This document shows positions 1 to 64,000 of a stretch of DNA of 64,000 bases, in pieces. The position numbers were made by a program, and so were the translations under genes. Numbering within the stretch: the first letter of the stretch is position 1; each line of letters starts with the position of its first letter. The notes below the pieces were generated by a model, which saw only the letters and a list, made by a program, of their open reading frames with translations, searched no databases and had not been told where the DNA came from. This DNA is from Thermoplasmata archaeon (GTDB lineage: Archaea; Thermoplasmatota; Thermoplasmata; RBG-16-68-12; JAFNFQ01), in the NCBI GenBank assembly GCA_041489255.1, contig JBGPQV010000001.1:128001-192000 (forward strand), read 5' to 3'.

Positions 1-86
1 TCTTTCCCGCCATGCTGATGCGGCATGAACCGACCAGAGATTGCCGCCGATCGATGCTGGATTAGTGCTGCGACGCTTGACCGCGT

Positions 87-635
87 CTATCTCAGCAGCC
101 CCGCCGCCTTGAGTTCCTGCGTGATCTTTTCGACCGCCTGCTCGACATCAGACGGCTTCTTCGCGCCGGTGCAGACCAGCTTGCCGCTGCCGAAGAGGAG
201 GACGACGACCTTCGGCTCGTCAAGGCGGTAGACCAGGCCGGGGAACTGCTCGGGCTCGTACTCCACCTTCTCCAAGCCCAGGCTTATCGCGATCGCGTTG
301 AGGTTGATCTCCGTTCCGAGGTCGCTCGACGCGACGATGTTCTGGACCGTGATGTCCGGGTGCTTCTTGATCTGGATTCCGGCAGCCTCGATCTGCTTGC
401 CTACGGTCTCTATTGCGAGCTTGACAGCTTCCAGGCTCTTCGCCCCGGTGCAGACGACCTTCCCGCTCCTGAACAGGAGCGTGGCTGTCTTCGGTTCCTT
501 AAGACGATATATGAGCCCCGGGAACTGCTCGGGCTCATACTCAGCACCGCCAAGGGCCAACGCTATCGCCTGCAGGTCAAGCTCCCCTCCGAGTGAGGTC
601 GATGCCACGACATTTTCGATCTTTATCTTCGCCAA
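87..635 (-). CDS. tbp: TATA-box binding protein
   Basis: Two internal repeats (IENVVAS...YEPEQFPGLIYRL...SGKVVCTGAKS / VQNIVAS...YEPEQFPGLVYRL...SGKLVCTGAKK). Start moved to TTG at 635, downstream of a GGAGGA SD. Confidence 0.98.
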   Translation of the reverse strand: MAKIKIENVVASTSLGGELDLQAIALALGGAEYEPEQFPGLIYRLKEPKTATLLFRSGKVVCTGAKSLEAVKLAIETVGKQIEAAGIQIKKHPDITVQNIVASSDLGTEINLNAIAISLGLEKVEYEPEQFPGLVYRLDEPKVVVLLFGSGKLVCTGAKKPSDVEQAVEKITQELKAAGLLR

Positions 636-696
636 CGCTATTCCTCCATAGGGCTTGTGCACGGATGCGCTTTTTCCGCTCCCCGCCTGTGCGTCA

Positions 697-716
697 TTTA
701 AATAGGTCTTTATAAA
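697..716 (-). promoter_or_regulatory. TATA-like elements upstream of tbp (TTTATAAA 709-716 and TATTTAAA 697-704)
   Basis: AT-rich archaeal TATA consensus matches in a GC-rich background, 60-80 nt upstream of the tbp start. Confidence 0.55.
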
Positions 717-811
717 CCTTCCTCTGGAAGAGAGGGGTCTCGGCCTTCACTAATCCACGCGCTGGCACTGCCCTGACGGCTCCGTGGAAGCCTTCACAGC
801 GGCTGGAAATC

Positions 812-855
812 GAAGAAATGAAAATGAAAAGGTGGAGAAGGTTGGCACCTTCTCC
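812..855 (-). terminator. Hairpin plus U-rich tract after the giant surface-protein gene
   Basis: GGAGAAGGT (834-842) / ACCTTCTCC (847-855) stem, followed on the minus strand by CTTTTCATTTTCATTTCTT. Confidence 0.55.
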
Positions 856-873
856 TTCAGCTGTTTTCCATGC

Positions 874-3800
874 TCAGAGATCTATCCGCACGATCTCGAC
901 GTCCATTCCTGGCCACAGGTACGGAGACGAGTACGGGTTGCCGTTATCATCGTCCGCGACTATGAGCGTGACGTACAGGAAATAGGGCATCTGGCTCTCG
1001 TCGAACGTGTGGGTGGCCGTGTCGTGCGCAGTGATTGGGTCGTATTCTGGACTTCTGACGGAATTGTCTGCGAAGATAAACTTCGGCTCCTTGAAGGGCA
1101 GCAGGTTGAAATCGTCGCTGGTTGCGCTGGTGTAGAAGATGCCCGGGTGCGCGTAGATGTGCAGGTTGTACGGAGTCAAGTCGCTCCACGCCCAAGCGAA
1201 GACGAGGTCGTCACTGCCTGGGTCTGTCGCCACGGCCTCGAATGTCAGCGGGCTGCCTATTGCGAGGCGCTTGAACTCCTTGTTGCCGATTGTAGCCACA
1301 CTCGGACCGTCATTGCTGTCGAATGTGCGCCTGAGCTCCTTCATCTTGCCGCCGGGCCAAGTCGATTCGAAGATCCAAGTGGGGTTGGCCCCGTTGTCTC
1401 CTGTCGGGTCGTAGGCGATTGTGAGGGTGTACTTGGTGTTTGGCGTCATGTCTATCCTCAAGGTCGGCAAGCAACCGACGGCTGGCTTCCCAGGTTCTCT
1501 AGTGGTCGTGACCGTGGAATAGCTGCCGTCCGTGCCCATCACGGCTAGCGTAGCTTCATTGCCTTTGTTGCCAGACATCCTGAGGCACAGTTCGGCATTG
1601 GCGTACGCTGCAGCGCTTTGGATTGTCGGATCGACGTTATTCACCGTGACTGGTATGTAGCGGTGGGACAGGGTCTGTGTATATGTCGGATCGGCAACTG
1701 GTACGTTGCCGACTGAGTCCCATGTCCAGCCCATGTCGTCGTCGATGACCGTCACATCGACCGTGTAGAGACCGTTGTCGCCCCAAACGTGCGTCACTGC
1801 CGGGATCTCAGCAGACGGAATTCCGCCGATGACCCAGCCGATGCAGTTGCGCAGCAGTTTCGAAGCGTCAGCCCCTCCGTATGCGGCGGTGTAGGCGTTG
1901 ATCGCGCATGACCTCTTGTTGCCATCCTTCTCGTTGACACCGACCGCTGCACCGCCGTCGTTCCAACTGGCTAGTCTCAGACCACCTGCCGTCGTTGGCA
2001 GGTTGCCGGAGTGGATGGTGCCAGACGTCACGGCTGTGACGCCTTTCACCACTGGGTGCGCCGGATAGTGTATCGTGCCGAGTGCAGCGTTGGCGAACGG
2101 GTAGACCGCTTTCTCGAACGGACCGTAGTCTTGATCCATGTACCGACCGGTCAAGCTGAACAGCTCACCGTAGGTCGAGGACAAGTCGTATGTGGCCATG
2201 AAGGTCACAACGCCTCCCCCATGCGCGTCAAGATAGTCTGCCAGCCTATTGCCGACCAAGAGCTTGGCCGCTTCGAACGCCGGAGAACCAGACGATGCCC
2301 ACTCGCCGCCATATAGAATGACGTCGAATTGCAGCATGTAGGCAAGGGTCGGTGCCGACAGAGCCTCGAACCAGTTGTATCCGGTCACGGAGCCGACGAG
2401 GTCCATGCTCAGCAGCATATTGGCGATTATCGTGTATGACGCGCAGGTGTTGCCTGTCGTGCAGGCGTGGTGGATGAATAGTATGTCCTGCTTCGGCGGC
2501 GATAGCGTCCCCTTGTAGACCCATTCAGCCGGAGTGCCATCGTCGAAATCCAGCTTGTAGGCGAACCATTCGGTCTGCGCCATCAATGCTGGGTCGGAAA
2601 TTTCCCACCCGCTGAAAAGGACGCTTTGAGATTCGTCCCTCACGACCGATGTCGGACCGCCGATTATGGCTGGTGGCACATTCTGAACGAGGATTGTGCC
2701 GGCGACCTCACCCAGACCGGTATCGATGAACCTCAGGCTTCTGAGGGTGACTTTCACATCATCGATTCCCCAGTACCAATCGTTGTTGTTGTAGAACCGG
2801 AATCGCAGTTTCATGGTGCTGGTGAGCGGATAGCCCATCAGGGAGAGCTCGTAATACTTGTCTTCAGTCGCCGGGTTCAAGTGATGGAATTCTGCGAGTA
2901 TGTACGGATATGTCGCTCCGTCGTCGCTGCTGAGTTCTATGAAGCCGTCTTGCGTTCCTCCCGCGTAGTTCGCCACCCAATAATTCCTCCACCGGATAGA
3001 GGCGTTGTTGTACGAAACGCCGGTCATGGAGAATGTCGGGCTGTATAGGTAGCTCCATGTCCCGTAGGTCGAATAGGAGTAGCTGTTGTATGCACCAAGG
3101 CTGGTCCAGACTGTGATGGTCTGGCACCTCCAGCCCGTGGTCCCAGTTGGCGCCTTCGTCCAACCTCCCGGGAATTGAGTGATTGTGCATGTCCCTTTCT
3201 GGAAGTCCTGGAAGAGTGCGTCGGTGGATATGCCCTCAGAACCTTGATAGTCGTCGTCCTTCACTTGCACTTTGACAGACATGTAGTCCTGAGGCGAGGT
3301 CGTCATCGGGTCGTCATCCTTGAAGGTCAGCTGGTTCCAGGGTAGCGATATCGGCATCGACAATGGCACCGGGTCAGGCTGCCTGGAGACCCACCTGATG
3401 GCGTTCGCGACCATCCTGATGCAATCGCCATTGCACGTGCCATCTGCAGAGGTCCATGACCTCCATGGCATGGCGACCGCGCGCGCTCCATTTGACACCT
3501 TCGGGTTCTCTTTGGCGGCGACCATCACGGCTCCGTCGGTCCAGTCGGCGATCCTCGTCGCTCCAGGGTTCGTGTTGAACATCTGCGAGTGCGGGTACGC
3601 CGAGACTGAGGTGACGCCGTCCAATATCGGGTGGCCGGGTACGTAGATCGTGCCTATGTTCTTGTAAAGCCACTGGCTTACACCGTATGGCACTGGGCTG
3701 TACTGATCGGTGAAGTATCTTCCAAGAATCTGCCATGCCCCCGGATTGTACGGGCCTCTGCCGTTCACTATGACTCCGCCGGACCCTTGGCTGCCTTTGG

Positions 3801-5349
3801 CATCCATGTAGTCAGCTAGCAGGTCGCCTGTTCCGGCAGGTGTCGTGCCGCTGTATGTGTCGACCCAGACGACGTCGTACGCCATCAGCTGGGACAGAGT
3901 CATTGGCGTCGTCCCGAAGTTGTAGGAGTCAACCTTGATGCAGAAAGCACCGCACTGGGCTATGATGCCAGCCCTGAATGCGTTGATATAGGTGTCCACG
4001 CCCGTGGCGGTGTGGTACAGGAGTACATTGGCTCCGCCAGAGTACTTCTTGACCGGATTCCATGCAGTGTAGGTTCCGTCGGGCAGTTGCCAGCGGTACT
4101 GCCATGTGTCGTCCGAGCCCGGATCGTCAAACGTCGCAGACACCATCACAGGGCTGCCCTCGAGTCCCGGAGTCGGGTTCTGAACGATGTCATAAGTCTG
4201 CGGCGAGACATTGTTTACATCGACGAACGCGATGTCGCCGTAGGTCAACTCCTTCATTGTCGTTTGCCGCCACTCGAAGTCGATCATGGGCTCGTAAGTT
4301 GTCCCGCTGTTGTAGAGCACATTGGGGAATCTCTGAGGCGTCCCCGTAGCGTAGTACATCCCCATGAAGGAGACCTTCTCGAAAGAAACCGCCAAGTTAT
4401 TGTACGCATTCCAATAGCCGGTCGCACTCGCATCACTGTTCTTGTGACCCGATACCATGTATTCCTTGCCGCCAATCAAAGAAACGGCGGCAGGCAGGGT
4501 GCACCAGTACCAAGCGTATTGAGTCGGCATCGACGAGGGCGTGCATGTGCCGAGCTGTGTCTGCGTGGCATAATCCCAGATTCTTAGAGACCAAGGCGTC
4601 GTGAATGCATAGATGTAATAGAAGAAGCCGAGTCTGGTGGCGTCCATGTCCTGCTTTGCCAAGAACCTCCAGCCTATGTTCCCATATGCGAATCCGTAGG
4701 TGTAGGCCCCAGATTCGCCCCATGTGTTGCCATAGATGGTGACGGGTATTTTCGATATCCCGTCCCAGCCCTCGGCCCGGACGTTCGCGTAGTAGTTGTC
4801 GTTGTAAGTTTTGTCATAAGTCATCTGGGTCAACCAAGGCGTGTCCGCGATTCCATCATTGTTCCAGTCCCAGCGGAAGAAAATCAGGGTCGGGTCATCG
4901 GTCGTGATCTCGAAATGGATCGTGCAACTGCCCTCGAAGCATGTCGGCCCACCATAGGGACCGCCAGCATCGATGCCTGGACTGCGCGTCCCCGTGTCAT
5001 CGGTCTGCACGACTCGCGCCTTTATGCCGTTGCCGATATTTCCCGTGGATCCTTGTCCGTTTTGCCCTTCCACCAGAACATCGCGACCTTCGGCTTCCTG
5101 TTCATCGTACGGCTGATTGTCAGTAGTTGCCAATGGCAGGTTGTCTTCCTGCACTGCATTCGTGTCCAGAACCCCGAGGGTTGAAACCGTGGTTGTCTGA
5201 TCGGTTCTTGTTCCCGAGTCTCCTGCGGGGCCGCTCACTGCTGGCGTGGCATCCTTGTTTGAAACAAAGGATGTGACGCTCAGCCCCGAGCTGACCATCG
5301 CTATGACAATCAGCACGGAAAACGCCAATCGCACCCTCGCTGTTCTCAT
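874..5349 (-). CDS. Giant secreted/surface protein with PKD-like modules and inserted DUF4082-like, two GATase/ThuA-like and MAM/adhesin-like domains
   Basis: Signal peptide MRTARVRLAFSVLIVIAMV after a GGGAGGGAG SD. PKD-like motifs (DAGGPY, WDWNNDG, DPGSDD, WGDNGLYTV..V.DDD). A duplicated alpha/beta domain (LADY(M/L)DA..GGV...HP(I/V)..GVT.V...W.DG...N.I.WV). Confidence 0.75.
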   Translation of the reverse strand: MRTARVRLAFSVLIVIAMVSSGLSVTSFVSNKDATPAVSGPAGDSGTRTDQTTTVSTLGVLDTNAVQEDNLPLATTDNQPYDEQEAEGRDVLVEGQNGQGSTGNIGNGIKARVVQTDDTGTRSPGIDAGGPYGGPTCFEGSCTIHFEITTDDPTLIFFRWDWNNDGIADTPWLTQMTYDKTYNDNYYANVRAEGWDGISKIPVTIYGNTWGESGAYTYGFAYGNIGWRFLAKQDMDATRLGFFYYIYAFTTPWSLRIWDYATQTQLGTCTPSSMPTQYAWYWCTLPAAVSLIGGKEYMVSGHKNSDASATGYWNAYNNLAVSFEKVSFMGMYYATGTPQRFPNVLYNSGTTYEPMIDFEWRQTTMKELTYGDIAFVDVNNVSPQTYDIVQNPTPGLEGSPVMVSATFDDPGSDDTWQYRWQLPDGTYTAWNPVKKYSGGANVLLYHTATGVDTYINAFRAGIIAQCGAFCIKVDSYNFGTTPMTLSQLMAYDVVWVDTYSGTTPAGTGDLLADYMDAKGSQGSGGVIVNGRGPYNPGAWQILGRYFTDQYSPVPYGVSQWLYKNIGTIYVPGHPILDGVTSVSAYPHSQMFNTNPGATRIADWTDGAVMVAAKENPKVSNGARAVAMPWRSWTSADGTCNGDCIRMVANAIRWVSRQPDPVPLSMPISLPWNQLTFKDDDPMTTSPQDYMSVKVQVKDDDYQGSEGISTDALFQDFQKGTCTITQFPGGWTKAPTGTTGWRCQTITVWTSLGAYNSYSYSTYGTWSYLYSPTFSMTGVSYNNASIRWRNYWVANYAGGTQDGFIELSSDDGATYPYILAEFHHLNPATEDKYYELSLMGYPLTSTMKLRFRFYNNNDWYWGIDDVKVTLRSLRFIDTGLGEVAGTILVQNVPPAIIGGPTSVVRDESQSVLFSGWEISDPALMAQTEWFAYKLDFDDGTPAEWVYKGTLSPPKQDILFIHHACTTGNTCASYTIIANMLLSMDLVGSVTGYNWFEALSAPTLAYMLQFDVILYGGEWASSGSPAFEAAKLLVGNRLADYLDAHGGGVVTFMATYDLSSTYGELFSLTGRYMDQDYGPFEKAVYPFANAALGTIHYPAHPVVKGVTAVTSGTIHSGNLPTTAGGLRLASWNDGGAAVGVNEKDGNKRSCAINAYTAAYGGADASKLLRNCIGWVIGGIPSAEIPAVTHVWGDNGLYTVDVTVIDDDMGWTWDSVGNVPVADPTYTQTLSHRYIPVTVNNVDPTIQSAAAYANAELCLRMSGNKGNEATLAVMGTDGSYSTVTTTREPGKPAVGCLPTLRIDMTPNTKYTLTIAYDPTGDNGANPTWIFESTWPGGKMKELRRTFDSNDGPSVATIGNKEFKRLAIGSPLTFEAVATDPGSDDLVFAWAWSDLTPYNLHIYAHPGIFYTSATSDDFNLLPFKEPKFIFADNSVRSPEYDPITAHDTATHTFDESQMPYFLYVTLIVADDDNGNPYSSPYLWPGMDVEIVRIDL

Positions 5350-5731
5350 TTCATTCTCCCTCCCCGAATCCGGTGGTTGAGAGGTCCGAAGAGAGCCAGA
5401 AAACGATAGCATGCGCCCTCCCTTCGAAGCGCGAAGAGCACGAACCCATGCACTCTGACCACCCCATTCCCCTTCCTCCGTACTTGGAGGATTCAGAGGA
5501 CCGTCACATCAAGAGAGCAACGCGGACGGTGACTTCCAAGTTCCGCTTCTCCACCCCCTGCGTTTCCCCTTCTGCGATAGACCCTCATCCAGCAATATTG
5601 GACGCTGGATACTTAATGCTGTCGCAGCCAGACAGTCAAAAACCGGTCGCCTTGGAAAACTCGGGCCCACTTCCGCCATCGGGATTTCGGATCGTGTGAA
5701 CGCTTAAAGAGGGAGCCGCCATGCGCCGCTC

Positions 5732-6580
5732 ATGCGACCGCTGATTGTGACCCACTGCGGTTCCGGATCCGACAAGAAGATGCAGGACGTGGCGGAGAAA
5801 TCGGCAGAAGCCGGTATGAAGATCCTTCGACGCGGTGGTTCAGCTCTCGCCGCGGTTGAGGAGGCCATCGTGGTCCTCGAGGACGACCCGCGGACTAATA
5901 CCGGCATCGGCGCGAGGCGCCGGGTCGATGGCACTGTTCAGATGGACGCGGCGCTGATGGATTCCCAAATGAACATCGGAGCCGTGGCGGCGATAATGAA
6001 CGTCCGCAACCCCATACGAGTCGCAAGGCTTGTCATGAAATCTCCCCATGTCCTCCTGGCGGGGGATGGAGCCATCCTCTTCGCCCGCCAGCACGGCGTC
6101 CCTTTCTTCGATCCCTCCAACAAGGAATCCGAGGAGAAGTGGCGGGACGCTCTCGCCAAGATTGAATCGGGCGACGTGCCCGAATGGGCGGCGAAGTGGC
6201 GGGCGTTCAGATTCAGGGATACGGTCGGCGCTGTTGCCCTGGACAAGAATGGTGGCTGCGCGGCTGGCAGTTCCACCGGTGGACATCCCTTCATGCTGCC
6301 CGGAAGGGTCGGAGACTCTCCGATAGTCGGTGCGGGCCTGTATGCCGGACCTCGCGGCGCCGTCACCGCCACGGGAGTTGGAGAGGAGATAATCCGCGTC
6401 GTCCTCAGCAAGACCGTTTACGACCACATCGGATTAAAGCACACCGCAATGGACGCCTGCATCTCGGGCATCAAGCTCTTCCCGGACACCGTCCCCGTCG
6501 GCGTCATCGCTGTCGACCGCAGAGGCTGGGGCGAGTGCTGCAATAGGGACATGGCCTGGGCAGCGCTCCCCCGCCGTTGA
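5732..6580 (+). CDS. Isoaspartyl peptidase / L-asparaginase (Ntn hydrolase, type 2 asparaginase family)
   Basis: H.GSG N-terminus, LEDDP..N.G.G, MDAA, catalytic DTVGAVA, STGG and GRVGDSP motifs. Confidence 0.93.
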   Translation: MRPLIVTHCGSGSDKKMQDVAEKSAEAGMKILRRGGSALAAVEEAIVVLEDDPRTNTGIGARRRVDGTVQMDAALMDSQMNIGAVAAIMNVRNPIRVARLVMKSPHVLLAGDGAILFARQHGVPFFDPSNKESEEKWRDALAKIESGDVPEWAAKWRAFRFRDTVGAVALDKNGGCAAGSSTGGHPFMLPGRVGDSPIVGAGLYAGPRGAVTATGVGEEIIRVVLSKTVYDHIGLKHTAMDACISGIKLFPDTVPVGVIAVDRRGWGECCNRDMAWAALPRR

Positions 6581-6652
6581 GCCCATGATGACCGATTCCT
6601 TTATGGCGGTGCATGTATTCATGAAGCACGCAGAGTAACAAGCAGAGTTGGG

Positions 6653-6967
6653 ATGATGCAGACCAAGAGAAACTCCCTCACGAGCAAGATCGAGGCAGAA
6701 GTAAAATTGTTGGAAAGGCATGTCGCGATGCTGAAGGCGATCATCGAGAATCAGCCGATAGGCATCATCCGCCTTTCGGAACTCTTGGGCGTGCCCCAGC
6801 ACAAGGTCCGCTATTCCCTCAGGATACTGGAGCAGGAAGGTTTGATCAAGCCTTCGCCTGACGGCGCCGTCACGGCGGAGAAGCTGCAGGAATTCCTCGA
6901 TTACCTCAAGACCGTGCTCGACACGATGACGACGACGGTGCAGCAGCTCCGCCAGAGCCTCGGGTAA
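6653..6967 (+). CDS. Small winged-helix transcriptional regulator (COG3388-like)
   Basis: ERH..ML..I...QPIGII.LS...G.P.HKVRYSLR.LEQ.GLI.PS..GA matches a conserved euryarchaeal wHTH family. Confidence 0.8.
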   Translation: MMQTKRNSLTSKIEAEVKLLERHVAMLKAIIENQPIGIIRLSELLGVPQHKVRYSLRILEQEGLIKPSPDGAVTAEKLQEFLDYLKTVLDTMTTTVQQLRQSLG

Positions 6968-7000
6968 GGTTTTATTAGCCCCCCCGCATAGCGCACTGGA

Positions 7001-7101
7001 GCCGTCGTAGCTCAGTCTGGTAGAGCCCCCGGCTGTTAGTCCGTCTCGTCGGAGATGGAGCAGGCACCGGGTGGTCTGCGGTTCGAATCCGCACGACGGC
7101 G
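7001..7101 (+). tRNA. tRNA-Asn(GTT) with 27-nt intron at 37/38 (7039-7065)
   Basis: Acceptor GCCGTCG/CGACGGC, anticodon GTT at 7035-7037, TTCGAAT T-loop. BHB motif (CTGT/GCAG central helix, bulges TAG and GCA). TATA-like TTTTATTA at 6970-6977. Confidence 0.95.
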
Positions 7102-7178
7102 CTTTCTTCACGATGATCAAGGGAAGGGCGATGATTGAATAGATGGTTGGATGCAGTGCTTGTTCCGCCACCGAGGGA

Positions 7179-7928
7179 TCACTCGCTTGCCACGACTTTG
7201 GATAGTTCCTGTTCCCTCTTCCTCAACTTCTCCTCTCGTTCGAGAAGTTCGAAGGCTTTCTTCTGCACTATCTTGACGCGCATCTCCATGTCCTTCTGCG
7301 CCTGGACAAAGTCTTCGGGGATCTTCGCCTTCGCGGAATACAGATCGGCTTTGAGGGTTTCGATATCTCTTTGCAGCCGCTCCTCCCTTTCCTTCGTTGC
7401 TGACGCGGCCGCCTCCATCTCCCGCAACTTGTCCTCCTTGGCTTGCAGCTCTACCGACTTCTCCGTGTTTGACTTCCTCTCTTGTATGAGCTGCGATTCG
7501 ACCTTCTGCAGTTTCTCCTGCAGTTCGTCCAGGTTGATTCCAGAATCTTCCTCGGGGGATGCTTCTTTCGAATCAGAAGGTGCGGCTCCCGCGTCAACCT
7601 CCTCCGCCGGTCCCTCGTGTTGCTGAGCCAGAGAAGCTTCGACGGCGGTCAAGGTCGCCTTCGCCCACGTCAGTTCTTGGGAACCGAGGGGCCCCCTCGA
7701 CATGGCGATGAGACTCAGCTGCGCACCGTGGAGCATGGTGGCCTTGTATTCGCCGATGAAGACAGTCTGCGAATCCTCCATCGCCATGTTCCCGACCGCC
7801 TTCACGAAGTCGTCGAACTCGACGGTGCACTCGTCGTCGACGGTGTACTCTCCCGTATAGGCGCCCTGGTCGTCGATTACGAAGAGCTTCTGCAGGGTAG
7901 CGACGTTCTTCTTTTGCGGCGTCACCAT
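7179..7928 (-). CDS. Hypothetical protein, N-terminal alpha/beta domain plus C-terminal coiled coil
   Basis: 249-aa ORF preceded by GGAGGA SD. E/K/Q-rich heptad C-terminal half. Confidence 0.75.
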   Translation of the reverse strand: MVTPQKKNVATLQKLFVIDDQGAYTGEYTVDDECTVEFDDFVKAVGNMAMEDSQTVFIGEYKATMLHGAQLSLIAMSRGPLGSQELTWAKATLTAVEASLAQQHEGPAEEVDAGAAPSDSKEASPEEDSGINLDELQEKLQKVESQLIQERKSNTEKSVELQAKEDKLREMEAAASATKEREERLQRDIETLKADLYSAKAKIPEDFVQAQKDMEMRVKIVQKKAFELLEREEKLRKREQELSKVVASE

Positions 7929-8066
7929 TGCTGGTCCTCCCTGATCACTTTGGTCCGCAGAGTATTGCTTTGGGAGTGCATGGTCTAAGCGACCTATCTT
8001 GCTATAATGCCATGCGAACGATTCTCAACGGTGATAAGATTGCGGTTGCAGACTTGGGCGACCATG

Positions 8067-8648
8067 TCAAGGTTTGACGAACAGGCGCGAGACCGTACTG
8101 ACGCTCAGGACAACCACAAGAACGACAATCATCACGATGCCGACCCCCGCCGCCACAGCGCCTTCGATCACCCTTCCCGAACTCACGAGGAAGACTCCCT
8201 CCAGGACGAAGCCCACAGAGGCTCCTGCGAATATCGCCAGGTAGCCATACCATAGAGTGCGAACGATTTGCCGCGTCGTCAGCGCCCTGACGTCTTCTTC
8301 CTTGATTGCCTTGTCGCCTGCCCTGAAGAACGGCGATTGGACCGATTGCGTCTCTCTGGCCATCCGGACCTTGTAGGCGTTGACCGACTTCGGCGAGAAG
8401 TCCACGGACGTCCTTTCCCTGCTGGCGCTCCACCCGTCCCCGTGAATCACATCGCTCGCGGCGTAGAACGGGTTGCCGCAGAGCAACTCATAGGCCATCT
8501 GGACCCTTAGGAAGTCCTCCCTGGCCTCAGGTAAATTATTGATGTCGGGGTGACACCTTTTCACTGCTCGCCTGTAGGCCCTCTTGATCTGCTCCTGGCT
8601 CGCTCCCGGCCACAGGCCGAGCACCGCATACGGATCTATCGCAGGCAT
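8067..8648 (-). CDS. J-domain (DnaJ-like) protein with two C-terminal transmembrane helices
   Basis: DPYAVLGL..GAS...IKRAYRR...HPD...AYELL motif and hydrophobic C-terminus. Confidence 0.88.
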   Translation of the reverse strand: MPAIDPYAVLGLWPGASQEQIKRAYRRAVKRCHPDINNLPEAREDFLRVQMAYELLCGNPFYAASDVIHGDGWSASRERTSVDFSPKSVNAYKVRMARETQSVQSPFFRAGDKAIKEEDVRALTTRQIVRTLWYGYLAIFAGASVGFVLEGVFLVSSGRVIEGAVAAGVGIVMIVVLVVVLSVSTVSRLFVKP

Positions 8649-8793
8649 CGAGAGTCCGATATGACAGCTCGAATTGAGTCTTTAAATCTGGCGTGGTTAC
8701 TTCCACGAACCGGAACGTTCGACCGCTTTAGGCTTAAATAGCGGTATCCTGTTGGCATCTTCGCGGACCGGTCTCGCGCCTGATCCGCAGGAT

Positions 8794-8896
8794 GGGCCCG
8801 TAGCTTAGTCCGGTGGAGCGTCCGGCTCATAACCGGATGGTCGTCGGTTCAAACACCCGTCCGTCATGGGGCGGGTTGGAAATCCGACCGGGCCCA
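8794..8896 (+). tRNA. tRNA-CAT, most likely tRNA-Ile2, with 29-nt intron in the T-loop at 59/60 (8854-8882)
   Basis: Acceptor GGGCCCG/CGGGCCC plus A73 (Ile-type start, not the initiator A1-U72). Anticodon arm TCCGG-CTCATAA-CCGGA. T-stem GTCGG/CCGAC is interrupted by an insert forming a BHB; removing it restores TTCAAAT. Confidence 0.9.
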
Positions 8897-8978
8897 TCGA
8901 ATCTCCCCTGATCGGCCAGTGCGCCTTCATAGCCCCGCCAACAGCCTTTTTAGCGTCCCTTGACGTGTCCATTGCGCA

Positions 8979-11720
8979 TTGAAAGACCTGGGTTTGGACA
9001 AGAGCATTGTCAGGGCTCTCGGCAAGCTCGGCATCAGCGAGTTCACCGAACCCCAGCTCCGCGCGATACCCCTAATCATGCAAGGCAAGAACGTTCTTCT
9101 CGTTGCCCCGACGGGGCTCGGCAAGACCGAGGCCGCGATTCTCCCACTGCTCCACAAGCTCATCACGGAGAAGCCCAAGCCCATCAGCCTACTCTACATC
9201 ACGCCCCTGAGATCGCTGAACAGGGACATGCTGCGTCGCATGACCTTCTTCGCCGAGGAATTGCATATACGCGTGGCGGTGAGGCACGGCGACACCTCGC
9301 CGCAGGAGAGAGCCGCCCTCTCCCGCAATCCTCCCGACATCCTCATTACAACGCCGGAAACGTTCCAGATACTATTCACTGGCACGAAGTTGAGGCAGCA
9401 GCTGCGGCAGGTGAGATGGGTCATCGTGGACGAGGTTCACGAGCTTGCCGACGACGAACGGGGAGGACAGCTCGCGATAGGGTTGGAGAGGCTCGCCGCT
9501 CTCGCGGGGAGACGTTTCCAGAGGATAGGGCTGTCTGCGACAGTCGGGACGCCGCAGGAAGCGGCCAGGTTCCTGGCGGGCACGAAAGACGGAATCGAAG
9601 TCGTGCAAGTGGCCGTCGTGAAGGACCTCGCGATAAATGTCGAGTACCCCGAGGTCACTCCGGCTGACGGGAAGCTCACCGACCAGATCCATGTGCAGCC
9701 GGGAATGGCGGCCGCCATGAGACGATGCATGGAGCTCGTGGACCGCCACAGATCCACTCTATTCTTCGTGAATACCAGGGACACCGCGGAATTCCTCTCT
9801 TCCCGGATGCGGGCAGCCTTTCCAGAGTCGAGCATCGGCGTCCACCACGGCTCTCTCGCCCGCGACGTCAGGATACAGATGGAAGACGAGTTCAAGTCTG
9901 AGAAACTCAAGACCCTTATCTGCACCTCTTCCCTGGAACTTGGAATTGACGTCGGCAGCGCGGACTTCACCCTTCAGTTCAACTCGCCTCGCCAAGTGAC
10001 CCGACTCGTACAGCGCGTGGGAAGATCGGGGCATGGGGTCGGCAAGACGTCAAAGGGCACGGTCATCGCGACATCGGAGGACGACATCGCGGAGGCAATG
10101 GTCATTGCAAGGAAGGCGCTCTCCGGGGAACTCGAGCCTCTCAGAGTGAGGCGCAACAACATGAGCGTCCTCGCGAACCAGCTCGTCTCGATGACGATGA
10201 CTCAGCCGTCGATGACCCTCGATGAGGCGTTCGAGCTCGTAAGAGGCGCATATCAGTACAGGGACCTCAAGAGAGTCGACTTCGAAGCATTGGCCAACCA
10301 GCTGGCTGAACTGAGAGTCTTGTGGTGCAGGGACGGCAGGATAGGGCGCTCTCGGGGATCGATGACCTACTTCTACGAGAACATCTCGATGATCCCTGAC
10401 GTGAGGACGTACCGCGTCACCGACATCCCCTCACGGAACGAGATAGGGACGCTCGATGAGTGGTTCGTCGCGGAGTATGCGAAGGAGGGCAGCACATTCG
10501 TCATGAAAGGGTTGGCATGGCGGTTCGTCGAGTTCAAGGAAGACAGGATACTGGTCGAGCCCGTGAAGGACATCGGGGAGGTGCCCAGCTGGATCGGCGA
10601 GGAAATCCCCGTGCCCCTCGACGTCGCGATGGAGGTGGGGAGGCTCAGGCGGGAGAGACATCTAGCGGACTACCCCGTGAACGAGGATGGCGGGAGAACC
10701 CTGGCCAAGCACCTCGATGAACAGGGAGAGCTCCCGACCCCCTCGGACAGACTCGTGACAATAGAGTCCTTGAAAGACATGATCGTCGTCAACGCGTGCT
10801 TCGGCACGAAGGTGAACGAGACTCTAGCCCAGCTGTTCACGGCTTTGTTGTCGGCGAGATTCGGACAGAGCGTCGGCGTCCGAACGGACCCGTATCGCAT
10901 AATCCTGCAAGTCCCGAGGGCGGTGCAGCCCGACCTGATCAAGACGATACTGATGCCTGATGACCCGTCCGCCATCGAGCCCCTGCTGCGCGTGGCGCTG
11001 AGGAACTCGCCCTATCTGCGCTGGTCGTTCGTCCATGTAGCCAAGAAGTTCGGCGCCCTCAGGAGGGACGTTGAATGGGAGGCGGTGAACATCCAGAGGC
11101 TGTTGAAGGTCTTTGACCGCACTCCGCTACTCGAGGAAGTCTTCGCGAAGGTATTCTGGGAGAGGCTCGACATCGAGGCAACTGCGGTGGTGCTCGAGAG
11201 AATCAAGAAGGGAGACATACGAATCGAGTTCTCCAAGCTATCTCCCATAGGCAAGGCCGGTCTCGGTCCTTATATGATGCTCATTGCCCCTGCCAAGGCA
11301 GATCATGCGACGCTCATGGCGCTGAAGCATAGGCTCGAAGAGTCGTTCATGGTGATGGTCTGTCTGAAATGCAAAAGCAGCTGGAGGACGCGGGTGGGAG
11401 GCTTGAAGGAGAAAGTGCGCTGCCCTCAATGCGATGGCATGATGATTGCGGCTCTCAGGCCATATGAGAGGGAACTTGCCGAGCGCGTCCGCAGGCGGGA
11501 GGGGAAGCTCTCCGAGGGAGAATACAGGAAGCTTCGAACGATAGCCAGTCTGGTCGCGGCCAATGGGAGAAAGGCGGTAATCGCGCTTGCCGCGAGGGGG
11601 GTAGGTCCAGAAACCGCCGCGAGAATATTGAGGGGGCTCCATGACACCGAGGAGGACTTCCTCAGGAGCGTGTTGGCGGCCGAGGTCAATTACGCGAGGA
11701 CGAAGCGCTTTTGGGACTAG
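8979..11720 (+). CDS. lhr: Lhr-family ATP-dependent helicase
   Basis: APTGLGKT, DEVH, GLSAT, HHGSL, TSSLELGIDVG and QRVGRSGH motifs, C-terminal CxxC..CxxC and GVGPETA. Confidence 0.93.
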   Translation: MKDLGLDKSIVRALGKLGISEFTEPQLRAIPLIMQGKNVLLVAPTGLGKTEAAILPLLHKLITEKPKPISLLYITPLRSLNRDMLRRMTFFAEELHIRVAVRHGDTSPQERAALSRNPPDILITTPETFQILFTGTKLRQQLRQVRWVIVDEVHELADDERGGQLAIGLERLAALAGRRFQRIGLSATVGTPQEAARFLAGTKDGIEVVQVAVVKDLAINVEYPEVTPADGKLTDQIHVQPGMAAAMRRCMELVDRHRSTLFFVNTRDTAEFLSSRMRAAFPESSIGVHHGSLARDVRIQMEDEFKSEKLKTLICTSSLELGIDVGSADFTLQFNSPRQVTRLVQRVGRSGHGVGKTSKGTVIATSEDDIAEAMVIARKALSGELEPLRVRRNNMSVLANQLVSMTMTQPSMTLDEAFELVRGAYQYRDLKRVDFEALANQLAELRVLWCRDGRIGRSRGSMTYFYENISMIPDVRTYRVTDIPSRNEIGTLDEWFVAEYAKEGSTFVMKGLAWRFVEFKEDRILVEPVKDIGEVPSWIGEEIPVPLDVAMEVGRLRRERHLADYPVNEDGGRTLAKHLDEQGELPTPSDRLVTIESLKDMIVVNACFGTKVNETLAQLFTALLSARFGQSVGVRTDPYRIILQVPRAVQPDLIKTILMPDDPSAIEPLLRVALRNSPYLRWSFVHVAKKFGALRRDVEWEAVNIQRLLKVFDRTPLLEEVFAKVFWERLDIEATAVVLERIKKGDIRIEFSKLSPIGKAGLGPYMMLIAPAKADHATLMALKHRLEESFMVMVCLKCKSSWRTRVGGLKEKVRCPQCDGMMIAALRPYERELAERVRRREGKLSEGEYRKLRTIASLVAANGRKAVIALAARGVGPETAARILRGLHDTEEDFLRSVLAAEVNYARTKRFWD

Positions 11721-12072
11721 CTTTCGCCTTTCCCAGCCTCCTTACCGCCGACTCGAGCTTTTGGATGGTTCGAGCGAAATCGTCGCGCGCGGCGTTCAGC
11801 ATATCTTGGACAGGGCGTAGCGAGTACTCGTAAGCGATCTTCCTCGAACCACGCGGAACCGCCCTTCTTTGCAGGAGACCCCGCCGTACGAGGAGGGACA
11901 GGTGTTTCCGGACGCTCCTCTCGGACATCCGCACGTGCTTCACCAGCTCCTTCACGGGCAGGAACCTGCCAGCCCGAGCGAGGCTCTCCATGATTCTCTC
12001 TGCGGTCCGCGGAAGACTTAGGGCTTCGCTCATGCTCCGGACTATGCGCAGTCTCGGCTTGCTCTTCGGCAC
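11686..12072 (-). CDS. Winged-helix transcriptional regulator (TrmB/ArsR-like)
   Basis: VKELVKHVRMSERSVRKHLSLLVRRGLLQR...YEY pattern. Its 3' end overlaps lhr convergently. Confidence 0.75.
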   Translation of the reverse strand: MPKSKPRLRIVRSMSEALSLPRTAERIMESLARAGRFLPVKELVKHVRMSERSVRKHLSLLVRRGLLQRRAVPRGSRKIAYEYSLRPVQDMLNAARDDFARTIQKLESAVRRLGKAKASPKSASSSRN

Positions 12073-12225
12073 GTCAATACGCCCATATATCGACAGATAT
12101 ATGAAATTTATTCTTCATAGATGCCCGCATCCTCTCCTGAATCGGGAAAAGGATAAATAGAGTGAATCCAATCGCTTTGTCACTTCAGAGGGCAGGCCCG
12201 TCACGACTTCGAAAGGGAGCATTCG

Positions 12226-13968
12226 ATGACCGACTACGACCCCAATGGCGCGAAGATCGTCCTCACCTCGCCGCGAAGCGAAATCAGCAGGTTCAGCGGC
12301 GACCCGTTCTCGGCTTTCATGGCCGTCTTCCCTGAGAAGGTAATACCACGCTTCATCCTCAGACCCAAGTGGTTCAAGCCGGAGAACAACCCAGACGGCT
12401 CCGCGAAGTTCGTGCCATATGGCCTCAGGAAGGTCGAATCACTTCTGCTGAAGGAATTCCCCCGGGAAGACATCGTGTGCTGCCATCCGGACAATCTGGA
12501 TAGGTTCGTAGGTCCGAATACGAAGATAGTCGGGATATCTAGCATGGACCCGATGGGGCTGGCCTATGTCTCGGTCACCTACAACTCCATGATTGCTGTG
12601 CCGGGGGATTCGTTCGATGCCGATCAATTCAAGGATTTGATCAACCACAGGGTGCTCAAGAAGTTCGACCCATTCATCGTTCTCGGCGGGCCAGGAGCGT
12701 GGCAGGTGCGCCATGCGAGAAAGGTCGAGGAATATGGCATCGACCTCATGATGCACGGGGAAGTCGAACTGAATGTGGCGGACACGTTCAAGAGAATCTT
12801 GGCGGGAGAGAAGATGCCGTCGGAAATTCTCGGCAGCAAAGTGCCGATTGGCAACATCTCCACCATACAGTCCGCGGCGAGCCACGGCGTCGTCGAGATC
12901 ACGCGGGGGTGCGGCCGCGGATGCCAGTTCTGCTCGCCGACCAACCGCAGGCGACACTCGTTGCCACTCGACCACATAATGAAGGAGGTGGAAGTGAACG
13001 TCAAGGGAGGCAGCGACTCGATCTTCATCGCGACTGAGGACATGTTTCTCTACGAGTGCGGACCGAAGTTCGAGCCGAACGAGACCGCACTCGAGAAGTT
13101 GTTCAGGTCAATCGCTGACTATCCAGGTGTCAACTTCATCCATCTCTCTCACATCGCCATAGCGCCGGTCGTCTACAACCCCAAGATGGTGGAGACGATT
13201 TCACCGATTCTCATGGAGAAGACCAGATACACACCCGAGTTCAGACCGAACTACCCGAGGCCGTTCATCACGGCCCTCTTCGGAATCGAGTCGGGCAGCG
13301 TCCGCATCATGAAAAAGTACATGCGGGGCAAAATCTGGCCCTTTGACATCGAGAAGTACCATGAGGTCGTCGTCCAGGGCACGGGCATACTGAACGACAA
13401 CGGCTGGCGGCCAATGGCCACGCTCATGACCGGCTGGCCGGACGAGACACCGGCAGATACCGTTCAGACGCTTGAGCTGCTGGACAAGCTCAAGGGCCAC
13501 GAGATGTTCCTTGTCCCGCTCCTCTTCACCCCGCTCGAGGACACCAAGCTCAGGGACGAGCACATCATGTCCCTCGAGAAGCTGACGGACGCGCAGTGGG
13601 ACGTTTTCGGCTCGGCTTGGAAGTTCAACATCGACGTCTGGGATCCGAATAGCCAGCCGTTCTTCTCCTTCGCAGCGCTCTTCGCCTACTTCGCCTACTT
13701 CAGATGGAAACATGGACCGAAGGTCTGGAAGACCATCGCCAGGATCGCGGGCGTGCCGAGCAAGTTCCCTCTGCTGGGACCGGGGAGCTGCGACCCAAGG
13801 CTCTGTGTGGAGAACCCGAGCGTGGCGGGTGAAAATGTGGATGCTGTACCTTATGTACCTCAGACACACCTGGGAGAACTCAAAGCCAATCAACTGCAGC
13901 AGACAAGGACTGGTTTCGACGGGAATTCCCGCCAGCCGCAGGGCTCCCTCAGACGGTCTCGAACTTGA
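12226..13968 (+). CDS. Radical SAM protein with N-terminal B12-binding-like domain
   Basis: EITRGCGRGCQFC (CxxxCxxC), PYGLRKVE, GG.GAWQ and GIESGS motifs. Confidence 0.9.
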   Translation: MTDYDPNGAKIVLTSPRSEISRFSGDPFSAFMAVFPEKVIPRFILRPKWFKPENNPDGSAKFVPYGLRKVESLLLKEFPREDIVCCHPDNLDRFVGPNTKIVGISSMDPMGLAYVSVTYNSMIAVPGDSFDADQFKDLINHRVLKKFDPFIVLGGPGAWQVRHARKVEEYGIDLMMHGEVELNVADTFKRILAGEKMPSEILGSKVPIGNISTIQSAASHGVVEITRGCGRGCQFCSPTNRRRHSLPLDHIMKEVEVNVKGGSDSIFIATEDMFLYECGPKFEPNETALEKLFRSIADYPGVNFIHLSHIAIAPVVYNPKMVETISPILMEKTRYTPEFRPNYPRPFITALFGIESGSVRIMKKYMRGKIWPFDIEKYHEVVVQGTGILNDNGWRPMATLMTGWPDETPADTVQTLELLDKLKGHEMFLVPLLFTPLEDTKLRDEHIMSLEKLTDAQWDVFGSAWKFNIDVWDPNSQPFFSFAALFAYFAYFRWKHGPKVWKTIARIAGVPSKFPLLGPGSCDPRLCVENPSVAGENVDAVPYVPQTHLGELKANQLQQTRTGFDGNSRQPQGSLRRSRT

Positions 13969-14173
13969 ACAGGACTTTCATGCCTTTCAAGGTCGCTTGG
14001 ACCAAGTCGGCGAGATCCAGAGTTTCTGAGGGGTCAACGGCTTTCTTGGGCCAGGAGTAGACGAAATCATAGTTCCCTGTCATCGGCTTGAAACCGATCC
14101 CCTGAAGCAGGGAGGAGACCTCGGATGGCCTGCCGCCCTCCGTGGTGAAAGTGATGGTGAGATACGTTTTCAT
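13949..14173 (-). CDS. Small conserved archaeal hypothetical protein
   Basis: 74-aa ORF MKTYL...EG.RPSEV...L...GF.P..G.YDFVY.W...LKG..V.F..ET with ferredoxin-like beta/alpha alternation. Confidence 0.7.
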   Translation of the reverse strand: MKTYLTITFTTEGGRPSEVSSLLQGIGFKPMTGNYDFVYSWPKKAVDPSETLDLADLVQATLKGMKVLFKFETV

Positions 14174-14362
14174 GGACGGGCAATGGCAACCTTCGGGGCG
14201 GAGATAAATGTTGTGCCGGGCACGAGGTTGTCAAGAAATTAGGGATATCTGGCTGCGGAGCGGACCTGTCGTGTCTTGTCTTCTCCATAAGCCAGGTGCC
14301 GTTAGCTTTCTTTCCCGGGCATTTCATCCCTAAGAATTCGATAACGCCGCCGGGCACCCGTG

Positions 14363-16885
14363 TCAGGTAGATCCGCGCCTGACCAACCTCTTGAACGCGG
14401 CCTCGTAGCGCAGGAAGTTATCCGACGTCACGAAGCCATTCACGATATCGGCCGGCATGTTCGCTATGAATTTGTCCACGACGGTGAGGGCGTCTCTCGC
14501 GCTCTCGACCTGCTCCTCGTAGTCCTTCAGCTTCCTCTCTAATTCCTTCATCCGGTCGTCGAACGGGATGACCTCTTCCGGGTCCTTGCCAGTTGTCCTC
14601 GGTTTCCCCTTCGCCAGCTCCTCCTCGCTGGCCCTAATCCCAGCCTGGATCTGCGTTATCTCCTTGTGAGACTTCTCCAATAGGGCTTCCCTGTTCCTGA
14701 GATCCTTCTCCAACTCAGCGAGTCTCCGGCTCTCCTCCTCAAAATCGCGGACCTGCTTTGTGGTTGCCGCCATCTCTGCGTGGCGGGAGTCGAGCTCCTT
14801 TTCCCGGTTCACAAGCCGACCCTCCTTTTGCAGGAACTCCGATTCTCTGGAGGCCAGCTGCCTGGCTTTCTCCTCCAGTTCGTTCGTCTTGGCGTCCATC
14901 TCCGTCCTCAGCGCCTCTATGGAAGCCACGGCCTCGCCCATGCGCTTTTCGCGTTCCGCCATCGCGTCCTCTGCGGCCTTCACTCTCTCGTTCAGCGACG
15001 CCTCCTTCCTCTCCATCTCCCTCTTCACGGCTTCCATCGATCGGTCCTCACCCGCAGCTGACCGCCTGAGATCCTCGGACTTCTTTGCCTCCTCCGCCTG
15101 TGTCCGCTGCAGGTCCAGCACGCGGGCTTCCACGAGCCGTGCCTCCGCGAGCCGCTTCTCCAATTCCTCGCCCAGCCTCTTCGCCATCTCCCTCTCGGCA
15201 TCGACCGCCTCGCGCTCGCGCCTGATTGATGCGCGCACCGCGTCCACTTGGGCCATGTTCATCTTGAACGTCTCTTTCGCCTGGTCCGCCTCGCGTTCCT
15301 TGACGGCCAGATCCTGCTCCTTCTTCCTCATTCTCTCTTCCTTCGCGCCAATCTCCGCCTCAATGCCTTTGACCGCCGCGGCCTTCTGCTCGGTCTCGCG
15401 TAAGCGCGCAGCGAGGCTGTTTTCCTGCTGCCGCGTCGAATCCTGCCTGACTTTCAAATCGGCGTCCATCGCCTCGATCGGGGCTGTCCTCTTGTCCAGC
15501 TCGCGGTCCCTGGCGGTGAGCTCCTGTTCCATGCGCGTGATGCTCTCCTCCCTCGCCGCGAACTTCGACTCCATCGCAGCGGTCATTGCCGACCTGTCAC
15601 CGACTTCCTTCTCTCTCTTGACCAGCTCTTGTTCCTTCTGCTTCAGGACATTTTCTTTCGCGGCGAGTTTTGCCTGGGTGACCTCGATTGGCGCGGCTTT
15701 TCGTTCTATCTCCTTCTCCCTCGCGAGCAGCTCCTCTTCTTTCCTCTTCGCCGTGGCTTCATTCTCCAGGAGCCCTTTCAATGTCCTGTCGATGGTCGCG
15801 ACCTTCTCGCCCACTTCTCGCTCGCGGACCCTCTCCTCGCTCAAAGTCCTCTCTCTGTCCGCGCGGATCTGGTCCATCTGGAGGCGCAACGACTCCTGCA
15901 CGGACATCAGAGATGCGGCATGCTGGCCCACATCCGCCAGCTTCTTCGAGGCCTCCTCTATCGCCGCGATGTTGCCCTCCCTCTGCTGTATGTCAGCGAT
16001 CTCGGCCCTTATCCTCTCCTCCTGCTCCTTCATTTGGGCCTCGAGGGACCTGAGGGCTTCCTCCCTCCTCTCAATCTCCGCCTTGCTTGCCGCCATCTCC
16101 GCTTCCTTTCCGGCCATCTGCGCAATCTGCTCTTCGAGTTTCTTCCTCGAATCATCGAGCGCGAATCGCTCCTTGCCGAGATCCAACAGCTTCTCTTCGA
16201 AATCGCGCACGCGAGCGTCCATGTCCTCCATGAGAACTGCAATCTCGCGCGTGTTGACCAATACCTCTCGGGCGATCTCGTATTCTGACTCCAAGCTCGA
16301 CGGGCGCTTTTCGGGCATAGCGGGTATCTCCTCCGACTTGGGGGCTTCTTCCACCGCCTCTTCGGCTGGTTCTTCAACAACTGGTATTTGGATTCGGGTC
16401 ACCGGCTGCGGGGCTTCGGGCGGCGGTGGTTCCTCCGGCCCGAGGCGATCCGGCGGTGGGGTGGGTTCTTCAATCACCGCAGGTTCGTCCATGATTGGCT
16501 GCACGATTTCAGCGGACTCTGCCGCCATCATCGGCGGGGGCGGCGTCGGCATGTATTGCACTGATTCCGCTGGCGGTACCGGAATCTGCGGTTCGACCGG
16601 TTTCCTCCTTGAGGGGAATGGACTCAGCCAAACGTATTCCACCCCATCCCCGCCCTGCGCCTCGACGAATCGGATGAGTCTACCCTTCATTTCGTCGACG
16701 TCGCCGGAGTCGTCGATGTGGTAGGCCTTGCACAGATTCTTGAGAGGGCGCTCCTGCGTGTAGGACATGATCGCCCTGGCGGGGAGCAGCTGCACATGCA
16801 AGGTCCGCTCGACGACAATCGCCGAGGCGATGAGCACAGCCGCCAGGATGATGAATGCATTCAGTCCCAACACGTCAACTGACAA
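14363..16885 (-). CDS. Membrane-anchored long coiled-coil protein with SAP/HeH-like motif and Pro/Glu-rich linker; true start probably upstream (frame open to 16978)
   Basis: N-terminal hydrophobic helix, LKNLCKAYHIDDSGDVDEMKGRL motif, ~550 aa of E/K/R/A-rich heptads. Confidence 0.8.
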   Translation of the reverse strand: MSVDVLGLNAFIILAAVLIASAIVVERTLHVQLLPARAIMSYTQERPLKNLCKAYHIDDSGDVDEMKGRLIRFVEAQGGDGVEYVWLSPFPSRRKPVEPQIPVPPAESVQYMPTPPPPMMAAESAEIVQPIMDEPAVIEEPTPPPDRLGPEEPPPPEAPQPVTRIQIPVVEEPAEEAVEEAPKSEEIPAMPEKRPSSLESEYEIAREVLVNTREIAVLMEDMDARVRDFEEKLLDLGKERFALDDSRKKLEEQIAQMAGKEAEMAASKAEIERREEALRSLEAQMKEQEERIRAEIADIQQREGNIAAIEEASKKLADVGQHAASLMSVQESLRLQMDQIRADRERTLSEERVREREVGEKVATIDRTLKGLLENEATAKRKEEELLAREKEIERKAAPIEVTQAKLAAKENVLKQKEQELVKREKEVGDRSAMTAAMESKFAAREESITRMEQELTARDRELDKRTAPIEAMDADLKVRQDSTRQQENSLAARLRETEQKAAAVKGIEAEIGAKEERMRKKEQDLAVKEREADQAKETFKMNMAQVDAVRASIRREREAVDAEREMAKRLGEELEKRLAEARLVEARVLDLQRTQAEEAKKSEDLRRSAAGEDRSMEAVKREMERKEASLNERVKAAEDAMAEREKRMGEAVASIEALRTEMDAKTNELEEKARQLASRESEFLQKEGRLVNREKELDSRHAEMAATTKQVRDFEEESRRLAELEKDLRNREALLEKSHKEITQIQAGIRASEEELAKGKPRTTGKDPEEVIPFDDRMKELERKLKDYEEQVESARDALTVVDKFIANMPADIVNGFVTSDNFLRYEAAFKRLVRRGST

Positions 16886-17151
16886 GCCTGAAGGTACAGG
16901 AACGCAGATGACGAACAGGATTATGAGTCCGATAAGGACTACTTGCCAGTACTTCAGCCCTGACGTTGATTCTCCCCCTCAACCCGAGGGGTTGTTTTAT
17001 GAGTCTCAGGCTACTTAAAAGCTTCCGTGGAAACGATGCCTCGATGGCGGGCGAGAGTAATCAAAGGCGGGGATGTTCGCGCGCGGCAGTCTGCAATCCC
17101 CTTCATCTCCAAAATGATTAATAGCGGGTCGCGTTTGATGGCAGGAAGCCC

Positions 17152-17427
17152 ATGGAACTCAAGCTCTTGAGCGAAGAAAAGAATACCGCCAAGATAGAGG
17201 TGACCGACTCCGACGACACAGCCATCAACCTCCTGGTCAGCGAGCTGCTGAAGTCTTCGGACGTCGCCGAGGCAGGCTATTACATCGGCCACCCTCACCT
17301 CGACAAGCCGCTGCTCACGGTGAAGACGAAGAGGTCGAAACCCCAAGCCGCCATCAAGAAGGCTGCAGAGGGGCTCGCGGAACAGTACCGCGATTTGAGG
17401 ATGCTCCTTGAGAAGGAGCTGAAGTAG
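17152..17427 (+). CDS. rpoL: DNA-directed RNA polymerase subunit L (Rpo11)
   Basis: D.T..NLL...L.....V..AGY.I.HP...KP.L.VKT motif, 91 aa. Confidence 0.9.
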   Translation: MELKLLSEEKNTAKIEVTDSDDTAINLLVSELLKSSDVAEAGYYIGHPHLDKPLLTVKTKRSKPQAAIKKAAEGLAEQYRDLRMLLEKELK

Positions 17428-17431
17428 TGTT

Positions 17432-18712
17432 ATGGAGAGAGACGTAGGCATAGAGGTCTACCTGACCACCACCCGGGGGTTTGGCGGCAGGATAAAAGTC
17501 AATCCTGAGGATTTCGTCGTCAGCGAGATTCCAATTCTACCGCCGCGCGAGGAGGGCGGGAGATACACGGCAGCTTGGATCAGGACCAGGAACTGGGAGA
17601 CCAACCGCCTGGTCAGGATGATGTCGAGAGAACTGCGGATCTCCCGCAAGCGGATCAGTTTCGCGGGGACGAAAGACAAGCGGGCCCTCACCTCTCAGCT
17701 TTTCCAGTTCGACGCTCCAATCGATCTCGTTGGCGGCTTGAGAATCAAGGACGTCGAGTTGCTGGATTTCTACCAGACATCGAAGAAGGTCGAGATTGGC
17801 GACCTCCGGGGCAACCGCTTCGACATCATCATCCGGGATATCCGACTGTCGGGAGAGGAGACGGCTAAGCTCGCGACCGCCACCGCCGCGGAGCTTGCGG
17901 CGGCGGGAGGCTTCCCCAACTTCTTCGGCGTGCAGAGGTTCGGATCTATCAGGCCGATAACGCACATCGTCGGGAGGCATATCGTCAGAGGGGGATTCAA
18001 GGCGGCGGTGGACGCCTATGTCGCAAACCCGATCGAGGGCGAGGACGAGCAGGCATTCGAAGTCAGGACCGCGCTCGAGCAGAGCGGGGATTATGGCGAG
18101 GCCCTGAAGACGTATCCCGATGTGATGAGCTTCGAGAAGGCCATCCTGAACCATCTCGTCAAGCATCCGGATGATCATATAGGTGCGCTGGAGCAGCTCC
18201 CCTTCAACCTGCTGATGATGTTCGTCCACGGCTACCAGTCCTACCTGTTCAATCGCATTCTCAGCGAGAGGATCAAACGCAGAATGCCGCTGAGCATGCC
18301 GACTGTGGGCGACGTGGTCATGGCGGTGGGCAAAGACGGTCTGCCTGATGATCGACATTTCGTCCCAGTGACGGGGGATAATATTGAGAAGGTAGGTAGG
18401 CAGACATCAAGCGGCAAAGCGTTCGTCACAGGAGTATTATTCGGGTCGGAATCCACCCTCGCCGCCGGTGAAATGGGGGAGATCGAGAAGGGAGTCGTCG
18501 AATCAGAGGGACTGAGACCGCACGACTTCACGCTGCCGGCAATGCCACGGCTCTCTTCCAAGGGCACGAGGCGACCCCTCGCGATGCCCCTGCCGAGGAT
18601 GGACGTGAAACCTTCAGACGGATCGGTCGAAACGAAGTTCGAGCTCTCGAAGGGCTGCTACGCGACGATTCTCCTGAGGGAGTTCATGAAGGTCGACCCA
18701 CTCAAGGGCTAG
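17432..18712 (+). CDS. truD: tRNA pseudouridine(13) synthase
   Basis: PEDFVVSE, FAGTKDKRALT.Q, GNRF.I, PNFFG.QRFG and F.L.KG.YAT..LRE motifs. Confidence 0.96.
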   Translation: MERDVGIEVYLTTTRGFGGRIKVNPEDFVVSEIPILPPREEGGRYTAAWIRTRNWETNRLVRMMSRELRISRKRISFAGTKDKRALTSQLFQFDAPIDLVGGLRIKDVELLDFYQTSKKVEIGDLRGNRFDIIIRDIRLSGEETAKLATATAAELAAAGGFPNFFGVQRFGSIRPITHIVGRHIVRGGFKAAVDAYVANPIEGEDEQAFEVRTALEQSGDYGEALKTYPDVMSFEKAILNHLVKHPDDHIGALEQLPFNLLMMFVHGYQSYLFNRILSERIKRRMPLSMPTVGDVVMAVGKDGLPDDRHFVPVTGDNIEKVGRQTSSGKAFVTGVLFGSESTLAAGEMGEIEKGVVESEGLRPHDFTLPAMPRLSSKGTRRPLAMPLPRMDVKPSDGSVETKFELSKGCYATILLREFMKVDPLKG

Positions 18713-19788
18713 ACGAACCCCCATGCGTGCTCGCAGTTGCCGACGACCTCGCCAAGGTCGGAAAGTGACCATTTGCGCGGACCCTCCTCGTACTCGAACC
18801 GCGTGACGTTCACGGGGTATTCGTTGTAATACAGTATCGTCGTGATCGGTCCGAGGAACGGCTGAACTATCTTCCAGTAGGCCCTCGCGTAGGCCGCCAT
18901 TTCCATCTTGAGCTTCTGGCCCCCTTTCTCGCCCTGAAGGAGGAAGATCGGCAGGTCGTCCTCGTAGCGCTTGCTCATCTTGATTCCCTTGAGCTTGTGG
19001 AGCTTGCCGTCGCCGCCGTCGATGAACTGGAACCCCTTCGAAAGCATCCTCTCGCCCCAGTCGAACCCGCTGGCGTGACTCTCGGTCCTCCTGAGCATTG
19101 GCGGGCCGATGTGCGGCATGAAGTAGTCGATGTAGGAGTCGTTTTCAGATTGGAAGACTCCCCAGTACCATGGAGACGTCGGTGAGTTGATTCGGACCTT
19201 TTGGAAGTAAGCGGTCCCGTCAACTTCCTCCTTCGTCCCCGCCACCGACACGGTCCCCGTGACCCTGTTGCCGCGGATCTTGTGCATCTTGTACCCGAGG
19301 TGCCCGAGGTAATCCTTCCCAGTCGGGATGATCGAGTCCAGATGATTGGTCAACTTGTCCAGCGTGAGGTCAACGCGCGCGTCAGGGCGATCCACGAGGA
19401 TGCGGTACGGCCTCGCCGTCGCATCGAGCGCGTAGGTGGAATCTGATTTGACCGAGAGAGTCCCGCCATCGTCCGTCCATCTCGTCTCCAAGTTACCGCC
19501 ATCGACGAACAGGGGGTCGTGCATTACCTCGCCGTCGTAGTACCATCCCGCCGCCATGCCCCTGGTATCAATGCTGTTACCTTTCCTCAGGAAGGCGCCG
19601 TCGTTCTTCCATGGGATGTCGTTGATCACGAGCTTCTTGCAGTTGCGGGTGCCCCAGAGAATGACCATCTGTTTGGTCCTATCCGGTCTGGCGGGATTCT
19701 TGAAGAAGAAAATGAACCACCACCACCACCAGGTCCTGCTCTTGAGCTCGTGAGAGCGGTCGATGTCGAGGACTTCCTGCCAGCTCAT
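18709..19788 (-). CDS. Hypothetical all-beta protein, possibly AttH/tocopherol-cyclase-like
   Basis: 359-aa ORF with TWWWWWF, G.AYFQK...PWYWG, YNEYP and GNCEHAWG motifs. Fold assignment is tentative. Confidence 0.6.
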   Translation of the reverse strand: MSWQEVLDIDRSHELKSRTWWWWWFIFFFKNPARPDRTKQMVILWGTRNCKKLVINDIPWKNDGAFLRKGNSIDTRGMAAGWYYDGEVMHDPLFVDGGNLETRWTDDGGTLSVKSDSTYALDATARPYRILVDRPDARVDLTLDKLTNHLDSIIPTGKDYLGHLGYKMHKIRGNRVTGTVSVAGTKEEVDGTAYFQKVRINSPTSPWYWGVFQSENDSYIDYFMPHIGPPMLRRTESHASGFDWGERMLSKGFQFIDGGDGKLHKLKGIKMSKRYEDDLPIFLLQGEKGGQKLKMEMAAYARAYWKIVQPFLGPITTILYYNEYPVNVTRFEYEEGPRKWSLSDLGEVVGNCEHAWGFV

Positions 19789-19890
19789 CGTCTCATTCCG
19801 AACCTGAAGCGGGTAATAACACTTTATGGCGGCGGTCTTCGCGAATTTCCTCGCATAATCTAAATACGCATCGTCCCTTGAGGTGCCTGA

Positions 19891-20373
19891 TTGAAAGTCG
19901 ACGAAGTGATGACAAAGAGCCCGTTCACGCTCAGACCCGACCAGACGCTGAGGGAGGCCGCGATCAAGCTGGCAGACTTGAACGTGTCAGGCGCCCCCGT
20001 GGTCAGCGAGACCGGGGGGATTCTGGGGGTGCTCAGCGAGGTCGACATCCTGGAGGCGCTGAAGACCCATTACAAGGCGCTGAAGATGCTCATGCCGCCG
20101 GAGATCACCTTCGGCATCAGCTTCGTCGAGGTCGTGAAGGAGAGAGACGCGATCAGGGCTTTCCAGGAGCTGAAGGACGTCAAGGTCAAGGACGTCATGA
20201 AGAAACCGATCACCGTCAACCCTGGAGACAAGGTCGAGAACGCGATCAAACTGATGGTGGAGCACAAGATCAGCCGCGTGCCAGTGGTCGACCACGAGAA
20301 GGTCGTCGGGATAGTCACCCGCGGCGATGTCCTCAAGGGGTTCTTCCGGCAGGTCGGGCAGCTCGTCCTCTAG
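19891..20373 (+). CDS. CBS-domain pair protein
   Basis: V.EVMT..P...SGAPVV...GVLSE.D and VKDVMKKP...SRVPVVD...GIVTRGD motifs. Confidence 0.92.
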   Translation: MKVDEVMTKSPFTLRPDQTLREAAIKLADLNVSGAPVVSETGGILGVLSEVDILEALKTHYKALKMLMPPEITFGISFVEVVKERDAIRAFQELKDVKVKDVMKKPITVNPGDKVENAIKLMVEHKISRVPVVDHEKVVGIVTRGDVLKGFFRQVGQLVL

Positions 20374-21959
20374 TCCTTCCAGAGGTTCTTGAACTTGGAC
20401 CACACGCCAGTCGGCGCCCTCCACCTGTAGGTGTAGCCGCAGTCCGAGCACCTGCTCCATCCGTCGTCGGTGAACTGAAGGCGGTTCGAACCGCACGACG
20501 CGCATACGCCCTCCATCGGTTTCGCTATGCCCCTCTTTGCCCTTTCTTCGACCAGTTTGGGCTCGAGCCTCCTTGAGGCCTCGGCGGCGTTCTTGGCGAA
20601 AATTGTGCCGTTCACGTAGTCGCCTTCGGTAAGGATGTCCTTGGCCTGCTGTAGGAGCGTCCGCGCTTCCCCGACGTCAATCCCGAAGCTCTCCGCCTCG
20701 TCGATTACTGGCTCAATCTGCGTCACGATCGCCTGAGCCTTCTCGACCTGCCGCCTGCGGAGTTCCATCGCCCGGAGTATCTGGTTTTGCTGGCTCTCCA
20801 TGGCAGCCCTCTCGGCCCTCTTTACCAGCTCGCTCGCGAGCAGGTATTCCTTCGACGCGAAGGCCGTCTTCGCCTTTGAGACGAGGCGCTCCGCCTCGGA
20901 GATATCCGCGCCGACATGCTTCGCCTCTTCTATTATCAATACCGTGCCTGGAATTGCCTCTTCTATGTTCCTCAGCCGCTCTTGCTTCGCGGTCTCGGCC
21001 ATCTCGATCGCCCTGGCCGAGTGCTCGAGGCTCCTCTTGTACTCGCTCCGCTTGAGTGCGTCCCTGGCCTCGCTCAGCATCTCCTCCGCCTTGCGCACGT
21101 CAGCACCCAGGTTTGAGATGTCCCGCATGACCTCCTGTGTCCTATGTATCTCGTCCCTGGCCCTCTGTACCTCCGCTGAGAACAAGCTCCTGCTAACCGC
21201 CTCGAGTTCCTTCAGCTGCCCGTTCATCCCGCCAGTATCCCCCTCTCGGAAGAGCCTCTTCGCCGTGCGCAGGATATCCGCGGCCTTCTCCACATCCCGC
21301 CCCGCCTTGCCGCATTCCTCCACGAGGCGCTGCGCGGAAAGAATCGCGTAGGCTAGCGTCGAGTTCTCCATCTCCTTCCTGCACTTCTCTGCAGACTCCC
21401 TCGCCTCCACCGCCGCACTCAGCGCGCCCTCGAAGTTCTTCTCTTCGAAACGCATCCTCGCCTGGTCGAGCAGATCCTCGCAGTGATCGAAGTCGACTTC
21501 CAAACTGAGGGCTTGCTTCAACGCCGGGTCGACGGTAGAGTCCTCCAGAGGAGGCAGCCTGACAGCCTCGGCTGTCTTGACAATCTCACCCTTGACCTCC
21601 TCAAGCTCGTCCTTGATCGTGTCCAACGATTTCTCGGATTTCAGCGACTCGGCGATCGCAGCTGCGGACGGATGAGAGATCAAGGTGCTGATGAGTTCCT
21701 TCCTATGTTCATCTTTCGAGACGGAGACGCCATGTCTTGCCGCGATGTCCTTCAGTTCCTTCAGGCTCTTGCTGTCCAGCAAGTGTGGCAGGCTACCCTC
21801 CCATGCTTTGACGACGTCGCCTATGTTCTCGAGGGAGGTGAGCTTGGTGACGAACTCGTCACGCTTTTTCATGCCTTCGGTCTGGATCCCGGCCTGGGCC
21901 GCGATCTCTTTCAGCTCGCGCAGGCTCATCTCTTTCAAACGGAGGTCGACGCGGGGCAT
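20370..21959 (-). CDS. Helical repeat/coiled-coil protein with two N-terminal Rho-N/HeH-like motifs and C-terminal zinc ribbon
   Basis: L..MSLRELKEIA...GI and L..KSLKELKDIA...GV motifs, repeated G.DV..AE.LL..A..A....Y units, CASC...CSDC. Confidence 0.75.
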   Translation of the reverse strand: MPRVDLRLKEMSLRELKEIAAQAGIQTEGMKKRDEFVTKLTSLENIGDVVKAWEGSLPHLLDSKSLKELKDIAARHGVSVSKDEHRKELISTLISHPSAAAIAESLKSEKSLDTIKDELEEVKGEIVKTAEAVRLPPLEDSTVDPALKQALSLEVDFDHCEDLLDQARMRFEEKNFEGALSAAVEARESAEKCRKEMENSTLAYAILSAQRLVEECGKAGRDVEKAADILRTAKRLFREGDTGGMNGQLKELEAVSRSLFSAEVQRARDEIHRTQEVMRDISNLGADVRKAEEMLSEARDALKRSEYKRSLEHSARAIEMAETAKQERLRNIEEAIPGTVLIIEEAKHVGADISEAERLVSKAKTAFASKEYLLASELVKRAERAAMESQQNQILRAMELRRRQVEKAQAIVTQIEPVIDEAESFGIDVGEARTLLQQAKDILTEGDYVNGTIFAKNAAEASRRLEPKLVEERAKRGIAKPMEGVCASCGSNRLQFTDDGWSRCSDCGYTYRWRAPTGVWSKFKNLWKD

Positions 21960-22071
21960 GATTGCACTCCCAATAGACGCCGGGCATTCTCATCCGGTGC
22001 AATAGGATAAAAGTTTCGGGAAGGTTCGCACGGAAGGATATTTGGCGGGCAATCTCTGAATCAATTGCAAC

Positions 22072-22419
22072 CTAGAGAGTCCTCTCCATGAACCCTCCGA
22101 TCTCCTTCTGGATGACCGATACGAGGTCCTTCGAAAACTCCTCTCTCATCTTTGGCGGCACCAATTCGAGCCCGAGCTTGACCCCCGCTTTCGCCAGCTT
22201 CACGAGCGCGTAGCCCTCCTTAATCTTGGCCTCCATGAGCTCCTCGACGGCGGCCTTCATCTCGTTCTTCAGCTCTGGGTTCTCGTCAATCTTCTTCCTG
22301 ATATATTTCTTGACTTCGTCCCTGACCATGTCCTTGAGGGCCTCCGCGACGAGGTTCTCCGCGCGGAGCATGTTGGTCGATTCGGCAAGCATATCCTCTA
22401 TGGGCGTGCGCTCGGACAT
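22072..22419 (-). CDS. Hypothetical helical protein
   Basis: 115-aa ORF with host-like codon usage filling the intergenic gap. Confidence 0.7.
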   Translation of the reverse strand: MSERTPIEDMLAESTNMLRAENLVAEALKDMVRDEVKKYIRKKIDENPELKNEMKAAVEELMEAKIKEGYALVKLAKAGVKLGLELVPPKMREEFSKDLVSVIQKEIGGFMERTL

Positions 22420-22483
22420 GCTGACGCTATCCGAGATGGCGGTAATAAGTGTTTGCGGTCTCGATGGCGGTCAGCGATCGCCC

Positions 22484-23047
22484 TCAGATTTTCCCAACGA
22501 GGTCCCAGCGAGGTTTCAGCGTCTTCTTGCCCGGCTCCCAGCTCGCGGGGCAGGCTTCTCTCTTGGTCTCCCTGACGTACTTCGCCGCCCGCAACTTTCT
22601 GAGCAGCTCCTTGACGCTCCTACCTATGTTGTTGTCGTGGATCTCAAATGCCTTGACGATCCCGTCTGGATCGATGACGAAGGTGCCCCTGTAGGCCACG
22701 CCTTCATCGCTTTTATAGACGCTAAATTCCCTAGCGAGGCTGCCCGTCGGGTCGGCGATCATGGGGAACCTGACCTTGTTCACGGTCTTCGAGGTGTCAT
22801 GCCATGCTTTGTGCGAGTGGACTGAGTCGGTGCTGGCGCTCAACACCTCGACGCCGAGTCTCTTGAACTGGTCATAGTTGTCGGCGAGTTCGCCGAGCTC
22901 CGTCGGGCAGACGAACGTGAAATCCCCGGGGTAGAACATGAGCACGACCCACTTCCCTTTGTAATCTGACAGATTGATTTTCTTGATTCCACCCTGGTGG
23001 TAAGCCCGCACCTCCAGGTCAGGGACCTTCTCGTTTATTGACACCAT
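22484..23047 (-). CDS. ahpC: 2-Cys peroxiredoxin (AhpC/Prx1)
   Basis: FYPGDFTFVCPTE and CPASW motifs. Start set at ATG 23047. Confidence 0.93.
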   Translation of the reverse strand: MVSINEKVPDLEVRAYHQGGIKKINLSDYKGKWVVLMFYPGDFTFVCPTELGELADNYDQFKRLGVEVLSASTDSVHSHKAWHDTSKTVNKVRFPMIADPTGSLAREFSVYKSDEGVAYRGTFVIDPDGIVKAFEIHDNNIGRSVKELLRKLRAAKYVRETKREACPASWEPGKKTLKPRWDLVGKI

Positions 23048-23194
23048 TTCGATTACGCCTTCCCGGTTCAATAGGCGGTAGCGGTTAATGAGTTTTTAGG
23101 ATTCCCGAGATGGTTGGCGTGGGTACCGCCACGGGAATAGGATTGATACTAAGCCACCGCAACCCTTTAACGATTGAGCACCATGGTGCCCGCC

Positions 23195-23269
23195 GGACCC
23201 GTGGCCTAGACAGGATATGGCACCGGCTTTCTAAGCCGGCGATCCCGGGTTCGAATCCCGGCGGGTCCG
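23195..23269 (+). tRNA. tRNA-Arg(TCT), copy 1 (TATA-like TTTAAC at 23166)
   Basis: Acceptor GGACCCG/CGGGTCC, anticodon arm CCGGC-TTTCTAA-GCCGG, GTTCGAATC T-arm. Confidence 0.96.
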
Positions 23270-23313
23270 TCTCAGACCGTATCGACCGCCCTGTTGGCTC
23301 TCGGATAATCAGA

Positions 23314-23703
23314 CTATTGAGAACGATTATGCTTCGTTGGTCTCGGCGGAGTCTTGCCGCGCAGGGTGCAGATGCTGAACTCGGCGTCCAAGGCAACTCT
23401 CCCACTCAGCTTCTTGACCTCTTCGAGGGCGGCGAGGGCACGTTGTTCGTCGAACGGATATACATCATTGGCTGCCCACACCCTCACATATGGATTGTCG
23501 TGGTCTAGGAGCGAGTTCAAGGCTTGCTTGCCCTCATCTCCAGCTCTCTTCAGTCCGCGTGCCGCCGCAATGACGCGCCTAGCGTATCGATTCACCGTCA
23601 GTGGATGTGAGTGAGCGTCACACGCGGCTCCGTACTTGATTGCGGCATCGACATAACGAGCCTTCAGTCGGGCGACGGCCCGAGATTCGTCTTGAATGCT
23701 CAT
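23314..23703 (-). CDS. DUF2019-like helical protein (putative toxin-immunity type), paralog 1
   Basis: YVDAA..YG......N......L...G..GKQAL..LLDHDNPYVRVWAA pattern. Homologous to 24030-24410. Confidence 0.65.
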   Translation of the reverse strand: MSIQDESRAVARLKARYVDAAIKYGAACDAHSHPLTVNRYARRVIAAARGLKRAGDEGKQALNSLLDHDNPYVRVWAANDVYPFDEQRALAALEEVKKLSGRVALDAEFSICTLRGKTPPRPTKHNRSQ

Positions 23704-23789
23704 GGCCGCCACTCGCCCCCTGAGATCATCTCGAGTACCTGCCAACCTCAACCCGAGTACCCATCATAAGATTTCCCGATGGTTTACGC

Positions 23790-23854
23790 CCTAGACAGGA
23801 TATGGCACCGGCTTTCTAAGCCGGCGATCCCGGGTTCGAATCCCGGCGGGTCCG
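23790..23854 (+). repeat. 5'-truncated identical copy of tRNA-Arg(TCT) (att-like direct repeat)
   Basis: Exact match to 23205-23269, lacking the first 10 nt. Identity with copy 1 extends 6 nt further (TCTCAG). Confidence 0.93.
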
Positions 23855-24029
23855 TCTCAGTCCATATAAACCGGCGTCATTCGAGCGGGATTGAGCGAAC
23901 ACGACTGATGCGCTTCCAGCCTCTGACCCTGAAAAATCCCCTTCCCCACTTCCAAGGGAGCAGCCCTCGATACTTCGCCTTCAGGCGAGAAGGATTCGAC
24001 GTGGACTGGGGTCTCTTTGATCCCCACTC

Positions 24030-24410
24030 TCAGGGGTGGAGCCGCCCCGCCCGCCACTCCCGCAAGACCATCTTTGCATTGAAGCCAACAATGCTTTTCT
24101 CCCTCGTCAAGGCCTCAATCATTTTCGTTGCTTCCGCTTCGTGATACTTCAGGTATATGCTCGCTGCGACCAAACGTACCCAAGGATTCGAATGCTCTAG
24201 TAGCGCATGAATCGCGTGCCGTCCGGCTTCTCCTTTCTTCTCCAAGCGCTTCCTGAGACTATCATAACGCTTGTACTGCTTGTTCGTCGTCTTGTAGTCG
24301 GCCGCATCGGCCGCAGCTCCATGCTTGGTGACTGCGTCCACGAACTCTTCGACCAAACTCGAGATGGATTCCGGATTGCGCAGAATGCGACTCTTCACCC
24401 GCGGCGGCAT
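24030..24410 (-). CDS. DUF2019-like helical protein, paralog 2
   Basis: FVDAV.KHGAA.....YKTTNKQY......L...G..GRHAI.ALLEHSNPWVRLVAA...FNAKM.LREWRAGRL pattern. Confidence 0.7.
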   Translation of the reverse strand: MPPRVKSRILRNPESISSLVEEFVDAVTKHGAAADAADYKTTNKQYKRYDSLRKRLEKKGEAGRHAIHALLEHSNPWVRLVAASIYLKYHEAEATKMIEALTREKSIVGFNAKMVLREWRAGRLHP

Positions 24411-24505
24411 TGGCGTTGGCGGGATATTAAGGTTGTATGGAACCGGGGGGAAAAGAAACTCCCGCCACCGCCACGGTTCGACGAGTGAATACCATAACGC
24501 CCCCC

Positions 24506-24580
24506 GGACCCGTGGCCTAGACAGGATATGGCACCGGCTTTCTAAGCCGGCGATCCCGGGTTCGAATCCCGGCGGGTCCG
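24506..24580 (+). tRNA. tRNA-Arg(TCT), second complete identical copy with degraded upstream TATA
   Basis: 75/75 identical to 23195-23269. Confidence 0.92.
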
Positions 24581-24739
24581 TCTATTCCCGAAGAAGGATA
24601 AAACTAATCAACCGTTTAGGCCAAAGTGGTCGTTCGACCTCTTTTCCTTTGGTTCCTGTCCCCCCAAGCTCCTGCCTGGAAACGGGCGGGGACACCTTTC
24701 CTCTTTTATACATTGGATTTATTGCCGCAATCGATTCAT

Positions 24740-24997
24740 ATGCCGAAGAAAGACTATCAGGGATATTTGTCTGTGATTGGGGAGGTGCTCAAACAGGATG
24801 CACTGGTGTTGAAGGCTGAAGTTGCGGGGAAGAAATCTTACGATGAGGGAACACTCACCGGCTATGCTCTCGCTCTCGACACCATGTTAGATTATCTTGA
24901 AATGTTCAACCTGAAACCTAAGGATTTAGGTTGGAAAGACTTCATTCCGGAGCGTGATTTATTGAGTGGCCGCAAGCCCATGAAAAGAAAGAAATGA
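24740..24997 (+). CDS. Small AT-rich hypothetical protein (85 aa), immunity-like
   Basis: MPKKDYQGYL..IG..LK..AL...YDEG.L.GY......M......F......LG.....PERDLL. TATA-like TTTTATAC ~30 nt upstream. Visibly more AT-rich than core genes. Confidence 0.7.
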   Translation: MPKKDYQGYLSVIGEVLKQDALVLKAEVAGKKSYDEGTLTGYALALDTMLDYLEMFNLKPKDLGWKDFIPERDLLSGRKPMKRKK

Positions 24998-25539
24998 GAA
25001 GTTAAGTCACGTTTCATGTTTCAGGGCAAGGGAACGATACGGAATCCGAATTGCAAGTAGGGAGTAGGGACTCGCTCTCCCGCACTCGGATCGAGGGCGG
25101 GGACACCATTGCGTCTCACCTCCCTTGACCGCGCCTGGCTTCCCCGAACCCAAGCTGTGATCGCAAGCGCTCGGACGATTATGTTCACGCAGCCCTGTCA
25201 CGTCCTCTACGTCGCCGGCATGCCATCGGCGACGCGCTCACTCGATGATTCGGGCCTCCACGGGGAACGATCCTTTTCCGCGTCTTTCCAACACGGGAAA
25301 TGCCTCGCTTTTTCGGAAGGTCCACCTCGTTCTCTCCTCGTTCACACCTCGCTCTCACCTGATATAGAGGCTTTACACTCGCCTTTCGAGGCTTTCTGAT
25401 CCTCGGCATACACGCGGGCATGGCGGCGATCAGCCCTCAAAAACCGCCAAGAACGCTGATTCTCCGCGAATCAATTAAGAGGAGGATGCGCGCATGACTT
25501 TGCGCCGTTTCACCTCGGCGGGAATCGGGGGAGAGGATC

Positions 25540-26127
25540 ATGGCGAAGATAACGAACATATTCGGTACCAAGTTCCGCGGTCGGATAGGCAAGGACATGG
25601 TCGCGACGTCGTGGAAGGGGCACGAGTACCTGCGCACGTACGTCGTCCCGCACGACCCGAAGACGGAGGACCAGCTGGCGCAGAGGGGCCTGCTCGGGAA
25701 GGCGGTGGAGGCATGGCGGGAGCTGTCGAAACCGCAGACCAGGTTCTTCAACGCCCTGGCGCACGGGATGTCCGGGTACAACCTCTTCATCCGCAGGCAC
25801 ATCAGGGCGGCTGTCGACGGGCGGGAGCTGGAGCTCCCCGCCGTGATGAGGTGGCGGACGGAGGGCGGGCAGCGCATGAAGGACGCGAGGCTGGTGGTCG
25901 CGCACGACGGACGTCACGTCTTCAACGACGACCTCGGGGACGGCGTGATCGAGATCGCGCTCACGAGGTCGGACGCGCCGTACAGCTTCGAGCTCAGGAA
26001 GGGACACCAGGAGGAGGTCGTGAAAGTATTCGAGAACGAACTGCAGGTTGACTTGCTGGCGGTCCTGGAGAGCGAGGCATTGGGCATCAAGCTCGTCCCG
26101 GACACGCCGGATCCGAAAGCACCATGA
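25540..26127 (+). CDS. DUF6266-like hypothetical protein
   Basis: FRGRIG...V..SWKG..Y.R....P.DPKT..QL.QR...W..L...Q...N..A..MSGYNLF pattern, GGGGGAGAGG SD. Confidence 0.6.
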   Translation: MAKITNIFGTKFRGRIGKDMVATSWKGHEYLRTYVVPHDPKTEDQLAQRGLLGKAVEAWRELSKPQTRFFNALAHGMSGYNLFIRRHIRAAVDGRELELPAVMRWRTEGGQRMKDARLVVAHDGRHVFNDDLGDGVIEIALTRSDAPYSFELRKGHQEEVVKVFENELQVDLLAVLESEALGIKLVPDTPDPKAP

Positions 26128-26238
26128 CGTGCAAGAGCTGGCGGGTCACACCGTCTGAGGTCGCTTCCCCCGCGCACTCTGAGAATGGATATCAGGAATC
26201 CCGCAACGAGGATGATCATTTCCATCGGCAATATCCGG

Positions 26239-26619
26239 GGTTCTGTTGAGCCAGGGCGAGCCTGACCGCTCCGTTGAATCTTCTCCAAGGAGTTCCTCAC
26301 CCGGGTCACCGCCACGTAGACTATCGCCTTCGTGACCGGATCTATGGCCACCCAGACGTAGCAGTCCCGCCTGCCCTCCATGAGGGGCGCCTCGTCCACG
26401 ACTACGATATCGGGCAGCCCCCCTTGGTGGAACATGCCCGCCATGGCCGTCCCGAACTTCTGTATCCAGCCCCAGACAGCCAGGTGGCTTCTCCTGCGCA
26501 CAACACCTTTTTCTTTCAGGAGACCTATCAGACCTTCGGTCCCACTCGCTTCTGGCATGTTTGATTACAAAACTGCATCAGGAGTGAAGGGACTTCCTTT
26601 TCGCTAACTTGACAGAACC
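26239..26619 (-). mobile_element. Internally deleted IS6-family element (381 bp) retaining both terminal inverted repeats
   Basis: Ends GGTTCTGTTGAGCCAG and reverse complement GGTTCTGTCAAGTTAG (12/16 match). Internal fragment RSHLAVWGWIQKF...VVDE......YVWVAIDP..K resembles an IS6 DDE transposase N-half. Confidence 0.8.
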
Positions 26620-26624
26620 GGAGG

Positions 26625-27557
26625 ATGGGCGGCACAAGTATCTTATGGCGGCGTTGCCAATGCTTCATCATGTGGGGTCATGGCGTTCGTGAGGGCCCGT
26701 CTTCTGCGTTTGTGTTGTCCGCGCTGATCGCCGCGGCATTGATCATCTGCGCATTTCCGGATTCTACGGCGGCGTCAGGGGACAAGCCGTCGTGGAGCGT
26801 TGGGGACTATTGGGAATACGATGGTTGGAACTACCCCTACGTCTTCAAGCAAAGGGTTGAGGTCAAGGGCGAGGAGACGTTAATCCAGAACGGGAGGAGC
26901 TATTCCGCCTTCAAGCTCTTCTTTAACAGTACCCTATCCCTCGGACCCGAAGTTGAGACGTATACATACTCCCATTGGTACCAATCATCCGACTTATCCC
27001 TCCTCAGGTTAGAATCCAACATGAGCGCCATAAACGCCACCGCCACAGTGACTTACGACCCGCCATTGCCCGTATTCCAATTTCCTATGGAGGTCGGCGA
27101 GACGTGGACATCGTCAAGCAACATCGTCATGAACAAGACTTGCACGAATTGCACCCTTATCGTACCAACGAACCTCAACAGGGAAATCACTTCAATCGTC
27201 GACCTCACCCTGACCTTGAATATGAGTGGACAAGGACAGACGCGCACATTCAGAACCTACGTGCTTAAGGAGTCATGGACGACGCCCGGCCACTATCTCT
27301 CTTATTACTCGGATGACGCCGGTTTCTGGGTCAAGCGCGAAGCATTCGCTGACAACGGCACAAGGATGATGGAGTATTCCTTGACATCATTCGGCTATGC
27401 GCTAGCGCCCGCCCCGCCAAATACGATAATCATGGTAATCATCATCGTCATCGTGGCCTGTGCGATTACCGTATTCATCATCCTGATTCGGCTGCGAAGA
27501 AGGTCAGCTGCGAGCCTGCCTCGGTCCGAGGACGAGACTGAGCCGCCACTCCCCTAG
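26625..27557 (+). CDS. Membrane-anchored extracellular beta-rich protein (start may be slightly downstream)
   Basis: Signal-like helix, KPSWSVGDYWEY and YDPPL..FQFPM.VGETW motifs, C-terminal TM followed by RLRRR. Confidence 0.75.
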   Translation: MGGTSILWRRCQCFIMWGHGVREGPSSAFVLSALIAAALIICAFPDSTAASGDKPSWSVGDYWEYDGWNYPYVFKQRVEVKGEETLIQNGRSYSAFKLFFNSTLSLGPEVETYTYSHWYQSSDLSLLRLESNMSAINATATVTYDPPLPVFQFPMEVGETWTSSSNIVMNKTCTNCTLIVPTNLNREITSIVDLTLTLNMSGQGQTRTFRTYVLKESWTTPGHYLSYYSDDAGFWVKREAFADNGTRMMEYSLTSFGYALAPAPPNTIIMVIIIVIVACAITVFIILIRLRRRSAASLPRSEDETEPPLP

Positions 27558-27745
27558 TAAAAATCCCGTAATCCCAAAGCAAGAATGAAAGAGGGAGGAT
27601 ACCGCCATAATCGCATGTTCGAACGTGAGTATCCTTCCTCTACACCATTTGCTCCATTCATCTTGAAGCATGACGGAATCGACCGCCGTGAGACAGTAAT
27701 GATTTTCACTAGGCCGCGCATTCGCCCCTCGGCGAGGGCACATAG

Positions 27746-28792
27746 ATGGACGCAAGAAGGAAGAGACAGCACCTGAAGCATCCGAGAATCGAAATCGAGG
27801 CGGGCAGGCGCACCGCTGGCGAGCTCCTGGAGGACATGGCGGAGACCGCCTTCCAGGGAAGGAAGATGGGCGAGGCCTTCGCCGTATGGAAACAGATGCT
27901 TTCCGAGAGGAACACGACCGTCTTCATGGGACTGGCGGGCGCGATGGTGCCTGCGGGCATGGGCCGCCTTGTATCGTTCCTAGTTGAGCGGAGAGGCATC
28001 GACGTCCTCGTGACGACGGGCGCCGCCCTCTCGCATGACCTGTACCAGGCACTCGGCCGCCAGCACTTCATGGGCACGCCGCAGGTCGACGATGATGAGT
28101 TGCAGAGGCTCAGGATCGACAGGGTCTACGACACGTACACCGACGAGGACGGCCTCTACGCGGCGGACAAATGGGTCATGCGCACCCTCCCGGAACTCCT
28201 CGACGACCACACACCATACACCTCAAGAGAGATTGTCGAGGTCATAGGGCGGGAGGTCAACAAGATGAAGCACGGGCGCGGCTCCCTGCTCGCGACGGCC
28301 TACAGGTCGAAGCTCCCAATCTTCGTGCCCGCGTTCGGGGACTCCAGCATCGGATTCGCGCTCATGTTCGCGAACCGAAAACGAAAGAGGAACATCGTCG
28401 TGGACATGATGAGAGACGTCGATCAGACCTGCCAGATCACTGAGCGTGCGGGAAAGACCGGGGTCGTCTTGATAGGCGGCGGTGTCCCGAAGAACTACAT
28501 TCAGCAGACCGCCGTCGTGGCGGGCTACGAGACGGACAAGGAAATGATGCACAAGTTCGGCGTGTCGATCACGACCGACTCGCCGCAGTGGGGCGGACTG
28601 AGCGGCTGCACGTTCGATGAGTCGAAGAGCTGGGGCAAGTACGACGTGAACGCTGTGTTCGCCACATGCTACGCCGACGCCACCATCGCGCTCCCGATGC
28701 TCGTCAACGGGCTGGCAGAGTGGAAAGGCCTGAAAAACAGGAAGCCGCCGAGATTCGATTGGAGCGGCAAGCGATTGAAACTCACGTACTGA
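27746..28792 (+). CDS. dys: Deoxyhypusine synthase family protein
   Basis: GAMVPAGM, VTTGA..SHD, PAFGDSSIG, GGGVPKNY, GGLSGCT..E..SWGK and DATIALP motifs. Confidence 0.92.
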   Translation: MDARRKRQHLKHPRIEIEAGRRTAGELLEDMAETAFQGRKMGEAFAVWKQMLSERNTTVFMGLAGAMVPAGMGRLVSFLVERRGIDVLVTTGAALSHDLYQALGRQHFMGTPQVDDDELQRLRIDRVYDTYTDEDGLYAADKWVMRTLPELLDDHTPYTSREIVEVIGREVNKMKHGRGSLLATAYRSKLPIFVPAFGDSSIGFALMFANRKRKRNIVVDMMRDVDQTCQITERAGKTGVVLIGGGVPKNYIQQTAVVAGYETDKEMMHKFGVSITTDSPQWGGLSGCTFDESKSWGKYDVNAVFATCYADATIALPMLVNGLAEWKGLKNRKPPRFDWSGKRLKLTY

Positions 28793-28880
28793 CCTCCTGT
28801 CGCGAGGACTGGGCCATCGCGAACCCACGAGCAAAAGTAGATAAATGAACCGTTGATACGAGTGAAATGCCGAGGTCTTG

Positions 28881-28988
28881 ATGAAGCGCAGCTCTAGAGC
28901 GTGGAAGAAAAGAGGAAAGCAGCGCTGGAAGTGGCGCAAGAAGAAGATGCGCCGCCGGAAGCGCGAGCAGAAGATGAGACAGCGCTAG
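28881..28988 (+). CDS. rpl41e: Ribosomal protein eL41 (eS32), 35 aa; missing from the ORF track
   Basis: Hand translation MKRSSRAWKKRGKQRWKWRKKKMRRRKREQKMRQR. GAGGT SD upstream. Confidence 0.9.
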   Translation: MKRSSRAWKKRGKQRWKWRKKKMRRRKREQKMRQR

Positions 28989-28999
28989 CGTTGCGCCGT

Positions 29000-29173
29000 G
29001 GGGACGTAGGCTAACCTGGTAGACTGGCGGGCTCCAGTTATGGACGTGAACGGCAACGGGTTTGCTGACTCCGTGATGACTGACTGGAGCTGTGACCCTG
29101 ATTCCGTGTCAGGTGGGGTCGCACCCCACCTGGTGGAAACCCGCTGACCTGGGTTCAAATCCCAGCGTCCCCA
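29000..29173 (+). tRNA. tRNA-Trp(CCA) with ~101-nt intron (about 29038-29138)
   Basis: Acceptor GGGGACG/CGTCCCC, anticodon stem GCGGG/CCCGC, CCA at 29034-29036, TTCAAAT T-loop. Confidence 0.93.
29040..29107 (+). ncRNA. Intron-encoded box C/D guide RNA predicted to direct Cm34 and Cm39 in its own pre-tRNA-Trp
   Basis: CGGGTTT-G-CTGA (29065-68) is antisense to AAACCCG, and N+5 hits C39. GTGATGA box at 29073. TGACTGGAGC-T-GTGA (29092-95) is antisense to GCTCCAGTTA, and N+5 hits C34. Confidence 0.8.
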
Positions 29174-29286
29174 CTCAAATTCTCCAATAGCGGGACTCGA
29201 ATCCATTCTTTCCCATTCCGACATCTTGCGTCGATACTTTAAAGACACCGACTCTGATGTGTGTAAAAATAGGGGATGACAGATTT

Positions 29287-32200
29287 ATGTCGAAGGATTC
29301 GCACATTCGGGCTCGCTTGATGACTGTCGTTGTCGCGTCTGCGATGGTGCTCAGCCTATTGCTCGTCTCGAGCGGTAAGACTGGAGCGCACACGGGAGAT
29401 TGGATTGATTCGGCCTGGACCACGTCCCCGCCGACGATCGATGGGTCCATGGCTGCGGGTGAATGGTCCGACGCCGCTTCAGCTGACCTGGGGGCCATCC
29501 CGGGGAACGCGTTCCTGGCATATCTCCTGGTCAAGAACGACGCGAACTTCCTCTACATAGCCTATGATGCCGTCGGGGATGCCACGGTGGACTCGATGGA
29601 TGAAGCGGCCGTGTCTTTCGACACGGGCCATGACGTCACCACAACCGTGGGAGGCGAGAGTGAGTTCTCCTGGGGTCCCGGAGCGAACAACGGGCAGGCA
29701 CATCTCGTGTTCGATGGTTCTGGATGGAGCACCGAGGACAGCCCCTTCGACACGGGTCTGCCTAATCACGCGGGACTCGCCAGCGCATTCGGTTACGGGC
29801 CGAGTGACCTCAACGCGCTCGACCATAGAATCTATGAGCTCCAAATTCCGCTTGCACTGCTGGATGCAGTCCCGACTGATGTGATCGGCTTTCTGGGCGC
29901 AAGTGAGCCGTCCCCCGGAGTATGGGACGCGGGCACCGGCTACGATTGCTGGCCTGCCGCCCTGACGGGCCCTCCTTCCTTGGTGGACTACGGCGATCTA
30001 AGGATAGGCCGGGCGCCCATGGCTGCCGACCTCGACATGAACCCACCGTCGCAGGTCGGACAAGCCCTTCCCTCATCGAGCGCCGACTACACAATCACCG
30101 TGGTGAACCGCGGGACTGCCAATGATATCTTCGAAATGCAGGTGATGTCCGTCTGGGTCACCGACCTGTTCGACTCAGGAGGCGTGAACCCCCTCGTCGA
30201 TAGCGACGGGGACTTGATCCCCGACACGGGGAGCCTCGGCCCTGGGGCGAACGTCCAGATCATCGCGCGGGTGAACACTCCGGCGTCAGGCACATGCGAC
30301 GATGCTCTGATCACCGGCACGTCTTCGAACGATCCGTTGACCTCGAACACCGCCGTCGTGAGCACGTGCCTCACGGGAGCTGGCCTGAATCCGCCTCATG
30401 CAGACTCCGGAATCGACACGGATCTGCCGGCGAATGGTCTCTACGACGAGCTGCAGATCGATGTCGGCGTCATGGTAGGCACAGACGGCTTCTATGACGT
30501 CGCAATCGACCTCTACGATCCTTCTGACGTCTTCTTCATCACATCCGGCAGCAATTACAACTACCTCTCCACCGGTCCCCAGATCGTGTCGGTCTTCCTG
30601 CAGGGGGCAACGATCTACGATAGCGGCTTCGACGGCCAGTATGTGGCGTACATCTATCTTTACGATGATTTCGGAAACACGCTGGACATCGGGATGTATG
30701 TCACGGCATCCTATATGCACACCGATTTCGACGGACCCGATGCGCTGCTGAACCCGCCGCATTCCGATTTCGGGATGGATACCGATTCCCCGCCGAACAG
30801 CCTATACGATGAACTATGGATCAATGTCGGCGTCATGGTGAGCGTCGATGGCTATTACGAGGTCGATGTCGCTCTCTACGATCCTTCTGACATCTTCTAC
30901 ATTACATCCGCCGTCAACTACAGCTACCTCCCCACCGGCCCTCAAAGCGTGTCGGTCATCCTTCAGGGACTGGATATCTACGACAGCGGCTACGACGGGC
31001 AGTACGTGGCGTACATCTACCTCTATGACGACTTCGGCAATCCCCTGGACAACGGGATATACGTCACCTCGTCCTACGCGCACACAGACTTCGACGGACC
31101 GGGTGGCTTGTTCAATCCGCCGCACAGCGATCACGGCATCGACACCGATGTCCCACCAAATGGGCTGTACGACGAGCTCGTGATAGATGTGGGCGTGACC
31201 GTCACTGAGGCCGGGACCTACGCGATAAGCGGCCCCCTCTTCGACCAGTTCATGAATTTCATCGCATTCAACAATACGGTCGTTGATCTGGCTATCGGAA
31301 ACCAAGTCGTCCCCCTCGCGTTCTCGGGGCTGCAGATCTTCCTATCTGGACTCGATGGCCCCTATACCACGTCATTAGCACTCTCCGACCTCAACGTCAC
31401 CCTGGACTCAAACACCTACACCACGGGCGTATACAGCTGCACCGATTTCGACACGCTGCCCGGCCGGTTCGAGCCGCCACACAACGACCGCGGCCTGGAT
31501 CTCACTGTGCCCGCCGACGGCCTTTACGAGTTCCTTGAACTGGCGATCATAGTGAATGTGTCGGAGGCTGCCTCCTTTGAAATCGATGTAGAACTGTACG
31601 ACTCGACCGGCATGAACTACATCCTCTCGACGAATGTGATCGAGGACCTTGACTTCGGGTTGCAGACTGTGCCGGTCAGGCTGGACGGGCTCACGATACG
31701 CAACTCTGGATTCGACGGACCCTACGAGGCGGACCTATACCTCATCAGCGATTCCATTACAATCGACGTTGACATTTACGTGACTCAGGCATATCTGCAT
31801 TCAGACTTCTCCCCAGAGGGTGCCGCATTCACCCCGCCATACTCCGACTGGACCGTTGACTATGATGTACCTCCAGACGGCAAGGCCGACCTCCTTCTCG
31901 TCGAAGTGAACATCGACGTCATGATTGACGGGCCCTATTCCGTCATGGCCATGCTGGTGGCGTCCGGTTCGATATTCATCGAATTCACTGAGGTGCGACA
32001 AACGTTGACCATCGGAGTATCACCAGTCACAATCCCGTTCGATGGCCACAAGATTGCCGATTCCGGAGCGGATGGTCCGTATATGGTCGAGATGCTGCTC
32101 TATGATGAGTATCATCGCCTTATCGATATGGATATTTACATAACAACGGCGTACGCGTCGGATCAATTCGAACTCCCTGACTTGACTGCACCCATCTCGA

Positions 32201-33540
32201 CCGTAGGGGCTATGTCTTACTGGAAGAACGGGATTCCTTTGCTGGTCCCATATGCAGCCGCCGATTCATCTCCGACGGATGGACTGGAATCGGTGACCTT
32301 GTACTACCAGTACAGCGCGGATAACTCCTCATGGAGCTCTTGGACAGAGTACTCCTCCGCTTTCACCGGCTCTAACCCGTCCGCAGGAATCATGCCGTTT
32401 ACATTCCCCGACGGAGCCGGCTACTATCGGTTCCAGATGATTTCTATCGACGCGGCAGGGAATCAGGAATCGCTCGGAGCACCTGAGGCCGAAGTCGCCT
32501 ATCTCCCCTTGGCTGAAGTGCGGTTCCAGCCCGATCCGCTCCCGCTCTCTGCTGGACAGCAGAGGACCCTCACCGTCTCGATACTGAGCACGAACGGTCA
32601 ACCTGCCATGCTTGAATCTTCCCAAACGGTGAACCTCGACACATGGTCCCAGTCAGGGGAGTACCGTGCAGTGAGCGGCTCGACTCCGATCACGAGTGTG
32701 ACCATCCAGGCGGGTTCTTCAAGCGCGAGCGTCGACTACTACGACGCTGCAGCCGGCACATGGACGCTCCTCGGGTACACGAGTGGCGGCATTGGCGGCA
32801 TGGGCGAAGCGATTGTGATCGCAGGCTCCGTCGCGTCCATTACGGTCGAACCGGGGGCGATTGCCATCGAGGTCACTCAAGCCCAAACCTTCACGGCAAT
32901 TGCCAAAGACGCCTACGGGAACAGCGTATCAAGCGCCATCATAACATGGGATGTTGGCAGCAGCCTTGGCACAGTCGACGCCACCGGCAGGTTCACTGCC
33001 GGCACCTTGGCGCGATCGGGGACAATCACAGCACGGTCCGATAGCATCCAAGGCTCCGCTGATATAATCTTGACACCAGGACCTGCGGCCGGCATCGAGG
33101 TCACCCCGGACAGCGCGACCATCCAGTCCGGAACGGAGGTGACCATCATCGCGGAGGTCGTGGATGCCTACGGGAATGTCATCAACGCCGCATCCGTCAC
33201 ATGGACAGTGTCTGGTCCCGGGACTGTCAGCCCGGGCTCTGGCGCCACCACCACGGTCACCGCCAACGGTGCGGGAGCGATTTCCGTCACTGCCACCCTT
33301 GGATCGCTCAGTGCGACTGCAACTTTCACCTCGGTCGACACTGGAGGCGGGCTCTCGAGCATGGCGATAGCCGGCATCGCGGGCAGTCTCATCGGCGGTA
33401 TCCTTATCGGCTTTGCAGTCGGCTGGATCCTCCATAAGAGACGAACCAAGCCGCAACAGCCCGCGCAGATGCAGGTTCCACCGCCTCCCCCAGTGAACTT
33501 CCCGCCCGCCCAACCTCCGCTACCGCCACAAGGAACCTAA
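29287..33540 (+). CDS. Large membrane-anchored surface protein: DOMON/CBM9-like N-domain, five ~120-aa acidic repeats, Ig-like domains, TM and Pro-rich tail
   Basis: PTIDG.....EW motif, 5x PP(H/Y).D...D.D.P..GLYD.L.I.V.V repeats (~30380-32170), A..(K/V)DAYGN Ig-like repeats, C-terminal TM followed by HKRR. Confidence 0.8.
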   Translation: MSKDSHIRARLMTVVVASAMVLSLLLVSSGKTGAHTGDWIDSAWTTSPPTIDGSMAAGEWSDAASADLGAIPGNAFLAYLLVKNDANFLYIAYDAVGDATVDSMDEAAVSFDTGHDVTTTVGGESEFSWGPGANNGQAHLVFDGSGWSTEDSPFDTGLPNHAGLASAFGYGPSDLNALDHRIYELQIPLALLDAVPTDVIGFLGASEPSPGVWDAGTGYDCWPAALTGPPSLVDYGDLRIGRAPMAADLDMNPPSQVGQALPSSSADYTITVVNRGTANDIFEMQVMSVWVTDLFDSGGVNPLVDSDGDLIPDTGSLGPGANVQIIARVNTPASGTCDDALITGTSSNDPLTSNTAVVSTCLTGAGLNPPHADSGIDTDLPANGLYDELQIDVGVMVGTDGFYDVAIDLYDPSDVFFITSGSNYNYLSTGPQIVSVFLQGATIYDSGFDGQYVAYIYLYDDFGNTLDIGMYVTASYMHTDFDGPDALLNPPHSDFGMDTDSPPNSLYDELWINVGVMVSVDGYYEVDVALYDPSDIFYITSAVNYSYLPTGPQSVSVILQGLDIYDSGYDGQYVAYIYLYDDFGNPLDNGIYVTSSYAHTDFDGPGGLFNPPHSDHGIDTDVPPNGLYDELVIDVGVTVTEAGTYAISGPLFDQFMNFIAFNNTVVDLAIGNQVVPLAFSGLQIFLSGLDGPYTTSLALSDLNVTLDSNTYTTGVYSCTDFDTLPGRFEPPHNDRGLDLTVPADGLYEFLELAIIVNVSEAASFEIDVELYDSTGMNYILSTNVIEDLDFGLQTVPVRLDGLTIRNSGFDGPYEADLYLISDSITIDVDIYVTQAYLHSDFSPEGAAFTPPYSDWTVDYDVPPDGKADLLLVEVNIDVMIDGPYSVMAMLVASGSIFIEFTEVRQTLTIGVSPVTIPFDGHKIADSGADGPYMVEMLLYDEYHRLIDMDIYITTAYASDQFELPDLTAPISTVGAMSYWKNGIPLLVPYAAADSSPTDGLESVTLYYQYSADNSSWSSWTEYSSAFTGSNPSAGIMPFTFPDGAGYYRFQMISIDAAGNQESLGAPEAEVAYLPLAEVRFQPDPLPLSAGQQRTLTVSILSTNGQPAMLESSQTVNLDTWSQSGEYRAVSGSTPITSVTIQAGSSSASVDYYDAAAGTWTLLGYTSGGIGGMGEAIVIAGSVASITVEPGAIAIEVTQAQTFTAIAKDAYGNSVSSAIITWDVGSSLGTVDATGRFTAGTLARSGTITARSDSIQGSADIILTPGPAAGIEVTPDSATIQSGTEVTIIAEVVDAYGNVINAASVTWTVSGPGTVSPGSGATTTVTANGAGAISVTATLGSLSATATFTSVDTGGGLSSMAIAGIAGSLIGGILIGFAVGWILHKRRTKPQQPAQMQVPPPPPVNFPPAQPPLPPQGT

Positions 33541-33749
33541 GCCGAAACCCCGACCTTGGTGGGCCTACTGCGCGAATTCTCGCTCCAGCCAGCGGGAGCT
33601 TTGCCGCGTGAGCATCCAGCCCCATCGAGACGATTGTCGGGGGACAGTGCATCCACCTCAGCGTTCTCGGATGAAGGCATGACACCACAAGTTAGATAAG
33701 CAACCGATTTCTACTTTCAATCCGGCGGATACAGGTCAGCCGAGACCAA

Positions 33750-34757
33750 ATGGCCGGACTTAGCCGATTCATCGTAAAGCGGAGCATCCAGGGAATCATT
33801 ACTGTACTCGTTGTCACGACCCTCGTTTTCATTCTATTCGAAGCGATGCCAGGGGACCCAATCGCTCGCTTCCGATTCGACCCGACATGTGCGAGGAACC
33901 CCGAGTGCCTTCCGCGGCTGATCGAGCAGTTCGGGCTGGACGCCCCCATCCAAGTCCGATACCTGAACTTCATGAGGAACATGTTCACACTGCAGTTCGG
34001 ACTGTCTTACCAGTACAACCGGCCTGTCAGCGACATTTTGTCCGACGCGTTGCCGAGGACTCTCGGTCTATTCGGCACAGCCACCATCATCACCTATCTC
34101 CTGGGAGTGGTCATCGGCTCGCGCATCGGCTGGAAGCGCGGGGGTGCGGAGGAGGGCGGCTGGATCTTATTCAGCCTATTCTTCTACAACATGCCGTCTT
34201 TCTGGATAGGGTTGATTTTCATCTGGATATTTGCGTTCAAGTTTGGCTTTTTCCCGTTAGGTGGCTTCCAATCCGCCAATATGGATGAGCTCGTCAACAG
34301 GTTCACCTTCCTCAAAGGCTCGTTCCTCATAGGCCCCTTCGATTATGTCTGGCATCTGATTCTTCCTCTCACCGTTCTCGTACTCATAAACCTCGCCGGA
34401 GTCATCCTGCTGATGAGGACTTCCCTGCTGGAAGTGCTCAAAGAGGATTACATCCTGACCGCAAGGGCCAAAGGCCTCCCTGAGCGAATCGTGCGGCGCC
34501 GCCATGCAAATAGGAATGCCTACCTCCCGATCGTGACATCGTTCGCGATAGCCCTGGCATACTCCGTGGGCGGCGCCATCATACTTGAGCAGATTTTCAC
34601 ATATCAGGGGTTGGGGTACTTCTTCCTCCAAGCGATACTCACGCAGGACCATTTCCTTGCGGGCGCGACATTGTTCATCCTCTCTCTACTCGTTATTGTC
34701 GGCAACATATTCGCAGACCTCCTATATGCGTGGCTTGATCCACGGGTGAGGCTCTAG
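33750..34757 (+). CDS. Peptide ABC transporter permease (DppB/OppB type)
   Basis: PGDP, FGLD.P...Y, MPSFW.G and EDYILTARAKGL (EAA loop) motifs. Confidence 0.93.
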   Translation: MAGLSRFIVKRSIQGIITVLVVTTLVFILFEAMPGDPIARFRFDPTCARNPECLPRLIEQFGLDAPIQVRYLNFMRNMFTLQFGLSYQYNRPVSDILSDALPRTLGLFGTATIITYLLGVVIGSRIGWKRGGAEEGGWILFSLFFYNMPSFWIGLIFIWIFAFKFGFFPLGGFQSANMDELVNRFTFLKGSFLIGPFDYVWHLILPLTVLVLINLAGVILLMRTSLLEVLKEDYILTARAKGLPERIVRRRHANRNAYLPIVTSFAIALAYSVGGAIILEQIFTYQGLGYFFLQAILTQDHFLAGATLFILSLLVIVGNIFADLLYAWLDPRVRL

Positions 34758-34767
34758 GAGAAATCGC

Positions 34768-37044
34768 ATGGTTGATCCAGAGAAGGCGGAAATAAGCACT
34801 CTCAGAACATTGACCAGAACGATCAAGAAGTCCTGGGCATTGTTCAAGCGCAGCAAGCTCGGCCTCGCAGGAACCGCCGTAATCGCAATCTTCGTGTTCC
34901 TTGCGGTTTTCGCTCAATGGATTTCGCCTTTCACCCCCGAATTCCTTGCCCCCGACTCAGACGTCTTCAAAGAGGTCTCATACACCAAGACGTACAACGC
35001 GAGCGCGCATCTCTACGATCCGGTGATCGGCCCTTCGGCGCCCAAAGATCCCCTCAAACAAGGGGGAAGACTTTGGATCATCATGACACGAGAAGATGGG
35101 CGGGTCTTCATGGATCCCGTCATGAGGAATGCGACTCCATTCAGTGATCCGGGAGCCATGCTTGAGTTCAACATAACGGACTTCGGGCTAAGGACCCCTG
35201 TCACCAACATGCTGTACATTGTGCCCGGCCGCAACAGGCTCGGTCAGACTGAGTTCTATGACGACCTGAGGAAGAATGGCCTGCTCGCATTCGTCGCGAA
35301 CCAAGAGCTCATCCTATTCGACCCGTTCCAGAGCCGAATCCTGTACAGGGATGACGTCGGGTTCCAGCCCAAGTGGTTCGTCGAGGATCCGGTGTCTTCC
35401 GGGGACATGTACGAGTTCCCCCTGCTACTCTATGACGTATTCAGCGGATTCCATACCTGGCGATTCATCGTCGCCGCGAACGATACTCACGTGACCGTCT
35501 ACCGCGTGAACTACAGATCGAGCCAAGACTCGCCTCAGCTGAGTGGCGTGGACAAAATAGTCTCCGTCGACTTGCCGGTTACGGCCATGCCCCTCGCGTA
35601 TTACCTGCAATTGAATGACCAGCGCTCCGGCATCCTTGTTCCAACCGCCAACAACAAGCTTGCCGTTTTCTCCATAGATGGCACGGTTCGCGTTGACTTG
35701 AATCTGACCCTCGGCGGAGAGCCGTCGAATGTCACCGCTCCAATCGGCTACATCAGGGCTCCGGAAATCTTCATGCTTTATGTGCCGCTTAAGTCCGCCA
35801 ATAACGCAGGGATAGGTTACCTCTTGCCGAGGGACACGAGACTCGGGAATCTAACCTTCGAACATGAGCTCGTGATAGATGACCCCAACGCAACCGTGAC
35901 CGTCCAACCCGACCCCGGCAATGCTGACACGCCGCAATTCGTGCTGACGCATTACAGTGCCGGTAACCCTGTGAGCAGCGATCTTCTGCGCGGGTCGCCG
36001 AACGGCATGCTCGACCCCGTCGTGGACGTTCCCCTTTCGAGACCGGTCATTGGCTTCTTCTTCAGCCCAACGACCTCGCAGGTCATGGCGCTCGACACAG
36101 ACGGCACTGTATGGAGCCATCCGACCGTTTCGTTGAGCGTGCTGCGCCAAGGATTGACGAACTTCCTGCGTAACAGCGACCCGAACAGGAAAACGCTGAT
36201 GTACATGGGCAGCTGGGGTGGTGCCAAGTACAGCATACAGATGTCCAGCGAGGAGACACTGGCGCTGGTGTTTGAGCCAGGCACGGGCAGGACGACGATA
36301 CTCAAGATCATCGGAACATCCATCGCCCCTCTTCCCCCAGGCAAGTATCCCTCGGGCAACACCTATTGGCTTGGAACAGATGATCAGGGTCATGACATCC
36401 TCACACAACTGATCTACGGCTCAAGGGTCGCGCTCGAAGTCGGTATCGTGGCGGCGCTCGCTGCCGTCGTGATCGGCACGATCGTAGGCCTTGTCGCCGG
36501 ATTCTACGGAGGGCTGCTGGATACAATCCTGATGAGGTTGACTGACATAGCCCTGGTCCTCCCGTTCCTCCCCATAGTCCTGATACTTGCGGCAATTCTG
36601 GGTCCAAGCATTCTCAACATAATCATCGTGATAGCGGTTCTGGGTTGGCCCGGCATCGCTCGTGTAATCAGAGCGCAGACTCTGTCCCTGAAGGAGAGAC
36701 CATTCGTCGATGCGGCCCGCATTTCTGGAGCGTCGAGGAGCAGGACCATGATAATCCACATCGGGCCAAACGTTCTGCCGTTCGCCTTCCTGTACATGAC
36801 GCTCAACGTCGGCGGCGCCATCTTGACCGAAGCCGCTGTCAGCTTCCTTGGCCTAGGCGATCCCAGACCGGGCGCTGTTTCATGGGGCATAATGCTCCGC
36901 ACGCTCAGTTCATCGGGGAACACCCTTACCGCATGGTGGTGGCTCCTGCCCCCGGGCCTCTGCATCACGCTCGTGTCGCTCGGATTCTACCTGGTAGGGA
37001 GAGCCATAGATGACATCGTGAACCCAAGACTGAGGGAGAGGTGA
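34768..37044 (+). CDS. Peptide ABC transporter permease (DppC/OppC type) with a ~460-aa extracytoplasmic insertion
   Basis: N-terminal TM, long beta-rich insert, then LGTDDQG.DI..QLIYGSR, FVDAARISGAS and SFLGLG motifs. Confidence 0.9.
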   Translation: MVDPEKAEISTLRTLTRTIKKSWALFKRSKLGLAGTAVIAIFVFLAVFAQWISPFTPEFLAPDSDVFKEVSYTKTYNASAHLYDPVIGPSAPKDPLKQGGRLWIIMTREDGRVFMDPVMRNATPFSDPGAMLEFNITDFGLRTPVTNMLYIVPGRNRLGQTEFYDDLRKNGLLAFVANQELILFDPFQSRILYRDDVGFQPKWFVEDPVSSGDMYEFPLLLYDVFSGFHTWRFIVAANDTHVTVYRVNYRSSQDSPQLSGVDKIVSVDLPVTAMPLAYYLQLNDQRSGILVPTANNKLAVFSIDGTVRVDLNLTLGGEPSNVTAPIGYIRAPEIFMLYVPLKSANNAGIGYLLPRDTRLGNLTFEHELVIDDPNATVTVQPDPGNADTPQFVLTHYSAGNPVSSDLLRGSPNGMLDPVVDVPLSRPVIGFFFSPTTSQVMALDTDGTVWSHPTVSLSVLRQGLTNFLRNSDPNRKTLMYMGSWGGAKYSIQMSSEETLALVFEPGTGRTTILKIIGTSIAPLPPGKYPSGNTYWLGTDDQGHDILTQLIYGSRVALEVGIVAALAAVVIGTIVGLVAGFYGGLLDTILMRLTDIALVLPFLPIVLILAAILGPSILNIIIVIAVLGWPGIARVIRAQTLSLKERPFVDAARISGASRSRTMIIHIGPNVLPFAFLYMTLNVGGAILTEAAVSFLGLGDPRPGAVSWGIMLRTLSSSGNTLTAWWWLLPPGLCITLVSLGFYLVGRAIDDIVNPRLRER

Positions 37045-37047
37045 GCC

Positions 37048-38067
37048 ATGCCGTTGCTCGAAATCCAAGACCTCGTGGTGCACTACAAAATCAAGACAGG
37101 CTGGGTGCATGCGTGCGACGGAGTCTCCCTACATCTGGACAGAGGCGAGACCCTCGGCCTCGTCGGAGAATCCGCCTGCGGCAAGACCACACTGGCGTAC
37201 GGAATCTCGCAACTGCTGCCCTCCAACGCCTACATCAAGGGCGGAAGGATCGTGTTCAACGGCCAGAACCTCCTTCAGCTGTCGATGAGGAAGGACGGGA
37301 GATTGAGAGAATACGAACCTAAGCTCAACAAGATACGCTGGAAAGAAATCTCCATGATTTTCCAGGGCGCGATGAACGCCCTCAACCCGGTCCACCGCGT
37401 CGGTGATCAGATAATCGAGGCGATAGTCTTCCATGAGCGCGTCACAAAGCAAGTCGCGAGGATGAGGGTCGAACAGCTCTACGACTTGGTCGGCGTGCCC
37501 AAGGACCGCATCGACAACTATCCGCACGAGTACAGCGGTGGCATGAAACAGAGGGCGATGATAGCCATGGCCCTCGCATTGAACCCCAAGCTCGTCATCG
37601 CGGACGAACCGACTACCGCCCTCGACGTCATCACTCAAAGCAAGATACTCGGAAGGATCAAGGACTTACAGAGTCAGCTGGATATGGCGATGATAATCAT
37701 TACGCACGACGTTTCCGTCGTTGCGAAAACCGCGAAGAGAATCGCGGTGATGTACGCCGGCCAGTTATCAGAGATCGGCACCACTAGGCAAGTATTCAAG
37801 GAAACGGCGCACCCCTACACTTCCGGTCTCCTTGGTAGCTTCCCGAGCGTGAAGGGCGAGGTGCGCAAGCTCACGACGATCAAAGGGAATCCTCCGAGCC
37901 TCGTGGAGCCGCCGACCGGCTGCCGCTTCCACCCCCGTTGCCCATATATGCAGGACATCTGCAAGACCGTGCAGCCTCCTGCGGTGGACATGGGTGACAA
38001 TCACTTCTCGCAGTGCCACTTCTCCAAGGAACTCGCAGGAACGCTGTCTCCAGAGGTGTTCGGGTGA
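37048..38067 (+). CDS. Peptide ABC transporter ATPase (DppD/OppD type)
   Basis: [33 protein letters not shown] and GCRFHPRC motifs. Confidence 0.93.
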
Positions 38068-39134
38068 TCACTGCGCCAGCCGTCCCGGTCACAGACGCCT
38101 CCAGGATCCTCACTATCCAAGATTTAGTCAAGCATTTCGAGTTGAAACAGTCGTTCTTCGCTATGTCGGGCCCGCCGCTGACGGTGACGGCGGTCGATGG
38201 CGTCTCGTTCAGCATCAGGTCAGGCGAGATACTTGGCCTGGTGGGCGAGTCCGGATGCGGCAAGACGACGGTAGGTCGCCTCATCGCGCGATTGGAGAAC
38301 CCAACCGCGGGCCGGATCGACTTCCTCGGCGTCGACATCGCGACAATCAGAGGCAGCGATCTTGTCGCTTTCAGGAAGTACATTCAGATGATCTTCCAAG
38401 ACCCCTACGAATCGCTGAACCCCAGATTCAGCGTTTTCCGCGCGGTCGTCGAACCCTTGAGAATCCTAGGCATCGGCGACACGAAAGAACAGCGCCTCGA
38501 GCTCGTGATCAAGGCGCTGGAGGATGCAGGCCTGAAGCCTGCCGAGGAATTAATCGGACGTTTTCCCCATGAACTGAGCGGCGGGCAAAGACAACGAGTC
38601 GCCATAGCCCGCGCGCTCGTGGTGGGCCCCAAGTTCATTGTGGCTGACGAACCCGTGAGCATGCTCGACGTCTCGATCCGAGCGGGTGTCATGAACCAGA
38701 TGCTCGAGCTCCGGGACAAGTACGACATACCTTTCCTCTTCATCACTCACGACATATCAGTGGCGAGGTATATGTCAGACACAATCGGCGTCATGTATCT
38801 CGGGAAAATCGTGGAAACGGGGCCGACGGAGCAGATTATCAACCAGCCAACCCACCCGTACACGAGGGCCCTCCTCGCTGCGGTCCCGGTGCCAGATCCG
38901 GAGCACGCGTATCCGCCCGTGCCGATAAGCGGAGAACTGCCGAGCCCGATCAATGTTCCGAAGGGCTGCAGGTTCCACACGAGGTGCGTCTACGCTACTC
39001 AGTTGTGCAGGGAGGTGGACCCCGCGTCCACCGAGGTCAGTCCGGGCCATGCAGCCCTATGCCACTTCGCCTACGACTTCTTCTCCATGGGGCCTTACAC
39101 CCCGCCGGCTCCATTGCCGCCCAAGGAGGGATAG
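38064..39134 (+). CDS. Peptide ABC transporter ATPase (DppF/OppF type)
   Basis: [20 protein letters not shown] and ADEPVSMLD motifs. GTG start overlaps the upstream TGA. Confidence 0.93.
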
Positions 39135-39139
39135 GGCCC

Positions 39140-39805
39140 TTGCGGGTCAACCCGAAGAGGTTGAAGATAATCCGCATCACCGCTTGGGCATCGCTTCTCG
39201 CTTTGACATTCTCTTTCGCGGGCCTCTCCCTGCTGAGTGCCGCAAACTACACCGACGTCGCGTTTGCAAAGCTGTCCGTCGAGATTGGCGCGGACCTCGT
39301 CATTGAGGCCTCGGCTCTTGGAACCTCCGGGGAAGTCCTCGACGGAACGGTGTTCTGGTACAATGCCACGATAAACGTGTCGAATCCAAGCCAGAGGACC
39401 GTGAAGCTCCAGTATATCAAATACCAGGGATGGATCGAGGACTACATCACGGAGGACCATTTCGGCGGGACTTTCACGAGCTATTACCCCATGCTCACCG
39501 CGAACCAGAGCTATCCGGCGAACTCCGGGATCATTGCTCCCCAAAGCGCGGAAACATACCAAATGAACTGGACGCTCAGCCATCCGCAGCAGCTGGTCTA
39601 CTTCGAGGGAACGCAGCAAATCTTAAACTACGTGCTCCTGAACTCGAGCCGCCATCTGCGCTGGGACCAGGCATCATGGAACCATTTCTTCGTGTTCCGA
39701 CTCACGGTGACGAATGTGCCAACAGACTACTACGGACCCAATTCTGACTATCTGTCCCAACTCCCGGTGATAACGAAGACGCAGGGGGTCAGCCATGGCA
39801 GCTAG
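39140..39805 (+). CDS. Hypothetical membrane-anchored protein
   Basis: TTG start after GGAGGG, N-terminal TM, beta-rich body. Follows the ABC operon by 5 nt. Confidence 0.7.
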   Translation: MRVNPKRLKIIRITAWASLLALTFSFAGLSLLSAANYTDVAFAKLSVEIGADLVIEASALGTSGEVLDGTVFWYNATINVSNPSQRTVKLQYIKYQGWIEDYITEDHFGGTFTSYYPMLTANQSYPANSGIIAPQSAETYQMNWTLSHPQQLVYFEGTQQILNYVLLNSSRHLRWDQASWNHFFVFRLTVTNVPTDYYGPNSDYLSQLPVITKTQGVSHGS

Positions 39806-39820
39806 GCTGGAGGGGGGGTA

Positions 39821-40303
39821 GTGTTCAAGCTCTCCAGGGCCCTGTTGAAGCGGATCGCGAGGATCATCGTCCTTTCCCTCTGCATCGGGACGGTGGTCGG
39901 CTACCTGTCGTTCTACATGATGATGCCGAGCGTGTCAGTGCCCCAGACAAACAGCCCGTCGCTGGCGGTGGCTGGCCTTTTCCTCCTCGTGGTCGGTGTC
40001 CTTGCAGGGGCTTTATCGGAAGATCTTGAGTCGATGACTATCGAGGCGCTCTCAGGGATAGGGATAGGCGTCGTGCTCGGCTGGCTTCTCTTCATCTCGC
40101 CATCCGCCAACCCGGACATTATGATACCGAATGCCGGGGGATACATCATCAACGTCATCCATGCCGCACTGCCCCTGATAATCCTGGCGGTCTTGACCCT
40201 CTTCATTGGAGGTTTCATCGGAGGAATGATCATGGAAAGCATGCAGGCGAAAGGCGCATCCTCCGTGTTCGATAGAATGAATGCGGGGAAGAAAGCCGAG
40301 TAG
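39821..40303 (+). CDS. Hypothetical integral membrane protein (about 4 TM)
   Basis: Four hydrophobic segments and a strong G-rich SD. Confidence 0.75.
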   Translation: MFKLSRALLKRIARIIVLSLCIGTVVGYLSFYMMMPSVSVPQTNSPSLAVAGLFLLVVGVLAGALSEDLESMTIEALSGIGIGVVLGWLLFISPSANPDIMIPNAGGYIINVIHAALPLIILAVLTLFIGGFIGGMIMESMQAKGASSVFDRMNAGKKAE

Positions 40304-40340
40304 CATAAGCAATAAATGTCGATGCATCTGTGCTCTTTCC

Positions 40341-40862
40341 GTGTTGGTCGCGATAACCGGGACGCCGGGCACCGGAAAGAGTTCAGTTTCCAGGGAGCTA
40401 GCCCGCCGCGGCTTCACCGTCGTCGACGCCGCGCGACTGGCGTTTGAAAAGGGGTTTGCGGTGCGTCCGAAAAGGACAGGAGCTCCCGCCATCGTGGATA
40501 TCGCGAGATTGAGGAAAGTGCAATTGCCCAAGGGCGATCTCGTCTTCATCTCCTCTCACTTCTCGCATCTCCTTAAATCGGATATCGCGATAGTCCTGCG
40601 CTGTTCCCCAAGTATCCTGAAGGCCAGGCTGGAAGGCAGGAAATGGCGGAAGGAGAAAGTGATGGAGAATGTCGAGGCAGAGGCGATCGACCTGATTACC
40701 GTGGAAGCGATCCAGCGCTGCAAGAAGGTCTTCGAGGTCGATACGACCTCCATTGACGCAAAGGAGGCCTCGCGCCAAATCCTTGAAATAGTGAAAGGGT
40801 CGGTGAAGGGCCACGAACCCGGGCATATAGACTGGAGCGAGGAGATCCTTTCATGGTACTAG
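40341..40862 (+). CDS. Archaeal adenylate kinase (AK6/Fap7 family)
   Basis: ITGTPGTGKS, SH.SH, VLRC.P..L..RL..R.W...KV.EN.EAE and IDWS motifs. Confidence 0.88.
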   Translation: MLVAITGTPGTGKSSVSRELARRGFTVVDAARLAFEKGFAVRPKRTGAPAIVDIARLRKVQLPKGDLVFISSHFSHLLKSDIAIVLRCSPSILKARLEGRKWRKEKVMENVEAEAIDLITVEAIQRCKKVFEVDTTSIDAKEASRQILEIVKGSVKGHEPGHIDWSEEILSWY

Positions 40863-41473
40863 ACGCTCATCGGGGCCTGGCGGATCGCTATCTCCTGCCG
40901 ATGGCCAACAGGATGATCGACGTCGATCCGAACATGCTCACGTGGATGGCGTTCGGATTCGCGGTGTTGGCGGGGGTGGCCTTCTATGCCGGCGGTGCTT
41001 TGTTCCTGCTGGCCGCGATGTTCTGCGTGTTTTTCAACGCGCTGTTCGATGCGCTTGACGGCAGGATCGCCAAGCTGACCGGGAAAGCCTCCAGTCGCGG
41101 GGACTTCCTCGACCATGTCCTCGACCGCTATGCTGATATATTCATTCTCGGCGGGATCGCGTTCGGTCCTTATTGCAGCCCCCCCATCGGCATTATGGCG
41201 GTGCTCGGCGTGCTCCTCGCAAGCTATATGGGCACCCAGGCGCAGGCGGTCGGGGTCGGGCGGGACTACGGTGGTCTGCTGGGTCGGGCGGATCGCCTTG
41301 TGATCATCTTCTTCGCGGCCTTCCTCCAGTTGATAGTGATTCTCGGCAACTTCAATCTCGGCAACTCCAATCTGCGGATCATCGAGTGGGCCATGATAGT
41401 ATTCGCAGTGTTTGGGAACCTCACCGCCATCCAGCGGGGAGTCGCAACCTGGAGGAAGCTCTCGCGCACCTAG
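40853..41473 (+). CDS. CDP-alcohol phosphatidyltransferase (archaetidylinositol-phosphate synthase-like)
   Basis: PN.LT and DALDG.IA......S.RGDFLDHVLDRYAD signature. Confidence 0.92.
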   Translation: MVLDAHRGLADRYLLPMANRMIDVDPNMLTWMAFGFAVLAGVAFYAGGALFLLAAMFCVFFNALFDALDGRIAKLTGKASSRGDFLDHVLDRYADIFILGGIAFGPYCSPPIGIMAVLGVLLASYMGTQAQAVGVGRDYGGLLGRADRLVIIFFAAFLQLIVILGNFNLGNSNLRIIEWAMIVFAVFGNLTAIQRGVATWRKLSRT

Positions 41474-41483
41474 GGAAGCACGA

Positions 41484-42539
41484 CTACTTCGCAGCCTTCC
41501 TTGGCGGGGAACCGGTGCCTTTCTGGCCTTCCATCCTAGCCTTGAGCCTGTAGTAGCTCAGTGGATGTCTGATTCTGAGGCATGTCTCGTCGGGGCCGGG
41601 GCACAGGCCATACGACTTCATCGTCGCGCATTCAGGCGGGGTGTACTCGGTGGAGCTGATCTTCCCGGTTATATGCTCGATCTGGTAGCCAGTCTTACGC
41701 TCGTCGAAGTCTGGGACCGTCGCGAACACGTTGAAGATCTCCTCGTTGGACATCCCCAAGTTGTGGAGGAAGGACACTATCGCGAACCGCCCGGTGTGGG
41801 GAACATTCTCACCGGCCTGCACCATTGCGAGCAGCTGGTACATGCATGGCGGGAATCTGGTGATTCTAACCTTGCCGAGGTCCTCCGCCTTGAATCTGGC
41901 CTTCTTCTCTGCAACAATCCCCCGTATCTCTTCCAACTGACCCTGGAAGCCTCTGAGGATTAGATCGTTCACGACCATCTCTTCGAGCTCCTTCTCGATC
42001 TTCTTTTGGATGGCATTCTGGAGGACGCGTATCGCCTTCTGCTTGGTGAGGATGACGTAGCCGCCATCGACAATCTGGTTGATCAGCTTCCATGTCTTGC
42101 TCCTCATCTGGTTCGTGTACCGCAGGAAATCGCTGAAGTGGATCCTTGCCGAGCCGTTCTCCCGACTAAGGTCGACCTCCAATTCCTTCGCGACCGCCTC
42201 GATGAAAACGATCTCCTCGACCTGTAGCCGGCTGTTCGCCGCCACCGCCTCCGAGAGAGCGTAGCGGCGGGTGAGGTAAGGATCCTGGACTGAAGCGACC
42301 AGCATCCGGGCGACCGGATAGGACAGGAGCTCCAGCAGAGCCTCGTACTCGCTGGCGAAAGGCGCCTCCGGCACCTCGCCCTTTTCCAGGGCGGCGAGCA
42401 CCCTCCTCTTGCCCATGAGCCTCGCTCGTTCCAGCGCGATGTCGCCGACCAGATCCTCCAGGCTGATATCCTTGCTTCTGATTAGCTGGCCGCTCTCCCT
42501 GAAGAAAGGATATCGAGCGAGTGTCCTGACATCCATCAC
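41484..42539 (-). CDS. priL: DNA primase large subunit
   Basis: ARYPF, LLSYP.AR, FPPCM, H.GRF...SFL and Y.PP.C..M...GLC......C..I.HPL.YY Fe-S motifs. Confidence 0.94.
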   Translation of the reverse strand: MMDVRTLARYPFFRESGQLIRSKDISLEDLVGDIALERARLMGKRRVLAALEKGEVPEAPFASEYEALLELLSYPVARMLVASVQDPYLTRRYALSEAVAANSRLQVEEIVFIEAVAKELEVDLSRENGSARIHFSDFLRYTNQMRSKTWKLINQIVDGGYVILTKQKAIRVLQNAIQKKIEKELEEMVVNDLILRGFQGQLEEIRGIVAEKKARFKAEDLGKVRITRFPPCMYQLLAMVQAGENVPHTGRFAIVSFLHNLGMSNEEIFNVFATVPDFDERKTGYQIEHITGKISSTEYTPPECATMKSYGLCPGPDETCLRIRHPLSYYRLKARMEGQKGTGSPPRKAAK

Positions 42540-42597
42540 TCTTTGAGAAGACGGCGGAGCTAAAAAGGCTGGTGCGGGGATGAACGAATGTGCTTCG

Positions 42598-43152
42598 CTA
42601 CTTCATTTCTGGCCGATCGTACTTCGGGTGCTCCTCCGTCAAGCCCGTGGACTTCTTGACGTTCAATGCCAACACATATAGGAGCGTGGAAACGCGGTTG
42701 AGGTACTCCAGGACGTGTTTGCTTAATTCCTGGTGTCGGGAGAGTGCGACCGCCGCCCTCTCTGCCCGGCGGGCAATGGCCCTGGCGAGCTGAAGGCATG
42801 CGACCTGCATCGACCCGCCAGGCAGGACGAACTCGCTCGCCGCTCCCGGACTCAACTTCTCGATATCTCGCTCGAGAGCTTTGACATGCCCCTCTGTCAC
42901 CTTCGGCAGCTTCAGCTCTTTGCCAGGCGCGACGGAAAGATCGGCCCCGACCGTGAACAAATCGTTCTGCACCCGATGAAGGGCTGCGGTGATGTCTCTA
43001 TCCTCTATCACCGCCATCGCGAGTCCGATTGCGGCGTTGAGTTCATCGACTTCGCCGAGAGCCGCGATCCTCAGATCGTCTTTGGGGACCCGCATCCCGC
43101 CCATGAGATCGGTCTCCCCCATGTCTCCTCGGCGCGTATATATCTTGGCCAT
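42598..43152 (-). CDS. pduO: PduO-type cob(I)alamin adenosyltransferase
   Basis: KIYTR.GD.G.T, GEVDELNA.IG, FVLPGG, RRAER and YLNR.S motifs. Confidence 0.93.
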   Translation of the reverse strand: MAKIYTRRGDMGETDLMGGMRVPKDDLRIAALGEVDELNAAIGLAMAVIEDRDITAALHRVQNDLFTVGADLSVAPGKELKLPKVTEGHVKALERDIEKLSPGAASEFVLPGGSMQVACLQLARAIARRAERAAVALSRHQELSKHVLEYLNRVSTLLYVLALNVKKSTGLTEEHPKYDRPEMK

Positions 43153-43194
43153 AGGTCCGGCGGGTTCATCGTCTACGGATTCATTAGGGTTTCT

Positions 43195-43950
43195 CTACCT
43201 CATGCGCTTGAAAGCCAAAGTCCCCACCACGATCATCACGACCGCAAATCCTATGATGACCGCGAAATCGAGTGGAAGCGGAATTGCCGAAGCCGTTCCG
43301 AGCTGGATCGACCGCAGCGCGTCGACCGCATAGGTCAGCGGGTCGAAGTAAGATACCGTCGTCAGCCAGGCCGGCACTTTGTCGCCACTGAGCGGATAAA
43401 GGGCGCCGGACAGGAAGAAAAGCGGGAAGACGAGGAAGCTGATTATCACCTGGAACCCCTCCAAGCTCTCAAAGAAAGAGCCGATTGTCAGACCGACCGA
43501 AACCATCCCAATGGCCACCAGCAAGGCTATGCCCAGTGCTGCAACGACCGTTACCGCGGACATTGGCGCGAAGAAGACGCCGATGACCAAGAAAACGCAA
43601 ACCTGCAGGATGACATCGGTGCAGCCGCCGAGAACCTTGCCGAAGAAGATGGCCGTCCTCGGCACGGGCGAGACCAGCACCTCCTTGAGCACGTCTATCT
43701 TCCTGTCCCAGACTATGTAGAGGCCGAAGAAGACCGAGGAGAACAAGGCGAGCATCATCACGATTCCGGGGAACATGAACGCCTGATAGCTGAAGCCCTC
43801 AGGACTGAACGAGCCGCCAAGACCGCCCCCGACGATGACCATCCACATGAGCGGCGTGACTATGCTCGATATCACTCTGGATTTCTCTCTCTGGAAGACT
43901 TTGAACTCCCTCAGCCAGATCCCGTAGATGCCCCCGAGAACCCCTGGCAT
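43195..43950 (-). CDS. ABC-2 type exporter permease
   Basis: Six-TM pattern, LKEVLVSPVPR, FFLSGALYP and PLTYAVD motifs. Confidence 0.92.
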   Translation of the reverse strand: MPGVLGGIYGIWLREFKVFQREKSRVISSIVTPLMWMVIVGGGLGGSFSPEGFSYQAFMFPGIVMMLALFSSVFFGLYIVWDRKIDVLKEVLVSPVPRTAIFFGKVLGGCTDVILQVCVFLVIGVFFAPMSAVTVVAALGIALLVAIGMVSVGLTIGSFFESLEGFQVIISFLVFPLFFLSGALYPLSGDKVPAWLTTVSYFDPLTYAVDALRSIQLGTASAIPLPLDFAVIIGFAVVMIVVGTLAFKRMR

Positions 43951-43951
43951 C

Positions 43952-44923
43952 TTATCTCCCCCCTGCTTGATGCCGCCAGGCGGCCTCCGCCCAACCTTCG
44001 TCGGTATCCTCCTCTCTGATTGCCCGCCCCGTGTATTTCAGAAATACGTCGTTGAGCGTCGGCGTTCTGACCTCCACGGCTTCCACATTCTTGAACAGCG
44101 AGAGTATCTCCTTCAGATGCACTGCCGCGTTTTCGACAGTCAGGCCGACCTGCCCGTCCTTCACCTCGACATTCTTGACATAGGAGAGTCCTTCCAGCAC
44201 CTTGAGGTCTGGATCCTTGATTTTCAGGCACACTAGATCCCCGCCAAGGCGGCGCTCAAGGTTGTCCGGTGTGTCGAGGGCGATGACCTTTCCGTGATCG
44301 ATTATGCCGATGCGGTCGCAGACGTTGTCGGCTTCATCCATATAATGGGTCGTGAGGACTATCGTGGTCTGCTCCTGCTGCGCCATCGCCTTGATGTACC
44401 GCCACGTTAGCTCCCTCGTCTGAGGGTCGAGCCCCAGGGTCGGCTCGTCGAGGAACAGCACGGCGGGGCGATGGAGCAGACCCCTCGCCAGCTCGAGCCG
44501 CCTCCTCATCCCTCCGGAATAGTGCTTGACAATGTTGTCCGCCCTGTCCTCAAGATCCATGAGGGCTAGGAGTTCGGCAATCCGCTTCTTCCAGACCACT
44601 TTGGGGACGTTGTAGAGGCGCGCGTGCAGCTCGAGGTTCTCGCGGCCCGTCAGAATCGTGTCCAGGCTCGGGTCCTGGAAGACTATCCCCACAGATTGCC
44701 TGACCTTCGCGGGCTGAGCGCGTATGTCGAAACCGTTGACCTTGGCAGTACCCGAGGTTGGCGGGAGCAGGGTGACGAGCATGTTTATCGTCGTGGTCTT
44801 GCCAGCGCCGTTCGGTCCAAGCAGCCCGAAAATCTCTCCTCGCTCCACGTTGAAGCTCACGGAATCGACTGCCGTCAGGTCTCCGAACTTCCTGCTCAAT
44901 CTGTCGGTCTCAATCATTGCCAT
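43952..44923 (-). CDS. ABC exporter ATPase (DrrA-like)
   Basis: GPNGAGKTT, YSGGMRRR, LDEPT and PTLNDVFL motifs. Confidence 0.93.
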   Translation of the reverse strand: MAMIETDRLSRKFGDLTAVDSVSFNVERGEIFGLLGPNGAGKTTTINMLVTLLPPTSGTAKVNGFDIRAQPAKVRQSVGIVFQDPSLDTILTGRENLELHARLYNVPKVVWKKRIAELLALMDLEDRADNIVKHYSGGMRRRLELARGLLHRPAVLFLDEPTLGLDPQTRELTWRYIKAMAQQEQTTIVLTTHYMDEADNVCDRIGIIDHGKVIALDTPDNLERRLGGDLVCLKIKDPDLKVLEGLSYVKNVEVKDGQVGLTVENAAVHLKEILSLFKNVEAVEVRTPTLNDVFLKYTGRAIREEDTDEGWAEAAWRHQAGGR

Positions 44924-45009
44924 GGTTCGGCCTCTTGACTGGTCACGTGAGTCGGGAGACTCAGCGGGACGTGCCTATCCTTTCCAGCAGACCTGCGTAG
45001 GTCTAAAGG

Positions 45010-48000
45010 TTGTTCTTTTCGAGTTTGAGAATGGGTTGTTCCACACTTGTGCCAAAATGGGGATATAAGCACGCCTCAATCGGTCTATGGGGAAGCCGCA
45101 ATCATTTCACCAGTGATTGCAGCAGAGGAGTGGCGACTCAGGTCGTCTCTTCGCCCTGGGTGAGTGGAGCATTGGTAAAAATCGGAGCCAAGACAGTGCG
45201 GCAGGTCCTCTCCCGCCGCGTGACGAGTGCCATAGTTGCGACTGCAATACTTGCGAGTGCATTCACGGCACTGGCGATAACCCAGAACCAGAACGCACCG
45301 CAATCTAGCCCGCCAGGGAGCCTCCCGACGGCGATAATAGTCTCGCCTTGGGCGGTACTCGATCCCTCGACGAGCGCCAACGACAAAGATGGATTCCCGC
45401 CGACACAATCCCAAGCGGACCCGGAGGAGGCTTTCCTTTTGGGGAAGATAACCACCACCGAGGTCATATACAGCCCATCCGCCACGGTGCTTGACTACAA
45501 TTACGACAGCGTCAATGACCTGATCGTGGACGATGATACACCGAGGAATCTGGACGCGCTTGACGGGTTGAACGATGGCCAGCTGGCTGTCGGCACCTAC
45601 TATATCTATTGGAATCTGAACAAGACCGGCTATGTCCCGGTAAACACCACGCCCGGTTCCGACTACAACGGCTCGAACTCCGCTTCGCTCTCACTCGTGA
45701 ACGACATGGAGCAGTTCCAGCTGCAGCTGAATTTCAGCACGACCGAGGGCGGTTCAATGCAGACCATCACTTCCGACCTCTATACAATCGAGATGGGAAA
45801 GACATCGTCCATCGGGCAGAACGACCTCGACTGGATCGACACGGAGCCCAAGGTTGTGATTGCGGAGACTGGGGATTTATTCCACGTGCGCAGCAAGTAC
45901 CAGCAATCCAGCGCACAGGGTCTGGATTGGTTCATACTCCAGTGCTATTTCAATGGAGTCAGCATCAGGATGAGATCGGTTTCCATGTATTTCTATGACA
46001 ATTTCGATCCAGGCAGCATAGTCAATGGGGTTCCTCCTGGCTACAGCAAGTACTGGACTGACAAGCAGCAGTACACCGGCTCGGATCTTGGCGACACCAC
46101 CAACAAGGACTTCTGGGTGACAGACTACACGTTCGAAGTGAGGGAGAAAGGTTTCAGTGAAGTCATTCCCTACATACAGACGAAGAAGGGCGGTGACACT
46201 TGGAAGGTCGACACCGGATACAGGAACTTCCAGAGCCACGTGCCTGGGGGAGTCAACCCGGCGGTCCTCGACATCTCGAAGTACTTCTCCGAGAGCTTTC
46301 CGGGCGGAGTCGTGAGCGGCCCCAACCCGCCAATTGTTGGCGAGACCACCGTCTACGAGATTAGCATCAATGTCGCCAACACGGGTGCGGACACCGCAAC
46401 CAACGTTGTCGTGACTGACACGGCGCAGCTCAGCGACGTCACTTGGCTCGGCATATACACCGTCAGCCAAGGATCGCTGTCTTTCAACCCATTCACCGGC
46501 AAGATTACGTGGAGCGTCGGGATGTTGGCACCGAATGCGAGCGCGACCCTGGACTATCAGGTGTCCGTGCTCCCAGGACCCGAGAAGGCGGGTCAGACCA
46601 TCATGCTCAATGCCGGCGCCTACGCGACAGGGAAGAGCAAGACATCAGGCACGACAATCTCCGATGGCCCCACGCCGCCGCTCTACACTGAGCCTGTTGT
46701 TGGCCTCCCTCAATTGACCTTCACCAAGACCGCCGACCAGGATACGGCCGATCCTGGCGACCAAATCACCTACACCCTGCACTATGCAAACACTGGCAGC
46801 AGCATTGCTTATGACGTGGAAATCCAAGACACCATCCCCGATCACGCGACCTACGTTAGCTCCTCCCCACCGTACAGCACCGTCAGCGGGAAGGTTTACA
46901 CGTGGAACATCGGCGACGTCAACGCAGGTGCATCAGGAGAAGTGACCATTACCGTCCAGGTCGACGCTGGGACGCCCGACGGCACCGTGCTGGCCAACCT
47001 TGGCACCGTGAAGTACAATGGCCCCGGTGGCCCTGAACCGCCAGTCGACGATTGGAAGAATATCACGGTGACCGCGCCGGTCATATCTTTCAGCAAGACC
47101 GCAGATGTCACGACGGCGGACCCCGGAGACCTCATCATCTATACTCTTGCATATCACAATGCCGGGAACGGCACTGCGACGGGCGTCGTCATTGTCGACA
47201 CGATCCCCGAATACACCACATTCATCTCCTCAACCCCGTCACCGAACAGCGTCAACGGACGCATCTACACATACGATATCGGTTCGGTTCCCGCTGAGAC
47301 GAGCGGCACCGTGGTGATAACGGTGATAGTGAACGCGGGCACCCCTGACGGCACAATCTTGGAAAACGTGGCGGTGATGAACTACGACGATGCGAACGGC
47401 AATCCATATCCAGAGGAACCGGGCACCGCGACCACGACTGTCACCGCGCCTGTCATGACATTCGACAAGAGTGCCGATGTCGCGACTGCGAACCCCGGAG
47501 ACCAGATAACCTACACTCTGAGCTATCACAATACCGGCAGCGGCACAGCGACCGGAGTCGTGATTCAAGACACCATTCCAGAGCATGTGACCTTCATCTC
47601 GTCCACACCGTCCCCGAGCAGCATCAGCGGACGCGTGTATACCTATAGCATCGGCTCGGTCGCTGGCGGAGCCAGTGGCACAGTCACCATAGTGGTGAAG
47701 GTAAACGCCTTCGTGCCAGACGGCACCCAGCTGGTCAATGTGGCCACATTCAACTACGATGATGCAAACGGCAACCCCTACCCGGAGAAGTCAGACAGTG
47801 CGACCACGACTGTTATCGCACCCGTGATGACCTTCACGAAGACCGCGAGTGCCGAATATGCGGACCCGGGTGACGAGGTCACGTACACTTTGGCTTATGA
47901 AAACACAGGGACAGGCTGGGCAACCGAAGTGGTTGTGACTGATACGATTCCTGACCACGTGACCTATGTCAGTTCCTCACCCGGATACGACTCCGTGAGT

Positions 48001-51000
48001 GGCAGGACATACACTTGGATTGTAGGCGATGTCGGCCCGGGCGATGACGGGACCATCACAATAACGGTTGAGATCAACGCGGGGACGCCTGATCAGACCG
48101 GGCTCACCGACCATGCGACTCTCGATTATGCGGACGCGAACGGCAACATCTATCCGCAGATGACCGACTGCGCGACCACGACAGTCACCGCGCCGGTGAT
48201 GACTTTCACGAAGAGTGCAGATGTCAGCGAAGCAGATCCTGGCGACATCGTCACTTACACACTGCATTACAAGAACACAGGGACGGGAGTTGCCACAGGT
48301 GTGGTCGTCAAGGATACGATTTCATCCTATACGACCTTCTATGATGCGAACCCGTGGTACAGCAGCGTCAACGGGCGCACCTACACGTGGAATGTGGGGA
48401 CAGTCCCTGCCGGGGCTGAGGGGAACATTGCCCTCAAGGTGAAAGTGAACGCTGGTATTCCAGACGGCACCCAGATTCTCAACACAGCTACGCTTGACTA
48501 TGATGACGCAAACGGGAATCCGGACAACCAGCTGTCGGACGATGTGACCGTGACTGTCACAGCCCCTGTCATGTCTTTCAACAAGGCGGCGGATGTCCAG
48601 TACGCCGATCCTGGCGACACGATCACCTATACGCTGACCTATAGCAACGATGGAACTGGATGGGCTACCGGGGTGGTTGTAAGCGACACGATCCCTGAGC
48701 ACGTCACGTTCCAGACCGCCAATCCATGGTACACGAGCGTCAGCGGCATGACATATTCGTGGGACATTGGTGATGTCGCGCCTGAAAGCTCAGGCACGAT
48801 AACGATCGCCGTCAAAGTCGACATAGGAGTCACTGACCGGGCCATCCTCACGAACACCGCCACGCTCGACCACGATGACGCGAACGGGAACCCCGGCAGC
48901 CAGCTCTCTGACTGCGCGTCCACGACCGTGACCGCCCCCGTCATGACGTTCAGCAAGTCGTCCGACGTGGCATTCGCGGACCCCGGCGACTACATACAGT
49001 ACACCCTGACGTACGAGAACATCGGGACGGGAGAGGCGACCGGCGTAATCGTGAAGGACACGATACCTGATGGTGTCGCATTCATATCATCGTCGCCATC
49101 CTACGATGTCGTGAACGGCAAGACTTACGAGTGGGACATCGGGACGGTTGACGCTGGGGTCACCGGCACGATAACGATCACCGTTCAGGTGGACGTTGGA
49201 ATGGCCGACGAGACCGCGCTGACCAATGTCGCGACCTTCGACTATGCCGACGCAAACGGGAATCACTACTCGCAGATGAGCGATGACGCGACCACAGCCG
49301 TGACCGCGCCTGTGATGTCGTTCTCGAAGGAGGCCGACGTCGAATTGGCCAACCCCGGCGATACCGTGACGTACACTCTCACCTACAAGAACACGGGCAC
49401 CGGCATGGCGAGTCTCGTCGTCCTCGTGGACTACCTGCCCACGCATATGACATTCTCTGATGCGACGCCCTACCCAGACTCGATATCGGGAAACACGATA
49501 ACCTGGGACATTGGCGACGTCGCCCCCGGCGCGACCGAGACGGTCGTATTGCGGGCGACTGTGGACGCTGGGACGCCGGATGGATCCCTCCTCCACAACG
49601 TGGCGACGTTCGACTATGCGGACGCCAACGGCAACTCCTACCCGCAGCTGAGCGATTCCTTTGACGTCGAGACGAGTGCGCCTGTCATGAGTTTCATGAA
49701 GAGCGCCGATGTCACCACGGCCGATCCGGGAGACCAGATCGTCTACACGTTGCATTACGAGAACAGCGGCAGCGGCGCGGCGACCTCGGTCGTTATCATG
49801 GATACCCTGCCTGAGCACGTGGCGTTCGTCACGGCGAGCCCATACCCCGACTCCATCTCAGGCAGGGTCCTGACATGGGATGTCGGGACCGTCGGAGCGC
49901 ACACGTCCGGCGACATCACAATCACCGTGACGGTCGACATCGGCACCCCGGATGGCACATTCCTGGTCAACACCGCCACGCTCAACTACGACGACGTGAA
50001 CGGGAATGAGTACGAGCAGTTGCCGGGCGAGGCCCAGGTCACCGTCACCGCGCCAATCCTCCACGTCAACAAGGTCGCGGACGTGACCGAGGCGGACCCG
50101 GGTGACTACATCACCTACACCATCACGTACTACGACAGCGGGAGCGGCATCGCGACAGGCGTCGTGATCACCGACACCATCCCCGAGCATGTCACGTTCG
50201 TGAGCTCGACGCCCTCATATGACCAGGTGAACGGAAGGACGTATGAGTGGGACATCGGGACAGTTCTCGGCAACGGGAACGGCGGGAGCATAATCATCGT
50301 CGTGCAGATCGAAGCTGGCACACCCGATGCGACCCTGCTGCACAACGCTGCAACGCTGGACTATGCTGACGCGAACGGCAACTGTTACAATCAGCTGAGC
50401 GATGATGCGGACACAACCGTCACCGCCCCGGTCGTTGACCTGACGAAGACCGCTGATGTCGAATACGCCGACCCCGGCGATCAGATCACTTACACAGTCA
50501 CATTCACGAACTCCGGTAGCGGGAGCGCGACAGACATCTACATATCCGACACAATCCCGGAGCATGTTGCCTTCATCTCGTCGAATCTGGAGTATTCGAG
50601 CGTGAGCGGCAGGACATACACCTGGTACCGAGGATCCCTCGGTCCGGGTGAGAGCATCACGATTATCATCGTGGTGGAAGTCGACGCGTATACACCCGAC
50701 CAGACGCTGCTGCACAACTCTGCGACGGCAGACTACGACGATGACAACGGAAACCCGTACCCGCAGCTCGTTGCCTACGCGGATGTCGTTTGCACCGCGC
50801 CCGACTTCACCTTCTACAAGGTGGCCGATGTCGACAACGCGGACCCGGGAGACGAGATCACATACACGCTCGACTGGCAAAACTTCGGAACAGGATGGGC
50901 CTCAGGAGTCGTGATACAGGATACTCTGCCGAACGGTGCGCAGTTCGTTTCCTCTTCCCCGACCTATACCGACGTGAACGGCAACGTCTACACATGGGAC

Positions 51001-53202
51001 TTGGGGGATGTGGGGCCGGGCGAGTATGGCCAGATAATCATAACGGTGAGTGTTGAAGTTGGCCTGCCCGACAAGACGATATTGCACAACGTTGCCATCG
51101 TTGAATACGCAGATGCGAACGGGAACGTCTACCCGCCGATCAGCGACTACGCAGATGTTCAGGTCACAGCGCCCGTCCTCAGCTTTGAGAAGATCGGCGA
51201 CATGACGACCGCAAACCCCGGCGACCATATCACATATCAACTATGCTACGAGAACAGCGGCACAGGCACGGCGACAGGCGTCGTCGTGAGCGACTCGATG
51301 CCCAACCACGTGACATTCTACGACTCCACTCCATTGCCAGATGACCAGATCGGCGCGACACTGTATTGGTACATCGGCAACGTCGGCGGCGGTGGTGGCG
51401 GCTGCATATCTCTCGTCGTGCAAGTCGAGCCCGGCACCGCTGATAGGACCCTCCTGCACAACACTGCCGATCTCAGCTATTCCGACGCCAATGGCAACCA
51501 GTACCCGCAGATGGGCGGCTATTGGGATGTCCGTGTAACCGCACCAGTGATGACCTTTGCCAAGTCCGTAGATGTCGACAAAGCGGATCCCGGCGACTAC
51601 ATCACCTACTCCCTGTACTACGAGAACACCGGAACTGGATACGCGAGCGGGGTGATTATTGCGGACACTCTGCCCGCAGACGTCACCCTCATCTCTACCT
51701 CGATCGAGCCGACCTCGATAATCGGACAGGACTTGACCTGGGACATCGGGACCGTTGCGCCGTCGACCAGCCTGAGCATCACGGTCGTCGTCATGGTCAA
51801 CGTGGGCACGGCGGACCAGACGCCGCTGCACAATGCCGCGACGCTCGACTATTCCGACGCCAATGGGAACTTCGTCGAGCAGTTGAACGGATACGCGGAT
51901 TCGGCTGTCACGGCTCCTGTGATGACCCTCAAGAAGACCGCGGGGAACATCACATACGGGGCGTTCGTTTGGGCGAACTTCACGATCCGGATAGCGGGCG
52001 AGAAGTGGCACGATGTTCGCCTTTCACTCTACGATGGCAGCGTGTGGACAGAGGTAGCTTCAGTCACGCGATATCCTGGCTCGCCAGACGATCAATCTGT
52101 AACGGTGTACAACGTCAGGGTATACGTTCTCAAGCCGTTCGCGGCCCGAATCATATACACGCCGATAGATGACCCGATAAACGGACAATGGTGGGGTGAC
52201 GACCCCTGCTGGCTCATCCTTACCTTCAGGGACGGAGACACCAAGAGACTATTCCACAACTTCAATGTGAGGCACGAGGACACCTGGATATGGGAAATCC
52301 CCGACTTCCTACCGTACGTCAAGAACGAACCGATCACGTTTGACGCCACAATCCCATACACGATCTTCTACGAGAACATCGGGACCGGCGACGCCACCAA
52401 TGTGGTCCTCAGCGACATCCTGCCGGCAGGCGCGATGGTGCTGAATTCAAGCCCAGCTTATGATTCGTGCAGCAACGATGCGTGCATGTGGTACATCGGA
52501 TATGTCGCTGCCGGAGGAATGGGTTTCATGTTCATGAATATCAGCTACGTCTTCGAGGTCAACGACACAGTGGTGACCAACAAGGTTACACTGGACTACT
52601 CGGACGCCAACGGCAACTTCATCGAACAACTGCAGACCTTCATCGATTCCGTCCTCGTAGCCCCTGAAATCGACGGCATCAAGGACATCAACCCGATCAA
52701 TGACGACCTAAATGCCGCTCCCGGCACTGTACCAGCCAATCCAGAAGTCGAACCCATTAACGGAGCACTCCTGAAACCAACGCCGGCGGTGAGCCCGCGC
52801 AGCGAGCCGCCCAAGCCAATCAGTGACGGCAGTCTGATTCAGACTGGCTTCGGCGACGGCGGCATCCAGTATCGCGACGTCGGAGCGGCACGCCACATCC
52901 TGAACCCAACAATCTCCACCTCGCTCGACACACCAAGCGAATGCACGGATGAGAGCGCCAAGTCTCTTCCGGATGAACCGCAATCGGACACCGCTGGCAC
53001 GCGGGAAATAACGGTTGATGATAAGGTCCAACCCGCAATCGACGCGAAAGCTTCCTTGAACGCGATGGAATCTGATCCGGCTGAGGTTACGATCTCACCT
53101 GCCTCTGCCGATCCGGCATCCTTACCGACATCAAGCTCGACCCCACAAGCCTGCGCCTTCGCAATCACGGGAAGATCGGCTTGGGGGAGAGACGGAGAGT
53201 AG
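45010..53202 (+). CDS. Giant secreted protein with 16 DUF11-like Ig repeats (true start probably ~45130-45200)
   Basis: Signal-like RRVTSAIVATAILASAF, tandem ~120-aa repeats K.ADV..ADPGD..TYTL.Y.N.G...A..VV..DTIP...N.AT..Y.DANGN. Confidence 0.88.
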   Translation: MFFSSLRMGCSTLVPKWGYKHASIGLWGSRNHFTSDCSRGVATQVVSSPWVSGALVKIGAKTVRQVLSRRVTSAIVATAILASAFTALAITQNQNAPQSSPPGSLPTAIIVSPWAVLDPSTSANDKDGFPPTQSQADPEEAFLLGKITTTEVIYSPSATVLDYNYDSVNDLIVDDDTPRNLDALDGLNDGQLAVGTYYIYWNLNKTGYVPVNTTPGSDYNGSNSASLSLVNDMEQFQLQLNFSTTEGGSMQTITSDLYTIEMGKTSSIGQNDLDWIDTEPKVVIAETGDLFHVRSKYQQSSAQGLDWFILQCYFNGVSIRMRSVSMYFYDNFDPGSIVNGVPPGYSKYWTDKQQYTGSDLGDTTNKDFWVTDYTFEVREKGFSEVIPYIQTKKGGDTWKVDTGYRNFQSHVPGGVNPAVLDISKYFSESFPGGVVSGPNPPIVGETTVYEISINVANTGADTATNVVVTDTAQLSDVTWLGIYTVSQGSLSFNPFTGKITWSVGMLAPNASATLDYQVSVLPGPEKAGQTIMLNAGAYATGKSKTSGTTISDGPTPPLYTEPVVGLPQLTFTKTADQDTADPGDQITYTLHYANTGSSIAYDVEIQDTIPDHATYVSSSPPYSTVSGKVYTWNIGDVNAGASGEVTITVQVDAGTPDGTVLANLGTVKYNGPGGPEPPVDDWKNITVTAPVISFSKTADVTTADPGDLIIYTLAYHNAGNGTATGVVIVDTIPEYTTFISSTPSPNSVNGRIYTYDIGSVPAETSGTVVITVIVNAGTPDGTILENVAVMNYDDANGNPYPEEPGTATTTVTAPVMTFDKSADVATANPGDQITYTLSYHNTGSGTATGVVIQDTIPEHVTFISSTPSPSSISGRVYTYSIGSVAGGASGTVTIVVKVNAFVPDGTQLVNVATFNYDDANGNPYPEKSDSATTTVIAPVMTFTKTASAEYADPGDEVTYTLAYENTGTGWATEVVVTDTIPDHVTYVSSSPGYDSVSGRTYTWIVGDVGPGDDGTITITVEINAGTPDQTGLTDHATLDYADANGNIYPQMTDCATTTVTAPVMTFTKSADVSEADPGDIVTYTLHYKNTGTGVATGVVVKDTISSYTTFYDANPWYSSVNGRTYTWNVGTVPAGAEGNIALKVKVNAGIPDGTQILNTATLDYDDANGNPDNQLSDDVTVTVTAPVMSFNKAADVQYADPGDTITYTLTYSNDGTGWATGVVVSDTIPEHVTFQTANPWYTSVSGMTYSWDIGDVAPESSGTITIAVKVDIGVTDRAILTNTATLDHDDANGNPGSQLSDCASTTVTAPVMTFSKSSDVAFADPGDYIQYTLTYENIGTGEATGVIVKDTIPDGVAFISSSPSYDVVNGKTYEWDIGTVDAGVTGTITITVQVDVGMADETALTNVATFDYADANGNHYSQMSDDATTAVTAPVMSFSKEADVELANPGDTVTYTLTYKNTGTGMASLVVLVDYLPTHMTFSDATPYPDSISGNTITWDIGDVAPGATETVVLRATVDAGTPDGSLLHNVATFDYADANGNSYPQLSDSFDVETSAPVMSFMKSADVTTADPGDQIVYTLHYENSGSGAATSVVIMDTLPEHVAFVTASPYPDSISGRVLTWDVGTVGAHTSGDITITVTVDIGTPDGTFLVNTATLNYDDVNGNEYEQLPGEAQVTVTAPILHVNKVADVTEADPGDYITYTITYYDSGSGIATGVVITDTIPEHVTFVSSTPSYDQVNGRTYEWDIGTVLGNGNGGSIIIVVQIEAGTPDATLLHNAATLDYADANGNCYNQLSDDADTTVTAPVVDLTKTADVEYADPGDQITYTVTFTNSGSGSATDIYISDTIPEHVAFISSNLEYSSVSGRTYTWYRGSLGPGESITIIIVVEVDAYTPDQTLLHNSATADYDDDNGNPYPQLVAYADVVCTAPDFTFYKVADVDNADPGDEITYTLDWQNFGTGWASGVVIQDTLPNGAQFVSSSPTYTDVNGNVYTWDLGDVGPGEYGQIIITVSVEVGLPDKTILHNVAIVEYADANGNVYPPISDYADVQVTAPVLSFEKIGDMTTANPGDHITYQLCYENSGTGTATGVVVSDSMPNHVTFYDSTPLPDDQIGATLYWYIGNVGGGGGGCISLVVQVEPGTADRTLLHNTADLSYSDANGNQYPQMGGYWDVRVTAPVMTFAKSVDVDKADPGDYITYSLYYENTGTGYASGVIIADTLPADVTLISTSIEPTSIIGQDLTWDIGTVAPSTSLSITVVVMVNVGTADQTPLHNAATLDYSDANGNFVEQLNGYADSAVTAPVMTLKKTAGNITYGAFVWANFTIRIAGEKWHDVRLSLYDGSVWTEVASVTRYPGSPDDQSVTVYNVRVYVLKPFAARIIYTPIDDPINGQWWGDDPCWLILTFRDGDTKRLFHNFNVRHEDTWIWEIPDFLPYVKNEPITFDATIPYTIFYENIGTGDATNVVLSDILPAGAMVLNSSPAYDSCSNDACMWYIGYVAAGGMGFMFMNISYVFEVNDTVVTNKVTLDYSDANGNFIEQLQTFIDSVLVAPEIDGIKDINPINDDLNAAPGTVPANPEVEPINGALLKPTPAVSPRSEPPKPISDGSLIQTGFGDGGIQYRDVGAARHILNPTISTSLDTPSECTDESAKSLPDEPQSDTAGTREITVDDKVQPAIDAKASLNAMESDPAEVTISPASADPASLPTSSSTPQACAFAITGRSAWGRDGE

Positions 53203-53217
53203 ACCTCCCTCTCTCTC

Positions 53218-56200
53218 CTATTCTTTCCTTGGCTTCCTGCCCAGCCTGCCCGCGTCGTCGCTCCTGCGAACCCTTTGCAGGAAGCGTGGAGCCCACCAGT
53301 TGTACTTCCCCGCCAAAACCATGATCGCCGGGACCAGGTAGATCCGCACGACCATCGAATCTATGAGCACGACGACGCCGAGAGCGAAACCCATCTCCTG
53401 CAGCAGGGGCAAGTGAGAGAGCATGAGGCTGAAGAATGCACCCGCCATGATGATGCCGCAGGCGCTGACTATCCCGCCGGTCCTCGATATGGAGGTCAGT
53501 ATGGCCTGCTTGTCCGTCTTGCCCTTGCTGACTTCCTCCCGAACTCTCGTGATTATGAAGATGTCATAGTCCATGCCGAGGCCCATGGCCAGCACGAAGA
53601 TGATCAGAGGCAGGACGAATACCATGTCCAAGCCCTTCCAGAGTTTGAAGACGATGATCGTGATGGCAAGGGTCCATGTGATGCTCAGCAGGATGGTGAG
53701 TATCGCCCTCAGCGGGATCAGAAGGGATCCGAGGACTATCATTAATATGATGAATAGGCCGATCCCCACGACGATTGCCATAACCTGGAGGTCCTGGTTG
53801 GTGCTGACGGCGACATCGCGGATTATGGCGGTGGCGCCTCCGATGTAGATCTGGCTCGACGCCAGGATCGGGTCGCTCCCCCGTATTCGTGCCACATCGC
53901 TTGCCACCTTGTCAATCGCGCCGACGGCATCCTCCGAGAATACCGTCGCGCTCAGCATGACGTATATCCTGGCCGTTCGATTGTCAAGGCCGACGTAGGG
54001 TCTGACGGACGTGATCAGTTGCTGCTTCTCCGCCGTAGAGAGCAACGCCCAATTCTTGTACGGGAGGATGGCTCCCTCAGGATTCACTGGTCCCTGAGTC
54101 GACTTCACTCCGAAGTTGTCATTCTGTACGCCCACCGTCAAGTTCTCCAAGGCGTACATCTTGGGAATCGACAGGTCGCCGCTTGCTGTGATTATCTCGT
54201 CGGGGAACCTGATCACGATGTAGCTTTTGTAGAAGTAACTCGCGCCGAAGGCGTTCGACATCGCGTCGAGTCCCTCGGAGCTCTCTGTTGCCGGAACCCC
54301 CGCCATGAAGTCGTATGAAGGCGGCTGCGTGACGACGAGGAATGTCGCCGGTATGGAGATGAGGATGGCGAAGAGGACGATGACCTCCGCGTTCCTCATG
54401 GAGAATCTCGCAGAGGCGGCGAAATACTTCCTGGAGAGGCTCTTGACTTTCTTGTTGCCTTTCTTGAATTGTCTCATCTTTCGGTTGTGCGGCCAGAAGA
54501 CCTTGTTGCCCACGAGCAGCACGAGCGAAGGTATCAGAGTTATGGAGAGGATAATCGCCACGGTGATGGCGAACCCCATCGAAATCCCCATGGTCTTCAC
54601 GACCGGGAAGCTGGCGAGGCCCAGGGCTGCGAAGCTGAGCAGAACCGCCCCGCCGCTGGTCGCGATGCTCTCTCCCGCCCACGTAACTGACTGCCTCACC
54701 GCCTCCTCGCGGCTCTTCCCGTCGAGCCTCTCGTCCCTGTACCTGGAGATCAGGAATATGGAGTAGTCCGTCCCCGCCGCCAGCAATATCGTCTGCAGGA
54801 CTGCGGGCGTGGTGAAGTCAATCGTGAAGAAGTGGGTGCCCAACATGTAGATGAACAGATTGCTGATGAAAATCGCGATGCCTATCGTGGCCACCGGAAC
54901 CGTCCAGGCGACTATCGACCGGAAGTAGAGGCCTATGAGGAGGATGACGAGCACGAGGGTCACGATGAACTCCGCTCCTCCCGAGAAGACGAGGCCTTGG
55001 TCGACTGAAGAGGCGGCTGAGCCAGTGACGTAGACACTGAATGTGACGCCAGTCTTTTCCTTGATCTCGCGGATCAGATCTCTGACGACCGCAACATTGC
55101 GTTCGATTGGGAGGGCGCCGTCATCCTCCTCGAAGTCGTCCGGTTCGCTGAAGCTGTAGCTCATCAGCATTATGGTGCGGTCAGGGCTGAAGAAGAAGGG
55201 GGATGGATCATACGGCAGGTGCAGGAGGCTCTCCAACTGGGCGAGGCTGTGCGCCCTGGTGAATGTCCTCGCGAATCCGAGAGTCTCATTGAAGGTGGCG
55301 TCGGCGGGCAGCGAGGTGTATACCTCCTGGAAGAAGGCCGCGCTGGCCGTCGGGATAAACGACGCGAAGGCAGTGAAAGTGTAGTTCTCGATGAGAGGCA
55401 TCTGGGCGAAGTTGCCGAGGCGGAACACGCTGACGAATCCGACCTGCAACGCCTTGACCTCTGGCGGTAAGGGCGCCTGATCGAGGAAGGCCGGCAATGC
55501 ATCGCGTATTACCCCGTCACCGCGCTGCTCAGGAGTCGCCCCGGTGTAGATCGGCTGGAAGAATGAAGCGCTCCAGTTGTCCGCGAAGGCTTGGAAGTAA
55601 TCTGAAGCGAGAGTCTGCTGCGAGGGTGGCACCGATGCCTGGATGTACCCCGTCGTGAGGCTGTGCGCCATGGAGTTGTTTGCCACCGTCCCGCCAAGCG
55701 CGGTCCATGTTGACACATAGTAGAACGGGATTCCATAATAGAGCCCGAGAAGACCCTGCACGTAGGTGACGTTTTCATGCAACGGCCAAGCGAGATTCTG
55801 ACCCAGGGAGAAGGCCATCGAGCGATAGATGCTGTAGATCGTCGACTGGCTCGGGTCGAGCATGTACCTGACAGGCTCGTCCAACGTTATCTGCTGGCCA
55901 CCCGTGAGGTTGTAGTTTAGCCTCTGGCCGGGGCTTATGTATTGCGATGCGGCGATGGCGTCATCGAGGTCGGAAGCGAAGATTCGGACATCGTCGCTTG
56001 TCGCATCAGGGGCGACTATGACCACGGCCAATGTGCTCTTGGCGGTGCCGGTGGGGAACTGCTCCGCGACAATCCTATCCGCTTCTGCGGATTCCGTATC
56101 CTTCGGGAGGAAACCTTGCACGGAGTAAGAGGTTATGTCATCGAGCTTCCAGAATTGATTGGCGACGATTGCCGCGGCGAACATGATGACCCAGAAAATC

Positions 56201-56253
56201 ACGATCGCCTTGTGATGTTTGACCACGAAATCGGCGATGCGCGCAAAAATCAT
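53218..56253 (-). CDS. MMPL-family (RND superfamily) transporter
   Basis: Two membrane halves with GTDYSIFLISRYRDE and GLGMDYDIFIITRVREE, each preceded by a large extracytoplasmic loop. Confidence 0.92.
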   Translation of the reverse strand: MIFARIADFVVKHHKAIVIFWVIMFAAAIVANQFWKLDDITSYSVQGFLPKDTESAEADRIVAEQFPTGTAKSTLAVVIVAPDATSDDVRIFASDLDDAIAASQYISPGQRLNYNLTGGQQITLDEPVRYMLDPSQSTIYSIYRSMAFSLGQNLAWPLHENVTYVQGLLGLYYGIPFYYVSTWTALGGTVANNSMAHSLTTGYIQASVPPSQQTLASDYFQAFADNWSASFFQPIYTGATPEQRGDGVIRDALPAFLDQAPLPPEVKALQVGFVSVFRLGNFAQMPLIENYTFTAFASFIPTASAAFFQEVYTSLPADATFNETLGFARTFTRAHSLAQLESLLHLPYDPSPFFFSPDRTIMLMSYSFSEPDDFEEDDGALPIERNVAVVRDLIREIKEKTGVTFSVYVTGSAASSVDQGLVFSGGAEFIVTLVLVILLIGLYFRSIVAWTVPVATIGIAIFISNLFIYMLGTHFFTIDFTTPAVLQTILLAAGTDYSIFLISRYRDERLDGKSREEAVRQSVTWAGESIATSGGAVLLSFAALGLASFPVVKTMGISMGFAITVAIILSITLIPSLVLLVGNKVFWPHNRKMRQFKKGNKKVKSLSRKYFAASARFSMRNAEVIVLFAILISIPATFLVVTQPPSYDFMAGVPATESSEGLDAMSNAFGASYFYKSYIVIRFPDEIITASGDLSIPKMYALENLTVGVQNDNFGVKSTQGPVNPEGAILPYKNWALLSTAEKQQLITSVRPYVGLDNRTARIYVMLSATVFSEDAVGAIDKVASDVARIRGSDPILASSQIYIGGATAIIRDVAVSTNQDLQVMAIVVGIGLFIILMIVLGSLLIPLRAILTILLSITWTLAITIIVFKLWKGLDMVFVLPLIIFVLAMGLGMDYDIFIITRVREEVSKGKTDKQAILTSISRTGGIVSACGIIMAGAFFSLMLSHLPLLQEMGFALGVVVLIDSMVVRIYLVPAIMVLAGKYNWWAPRFLQRVRRSDDAGRLGRKPRKE

Positions 56254-56432
56254 CGTCTAGGCTCCTGTTCGTGCGTTTCGTCTCGACCGAAGCGGGAGTG
56301 ATGTATAGACCTTCCGTTTAGACCTCTTTTGCCTTCCCGGGCGGGCTTTTTGACTATGCCAGTCGGTCGCGTACGTAGGCAAGGCTTATTAAGCCACCAG
56401 GGAATAAACTCTCATTCGTTAGGGGACTAAGG

Positions 56433-59400
56433 ATGGCCAACTGGCGAACAGCTTCAGCGCTAGTCATGACGTTGACTTTGACCGCGTGCTTCTTCTCGAC
56501 GCTGACCGTGACCGCTCAGAGGGCGATTGCAGTCGTCATCCCGGGTGAAGCCATCTACGTGGACGGAAGCGGATATTCCTATACTTCCCACATGATGACC
56601 TCGCAAGAGATGCTGGAGATGCAGAAGGTCGTCGGTGTCAGGGAACCTGGAAGGAACTACAACATCATCTTCGACGGGCACGGCACGGGCCTGGCACCGC
56701 CGACGGAGGAGGAATGGGCCCGGATGGTCGGGCAATTCGTCATCGTTGACTCCGTCGCACCGAAAGGATTGCTCGCGGCATCGGTCGATCTCTCGGCCAA
56801 CCCGACGTTCCCGAAGGTTGGCGACCAGCAGTGGCAGGGATCCTGCGCAGCGTGGGCCGCGACGTATTATGGCTATGGCTACATCGAGGCGACTGACAAC
56901 GGTTGGACCGATGCGAAGATTGGAGCCTCGGACCACCTGATGTCGGCGGCGTGGACCTACAACAAGGTCAACGGCGGCGGCGATGGCGGTTCATGGATGT
57001 CAACGAATATGGACATAATCCGCGACTGGGGCGGGGCGACATTGGCGACGATGCCCTACAACCCGAGCGACCCAATCAGCTGGGGTTCCATGGCGGCATT
57101 CAGGGAGGCGCCGCTCCACAGGGCCAGCGAAGTGAGGGGCATTGGTTATCTCGGCCAGACGACGGTCGATACCGTCAAGACGCTCATCTCCTCTGGCACG
57201 CCTATCACGTTCGCATTCGACGCGAGTCAGTACGATCCAGCTTTCGCGGATGGCAACTGGATCATGTCCTCCAAAGAATACAGTTCCTTGGGGCTGAACC
57301 ACGCGCAGACGATCGTTGGTTATGATGACTCCATACAGGACGATGGCGAGAAGGGCGCATTCAGAGTCGTGAACTCTTGGGGCACGTACTTCGACGGCGG
57401 CTTCTACTGGCTGACGTACGACGCATTCAAGGAGATGGGCTCGATAGGCGTGCTCAACCTGACTTACATCGTTGACATAACGGATTACGTCCCAAGTCTC
57501 CTTGCCGTCTGGCACTTCAACACTGCACCGACCAGGTCTGCTGACCCCCAGGTCGGCATCGGTTCGTTCGCCTCGCCGCGAGACTCGAGGATCCCCGTTT
57601 TCGCGCACGAGAACGGCCACAGGTTCCCGACGTTCATGGCGCTCGACATGACCGATTTCAGGGCCGACTACGATGCCGGCTACATCGACTTTTTCCTCAG
57701 CGTCGGGATTTCTGCCTCGGCCGGCGTGATATCGGACTTCAAAGTGGAATCCTACGACGGCGGGTACACGCCGGGGCGGCCGACTCAGGTTTCAGGACAA
57801 TCTCCGGAAGTGCCGAGGACGACGCCGAATATTGTGACAAACCAGCTGCGGCATTATGCCGGCATTCCAACGGACGTAGCGCTCGACATGAAGGGGCTGG
57901 TTTTCAGCTCCAACACGTTGGTCACATGGACGGCGGTGGACCACCACTCCTACCGTGGGGGCTCGTCCATGCAGAGCGGCGACGTGGGGGACCTAGAGAC
58001 CTCGGACATGCAGACGTCTGTGATTGGCCCGGTGCAAATATGGTTCGACTGGAAGGTCTCCTCGGAGACCGGCTCAGATTTCTTGTCATTCAGCATCGAT
58101 GCAATGAAGTACGCCGGTATCAGCGGGGATCTGGATTGGCGCCCGATGCACTATTCCATACCGACGGGCCCGCACACGCTCAGGTGGGAGTACGCCAAGA
58201 GCGATGGCACGAGCGAGCGTGGTGACTGCGGGTGGGTCGACAATATCATAATCGACACTGCCCCGCCGGTCACGATGGCCCTCCTGAGCGGGACAATGGG
58301 CCTCGTTGGATGGTACGTGAGTGCGGCGACGATTACCCTGAACTCGGCCGACGAAAACGGCAGCGGCGTGGATTACACCCGGTTCCGCGTTGACGGTGGT
58401 GCGTGGTCGACCTACAACTCTCCCTTCGCGGTTTCGGGGAATGGCCCGCACTTCATTGACTATTACTCGGTCGACCTGGTCGGGAACACGGAAGTCGAAA
58501 AGCGCACCGACGTGAAGATAGACACGGCGGGTCCGGGGACCACGGCGGACCTGAGCGGCACGATGGGTGCGGGCGGGTGGTACGTGACGCCGGTCTCGGT
58601 TTCCCTCGTTGCGACGGATATGGATAGCGGCGTCAGCTGGACGAGGTACAGGATCGATGGCGGCGGTTGGCAGTATGGCAACCTCTGTCTGTTCGACTTG
58701 GACGGGGTGCACCTTATCGAGTTCGAGTCCCAAGACATTGCGGGGAACATGGGGGCTCCTGACTCGGTTGAAATCAAGGTCGACCAGGAGACGCCCGCGA
58801 CAGTCATTTCGGTCACAGGAACGCTTGGCGCCAACGGTTGGTACACGTCTGATGTCGGTTTGTCACTCTCGGCAATCGATGACACCAGCGGGATTGGCTG
58901 GACGGCATATAGGCTTGATTCGGGCGCTTGGCAGCTCTACACAGGTTTCTTCATGATCCTCGCTGACGGCGCGCACACGATTGAGTTCTACTCAGAGGAT
59001 GTGTCGGGGAACAGGGAAATCGTGGCGAACACAGGAATCAGCATAGATCACGATGCACCGACGCTTCAAATCATGCAGACGGACGGCACAGTGTTCAACA
59101 CCGCCTCATTGACCATCACTTGGAGCGCTCTCGACCTCGTGAGCGGGCTCGACCGCATAGAGACAAGCCTCGACGGGGCTCCGTTCGCTGTGCAGCCATC
59201 GGGCGCGATGTCGCAACAGCTCTCCGGACTGTCCGAGGGTCTGCACATCATCACGATCAGGGCGGTTGATGCAGCGGGACTCTCCACGGAGAAATCAATC
59301 GGGTTCATCGTCGATAGTCTGGCGCCAATAACGGACAATGCGGTTGCGGGGACAAACGGACAGAACAGCTGGTTCGTCTCTCCCGCCGTGGTGACCCTGT

Positions 59401-60329
59401 CTGCGATCGATGCGACGACTGGAGTGAAGAACACCCACTACCGCATCAATGGCGGTCTGTGGCAATTATACACGGCGGGAATAAATGTCGCCGCCGACAG
59501 GACGAATATCATCGAGTATTACTCGACCGACAATGCAGGTAACACCGAAAGCATCGACAGGATAAATGTGGGGCTCGACACCGTCGACCCGGCGAGCACG
59601 ATCAGCCTGGACTCGATGATGGGGCAAAACGATTGGCACATCAGTGCGGCGACGTACACGATAACCGCCGCGGATGCGACGAGCGGTCTAAGTCGGACCA
59701 TGTATAGGATCGACGGCGGTTCATGGACCAACTACGTGGGCCCGTTTGCGATAACAGCCGACGGAACGCACTTCATCGATTACTATTCGCAGGACGTTGC
59801 TGGACACATCGAGACCACACAAAGCACGTTCATCAAGATGGACTGCGCGGCACCGATAATCGAGATCGATTCCCCGATGGGCGATGTCGATGTTTCCAAC
59901 GTGAACATCGTGTGGCGGGGGCACGACTACGTGTCGGGCCTCGATCGCGTCGAGTTGAGCGTGGATGGCGGTGCCTTCGAGAACCAAGGGACCGCTACGA
60001 GTGCGGAACGCAGTCTTGTCAACGGCAACCACACGATTATCCTGAGAGCTTTCGACAAGGCAGGGAACATGGCGGAGAAGCAGATGGGCTTCGGCGTCCG
60101 CAGTCTTGCGAGCGCCAATCCAGACTCCACGCAGAATGTCCCGCCATGGACCGTCTACGCCCTCCTTGCGGGGATAATCGCCTCGTTGTCCATGCTCGTC
60201 ATCGTCGCCTTGGCACGAAGGAGGAGGCAGCCGGAGCAGAAGACGACTCAGCCACGCAGACTCCCACCACCGCCTCCTGCGGAGCCGACACAATCGCACA
60301 TAGGGCTCCCACCGCCGCCGACAGACTGA
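56433..60329 (+). CDS. Surface-anchored papain-family (C1A) cysteine protease with five OmpL47-type repeats, Ig-like domains, TM and Pro-rich tail
   Basis: Q..QGSCAAWA, NHAQTIVGYDD and VNSWG catalytic motifs, plus D...P.T.....G..G..GW repeats. Confidence 0.9.
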   Translation: MANWRTASALVMTLTLTACFFSTLTVTAQRAIAVVIPGEAIYVDGSGYSYTSHMMTSQEMLEMQKVVGVREPGRNYNIIFDGHGTGLAPPTEEEWARMVGQFVIVDSVAPKGLLAASVDLSANPTFPKVGDQQWQGSCAAWAATYYGYGYIEATDNGWTDAKIGASDHLMSAAWTYNKVNGGGDGGSWMSTNMDIIRDWGGATLATMPYNPSDPISWGSMAAFREAPLHRASEVRGIGYLGQTTVDTVKTLISSGTPITFAFDASQYDPAFADGNWIMSSKEYSSLGLNHAQTIVGYDDSIQDDGEKGAFRVVNSWGTYFDGGFYWLTYDAFKEMGSIGVLNLTYIVDITDYVPSLLAVWHFNTAPTRSADPQVGIGSFASPRDSRIPVFAHENGHRFPTFMALDMTDFRADYDAGYIDFFLSVGISASAGVISDFKVESYDGGYTPGRPTQVSGQSPEVPRTTPNIVTNQLRHYAGIPTDVALDMKGLVFSSNTLVTWTAVDHHSYRGGSSMQSGDVGDLETSDMQTSVIGPVQIWFDWKVSSETGSDFLSFSIDAMKYAGISGDLDWRPMHYSIPTGPHTLRWEYAKSDGTSERGDCGWVDNIIIDTAPPVTMALLSGTMGLVGWYVSAATITLNSADENGSGVDYTRFRVDGGAWSTYNSPFAVSGNGPHFIDYYSVDLVGNTEVEKRTDVKIDTAGPGTTADLSGTMGAGGWYVTPVSVSLVATDMDSGVSWTRYRIDGGGWQYGNLCLFDLDGVHLIEFESQDIAGNMGAPDSVEIKVDQETPATVISVTGTLGANGWYTSDVGLSLSAIDDTSGIGWTAYRLDSGAWQLYTGFFMILADGAHTIEFYSEDVSGNREIVANTGISIDHDAPTLQIMQTDGTVFNTASLTITWSALDLVSGLDRIETSLDGAPFAVQPSGAMSQQLSGLSEGLHIITIRAVDAAGLSTEKSIGFIVDSLAPITDNAVAGTNGQNSWFVSPAVVTLSAIDATTGVKNTHYRINGGLWQLYTAGINVAADRTNIIEYYSTDNAGNTESIDRINVGLDTVDPASTISLDSMMGQNDWHISAATYTITAADATSGLSRTMYRIDGGSWTNYVGPFAITADGTHFIDYYSQDVAGHIETTQSTFIKMDCAAPIIEIDSPMGDVDVSNVNIVWRGHDYVSGLDRVELSVDGGAFENQGTATSAERSLVNGNHTIILRAFDKAGNMAEKQMGFGVRSLASANPDSTQNVPPWTVYALLAGIIASLSMLVIVALARRRRQPEQKTTQPRRLPPPPPAEPTQSHIGLPPPPTD

Positions 60330-60483
60330 ACGGCGAGGGCTCCGCTCCCAGGATCAATGGCCATCCGGCAATCCGGATGGTTGGGCAGACATCACGCAAG
60401 AATGTTGAGGCTGCTACGTACTGGACCAGACAGGACCAATCATCGTTCGGCGCCCGATTTGACGATCGGAGTCTGCCGCAACC

Positions 60484-61413
60484 CTATGAGGGGCGAGAGC
60501 CGAGAATCACGCTGACCTTGCCCTGCCGCACCGCATCGAGCTCGACCTTGTCGCCCACTTTCCTCGCGCGAAGCCCTTCCAGGAGGTCTCCCAGCCCCGC
60601 CAGAGGTTTCCCGTCCATGGCGAGGATGTTGTCCCCGACCTGCATGCCCGCCTTGTCTGCCGGGCTTCCGGGCGCGACATCTGCGATGAACACCCCGCTC
60701 GGCGCCCACATCCCGTAGTAGTAGGCGGGGCGGCTGTTCGCATCGAAGCCAGTGATTCCAAGCCATGGCCTGATGACCTGCCAGTGCTCGATGATCTGTT
60801 TCGCGATGTCCAAGGCCACCTTGCTCGGTATCGCGAACCCGATTCCCTCTGCGTTCGTCATCACTGCGGTTGTGATTCCGAGCACCCTGCCTTCGAGGTC
60901 GATGAGCGGACCGCCACTGCTCCCGGGGTTCACCGCCGCGTCCGTCTGTATGACCTTGAGCCCCCCGCCGGGGTACATCTGCAGGCTCCTCGTGAGCGAG
61001 CTCACGATGCCCGACGTGACCGTCGGTCCGCCAGGCATGCCGAGCGGGTTGCCTATTGCCAGAATCGGCTGCCCGACCTTCACTCCGTCCTCGTCCTTGA
61101 ATTCCGCGGGCGGGATGCTCAGGCCCTCGACTTTCACCACAGCGATGTCGGTCTCCTCGTCACCGCCCACCACGGCGCCGCTGAGGACCTTCCCATCCGC
61201 AAGCGTCACGATTATCCTCTCAGCCCCGTCGACGACGTGATAGTTCGTCAGGATGTGCCCCTTGCTGTCCAGCACAACGCCCGAACCGACTCCACGCCGC
61301 CAGTACCGCGTCCAAGGCGGTCCGTGAAACGCACTCGCGCTGCTTATGCTCACTGTGCTCGCCGACGCCTTTTCAACGGCCTTCGTGTAGGCTTCTTCAA
61401 GTTGGGTCATCAT
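60484..61413 (-). CDS. HtrA/DegP-like serine protease with one PDZ domain, no signal peptide
   Basis: GSGVV, LTNYHVV, DIAVVK, QTDAAVNPGSSGGPL and GSPADKAG motifs. Confidence 0.92.
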   Translation of the reverse strand: MMTQLEEAYTKAVEKASASTVSISSASAFHGPPWTRYWRRGVGSGVVLDSKGHILTNYHVVDGAERIIVTLADGKVLSGAVVGGDEETDIAVVKVEGLSIPPAEFKDEDGVKVGQPILAIGNPLGMPGGPTVTSGIVSSLTRSLQMYPGGGLKVIQTDAAVNPGSSGGPLIDLEGRVLGITTAVMTNAEGIGFAIPSKVALDIAKQIIEHWQVIRPWLGITGFDANSRPAYYYGMWAPSGVFIADVAPGSPADKAGMQVGDNILAMDGKPLAGLGDLLEGLRARKVGDKVELDAVRQGKVSVILGSRPS

Positions 61414-61561
61414 TGTGATTGCCTCGACGATGATATGGCGGGCCGGGGCTTTGTTGACTAGATACTCGTTACCCTAGTCACACGCACGGCGGGAAACCCT
61501 GCCCTTCCGAAGAGTCGGAACCCGAGGAGTTCATAAACCTCGCCTGCCTATTTTCTATCAG

Positions 61562-62161
61562 ATGAATTCTGAGCGCGAAATGACAGATGCGGGCGTCTCG
61601 TTATCTCAGGAGATCGGCCTCCGCGAACACGACAAGGAAGTCCTCGCGTTCCTGTCGCAGAACCCCTCGTCGATGATGGGTTTCCAGGGACTCAAGAGGC
61701 GACTGGGCATCCACTCCGAGCAGCTCTCGAGGGCGCTGCGGCGGCTTTCCGCCGACGGCTTCGTCGAGCAGACCGAACTTGGCTACCGCGTCACGCAAAA
61801 GGGCCTCACGATCCTGGATTCGGAGGTCATGACGGAGGACCACGCGGGCATCACGATCTTGCAGACCTACATGCCGGGGAATATGGACGCCCGTGAGGCA
61901 GTTGCGGTTCTGAAAGGCAGCTGGATTGGTCCGCTTCGCTGGCAGGGGCTGACCGAGTCTCCTGACGGTCTTCGACTCTCATGGATCACCGAGGATGGGA
62001 ATGTGCAGCTCGACGCGACGATCCGCGGAGGGCAGCTGGCCATTTCGGCGGTCACAACGTTCCACGAGCGTGTGGACGAGGCGGTCAGATTGGGCCATCT
62101 TCTGTTCAACCGTATTTCCCGAGCCGCGTCCGGTGAGGAATTCCGCAGCGTGAGCGCCTGA
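61562..62161 (+). CDS. Winged-helix domain protein
   Basis: FQGLKRRLGIHSEQLSRALRRL..DGFV......Y..T.KG pattern. Confidence 0.78.
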   Translation: MNSEREMTDAGVSLSQEIGLREHDKEVLAFLSQNPSSMMGFQGLKRRLGIHSEQLSRALRRLSADGFVEQTELGYRVTQKGLTILDSEVMTEDHAGITILQTYMPGNMDAREAVAVLKGSWIGPLRWQGLTESPDGLRLSWITEDGNVQLDATIRGGQLAISAVTTFHERVDEAVRLGHLLFNRISRAASGEEFRSVSA

Positions 62162-62207
62162 GAATCCGTTCAATCGAGGGTGGATTGCCTACCGATCATT
62201 GGCGTCC

Positions 62208-62374
62208 TGTCAAATCCCGTGATCACTTTCTTGGAGAGACCGCGATGACCCCTCATGCCCAGGCTGACGCAGGGGCAGGTCGCACGGATAATCGACGCGA
62301 TGGAAGATGGGGTCAAGTCTGTGTACTCGATCGCTGAGTTCAGATCCGAAGAAGGTCCTCAGAGGAGATTGTGA
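62208..62374 (+). pseudogene. Possible IS481-like transposase N-terminal remnant (39-aa ORF 62255-62374) with TGT-initiated end
   Basis: MPRLTQGQVARIIDAMEDGVKSVYSIA resembles, from recall, the N-terminal HTH of archaeal IS481-type transposases. Preceded by TGTCAAATCCCGTGATC. Confidence 0.3.
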
Positions 62375-62485
62375 GGTGTCTCGAGGAGGCAAACCGCAGG
62401 AATCGGCTGGATGGCGGAGCGCTCATAGACCGATGGAGGGACTCCGGGATGAGCGTCACGTGCCTTCACGCTCTTGCAGCACGCA

Positions 62486-63150
62486 GTCGGACGATTCGCA
62501 GGACTCCTCAGACGACCCGCACGGCATTCCGCACGGTCCATGCATACTTACAGAGACTCAAAACCTACTTCCAGACGACTGTCCGGGACCTCCAGACGAT
62601 CCTCTGGGACCTCCAGAAGGATCTCTCGCGTTCCCAGACGACCTTCTTGGACCATCAGAGGCCCGAACGGGGGTCCGGACGACCCGAACCGACCGCCAGA
62701 CGACTCTCTGATACCTCCAGAGGATCGTTCGCGACCTCCAGAGGACTGTCCGGGACCTCCAGAAGACCGTCTGGGGATTCCAGACGACCGTCTGGCGGTA
62801 GCGGAGGGGCGTAGGAGGGGGGTCAGGGCCCTCTGGCACCTCCAGAGGATTGTCTGGGACTCGCTTCGGATCGTCTGATGGTTCCTCCGGACCGTCTGGC
62901 GTTGTCGGAAGACTGTCTGGCGGTTCCAGACGACCGTCCGAGACTCCGTTCGAATCCGCTGGATAAGGGATTGGATCGGCTGAAGATGCGTTCGGGTGTT
63001 CTCACACCCCGCCAGGACCAGCTTGATATTGGATTGAGTCGGCTGGAGGTGTGTCAGAGTGGTCTCAAGGTCCGCGAGGGTCCGCTGGGATTGGACGCGG
63101 ATCGTCGAGAGGTGGAATCCAATCGGCTGATGGACGCTCTTCCGTGTCTG
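62486..63150. repeat. Degenerate tandem 21-bp repeat array (~30 units), consensus TCCAGACGACCGTCTGGGACC
   Basis: (T)CCAGA recurs at 62570, 62591, 62612, 62633, 62695, 62716, 62737, 62758, 62779, 62841 and 62925. A variant GGATTG...CGGCTG recurs at 62968 and 63031. Confidence 0.85.
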
Positions 63151-63458
63151 CTGGAATCCTGCAGATAGACTGGTCCTGCCCACGGCAGGAAAGGGTCAAC
63201 AGAGGGCTTCCTCCAATGAAAATGGAAAGAGAAAAAAACCTCCCCCCTTGGCGAGGGGCTTGGGATGTGTGAGTTCGCAACCGCCAATCGGCGCTGCTTC
63301 GTCGCCTCTGGGGCAAGGACCCTGAAAAGACCAATGGAACGTGCAGCATGACTCCGTTCGCCTCCAGGAGACCAATCACAGGATTGCCCGTCGATCATCA
63401 GCTTCCATAAGTGTTAACTACTCTCCAAGTCGTCCCGCATCGGGGAATAAGCTTGGGC

Positions 63459-64000
63459 ATGGAGGCAGTCGCTCGCGAGGCGGGGGCGCAGCTTGGGTTG
63501 AGATTGAACGATGGCACAGCCTGGGGTCGCTGGAACGATTTTCTCGTCCGCATCCAAGGGACACCGACCTTGTCGCAGACCCAATACATCTCGATGGCTG
63601 TGATCCTGCCGCCCGGCACGGTCATGCAGTCCCTGAACGCGATCATCTCGAACAAGGAAATGTGGAAGAACCTCGGATTGAAACATGCGATGGTCAGGCT
63701 CGATTCCCAGTACGGGATCGTCAACTACATTCTGATGCCGGCGATTCGCACGCCGAAAGTGGAGGATGTCCTCGATACCTTCAGGAAGTTCACCACAGCC
63801 CTGAAACCTGTCATTCCCTCATATCCATCCAAGTGCGAGAAGTGCGGCAGGGATGTCAATCGCCTGATCCTCGTGAACAGCGTCCCTGTGTACATGTGCG
63901 ACGACGATCTCGCGAAGCTGCAGCAGCAGTTCACCCAAGTGGCGGCCATCGACCGCGCGACCAAGCCGAGATGGGGCCTTGCGATCGCAATGGGATTGCT
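63459..64000 (+). CDS. Hypothetical protein with CxxC motif and start of a TM segment, truncated by window end
   Basis: Open frame MEAVAREAGAQLG...KCEKCG...YMCDD...PRWGLAIAMGL runs off the window. Not in the ORF track. Confidence 0.75.
   Translation, partial: MEAVAREAGAQLGLRLNDGTAWGRWNDFLVRIQGTPTLSQTQYISMAVILPPGTVMQSLNAIISNKEMWKNLGLKHAMVRLDSQYGIVNYILMPAIRTPKVEDVLDTFRKFTTALKPVIPSYPSKCEKCGRDVNRLILVNSVPVYMCDDDLAKLQQQFTQVAAIDRATKPRWGLAIAMGL

Follow-up and report, generated by a model that had tools for sequence, protein, structure and literature searches.

Tandem tRNA-bounded units with putative orphan immunity genes at the tRNA-Arg(TCT) gene of a Thermoplasmata archaeon

Integrase-less islets, immunity arrays and cassettes

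In streptococci, CIMEs and their tandem accretion are described as units that are bounded by attL/attR-type repeats of the 3' part of a tRNA gene, carry no integration or transfer genes and lie in tandem at one site (PMC5704250). The same arrangement is seen at the tRNA-Arg(TCT) locus analysed here, where direct repeats of the target gene flank the units and no integration or transfer genes lie inside them. However, the units are only 0.6-0.7 kb long with one gene each and belong to an uncultured archaeon, one of them is closed by a full tRNA gene plus upstream region, and no integrase-bearing partner element is known. The ssrA islands of Dehalococcoides, as described, likewise lie in tandem 3' of a single-copy essential small-RNA gene, have direct repeats of its 3' end as borders, differ from strain to strain and in some cases lack an integration module, but they differ in having 20-bp repeats, a length of kilobases, a serine recombinase module in many of them and dehalogenase cargo (PMC3146451).

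With respect to cargo, the rAID-1 loci of Bacteroidales are described as arrays of diverged orphan immunity genes against contact-dependent toxins, with repetitive intergenic sequences and an array structure that suggests active gene acquisition (bioRxiv 10.1101/471110). A putative orphan-immunity array with repetitive intergenic sequences is also found here, with two genes in the window (the whole stretch of 64,000 nucleotides that was analysed) and up to four in the related contig L034. In contrast to rAID-1, the repeats are tRNA copies, two or three genes are present in an archaeal host and no recombinase is adjacent; the 5' XerD-like tyrosine recombinase that heads the array as a hallmark of rAID-1 was not found at the locus. 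Orphan toxin-CT/immunity arrays 3' of Rhs, CDI and T6SS effector genes, of which the immunity arrays of V. cholerae are a known example (PMC5361080), are similar in that immunity genes outlast a lost or displaced toxin, and a truncated-CT-plus-immunity module in L034 is typical of them. Such arrays stay at the toxin locus, whereas the genes described here appear to have left the Rhs locus and to be parked between tRNA repeats.

Integrons also hold small, mostly single-gene cassettes between repeated recombination sites at one chromosomal site, and the initial annotation had called the array integron-like. Here, however, the boundaries are tRNA gene copies, and each gene may be driven by a promoter of its own rather than a common one. 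No intI, attI or attC is present, hence the locus is not an integron. Among the archaeal elements that integrate into tRNA genes, SSV1 has a tRNA-Arg gene as its target. Archaeal elements of this kind, with SSV-type or pNOB8-type integrases or from Thaumarchaeota, resemble the locus in their tRNA targets, the duplicated 3' part of the tRNA and the formation of arrays, but each brings an integrase of its own and measures at least several kilobases. In a Thaumarchaeota survey, the smallest cryptic integrated element bears an integrase and has a length of 2.6 kb, so that the units of 0.6-0.7 kb are far smaller (PMC6563490). The closest described counterparts are CIME-like accretion of integrase-less att-flanked islets at a tRNA gene and orphan-immunity arrays as in rAID-1 and at Rhs/T6SS loci. 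Since orphan-immunity arrays have been described, and so have integrase-less att-flanked islets stacked next to tRNA or tmRNA genes, the original suggestion of an undescribed system was too strong, yet we know of no earlier example of cassettes so small in an archaeon.

Architecture of the tRNA-Arg(TCT) locus

Three tRNA-Arg(TCT) segments that are 100% identical delimit the locus, namely two full genes and one copy without the first 8-10 nt, with start-to-start distances of 585 and 726 bp in a repeat search. ARAGORN calls tRNA-Arg(tct) at 23194-23271 and 24505-24582, the Rfam tRNA model scores 64.6 bits at both 23195-23269 and 24506-24580 and 29.8 bits at the partial copy (23798-23854), and the 32-nt pattern of the tRNA 3' end occurs three times in the window, as compared to 0.00 expected from 100 shuffles. 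Three identical segments, one of them partial, and units of 585 and 726 bp had been read from the letters at the outset, and this is confirmed. The features are as follows:

23151..23194, + strand: region U, upstream of tRNA copy 1; a TTTAA box (23166-23170) lies ~27 nt 5' of the tRNA
23195..23272, + strand: tRNA-Arg(TCT) copy 1 (T1), complete with 75 nt, and the common TCT
23273..23313, no strand: D-a, left-end spacer of cassette a; accompanies gene a in L032 and L034
23314..23703, - strand: gene a, DUF2019/HEAT-like, 129 aa; presumed orphan immunity gene
23704..23789, no strand: spacer at the right end of cassette a, presumed to contain the promoter of a
23790..23857, + strand: partial tRNA-Arg copy t2, tRNA positions 11-75 plus TCT; non-functional as a tRNA
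23858..24029, no strand: D-b, left-end spacer of cassette b
24030..24410, - strand: gene b, DUF2019 protein, 126 aa
24411..24505, no strand: U', right-end spacer of cassette b, with an A/T box at 24424-24430, ~20 nt before the start of b
24506..24583, + strand: tRNA-Arg(TCT) copy 3 (T3), full length plus the common TCT
24584..24656, no strand: D-c, flank 3' of copy 3, 73% identical in L034
24657..24705, + strand: R1, copy of a dispersed repeat of ~45 nt, with a weak hairpin and a T-rich tail
24740..24997, + strand: gene c, 85 aa, no known family
25070..25110, + strand: R2, second copy of the dispersed repeat, 3' of gene c

In the whole genome 31 tRNAs were found, tRNA-Arg(TCT) genes being confined to this locus and t2 being the sole partial tRNA copy. 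The identity of t2 is continuous from 23790, which is tRNA position 11, to 23857, so that it extends three bases (TCT) past the tRNA end, and position 9 matches as well. Of the 48-nt apparent partial tRNA-Arg copies in family f7, the three that were inspected are not att sites but the 3' half of tRNA-Arg(TCG) genes.

The degenerate 3' flank that copies 1 and 2 had been said to share was reproduced, with agreement at 17 of 23 positions, and at copy 1 these 23 nt consist of the common TCT and the first bases of D-a. On the 5' side, copies 1 and 3 are preceded by ~45 nt with a similarity of roughly 70%, which at copy 3 are the tRNA-proximal 45 nt of U' and have no A/T box at -27. The upstream region U is itself a mosaic, because over its distal 21 nt it agrees fully with the single-copy locus of a congener, whereas over the proximal 20 nt it has another allele. 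The D-type flank, the right end of a and U' are each unique to the tRNA-Arg locus within the genome, and 84 of 84 positions of the right end of a (23704-23787) are identical in L034.

Inside the units, spacers of 41-172 nt surround one DUF2019 gene each. The two genes are co-directional, and each has an A/T-rich box ~20-27 nt before its start (read by eye), which is a candidate promoter. Gene b matches DUF2019 (PF09450) with E 3.2e-10 and 40.4 bits, above the Pfam gathering cut-off of 23.3 bits, and its AF2 model (pLDDT 89.4) has the DUF2019 structure 2i9c as best PDB match (TM 0.78/0.81), hence both score and fold place it in the family. Gene a, for which a TTG at 23751 is an alternative start (giving 145 aa), stays below the cut-off at 18.8 bits and matches HEAT_2 with E 5.7e-5, but can be aligned to b with 30% identity (34/113, E 1e-16). 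One antisense DUF2019-type gene per unit, as initially annotated, is thus confirmed; of the three proteins that were to be compared with DUF2019 and immunity families, b is positive, a falls short of the cut-off and c matches no family.

Besides the copies at this locus, the genome contains 16 or more of the R repeat, of which some lie beside housekeeping genes; the repeat has no Rfam match and folds no better than its shuffles (z -0.9 to -1.7). R repeats are therefore rejected as a specific, attC-like cassette signal.

Variation of the units between strains and their proposed exchange

The presence, order and allele of the units differ among close relatives, a variability that had been anticipated for this locus and that is seen in one congener and three metagenome contigs, of which L032 and L034 may share one population. 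The congener G001 (same genus) matches 4448 nt of the left flank with 97.4% identity and has a single tRNA-Arg with no DUF2019 gene and no cassette. The order in L032 is tRNA-b-tRNA-a, as opposed to tRNA-a-partial tRNA-b-tRNA in the window, and the flank types D-a and D-b always accompany their own gene. Between the window and L034, 334 of 341 positions agree to the left of t2, 69 of 70 within t2 and 376 of 497 to its right. The drop from left to right (Fisher p 3e-22) marks t2 as the breakpoint at which between-strain divergence jumps, so that one a allele is joined to two b alleles exactly at the tRNA copy, and t2 is far better conserved than the DNA to its right (p 5e-7), although it is no functional tRNA. 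L034 also has a 1.9-kb insert at the R1 repeat, in which a PIN-domain gene accompanies a third DUF2019 gene, and its DUF2019 genes are set apart by tRNA copies or R repeats. Judged by sequence comparison, the units are discrete modules with tRNA copies as boundaries; the idea that they always hold a single gene is contradicted by one tRNA-to-tRNA interval of L034, which contains two DUF2019 genes and a toxin remnant.

On balance, we favour the view that the locus is a stack of integrase-less islets of 585 and 726 bp, bounded by tRNA repeats, with orphan immunity genes against Rhs C-terminal toxins of related archaea. The islets would sit at the sole tRNA-Arg(TCT) gene, each with one self-promoted DUF2019 gene on the strand opposite to the tRNA. 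An immunity gene freed from an Rhs toxin-immunity locus would end up between two copies of the tRNA sequence, and recombination between these flanking copies would loop the unit out as a circle with one copy. The circle would re-enter any resident tRNA-Arg copy wherever a genome has the same tRNA sequence, and the different orders and combinations across strains are proposed to result from this free choice of copy. Recombination between copies would also remove units, always leaving one intact tRNA gene, while toxin-bearing neighbours would select for retention of the genes. The partial copy t2 would stem from a site-specific, integrase-type event with tRNA positions 9/11-75 as attachment site, and later shuffling could have occurred by homologous recombination over 65-78 bp of identity or by one of four distant tyrosine recombinases, presumably via a circular intermediate. 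The right end of cassette b, with a full tRNA and a diverged upstream copy, resembles chromosomal DNA of outside origin more than it does a classical attP. No circle or empty-site joint was found in assembled contigs, which drop rare forms, so that this result is no evidence either way.

The units indicate that att-flanked islets can shrink to one gene plus promoter, and they suggest that copies of an essential tRNA may act as a common connector for stacking, reordering and swapping genes between strains. A more far-reaching reading, which we put forward tentatively, is that the tRNA-Arg locus is a dedicated cassette platform without a recombinase of its own, in which the tRNA copies serve as portable recombination sites, while minimal self-promoted immunity genes that were cut out of Rhs loci leave as ~0.6-kb circles, are exchanged within the genus and are re-inserted at any copy. 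As a formal variant, unit a might be present as a free circle in the strain of the window, since the public contigs bridge neither T1 nor t2 on both sides. If true, this platform would amount to an archaeal counterpart, in function, of integrons and rAID, using host recombination or an integrase acting in trans, and if the shuffling is recombinase-independent, it would offer a simple, general route to cassette arrays outside integrons.

The main competing explanation, which we regard as rather unlikely, holds that no integrase was ever involved and that RadA-type recombination and gene conversion via the tRNA and its upstream region piled up tRNA-Arg neighbourhood DNA of relatives in tandem, with t2 arising by later deletion. 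The blocks of identity (65-78 bp) are indeed long and perfect, cassette b ends in a full tRNA with a ~70% version of the native upstream region, and the 20 nt next to the tRNA are alleles independent of the distal upstream part, as if conversion tracts had passed the tRNA 5' end. Searches for a recombinase are also in keeping with it. The lack of a local integrase stated by the initial annotation is upheld, as none of the 42 window ORFs scanned has a Phage_integrase domain. The recommended search of the genome for tyrosine recombinases returned four PF00589 matches, all on other contigs and distant from the locus, none of which reaches the NCBIfam cut-off, and no tRNA-Arg-linked integrase was found in the genome. 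Viral contigs contain 0 matches to the exact 32-nt tRNA 3' end and 0 DUF2019 relatives, the tRNA 3' end followed by TCTCAG occurs in 1 of 79 genomes of the order, which is the window's own, and the exact tRNA 3' end was found elsewhere among genome contigs in one record only (L041, a MAG labelled 'Methanobacteriota archaeon'), so that neither a parent element nor an attP was found for the units in the viral contigs, the 79 genomes or the genome contigs. However, identity in t2 sets in abruptly at tRNA position 9-11, next to unrelated DNA on the left, which is a classic mark of attachment-site duplication, this start point is identical in the window and L034, and left-end flanks that agree at 17 of 23 positions although a and b are only 30% identical suggest conserved element ends.

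It is improbable that the units are fixed debris, that is, immobile deletion remnants of large integrative elements, with strain differences due to independent integrations and deletions. For bacteria, it is well documented that integrated elements decay to remnants between att sites and that accretion in tandem takes place at tRNA genes (PMC5704250; PMC3146451), mobile elements with tyrosine recombinases, archaeal ones included, are reported to build arrays by re-using one site (PMC6563490), and a truncated IS-type transposase lies 1.5 kb away (DDE_Tnp_IS240, E 0.24 only). Yet the small a unit occurs with the same ends at different positions and joined to different b alleles, for which independent decay would need identical end points, the 41-172 nt of non-coding DNA per unit are too small for an integrase remnant, and the toxin remnant of L034 points to an Rhs locus, and not to a typical element backbone, as the source of b.

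DUF2019 genes and an Rhs toxin

Contact-dependent toxin warfare and its immunity genes are, to our knowledge, almost unstudied in archaea. On the metagenome contig L033, a homologue of b (81% aa identity) has its start at 4953, overlapping the stop at 4956 of an Rhs toxin gene, and is followed by a truncated second DUF2019 copy. The full-length toxin (P0009) has 3313 aa with Laminin_G_3 and RHS_repeat domains (E 1.6e-26), and part of D-b (23938-24029) is homologous to the DNA 3' of the immunity gene in this Rhs locus. For the last ~100 aa of the toxin, 1684 relatives (E<=1e-3) were found in a set of 1.84 billion representatives; these relatives lie at the C-terminal end of proteins of ~100-3715 aa and are accompanied by RHS_repeat in 10 of the 16 scanned. 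In L034, a 109-codon remnant of the same toxin C-terminal domain (75% identity, E 2e-48) ends at the start of b'. A start/stop overlap, a truncated immunity copy, a toxin-remnant module and a C-terminal Rhs module are the standard signature of toxin-immunity systems.

A homologue directly 3' of a variable C-terminal toxin domain, as expected of an immunity gene, is thus found for b, while for a, of which two relatives were found, the sole toxin context is a' adjoining the toxin remnant in L034. From this genomic context, a and b are most likely orphan immunity genes with a putative neutralising activity, the immunity function of a being presumed along with that of b. The genes of the locus are intact and under constraint, as dN/dS is 0.26-0.44 in six of six ortholog pairs. 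The annotation of orphan immunity genes holds at least for b, which is an immunity-type gene whose toxin is missing from the genome: the search for a cognate toxin that had been advised found Rhs proteins in the window's genome (C8, 1883 aa; C32, at least 1666 aa), whereas the L033-type toxin domain was not found in the window, its genome or 401 genomes of the phylum. The domain has no PDB relative by sequence, no Pfam match at E<=1 and no NCBIfam match at E<=0.01, and its AF2 model, made for the domain alone, is too poor for a fold search (pLDDT 50.8). The archaeon would hence retain antidotes to toxins not made by itself, and antidotes kept without own toxins imply antagonism among related sediment archaea; the L033 Rhs C-terminal domain and gene b offer a concrete predicted toxin-immunity pair.

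We give little credence to the opposite reading, in which the DUF2019 genes encode HEAT-like proteins with another role and the Rhs adjacency in L033 is incidental. No function of DUF2019 has been tested, 2i9c, as the closest structure, comes from structural genomics, and a full-text literature search on DUF2019 found no link to toxins, so that the frequent presence of such genes in polymorphic-toxin neighbourhoods, stated by the initial annotation, found no counterpart in print. Distant DUF2019 genes of the order adjoin unrelated genes, with no Rhs protein at the six loci examined (seven locus ids, L007 and L051 being the same gene) and no tRNA at the four of them scanned with ARAGORN. Against it stand the overlap of the b-homologue start codon with the toxin stop codon, the truncated second DUF2019 copy next to it, the toxin-remnant-plus-b module that was kept in L034 and the nature of the upstream domain, which is a widespread and strictly C-terminal Rhs module.

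Local tandem duplication of one tRNA-plus-gene unit followed by divergence in place could account for the identical architecture of both units (tRNA part, related flank, antisense DUF2019 gene and promoter), but is most improbable given 30% identity of a and b as compared to 100% for the tRNA parts and 70-74% for the flanks, a cassette order that differs between strains, and a nearest relative of b that is the Rhs-linked gene on another organism's contig (84.6% nt identity, as compared to 57-65% aa for its surface proteins). The strong divergence of a and b, initially held to exclude a recent duplication, is accordingly confirmed, since b is 81% identical to the Rhs-linked gene elsewhere and only 30% to a.

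An assembly artefact, with contigs mis-joined or collapsed at the repeated tRNA segments, is hardly credible: the window is part of a metagenome-assembled genome, the Logan contigs stop at the tRNA copies after 28-30 nt of them and L034 ends in an odd inverted tRNA piece, but all unique segments (matched without a single difference by Logan contigs from the further runs X2, X3 and X4) and most junctions recur at 100% identity in runs of other samples, two independently assembled contigs traverse two or three tRNA copies, and record 22 of X4 spans from b across the whole of T3 to R1. Because they end inside the tRNA copies, Logan contigs leave the a-b order in the window's own strain unconfirmed, and their cover has gaps, for example at 23852-24045 in X2 and in the peroxiredoxin region in X5, which carry no weight as evidence because rare forms drop out of contigs.

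Gene c, which is the third small gene of the initial annotation and lies 3' of R1, has no family in Pfam, PADLOC or NCBIfam, and its best score against the atlas (0.85) is a lead only; in L034 it is 92.5% identical at the nucleotide level, with a dN/dS of 0.26.

Structure of the tRNA-Arg(TCT) locus

The window (contig C1, 128001-192000) comes from a 2.74-Mb MAG of 41 contigs and is archaeal, as it encodes deoxyhypusine synthase, the primase large subunit and TruD. The initial annotation had placed at 23153..24997 an integron-like array of single-gene immunity cassettes delimited by tRNA-Arg(TCT) copies, and its coordinates and description of the locus proved correct by ARAGORN, Rfam, pattern count and copy spacings (585 and 726 bp). 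A 32-nt pattern of the tRNA 3' end occurs three times in the window, against 0 expected (100 shuffles).

Features of the locus (window positions)
23194-23271, plus: tRNA-Arg(tct), full copy T1 (ARAGORN; Rfam 64.6 bits)
23314-23703, minus: gene a, 129 aa (DUF2019 18.8 bits, under cut-off)
23798-23854, plus: Rfam match of the partial tRNA copy t2 (29.8 bits)
24030-24410, minus: gene b, 126 aa (DUF2019 40.4 bits, Pfam cut-off 23.3)
24505-24582, plus: tRNA-Arg(tct), full copy T3 (ARAGORN; Rfam 64.6 bits)
24740-24997, plus: gene c, 85 aa, without recognisable family

T1 and T3 are the sole tRNA-Arg(TCT) genes, and t2 the sole partial tRNA copy, genome-wide. Identity in t2 begins at 23790 (tRNA position 11) and ends with a shared TCT at 23857, and the sequence left of its start is unrelated to the tRNA. 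The ~45 nt upstream of T1 and of T3 are roughly 70% identical, and the downstream flanks of T1 and t2 match at 17/23 positions. The G+C content dips to 52.6% at 24001-25000, spanning b, T3 and c, compared with 56-62% in the adjoining kilobases.

In Logan contigs from four other sequencing runs, unique segments had 0 differences in the records shown, except for run X5, whose upstream sequence is different. X4 record 22 is continuous from b across all of T3 to the first copy of a dispersed repeat (R, discussed below), and X3 record 14 from t2 across b into T3. The remaining contigs end 28-30 nt inside the tRNA copies because the graph was built on 31-mers; T1 and the left side of t2 are thus unbridged, so that the a-b order in the window's strain rests on the original assembly together with L034, a metagenome contig. 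No excision or empty-site joints were found among the assembled Logan contigs, which drop rare forms.

Of the three proteins that the initial annotation proposed to search against DUF2019 and immunity families, b matches DUF2019; a scores under the cut-off but aligns to b (E 1e-16) at 30% identity, in keeping with the strong divergence described initially, and c matched no family in profile searches including Pfam, PADLOC and NCBIfam. The AF2 model of b is a six-helix repeat (pLDDT 89.4); among PDB entries it clearly matches only 2i9c, a DUF2019 structure (TM 0.78/0.81). The family is rare among nearby genomes, being present in 4/41 relatives at E<=0.01 and in 5/401 genomes of the class at E<=1e-5, the window's genome counted in both, and that genome has no DUF2019 matches other than a and b. 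Orthologous gene pairs are all intact, with dN/dS of 0.26-0.44 in 6/6 pairs.

Arrangement of the units among relatives

Each tRNA copy was typed by its flanking sequences, namely the regions upstream of T1 (U) and T3 (U') and the flanks following T1, t2 and T3 (D-a, D-b, D-c).

Order of elements in the window and its relatives
Window: U, T1, D-a, a, spacer, t2, D-b, b, U', T3, D-c, R, c, R
G001, a congener: one tRNA with U-type upstream; unrelated 1.4 kb (putative 378-aa membrane protein); deoxyhypusine synthase
L032, entire metagenome contig, 1326 bp: native upstream, tRNA, D-b, b, U'-type, tRNA, D-a, a
L034, entire contig, 4795 bp, first part: a, spacer, partial tRNA, D-b', b', toxin remnant, a', tRNA, D-c
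L034, after D-c: extra 1.9 kb (third DUF2019 gene, PIN-domain gene), then c

Content, as the initial annotation had anticipated, and also order differ among these four, and the downstream flank type stays with its gene in every arrangement typed. Along 4448 nt of left flank, G001 and the window share 97.4% identity, but G001 has no DUF2019 gene; the a/b order in L032 is opposite to that of the window, and its second tRNA has A for G at position 1. The units hold single genes in the window, as claimed, but an interval in L034 holds more than one, including a', which is 64-66% identical to a in amino acids.

The strongest single result for modularity is a shift in identity located precisely at a tRNA copy (Fisher p 3e-22): the window and L034 are identical at 334/341 positions in part of a and the spacer and at 69/70 in the partial tRNA, but at 376/497 to its right (D-b 65%, b 81.5%). 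Against L032, the a unit is identical at 331/340 positions and the b unit at 510/553 (p 0.001). By these alignments, the tRNA-bounded units behave as modules. Alleles of the 20 nt directly upstream of the tRNA do not track the distal upstream sequence, which suggests that exchange tracts reach past the tRNA.

The upstream side of the tRNA is variable too, as a peroxiredoxin gene (AhpC-TSA, E 6e-42; 22448-23153), located between a 115-aa gene and T1, is missing there in G001 (88 nt in its place) and L032 (~60 nt), and run X5 has a different sequence again after 22457. In G001, an apparent 3' fragment of a surface-protein gene, seen by eye, directly follows the single tRNA-Arg (contig C75, L031 6935-7180), hence the congener's site is itself rearranged and is no pristine empty site. 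At its end (4680-4795), L034 carries an inverted upstream-tRNA-D-a piece joined to the middle of a through an 11-nt microhomology common to the U' spacer and the coding sequence of a; the piece reflects either a genuine foldback/inversion or a chimera at the contig end.

Association of b homologues with a probable Rhs toxin

One metagenome scan with b as query recovered three contigs. In L033 (portion of a 22.9-kb contig), a b homologue (81% identical) starts at 4953. Its beginning overlaps the stop codon, at 4956, of a gene whose product contains Laminin_G_3 and RHS_repeat domains (E 1.6e-26), and a second, truncated DUF2019 copy comes after it. Judged by sequence, this pair has the organisation typical of a polymorphic Rhs toxin and its immunity gene. 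The last ~100 residues of the Rhs protein lie outside all Pfam and NCBIfam families; among 1.84 billion representatives, 1684 are related to them at E<=1e-3 and 926 at 1e-10. Among the 150 matches listed, the domain is C-terminal (e.g., 3185-3313/3313, 1592-1687/1689, 3613-3712/3715), with a few ending ~30 residues short (P0076, P0118), and RHS_repeat was found in 10/16 relatives scanned. L034 retains a 109-codon remnant of this toxin domain (75% identity, E 2e-48) that ends at the start of b'.

The cognate toxin, which the initial annotation had proposed to seek in the genome, is absent, as the toxin domain was found neither in the window or its genome nor among 401 genomes of the phylum. Given the pairing in L033, the remnant in L034 and this absence, b is most likely an orphan immunity gene, as had been proposed for both genes; for a, we infer the same from homology and from the position of a' beside the toxin remnant. 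The L033 organism is more distant, its surface proteins being 57-65% identical to those of the window's genome, whereas the b region is 84.6% identical in DNA. The latter genome encodes Rhs proteins with other C-termini, each gene followed by small ORFs without known family, which are probably toxin-immunity pairs of their own:

C8:8311-13962 (L047 2311-7962): Rhs-repeat protein, 1883 aa
C32 (L048 19-5019): Rhs-repeat protein, at least 1666 aa
C20:6-3836: third Rhs-repeat protein, partial

Mechanism and comparison with known systems

An integron, as 'integron-like' would imply, was ruled out, without intI, attI or attC at the locus; of the initial annotation, the observation stands and the interpretation in part, as to modules and the orphan b. 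On balance, we lean slightly towards integrase-less islets, bounded by tRNA-derived repeats and stacked at the tRNA-Arg gene, each with one orphan immunity gene, probably self-promoted, and reshuffled via the tRNA copies. That t2 is truncated at a sharp edge speaks for one or more site-specific integrations, for which tRNA positions 9/11-75 would be the attachment site. Excision, re-entry at any copy and loss would have followed, all via 65-78 bp of identity. Since no other tRNA of the genome has this anticodon, deletion of all copies would be lethal, and this would stabilise the platform.

The agent could be general homologous recombination or a tyrosine recombinase; the suggested search did find four of these in the genome, all on contigs other than the window's and none reaching an NCBIfam cut-off. 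For unit b, homologous exchange is favoured, because upstream regions are mosaic and the unit ends in a full tRNA with a diverged promoter. One recombinase ORF is listed here:

C18:53283-54629 (L037 937-2283), same strand as tRNA-Leu(CAA): tyrosine-recombinase ORF, 448 aa

It starts 13 nt before tRNA-Leu(CAA) (53296-53380) and reads through the tRNA gene, an arrangement resembling that of integrases with the attachment site inside their own gene; a second tRNA-Leu fragment was not found in the genome assembly.

Cis-mobilizable elements (CIMEs) with tRNA-gene accretion (PMC5704250) and the Dehalococcoides ssrA islands (PMC3146451) are likewise att-flanked, integrase-less tandem units at a small-RNA gene, but are bacterial and far larger. 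Bacteroidales rAID-1, as outlined in bioRxiv 10.1101/471110, is alike in function, consolidating orphan immunity genes between repetitive intergenic sequences, but is defined by an adjacent XerD-like recombinase, which the present locus does not have. Rhs and T6SS loci commonly carry orphan CT-immunity modules (PMC5361080), whereas in the present case these have been relocated to a tRNA. Integrated elements of archaea use the same tRNA sites repeatedly and occur in arrays; in the thaumarchaeal survey, the smallest of the cryptic ones measures 2.6 kb and has an integrase (PMC6563490). Open-access full text yielded no account of archaeal immunity cassettes that hold one gene and are bounded by tRNA copies. 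The locus is akin to known att-flanked islets and orphan-immunity arrays, and stands out by its minimal size, archaeal host and strain-to-strain shuffling.

The repeat R is ~45 nt long, with a weak hairpin, a T-rich tail and no match in Rfam.

Copies of R
Window: 24657-24705 and 25070-25110, bracketing c
L034: ~2465-2415, 1807-1754, 514-460 and 110-52, bracketing the third DUF2019 gene, the PIN-domain gene and c
Genome: C3:153.8-164 kb; C6:14.9-16.5 kb and 121-127 kb; C18:39172; others

At least 16 further copies exist in the genome, several clustered and some adjoining housekeeping genes. Two copies sharing ~19 nt enclose the 1.9 kb by which L034 differs from the window, and R may mark recombination-prone spots. 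A probable IS remnant lies within the strain-specific 3.1 kb from T3 to deoxyhypusine synthase: a 214-aa ORF (25914-26558, minus) that weakly matches an IS240-type DDE transposase (E 0.24) and shows, by eye, a truncated DDE N-terminal motif.
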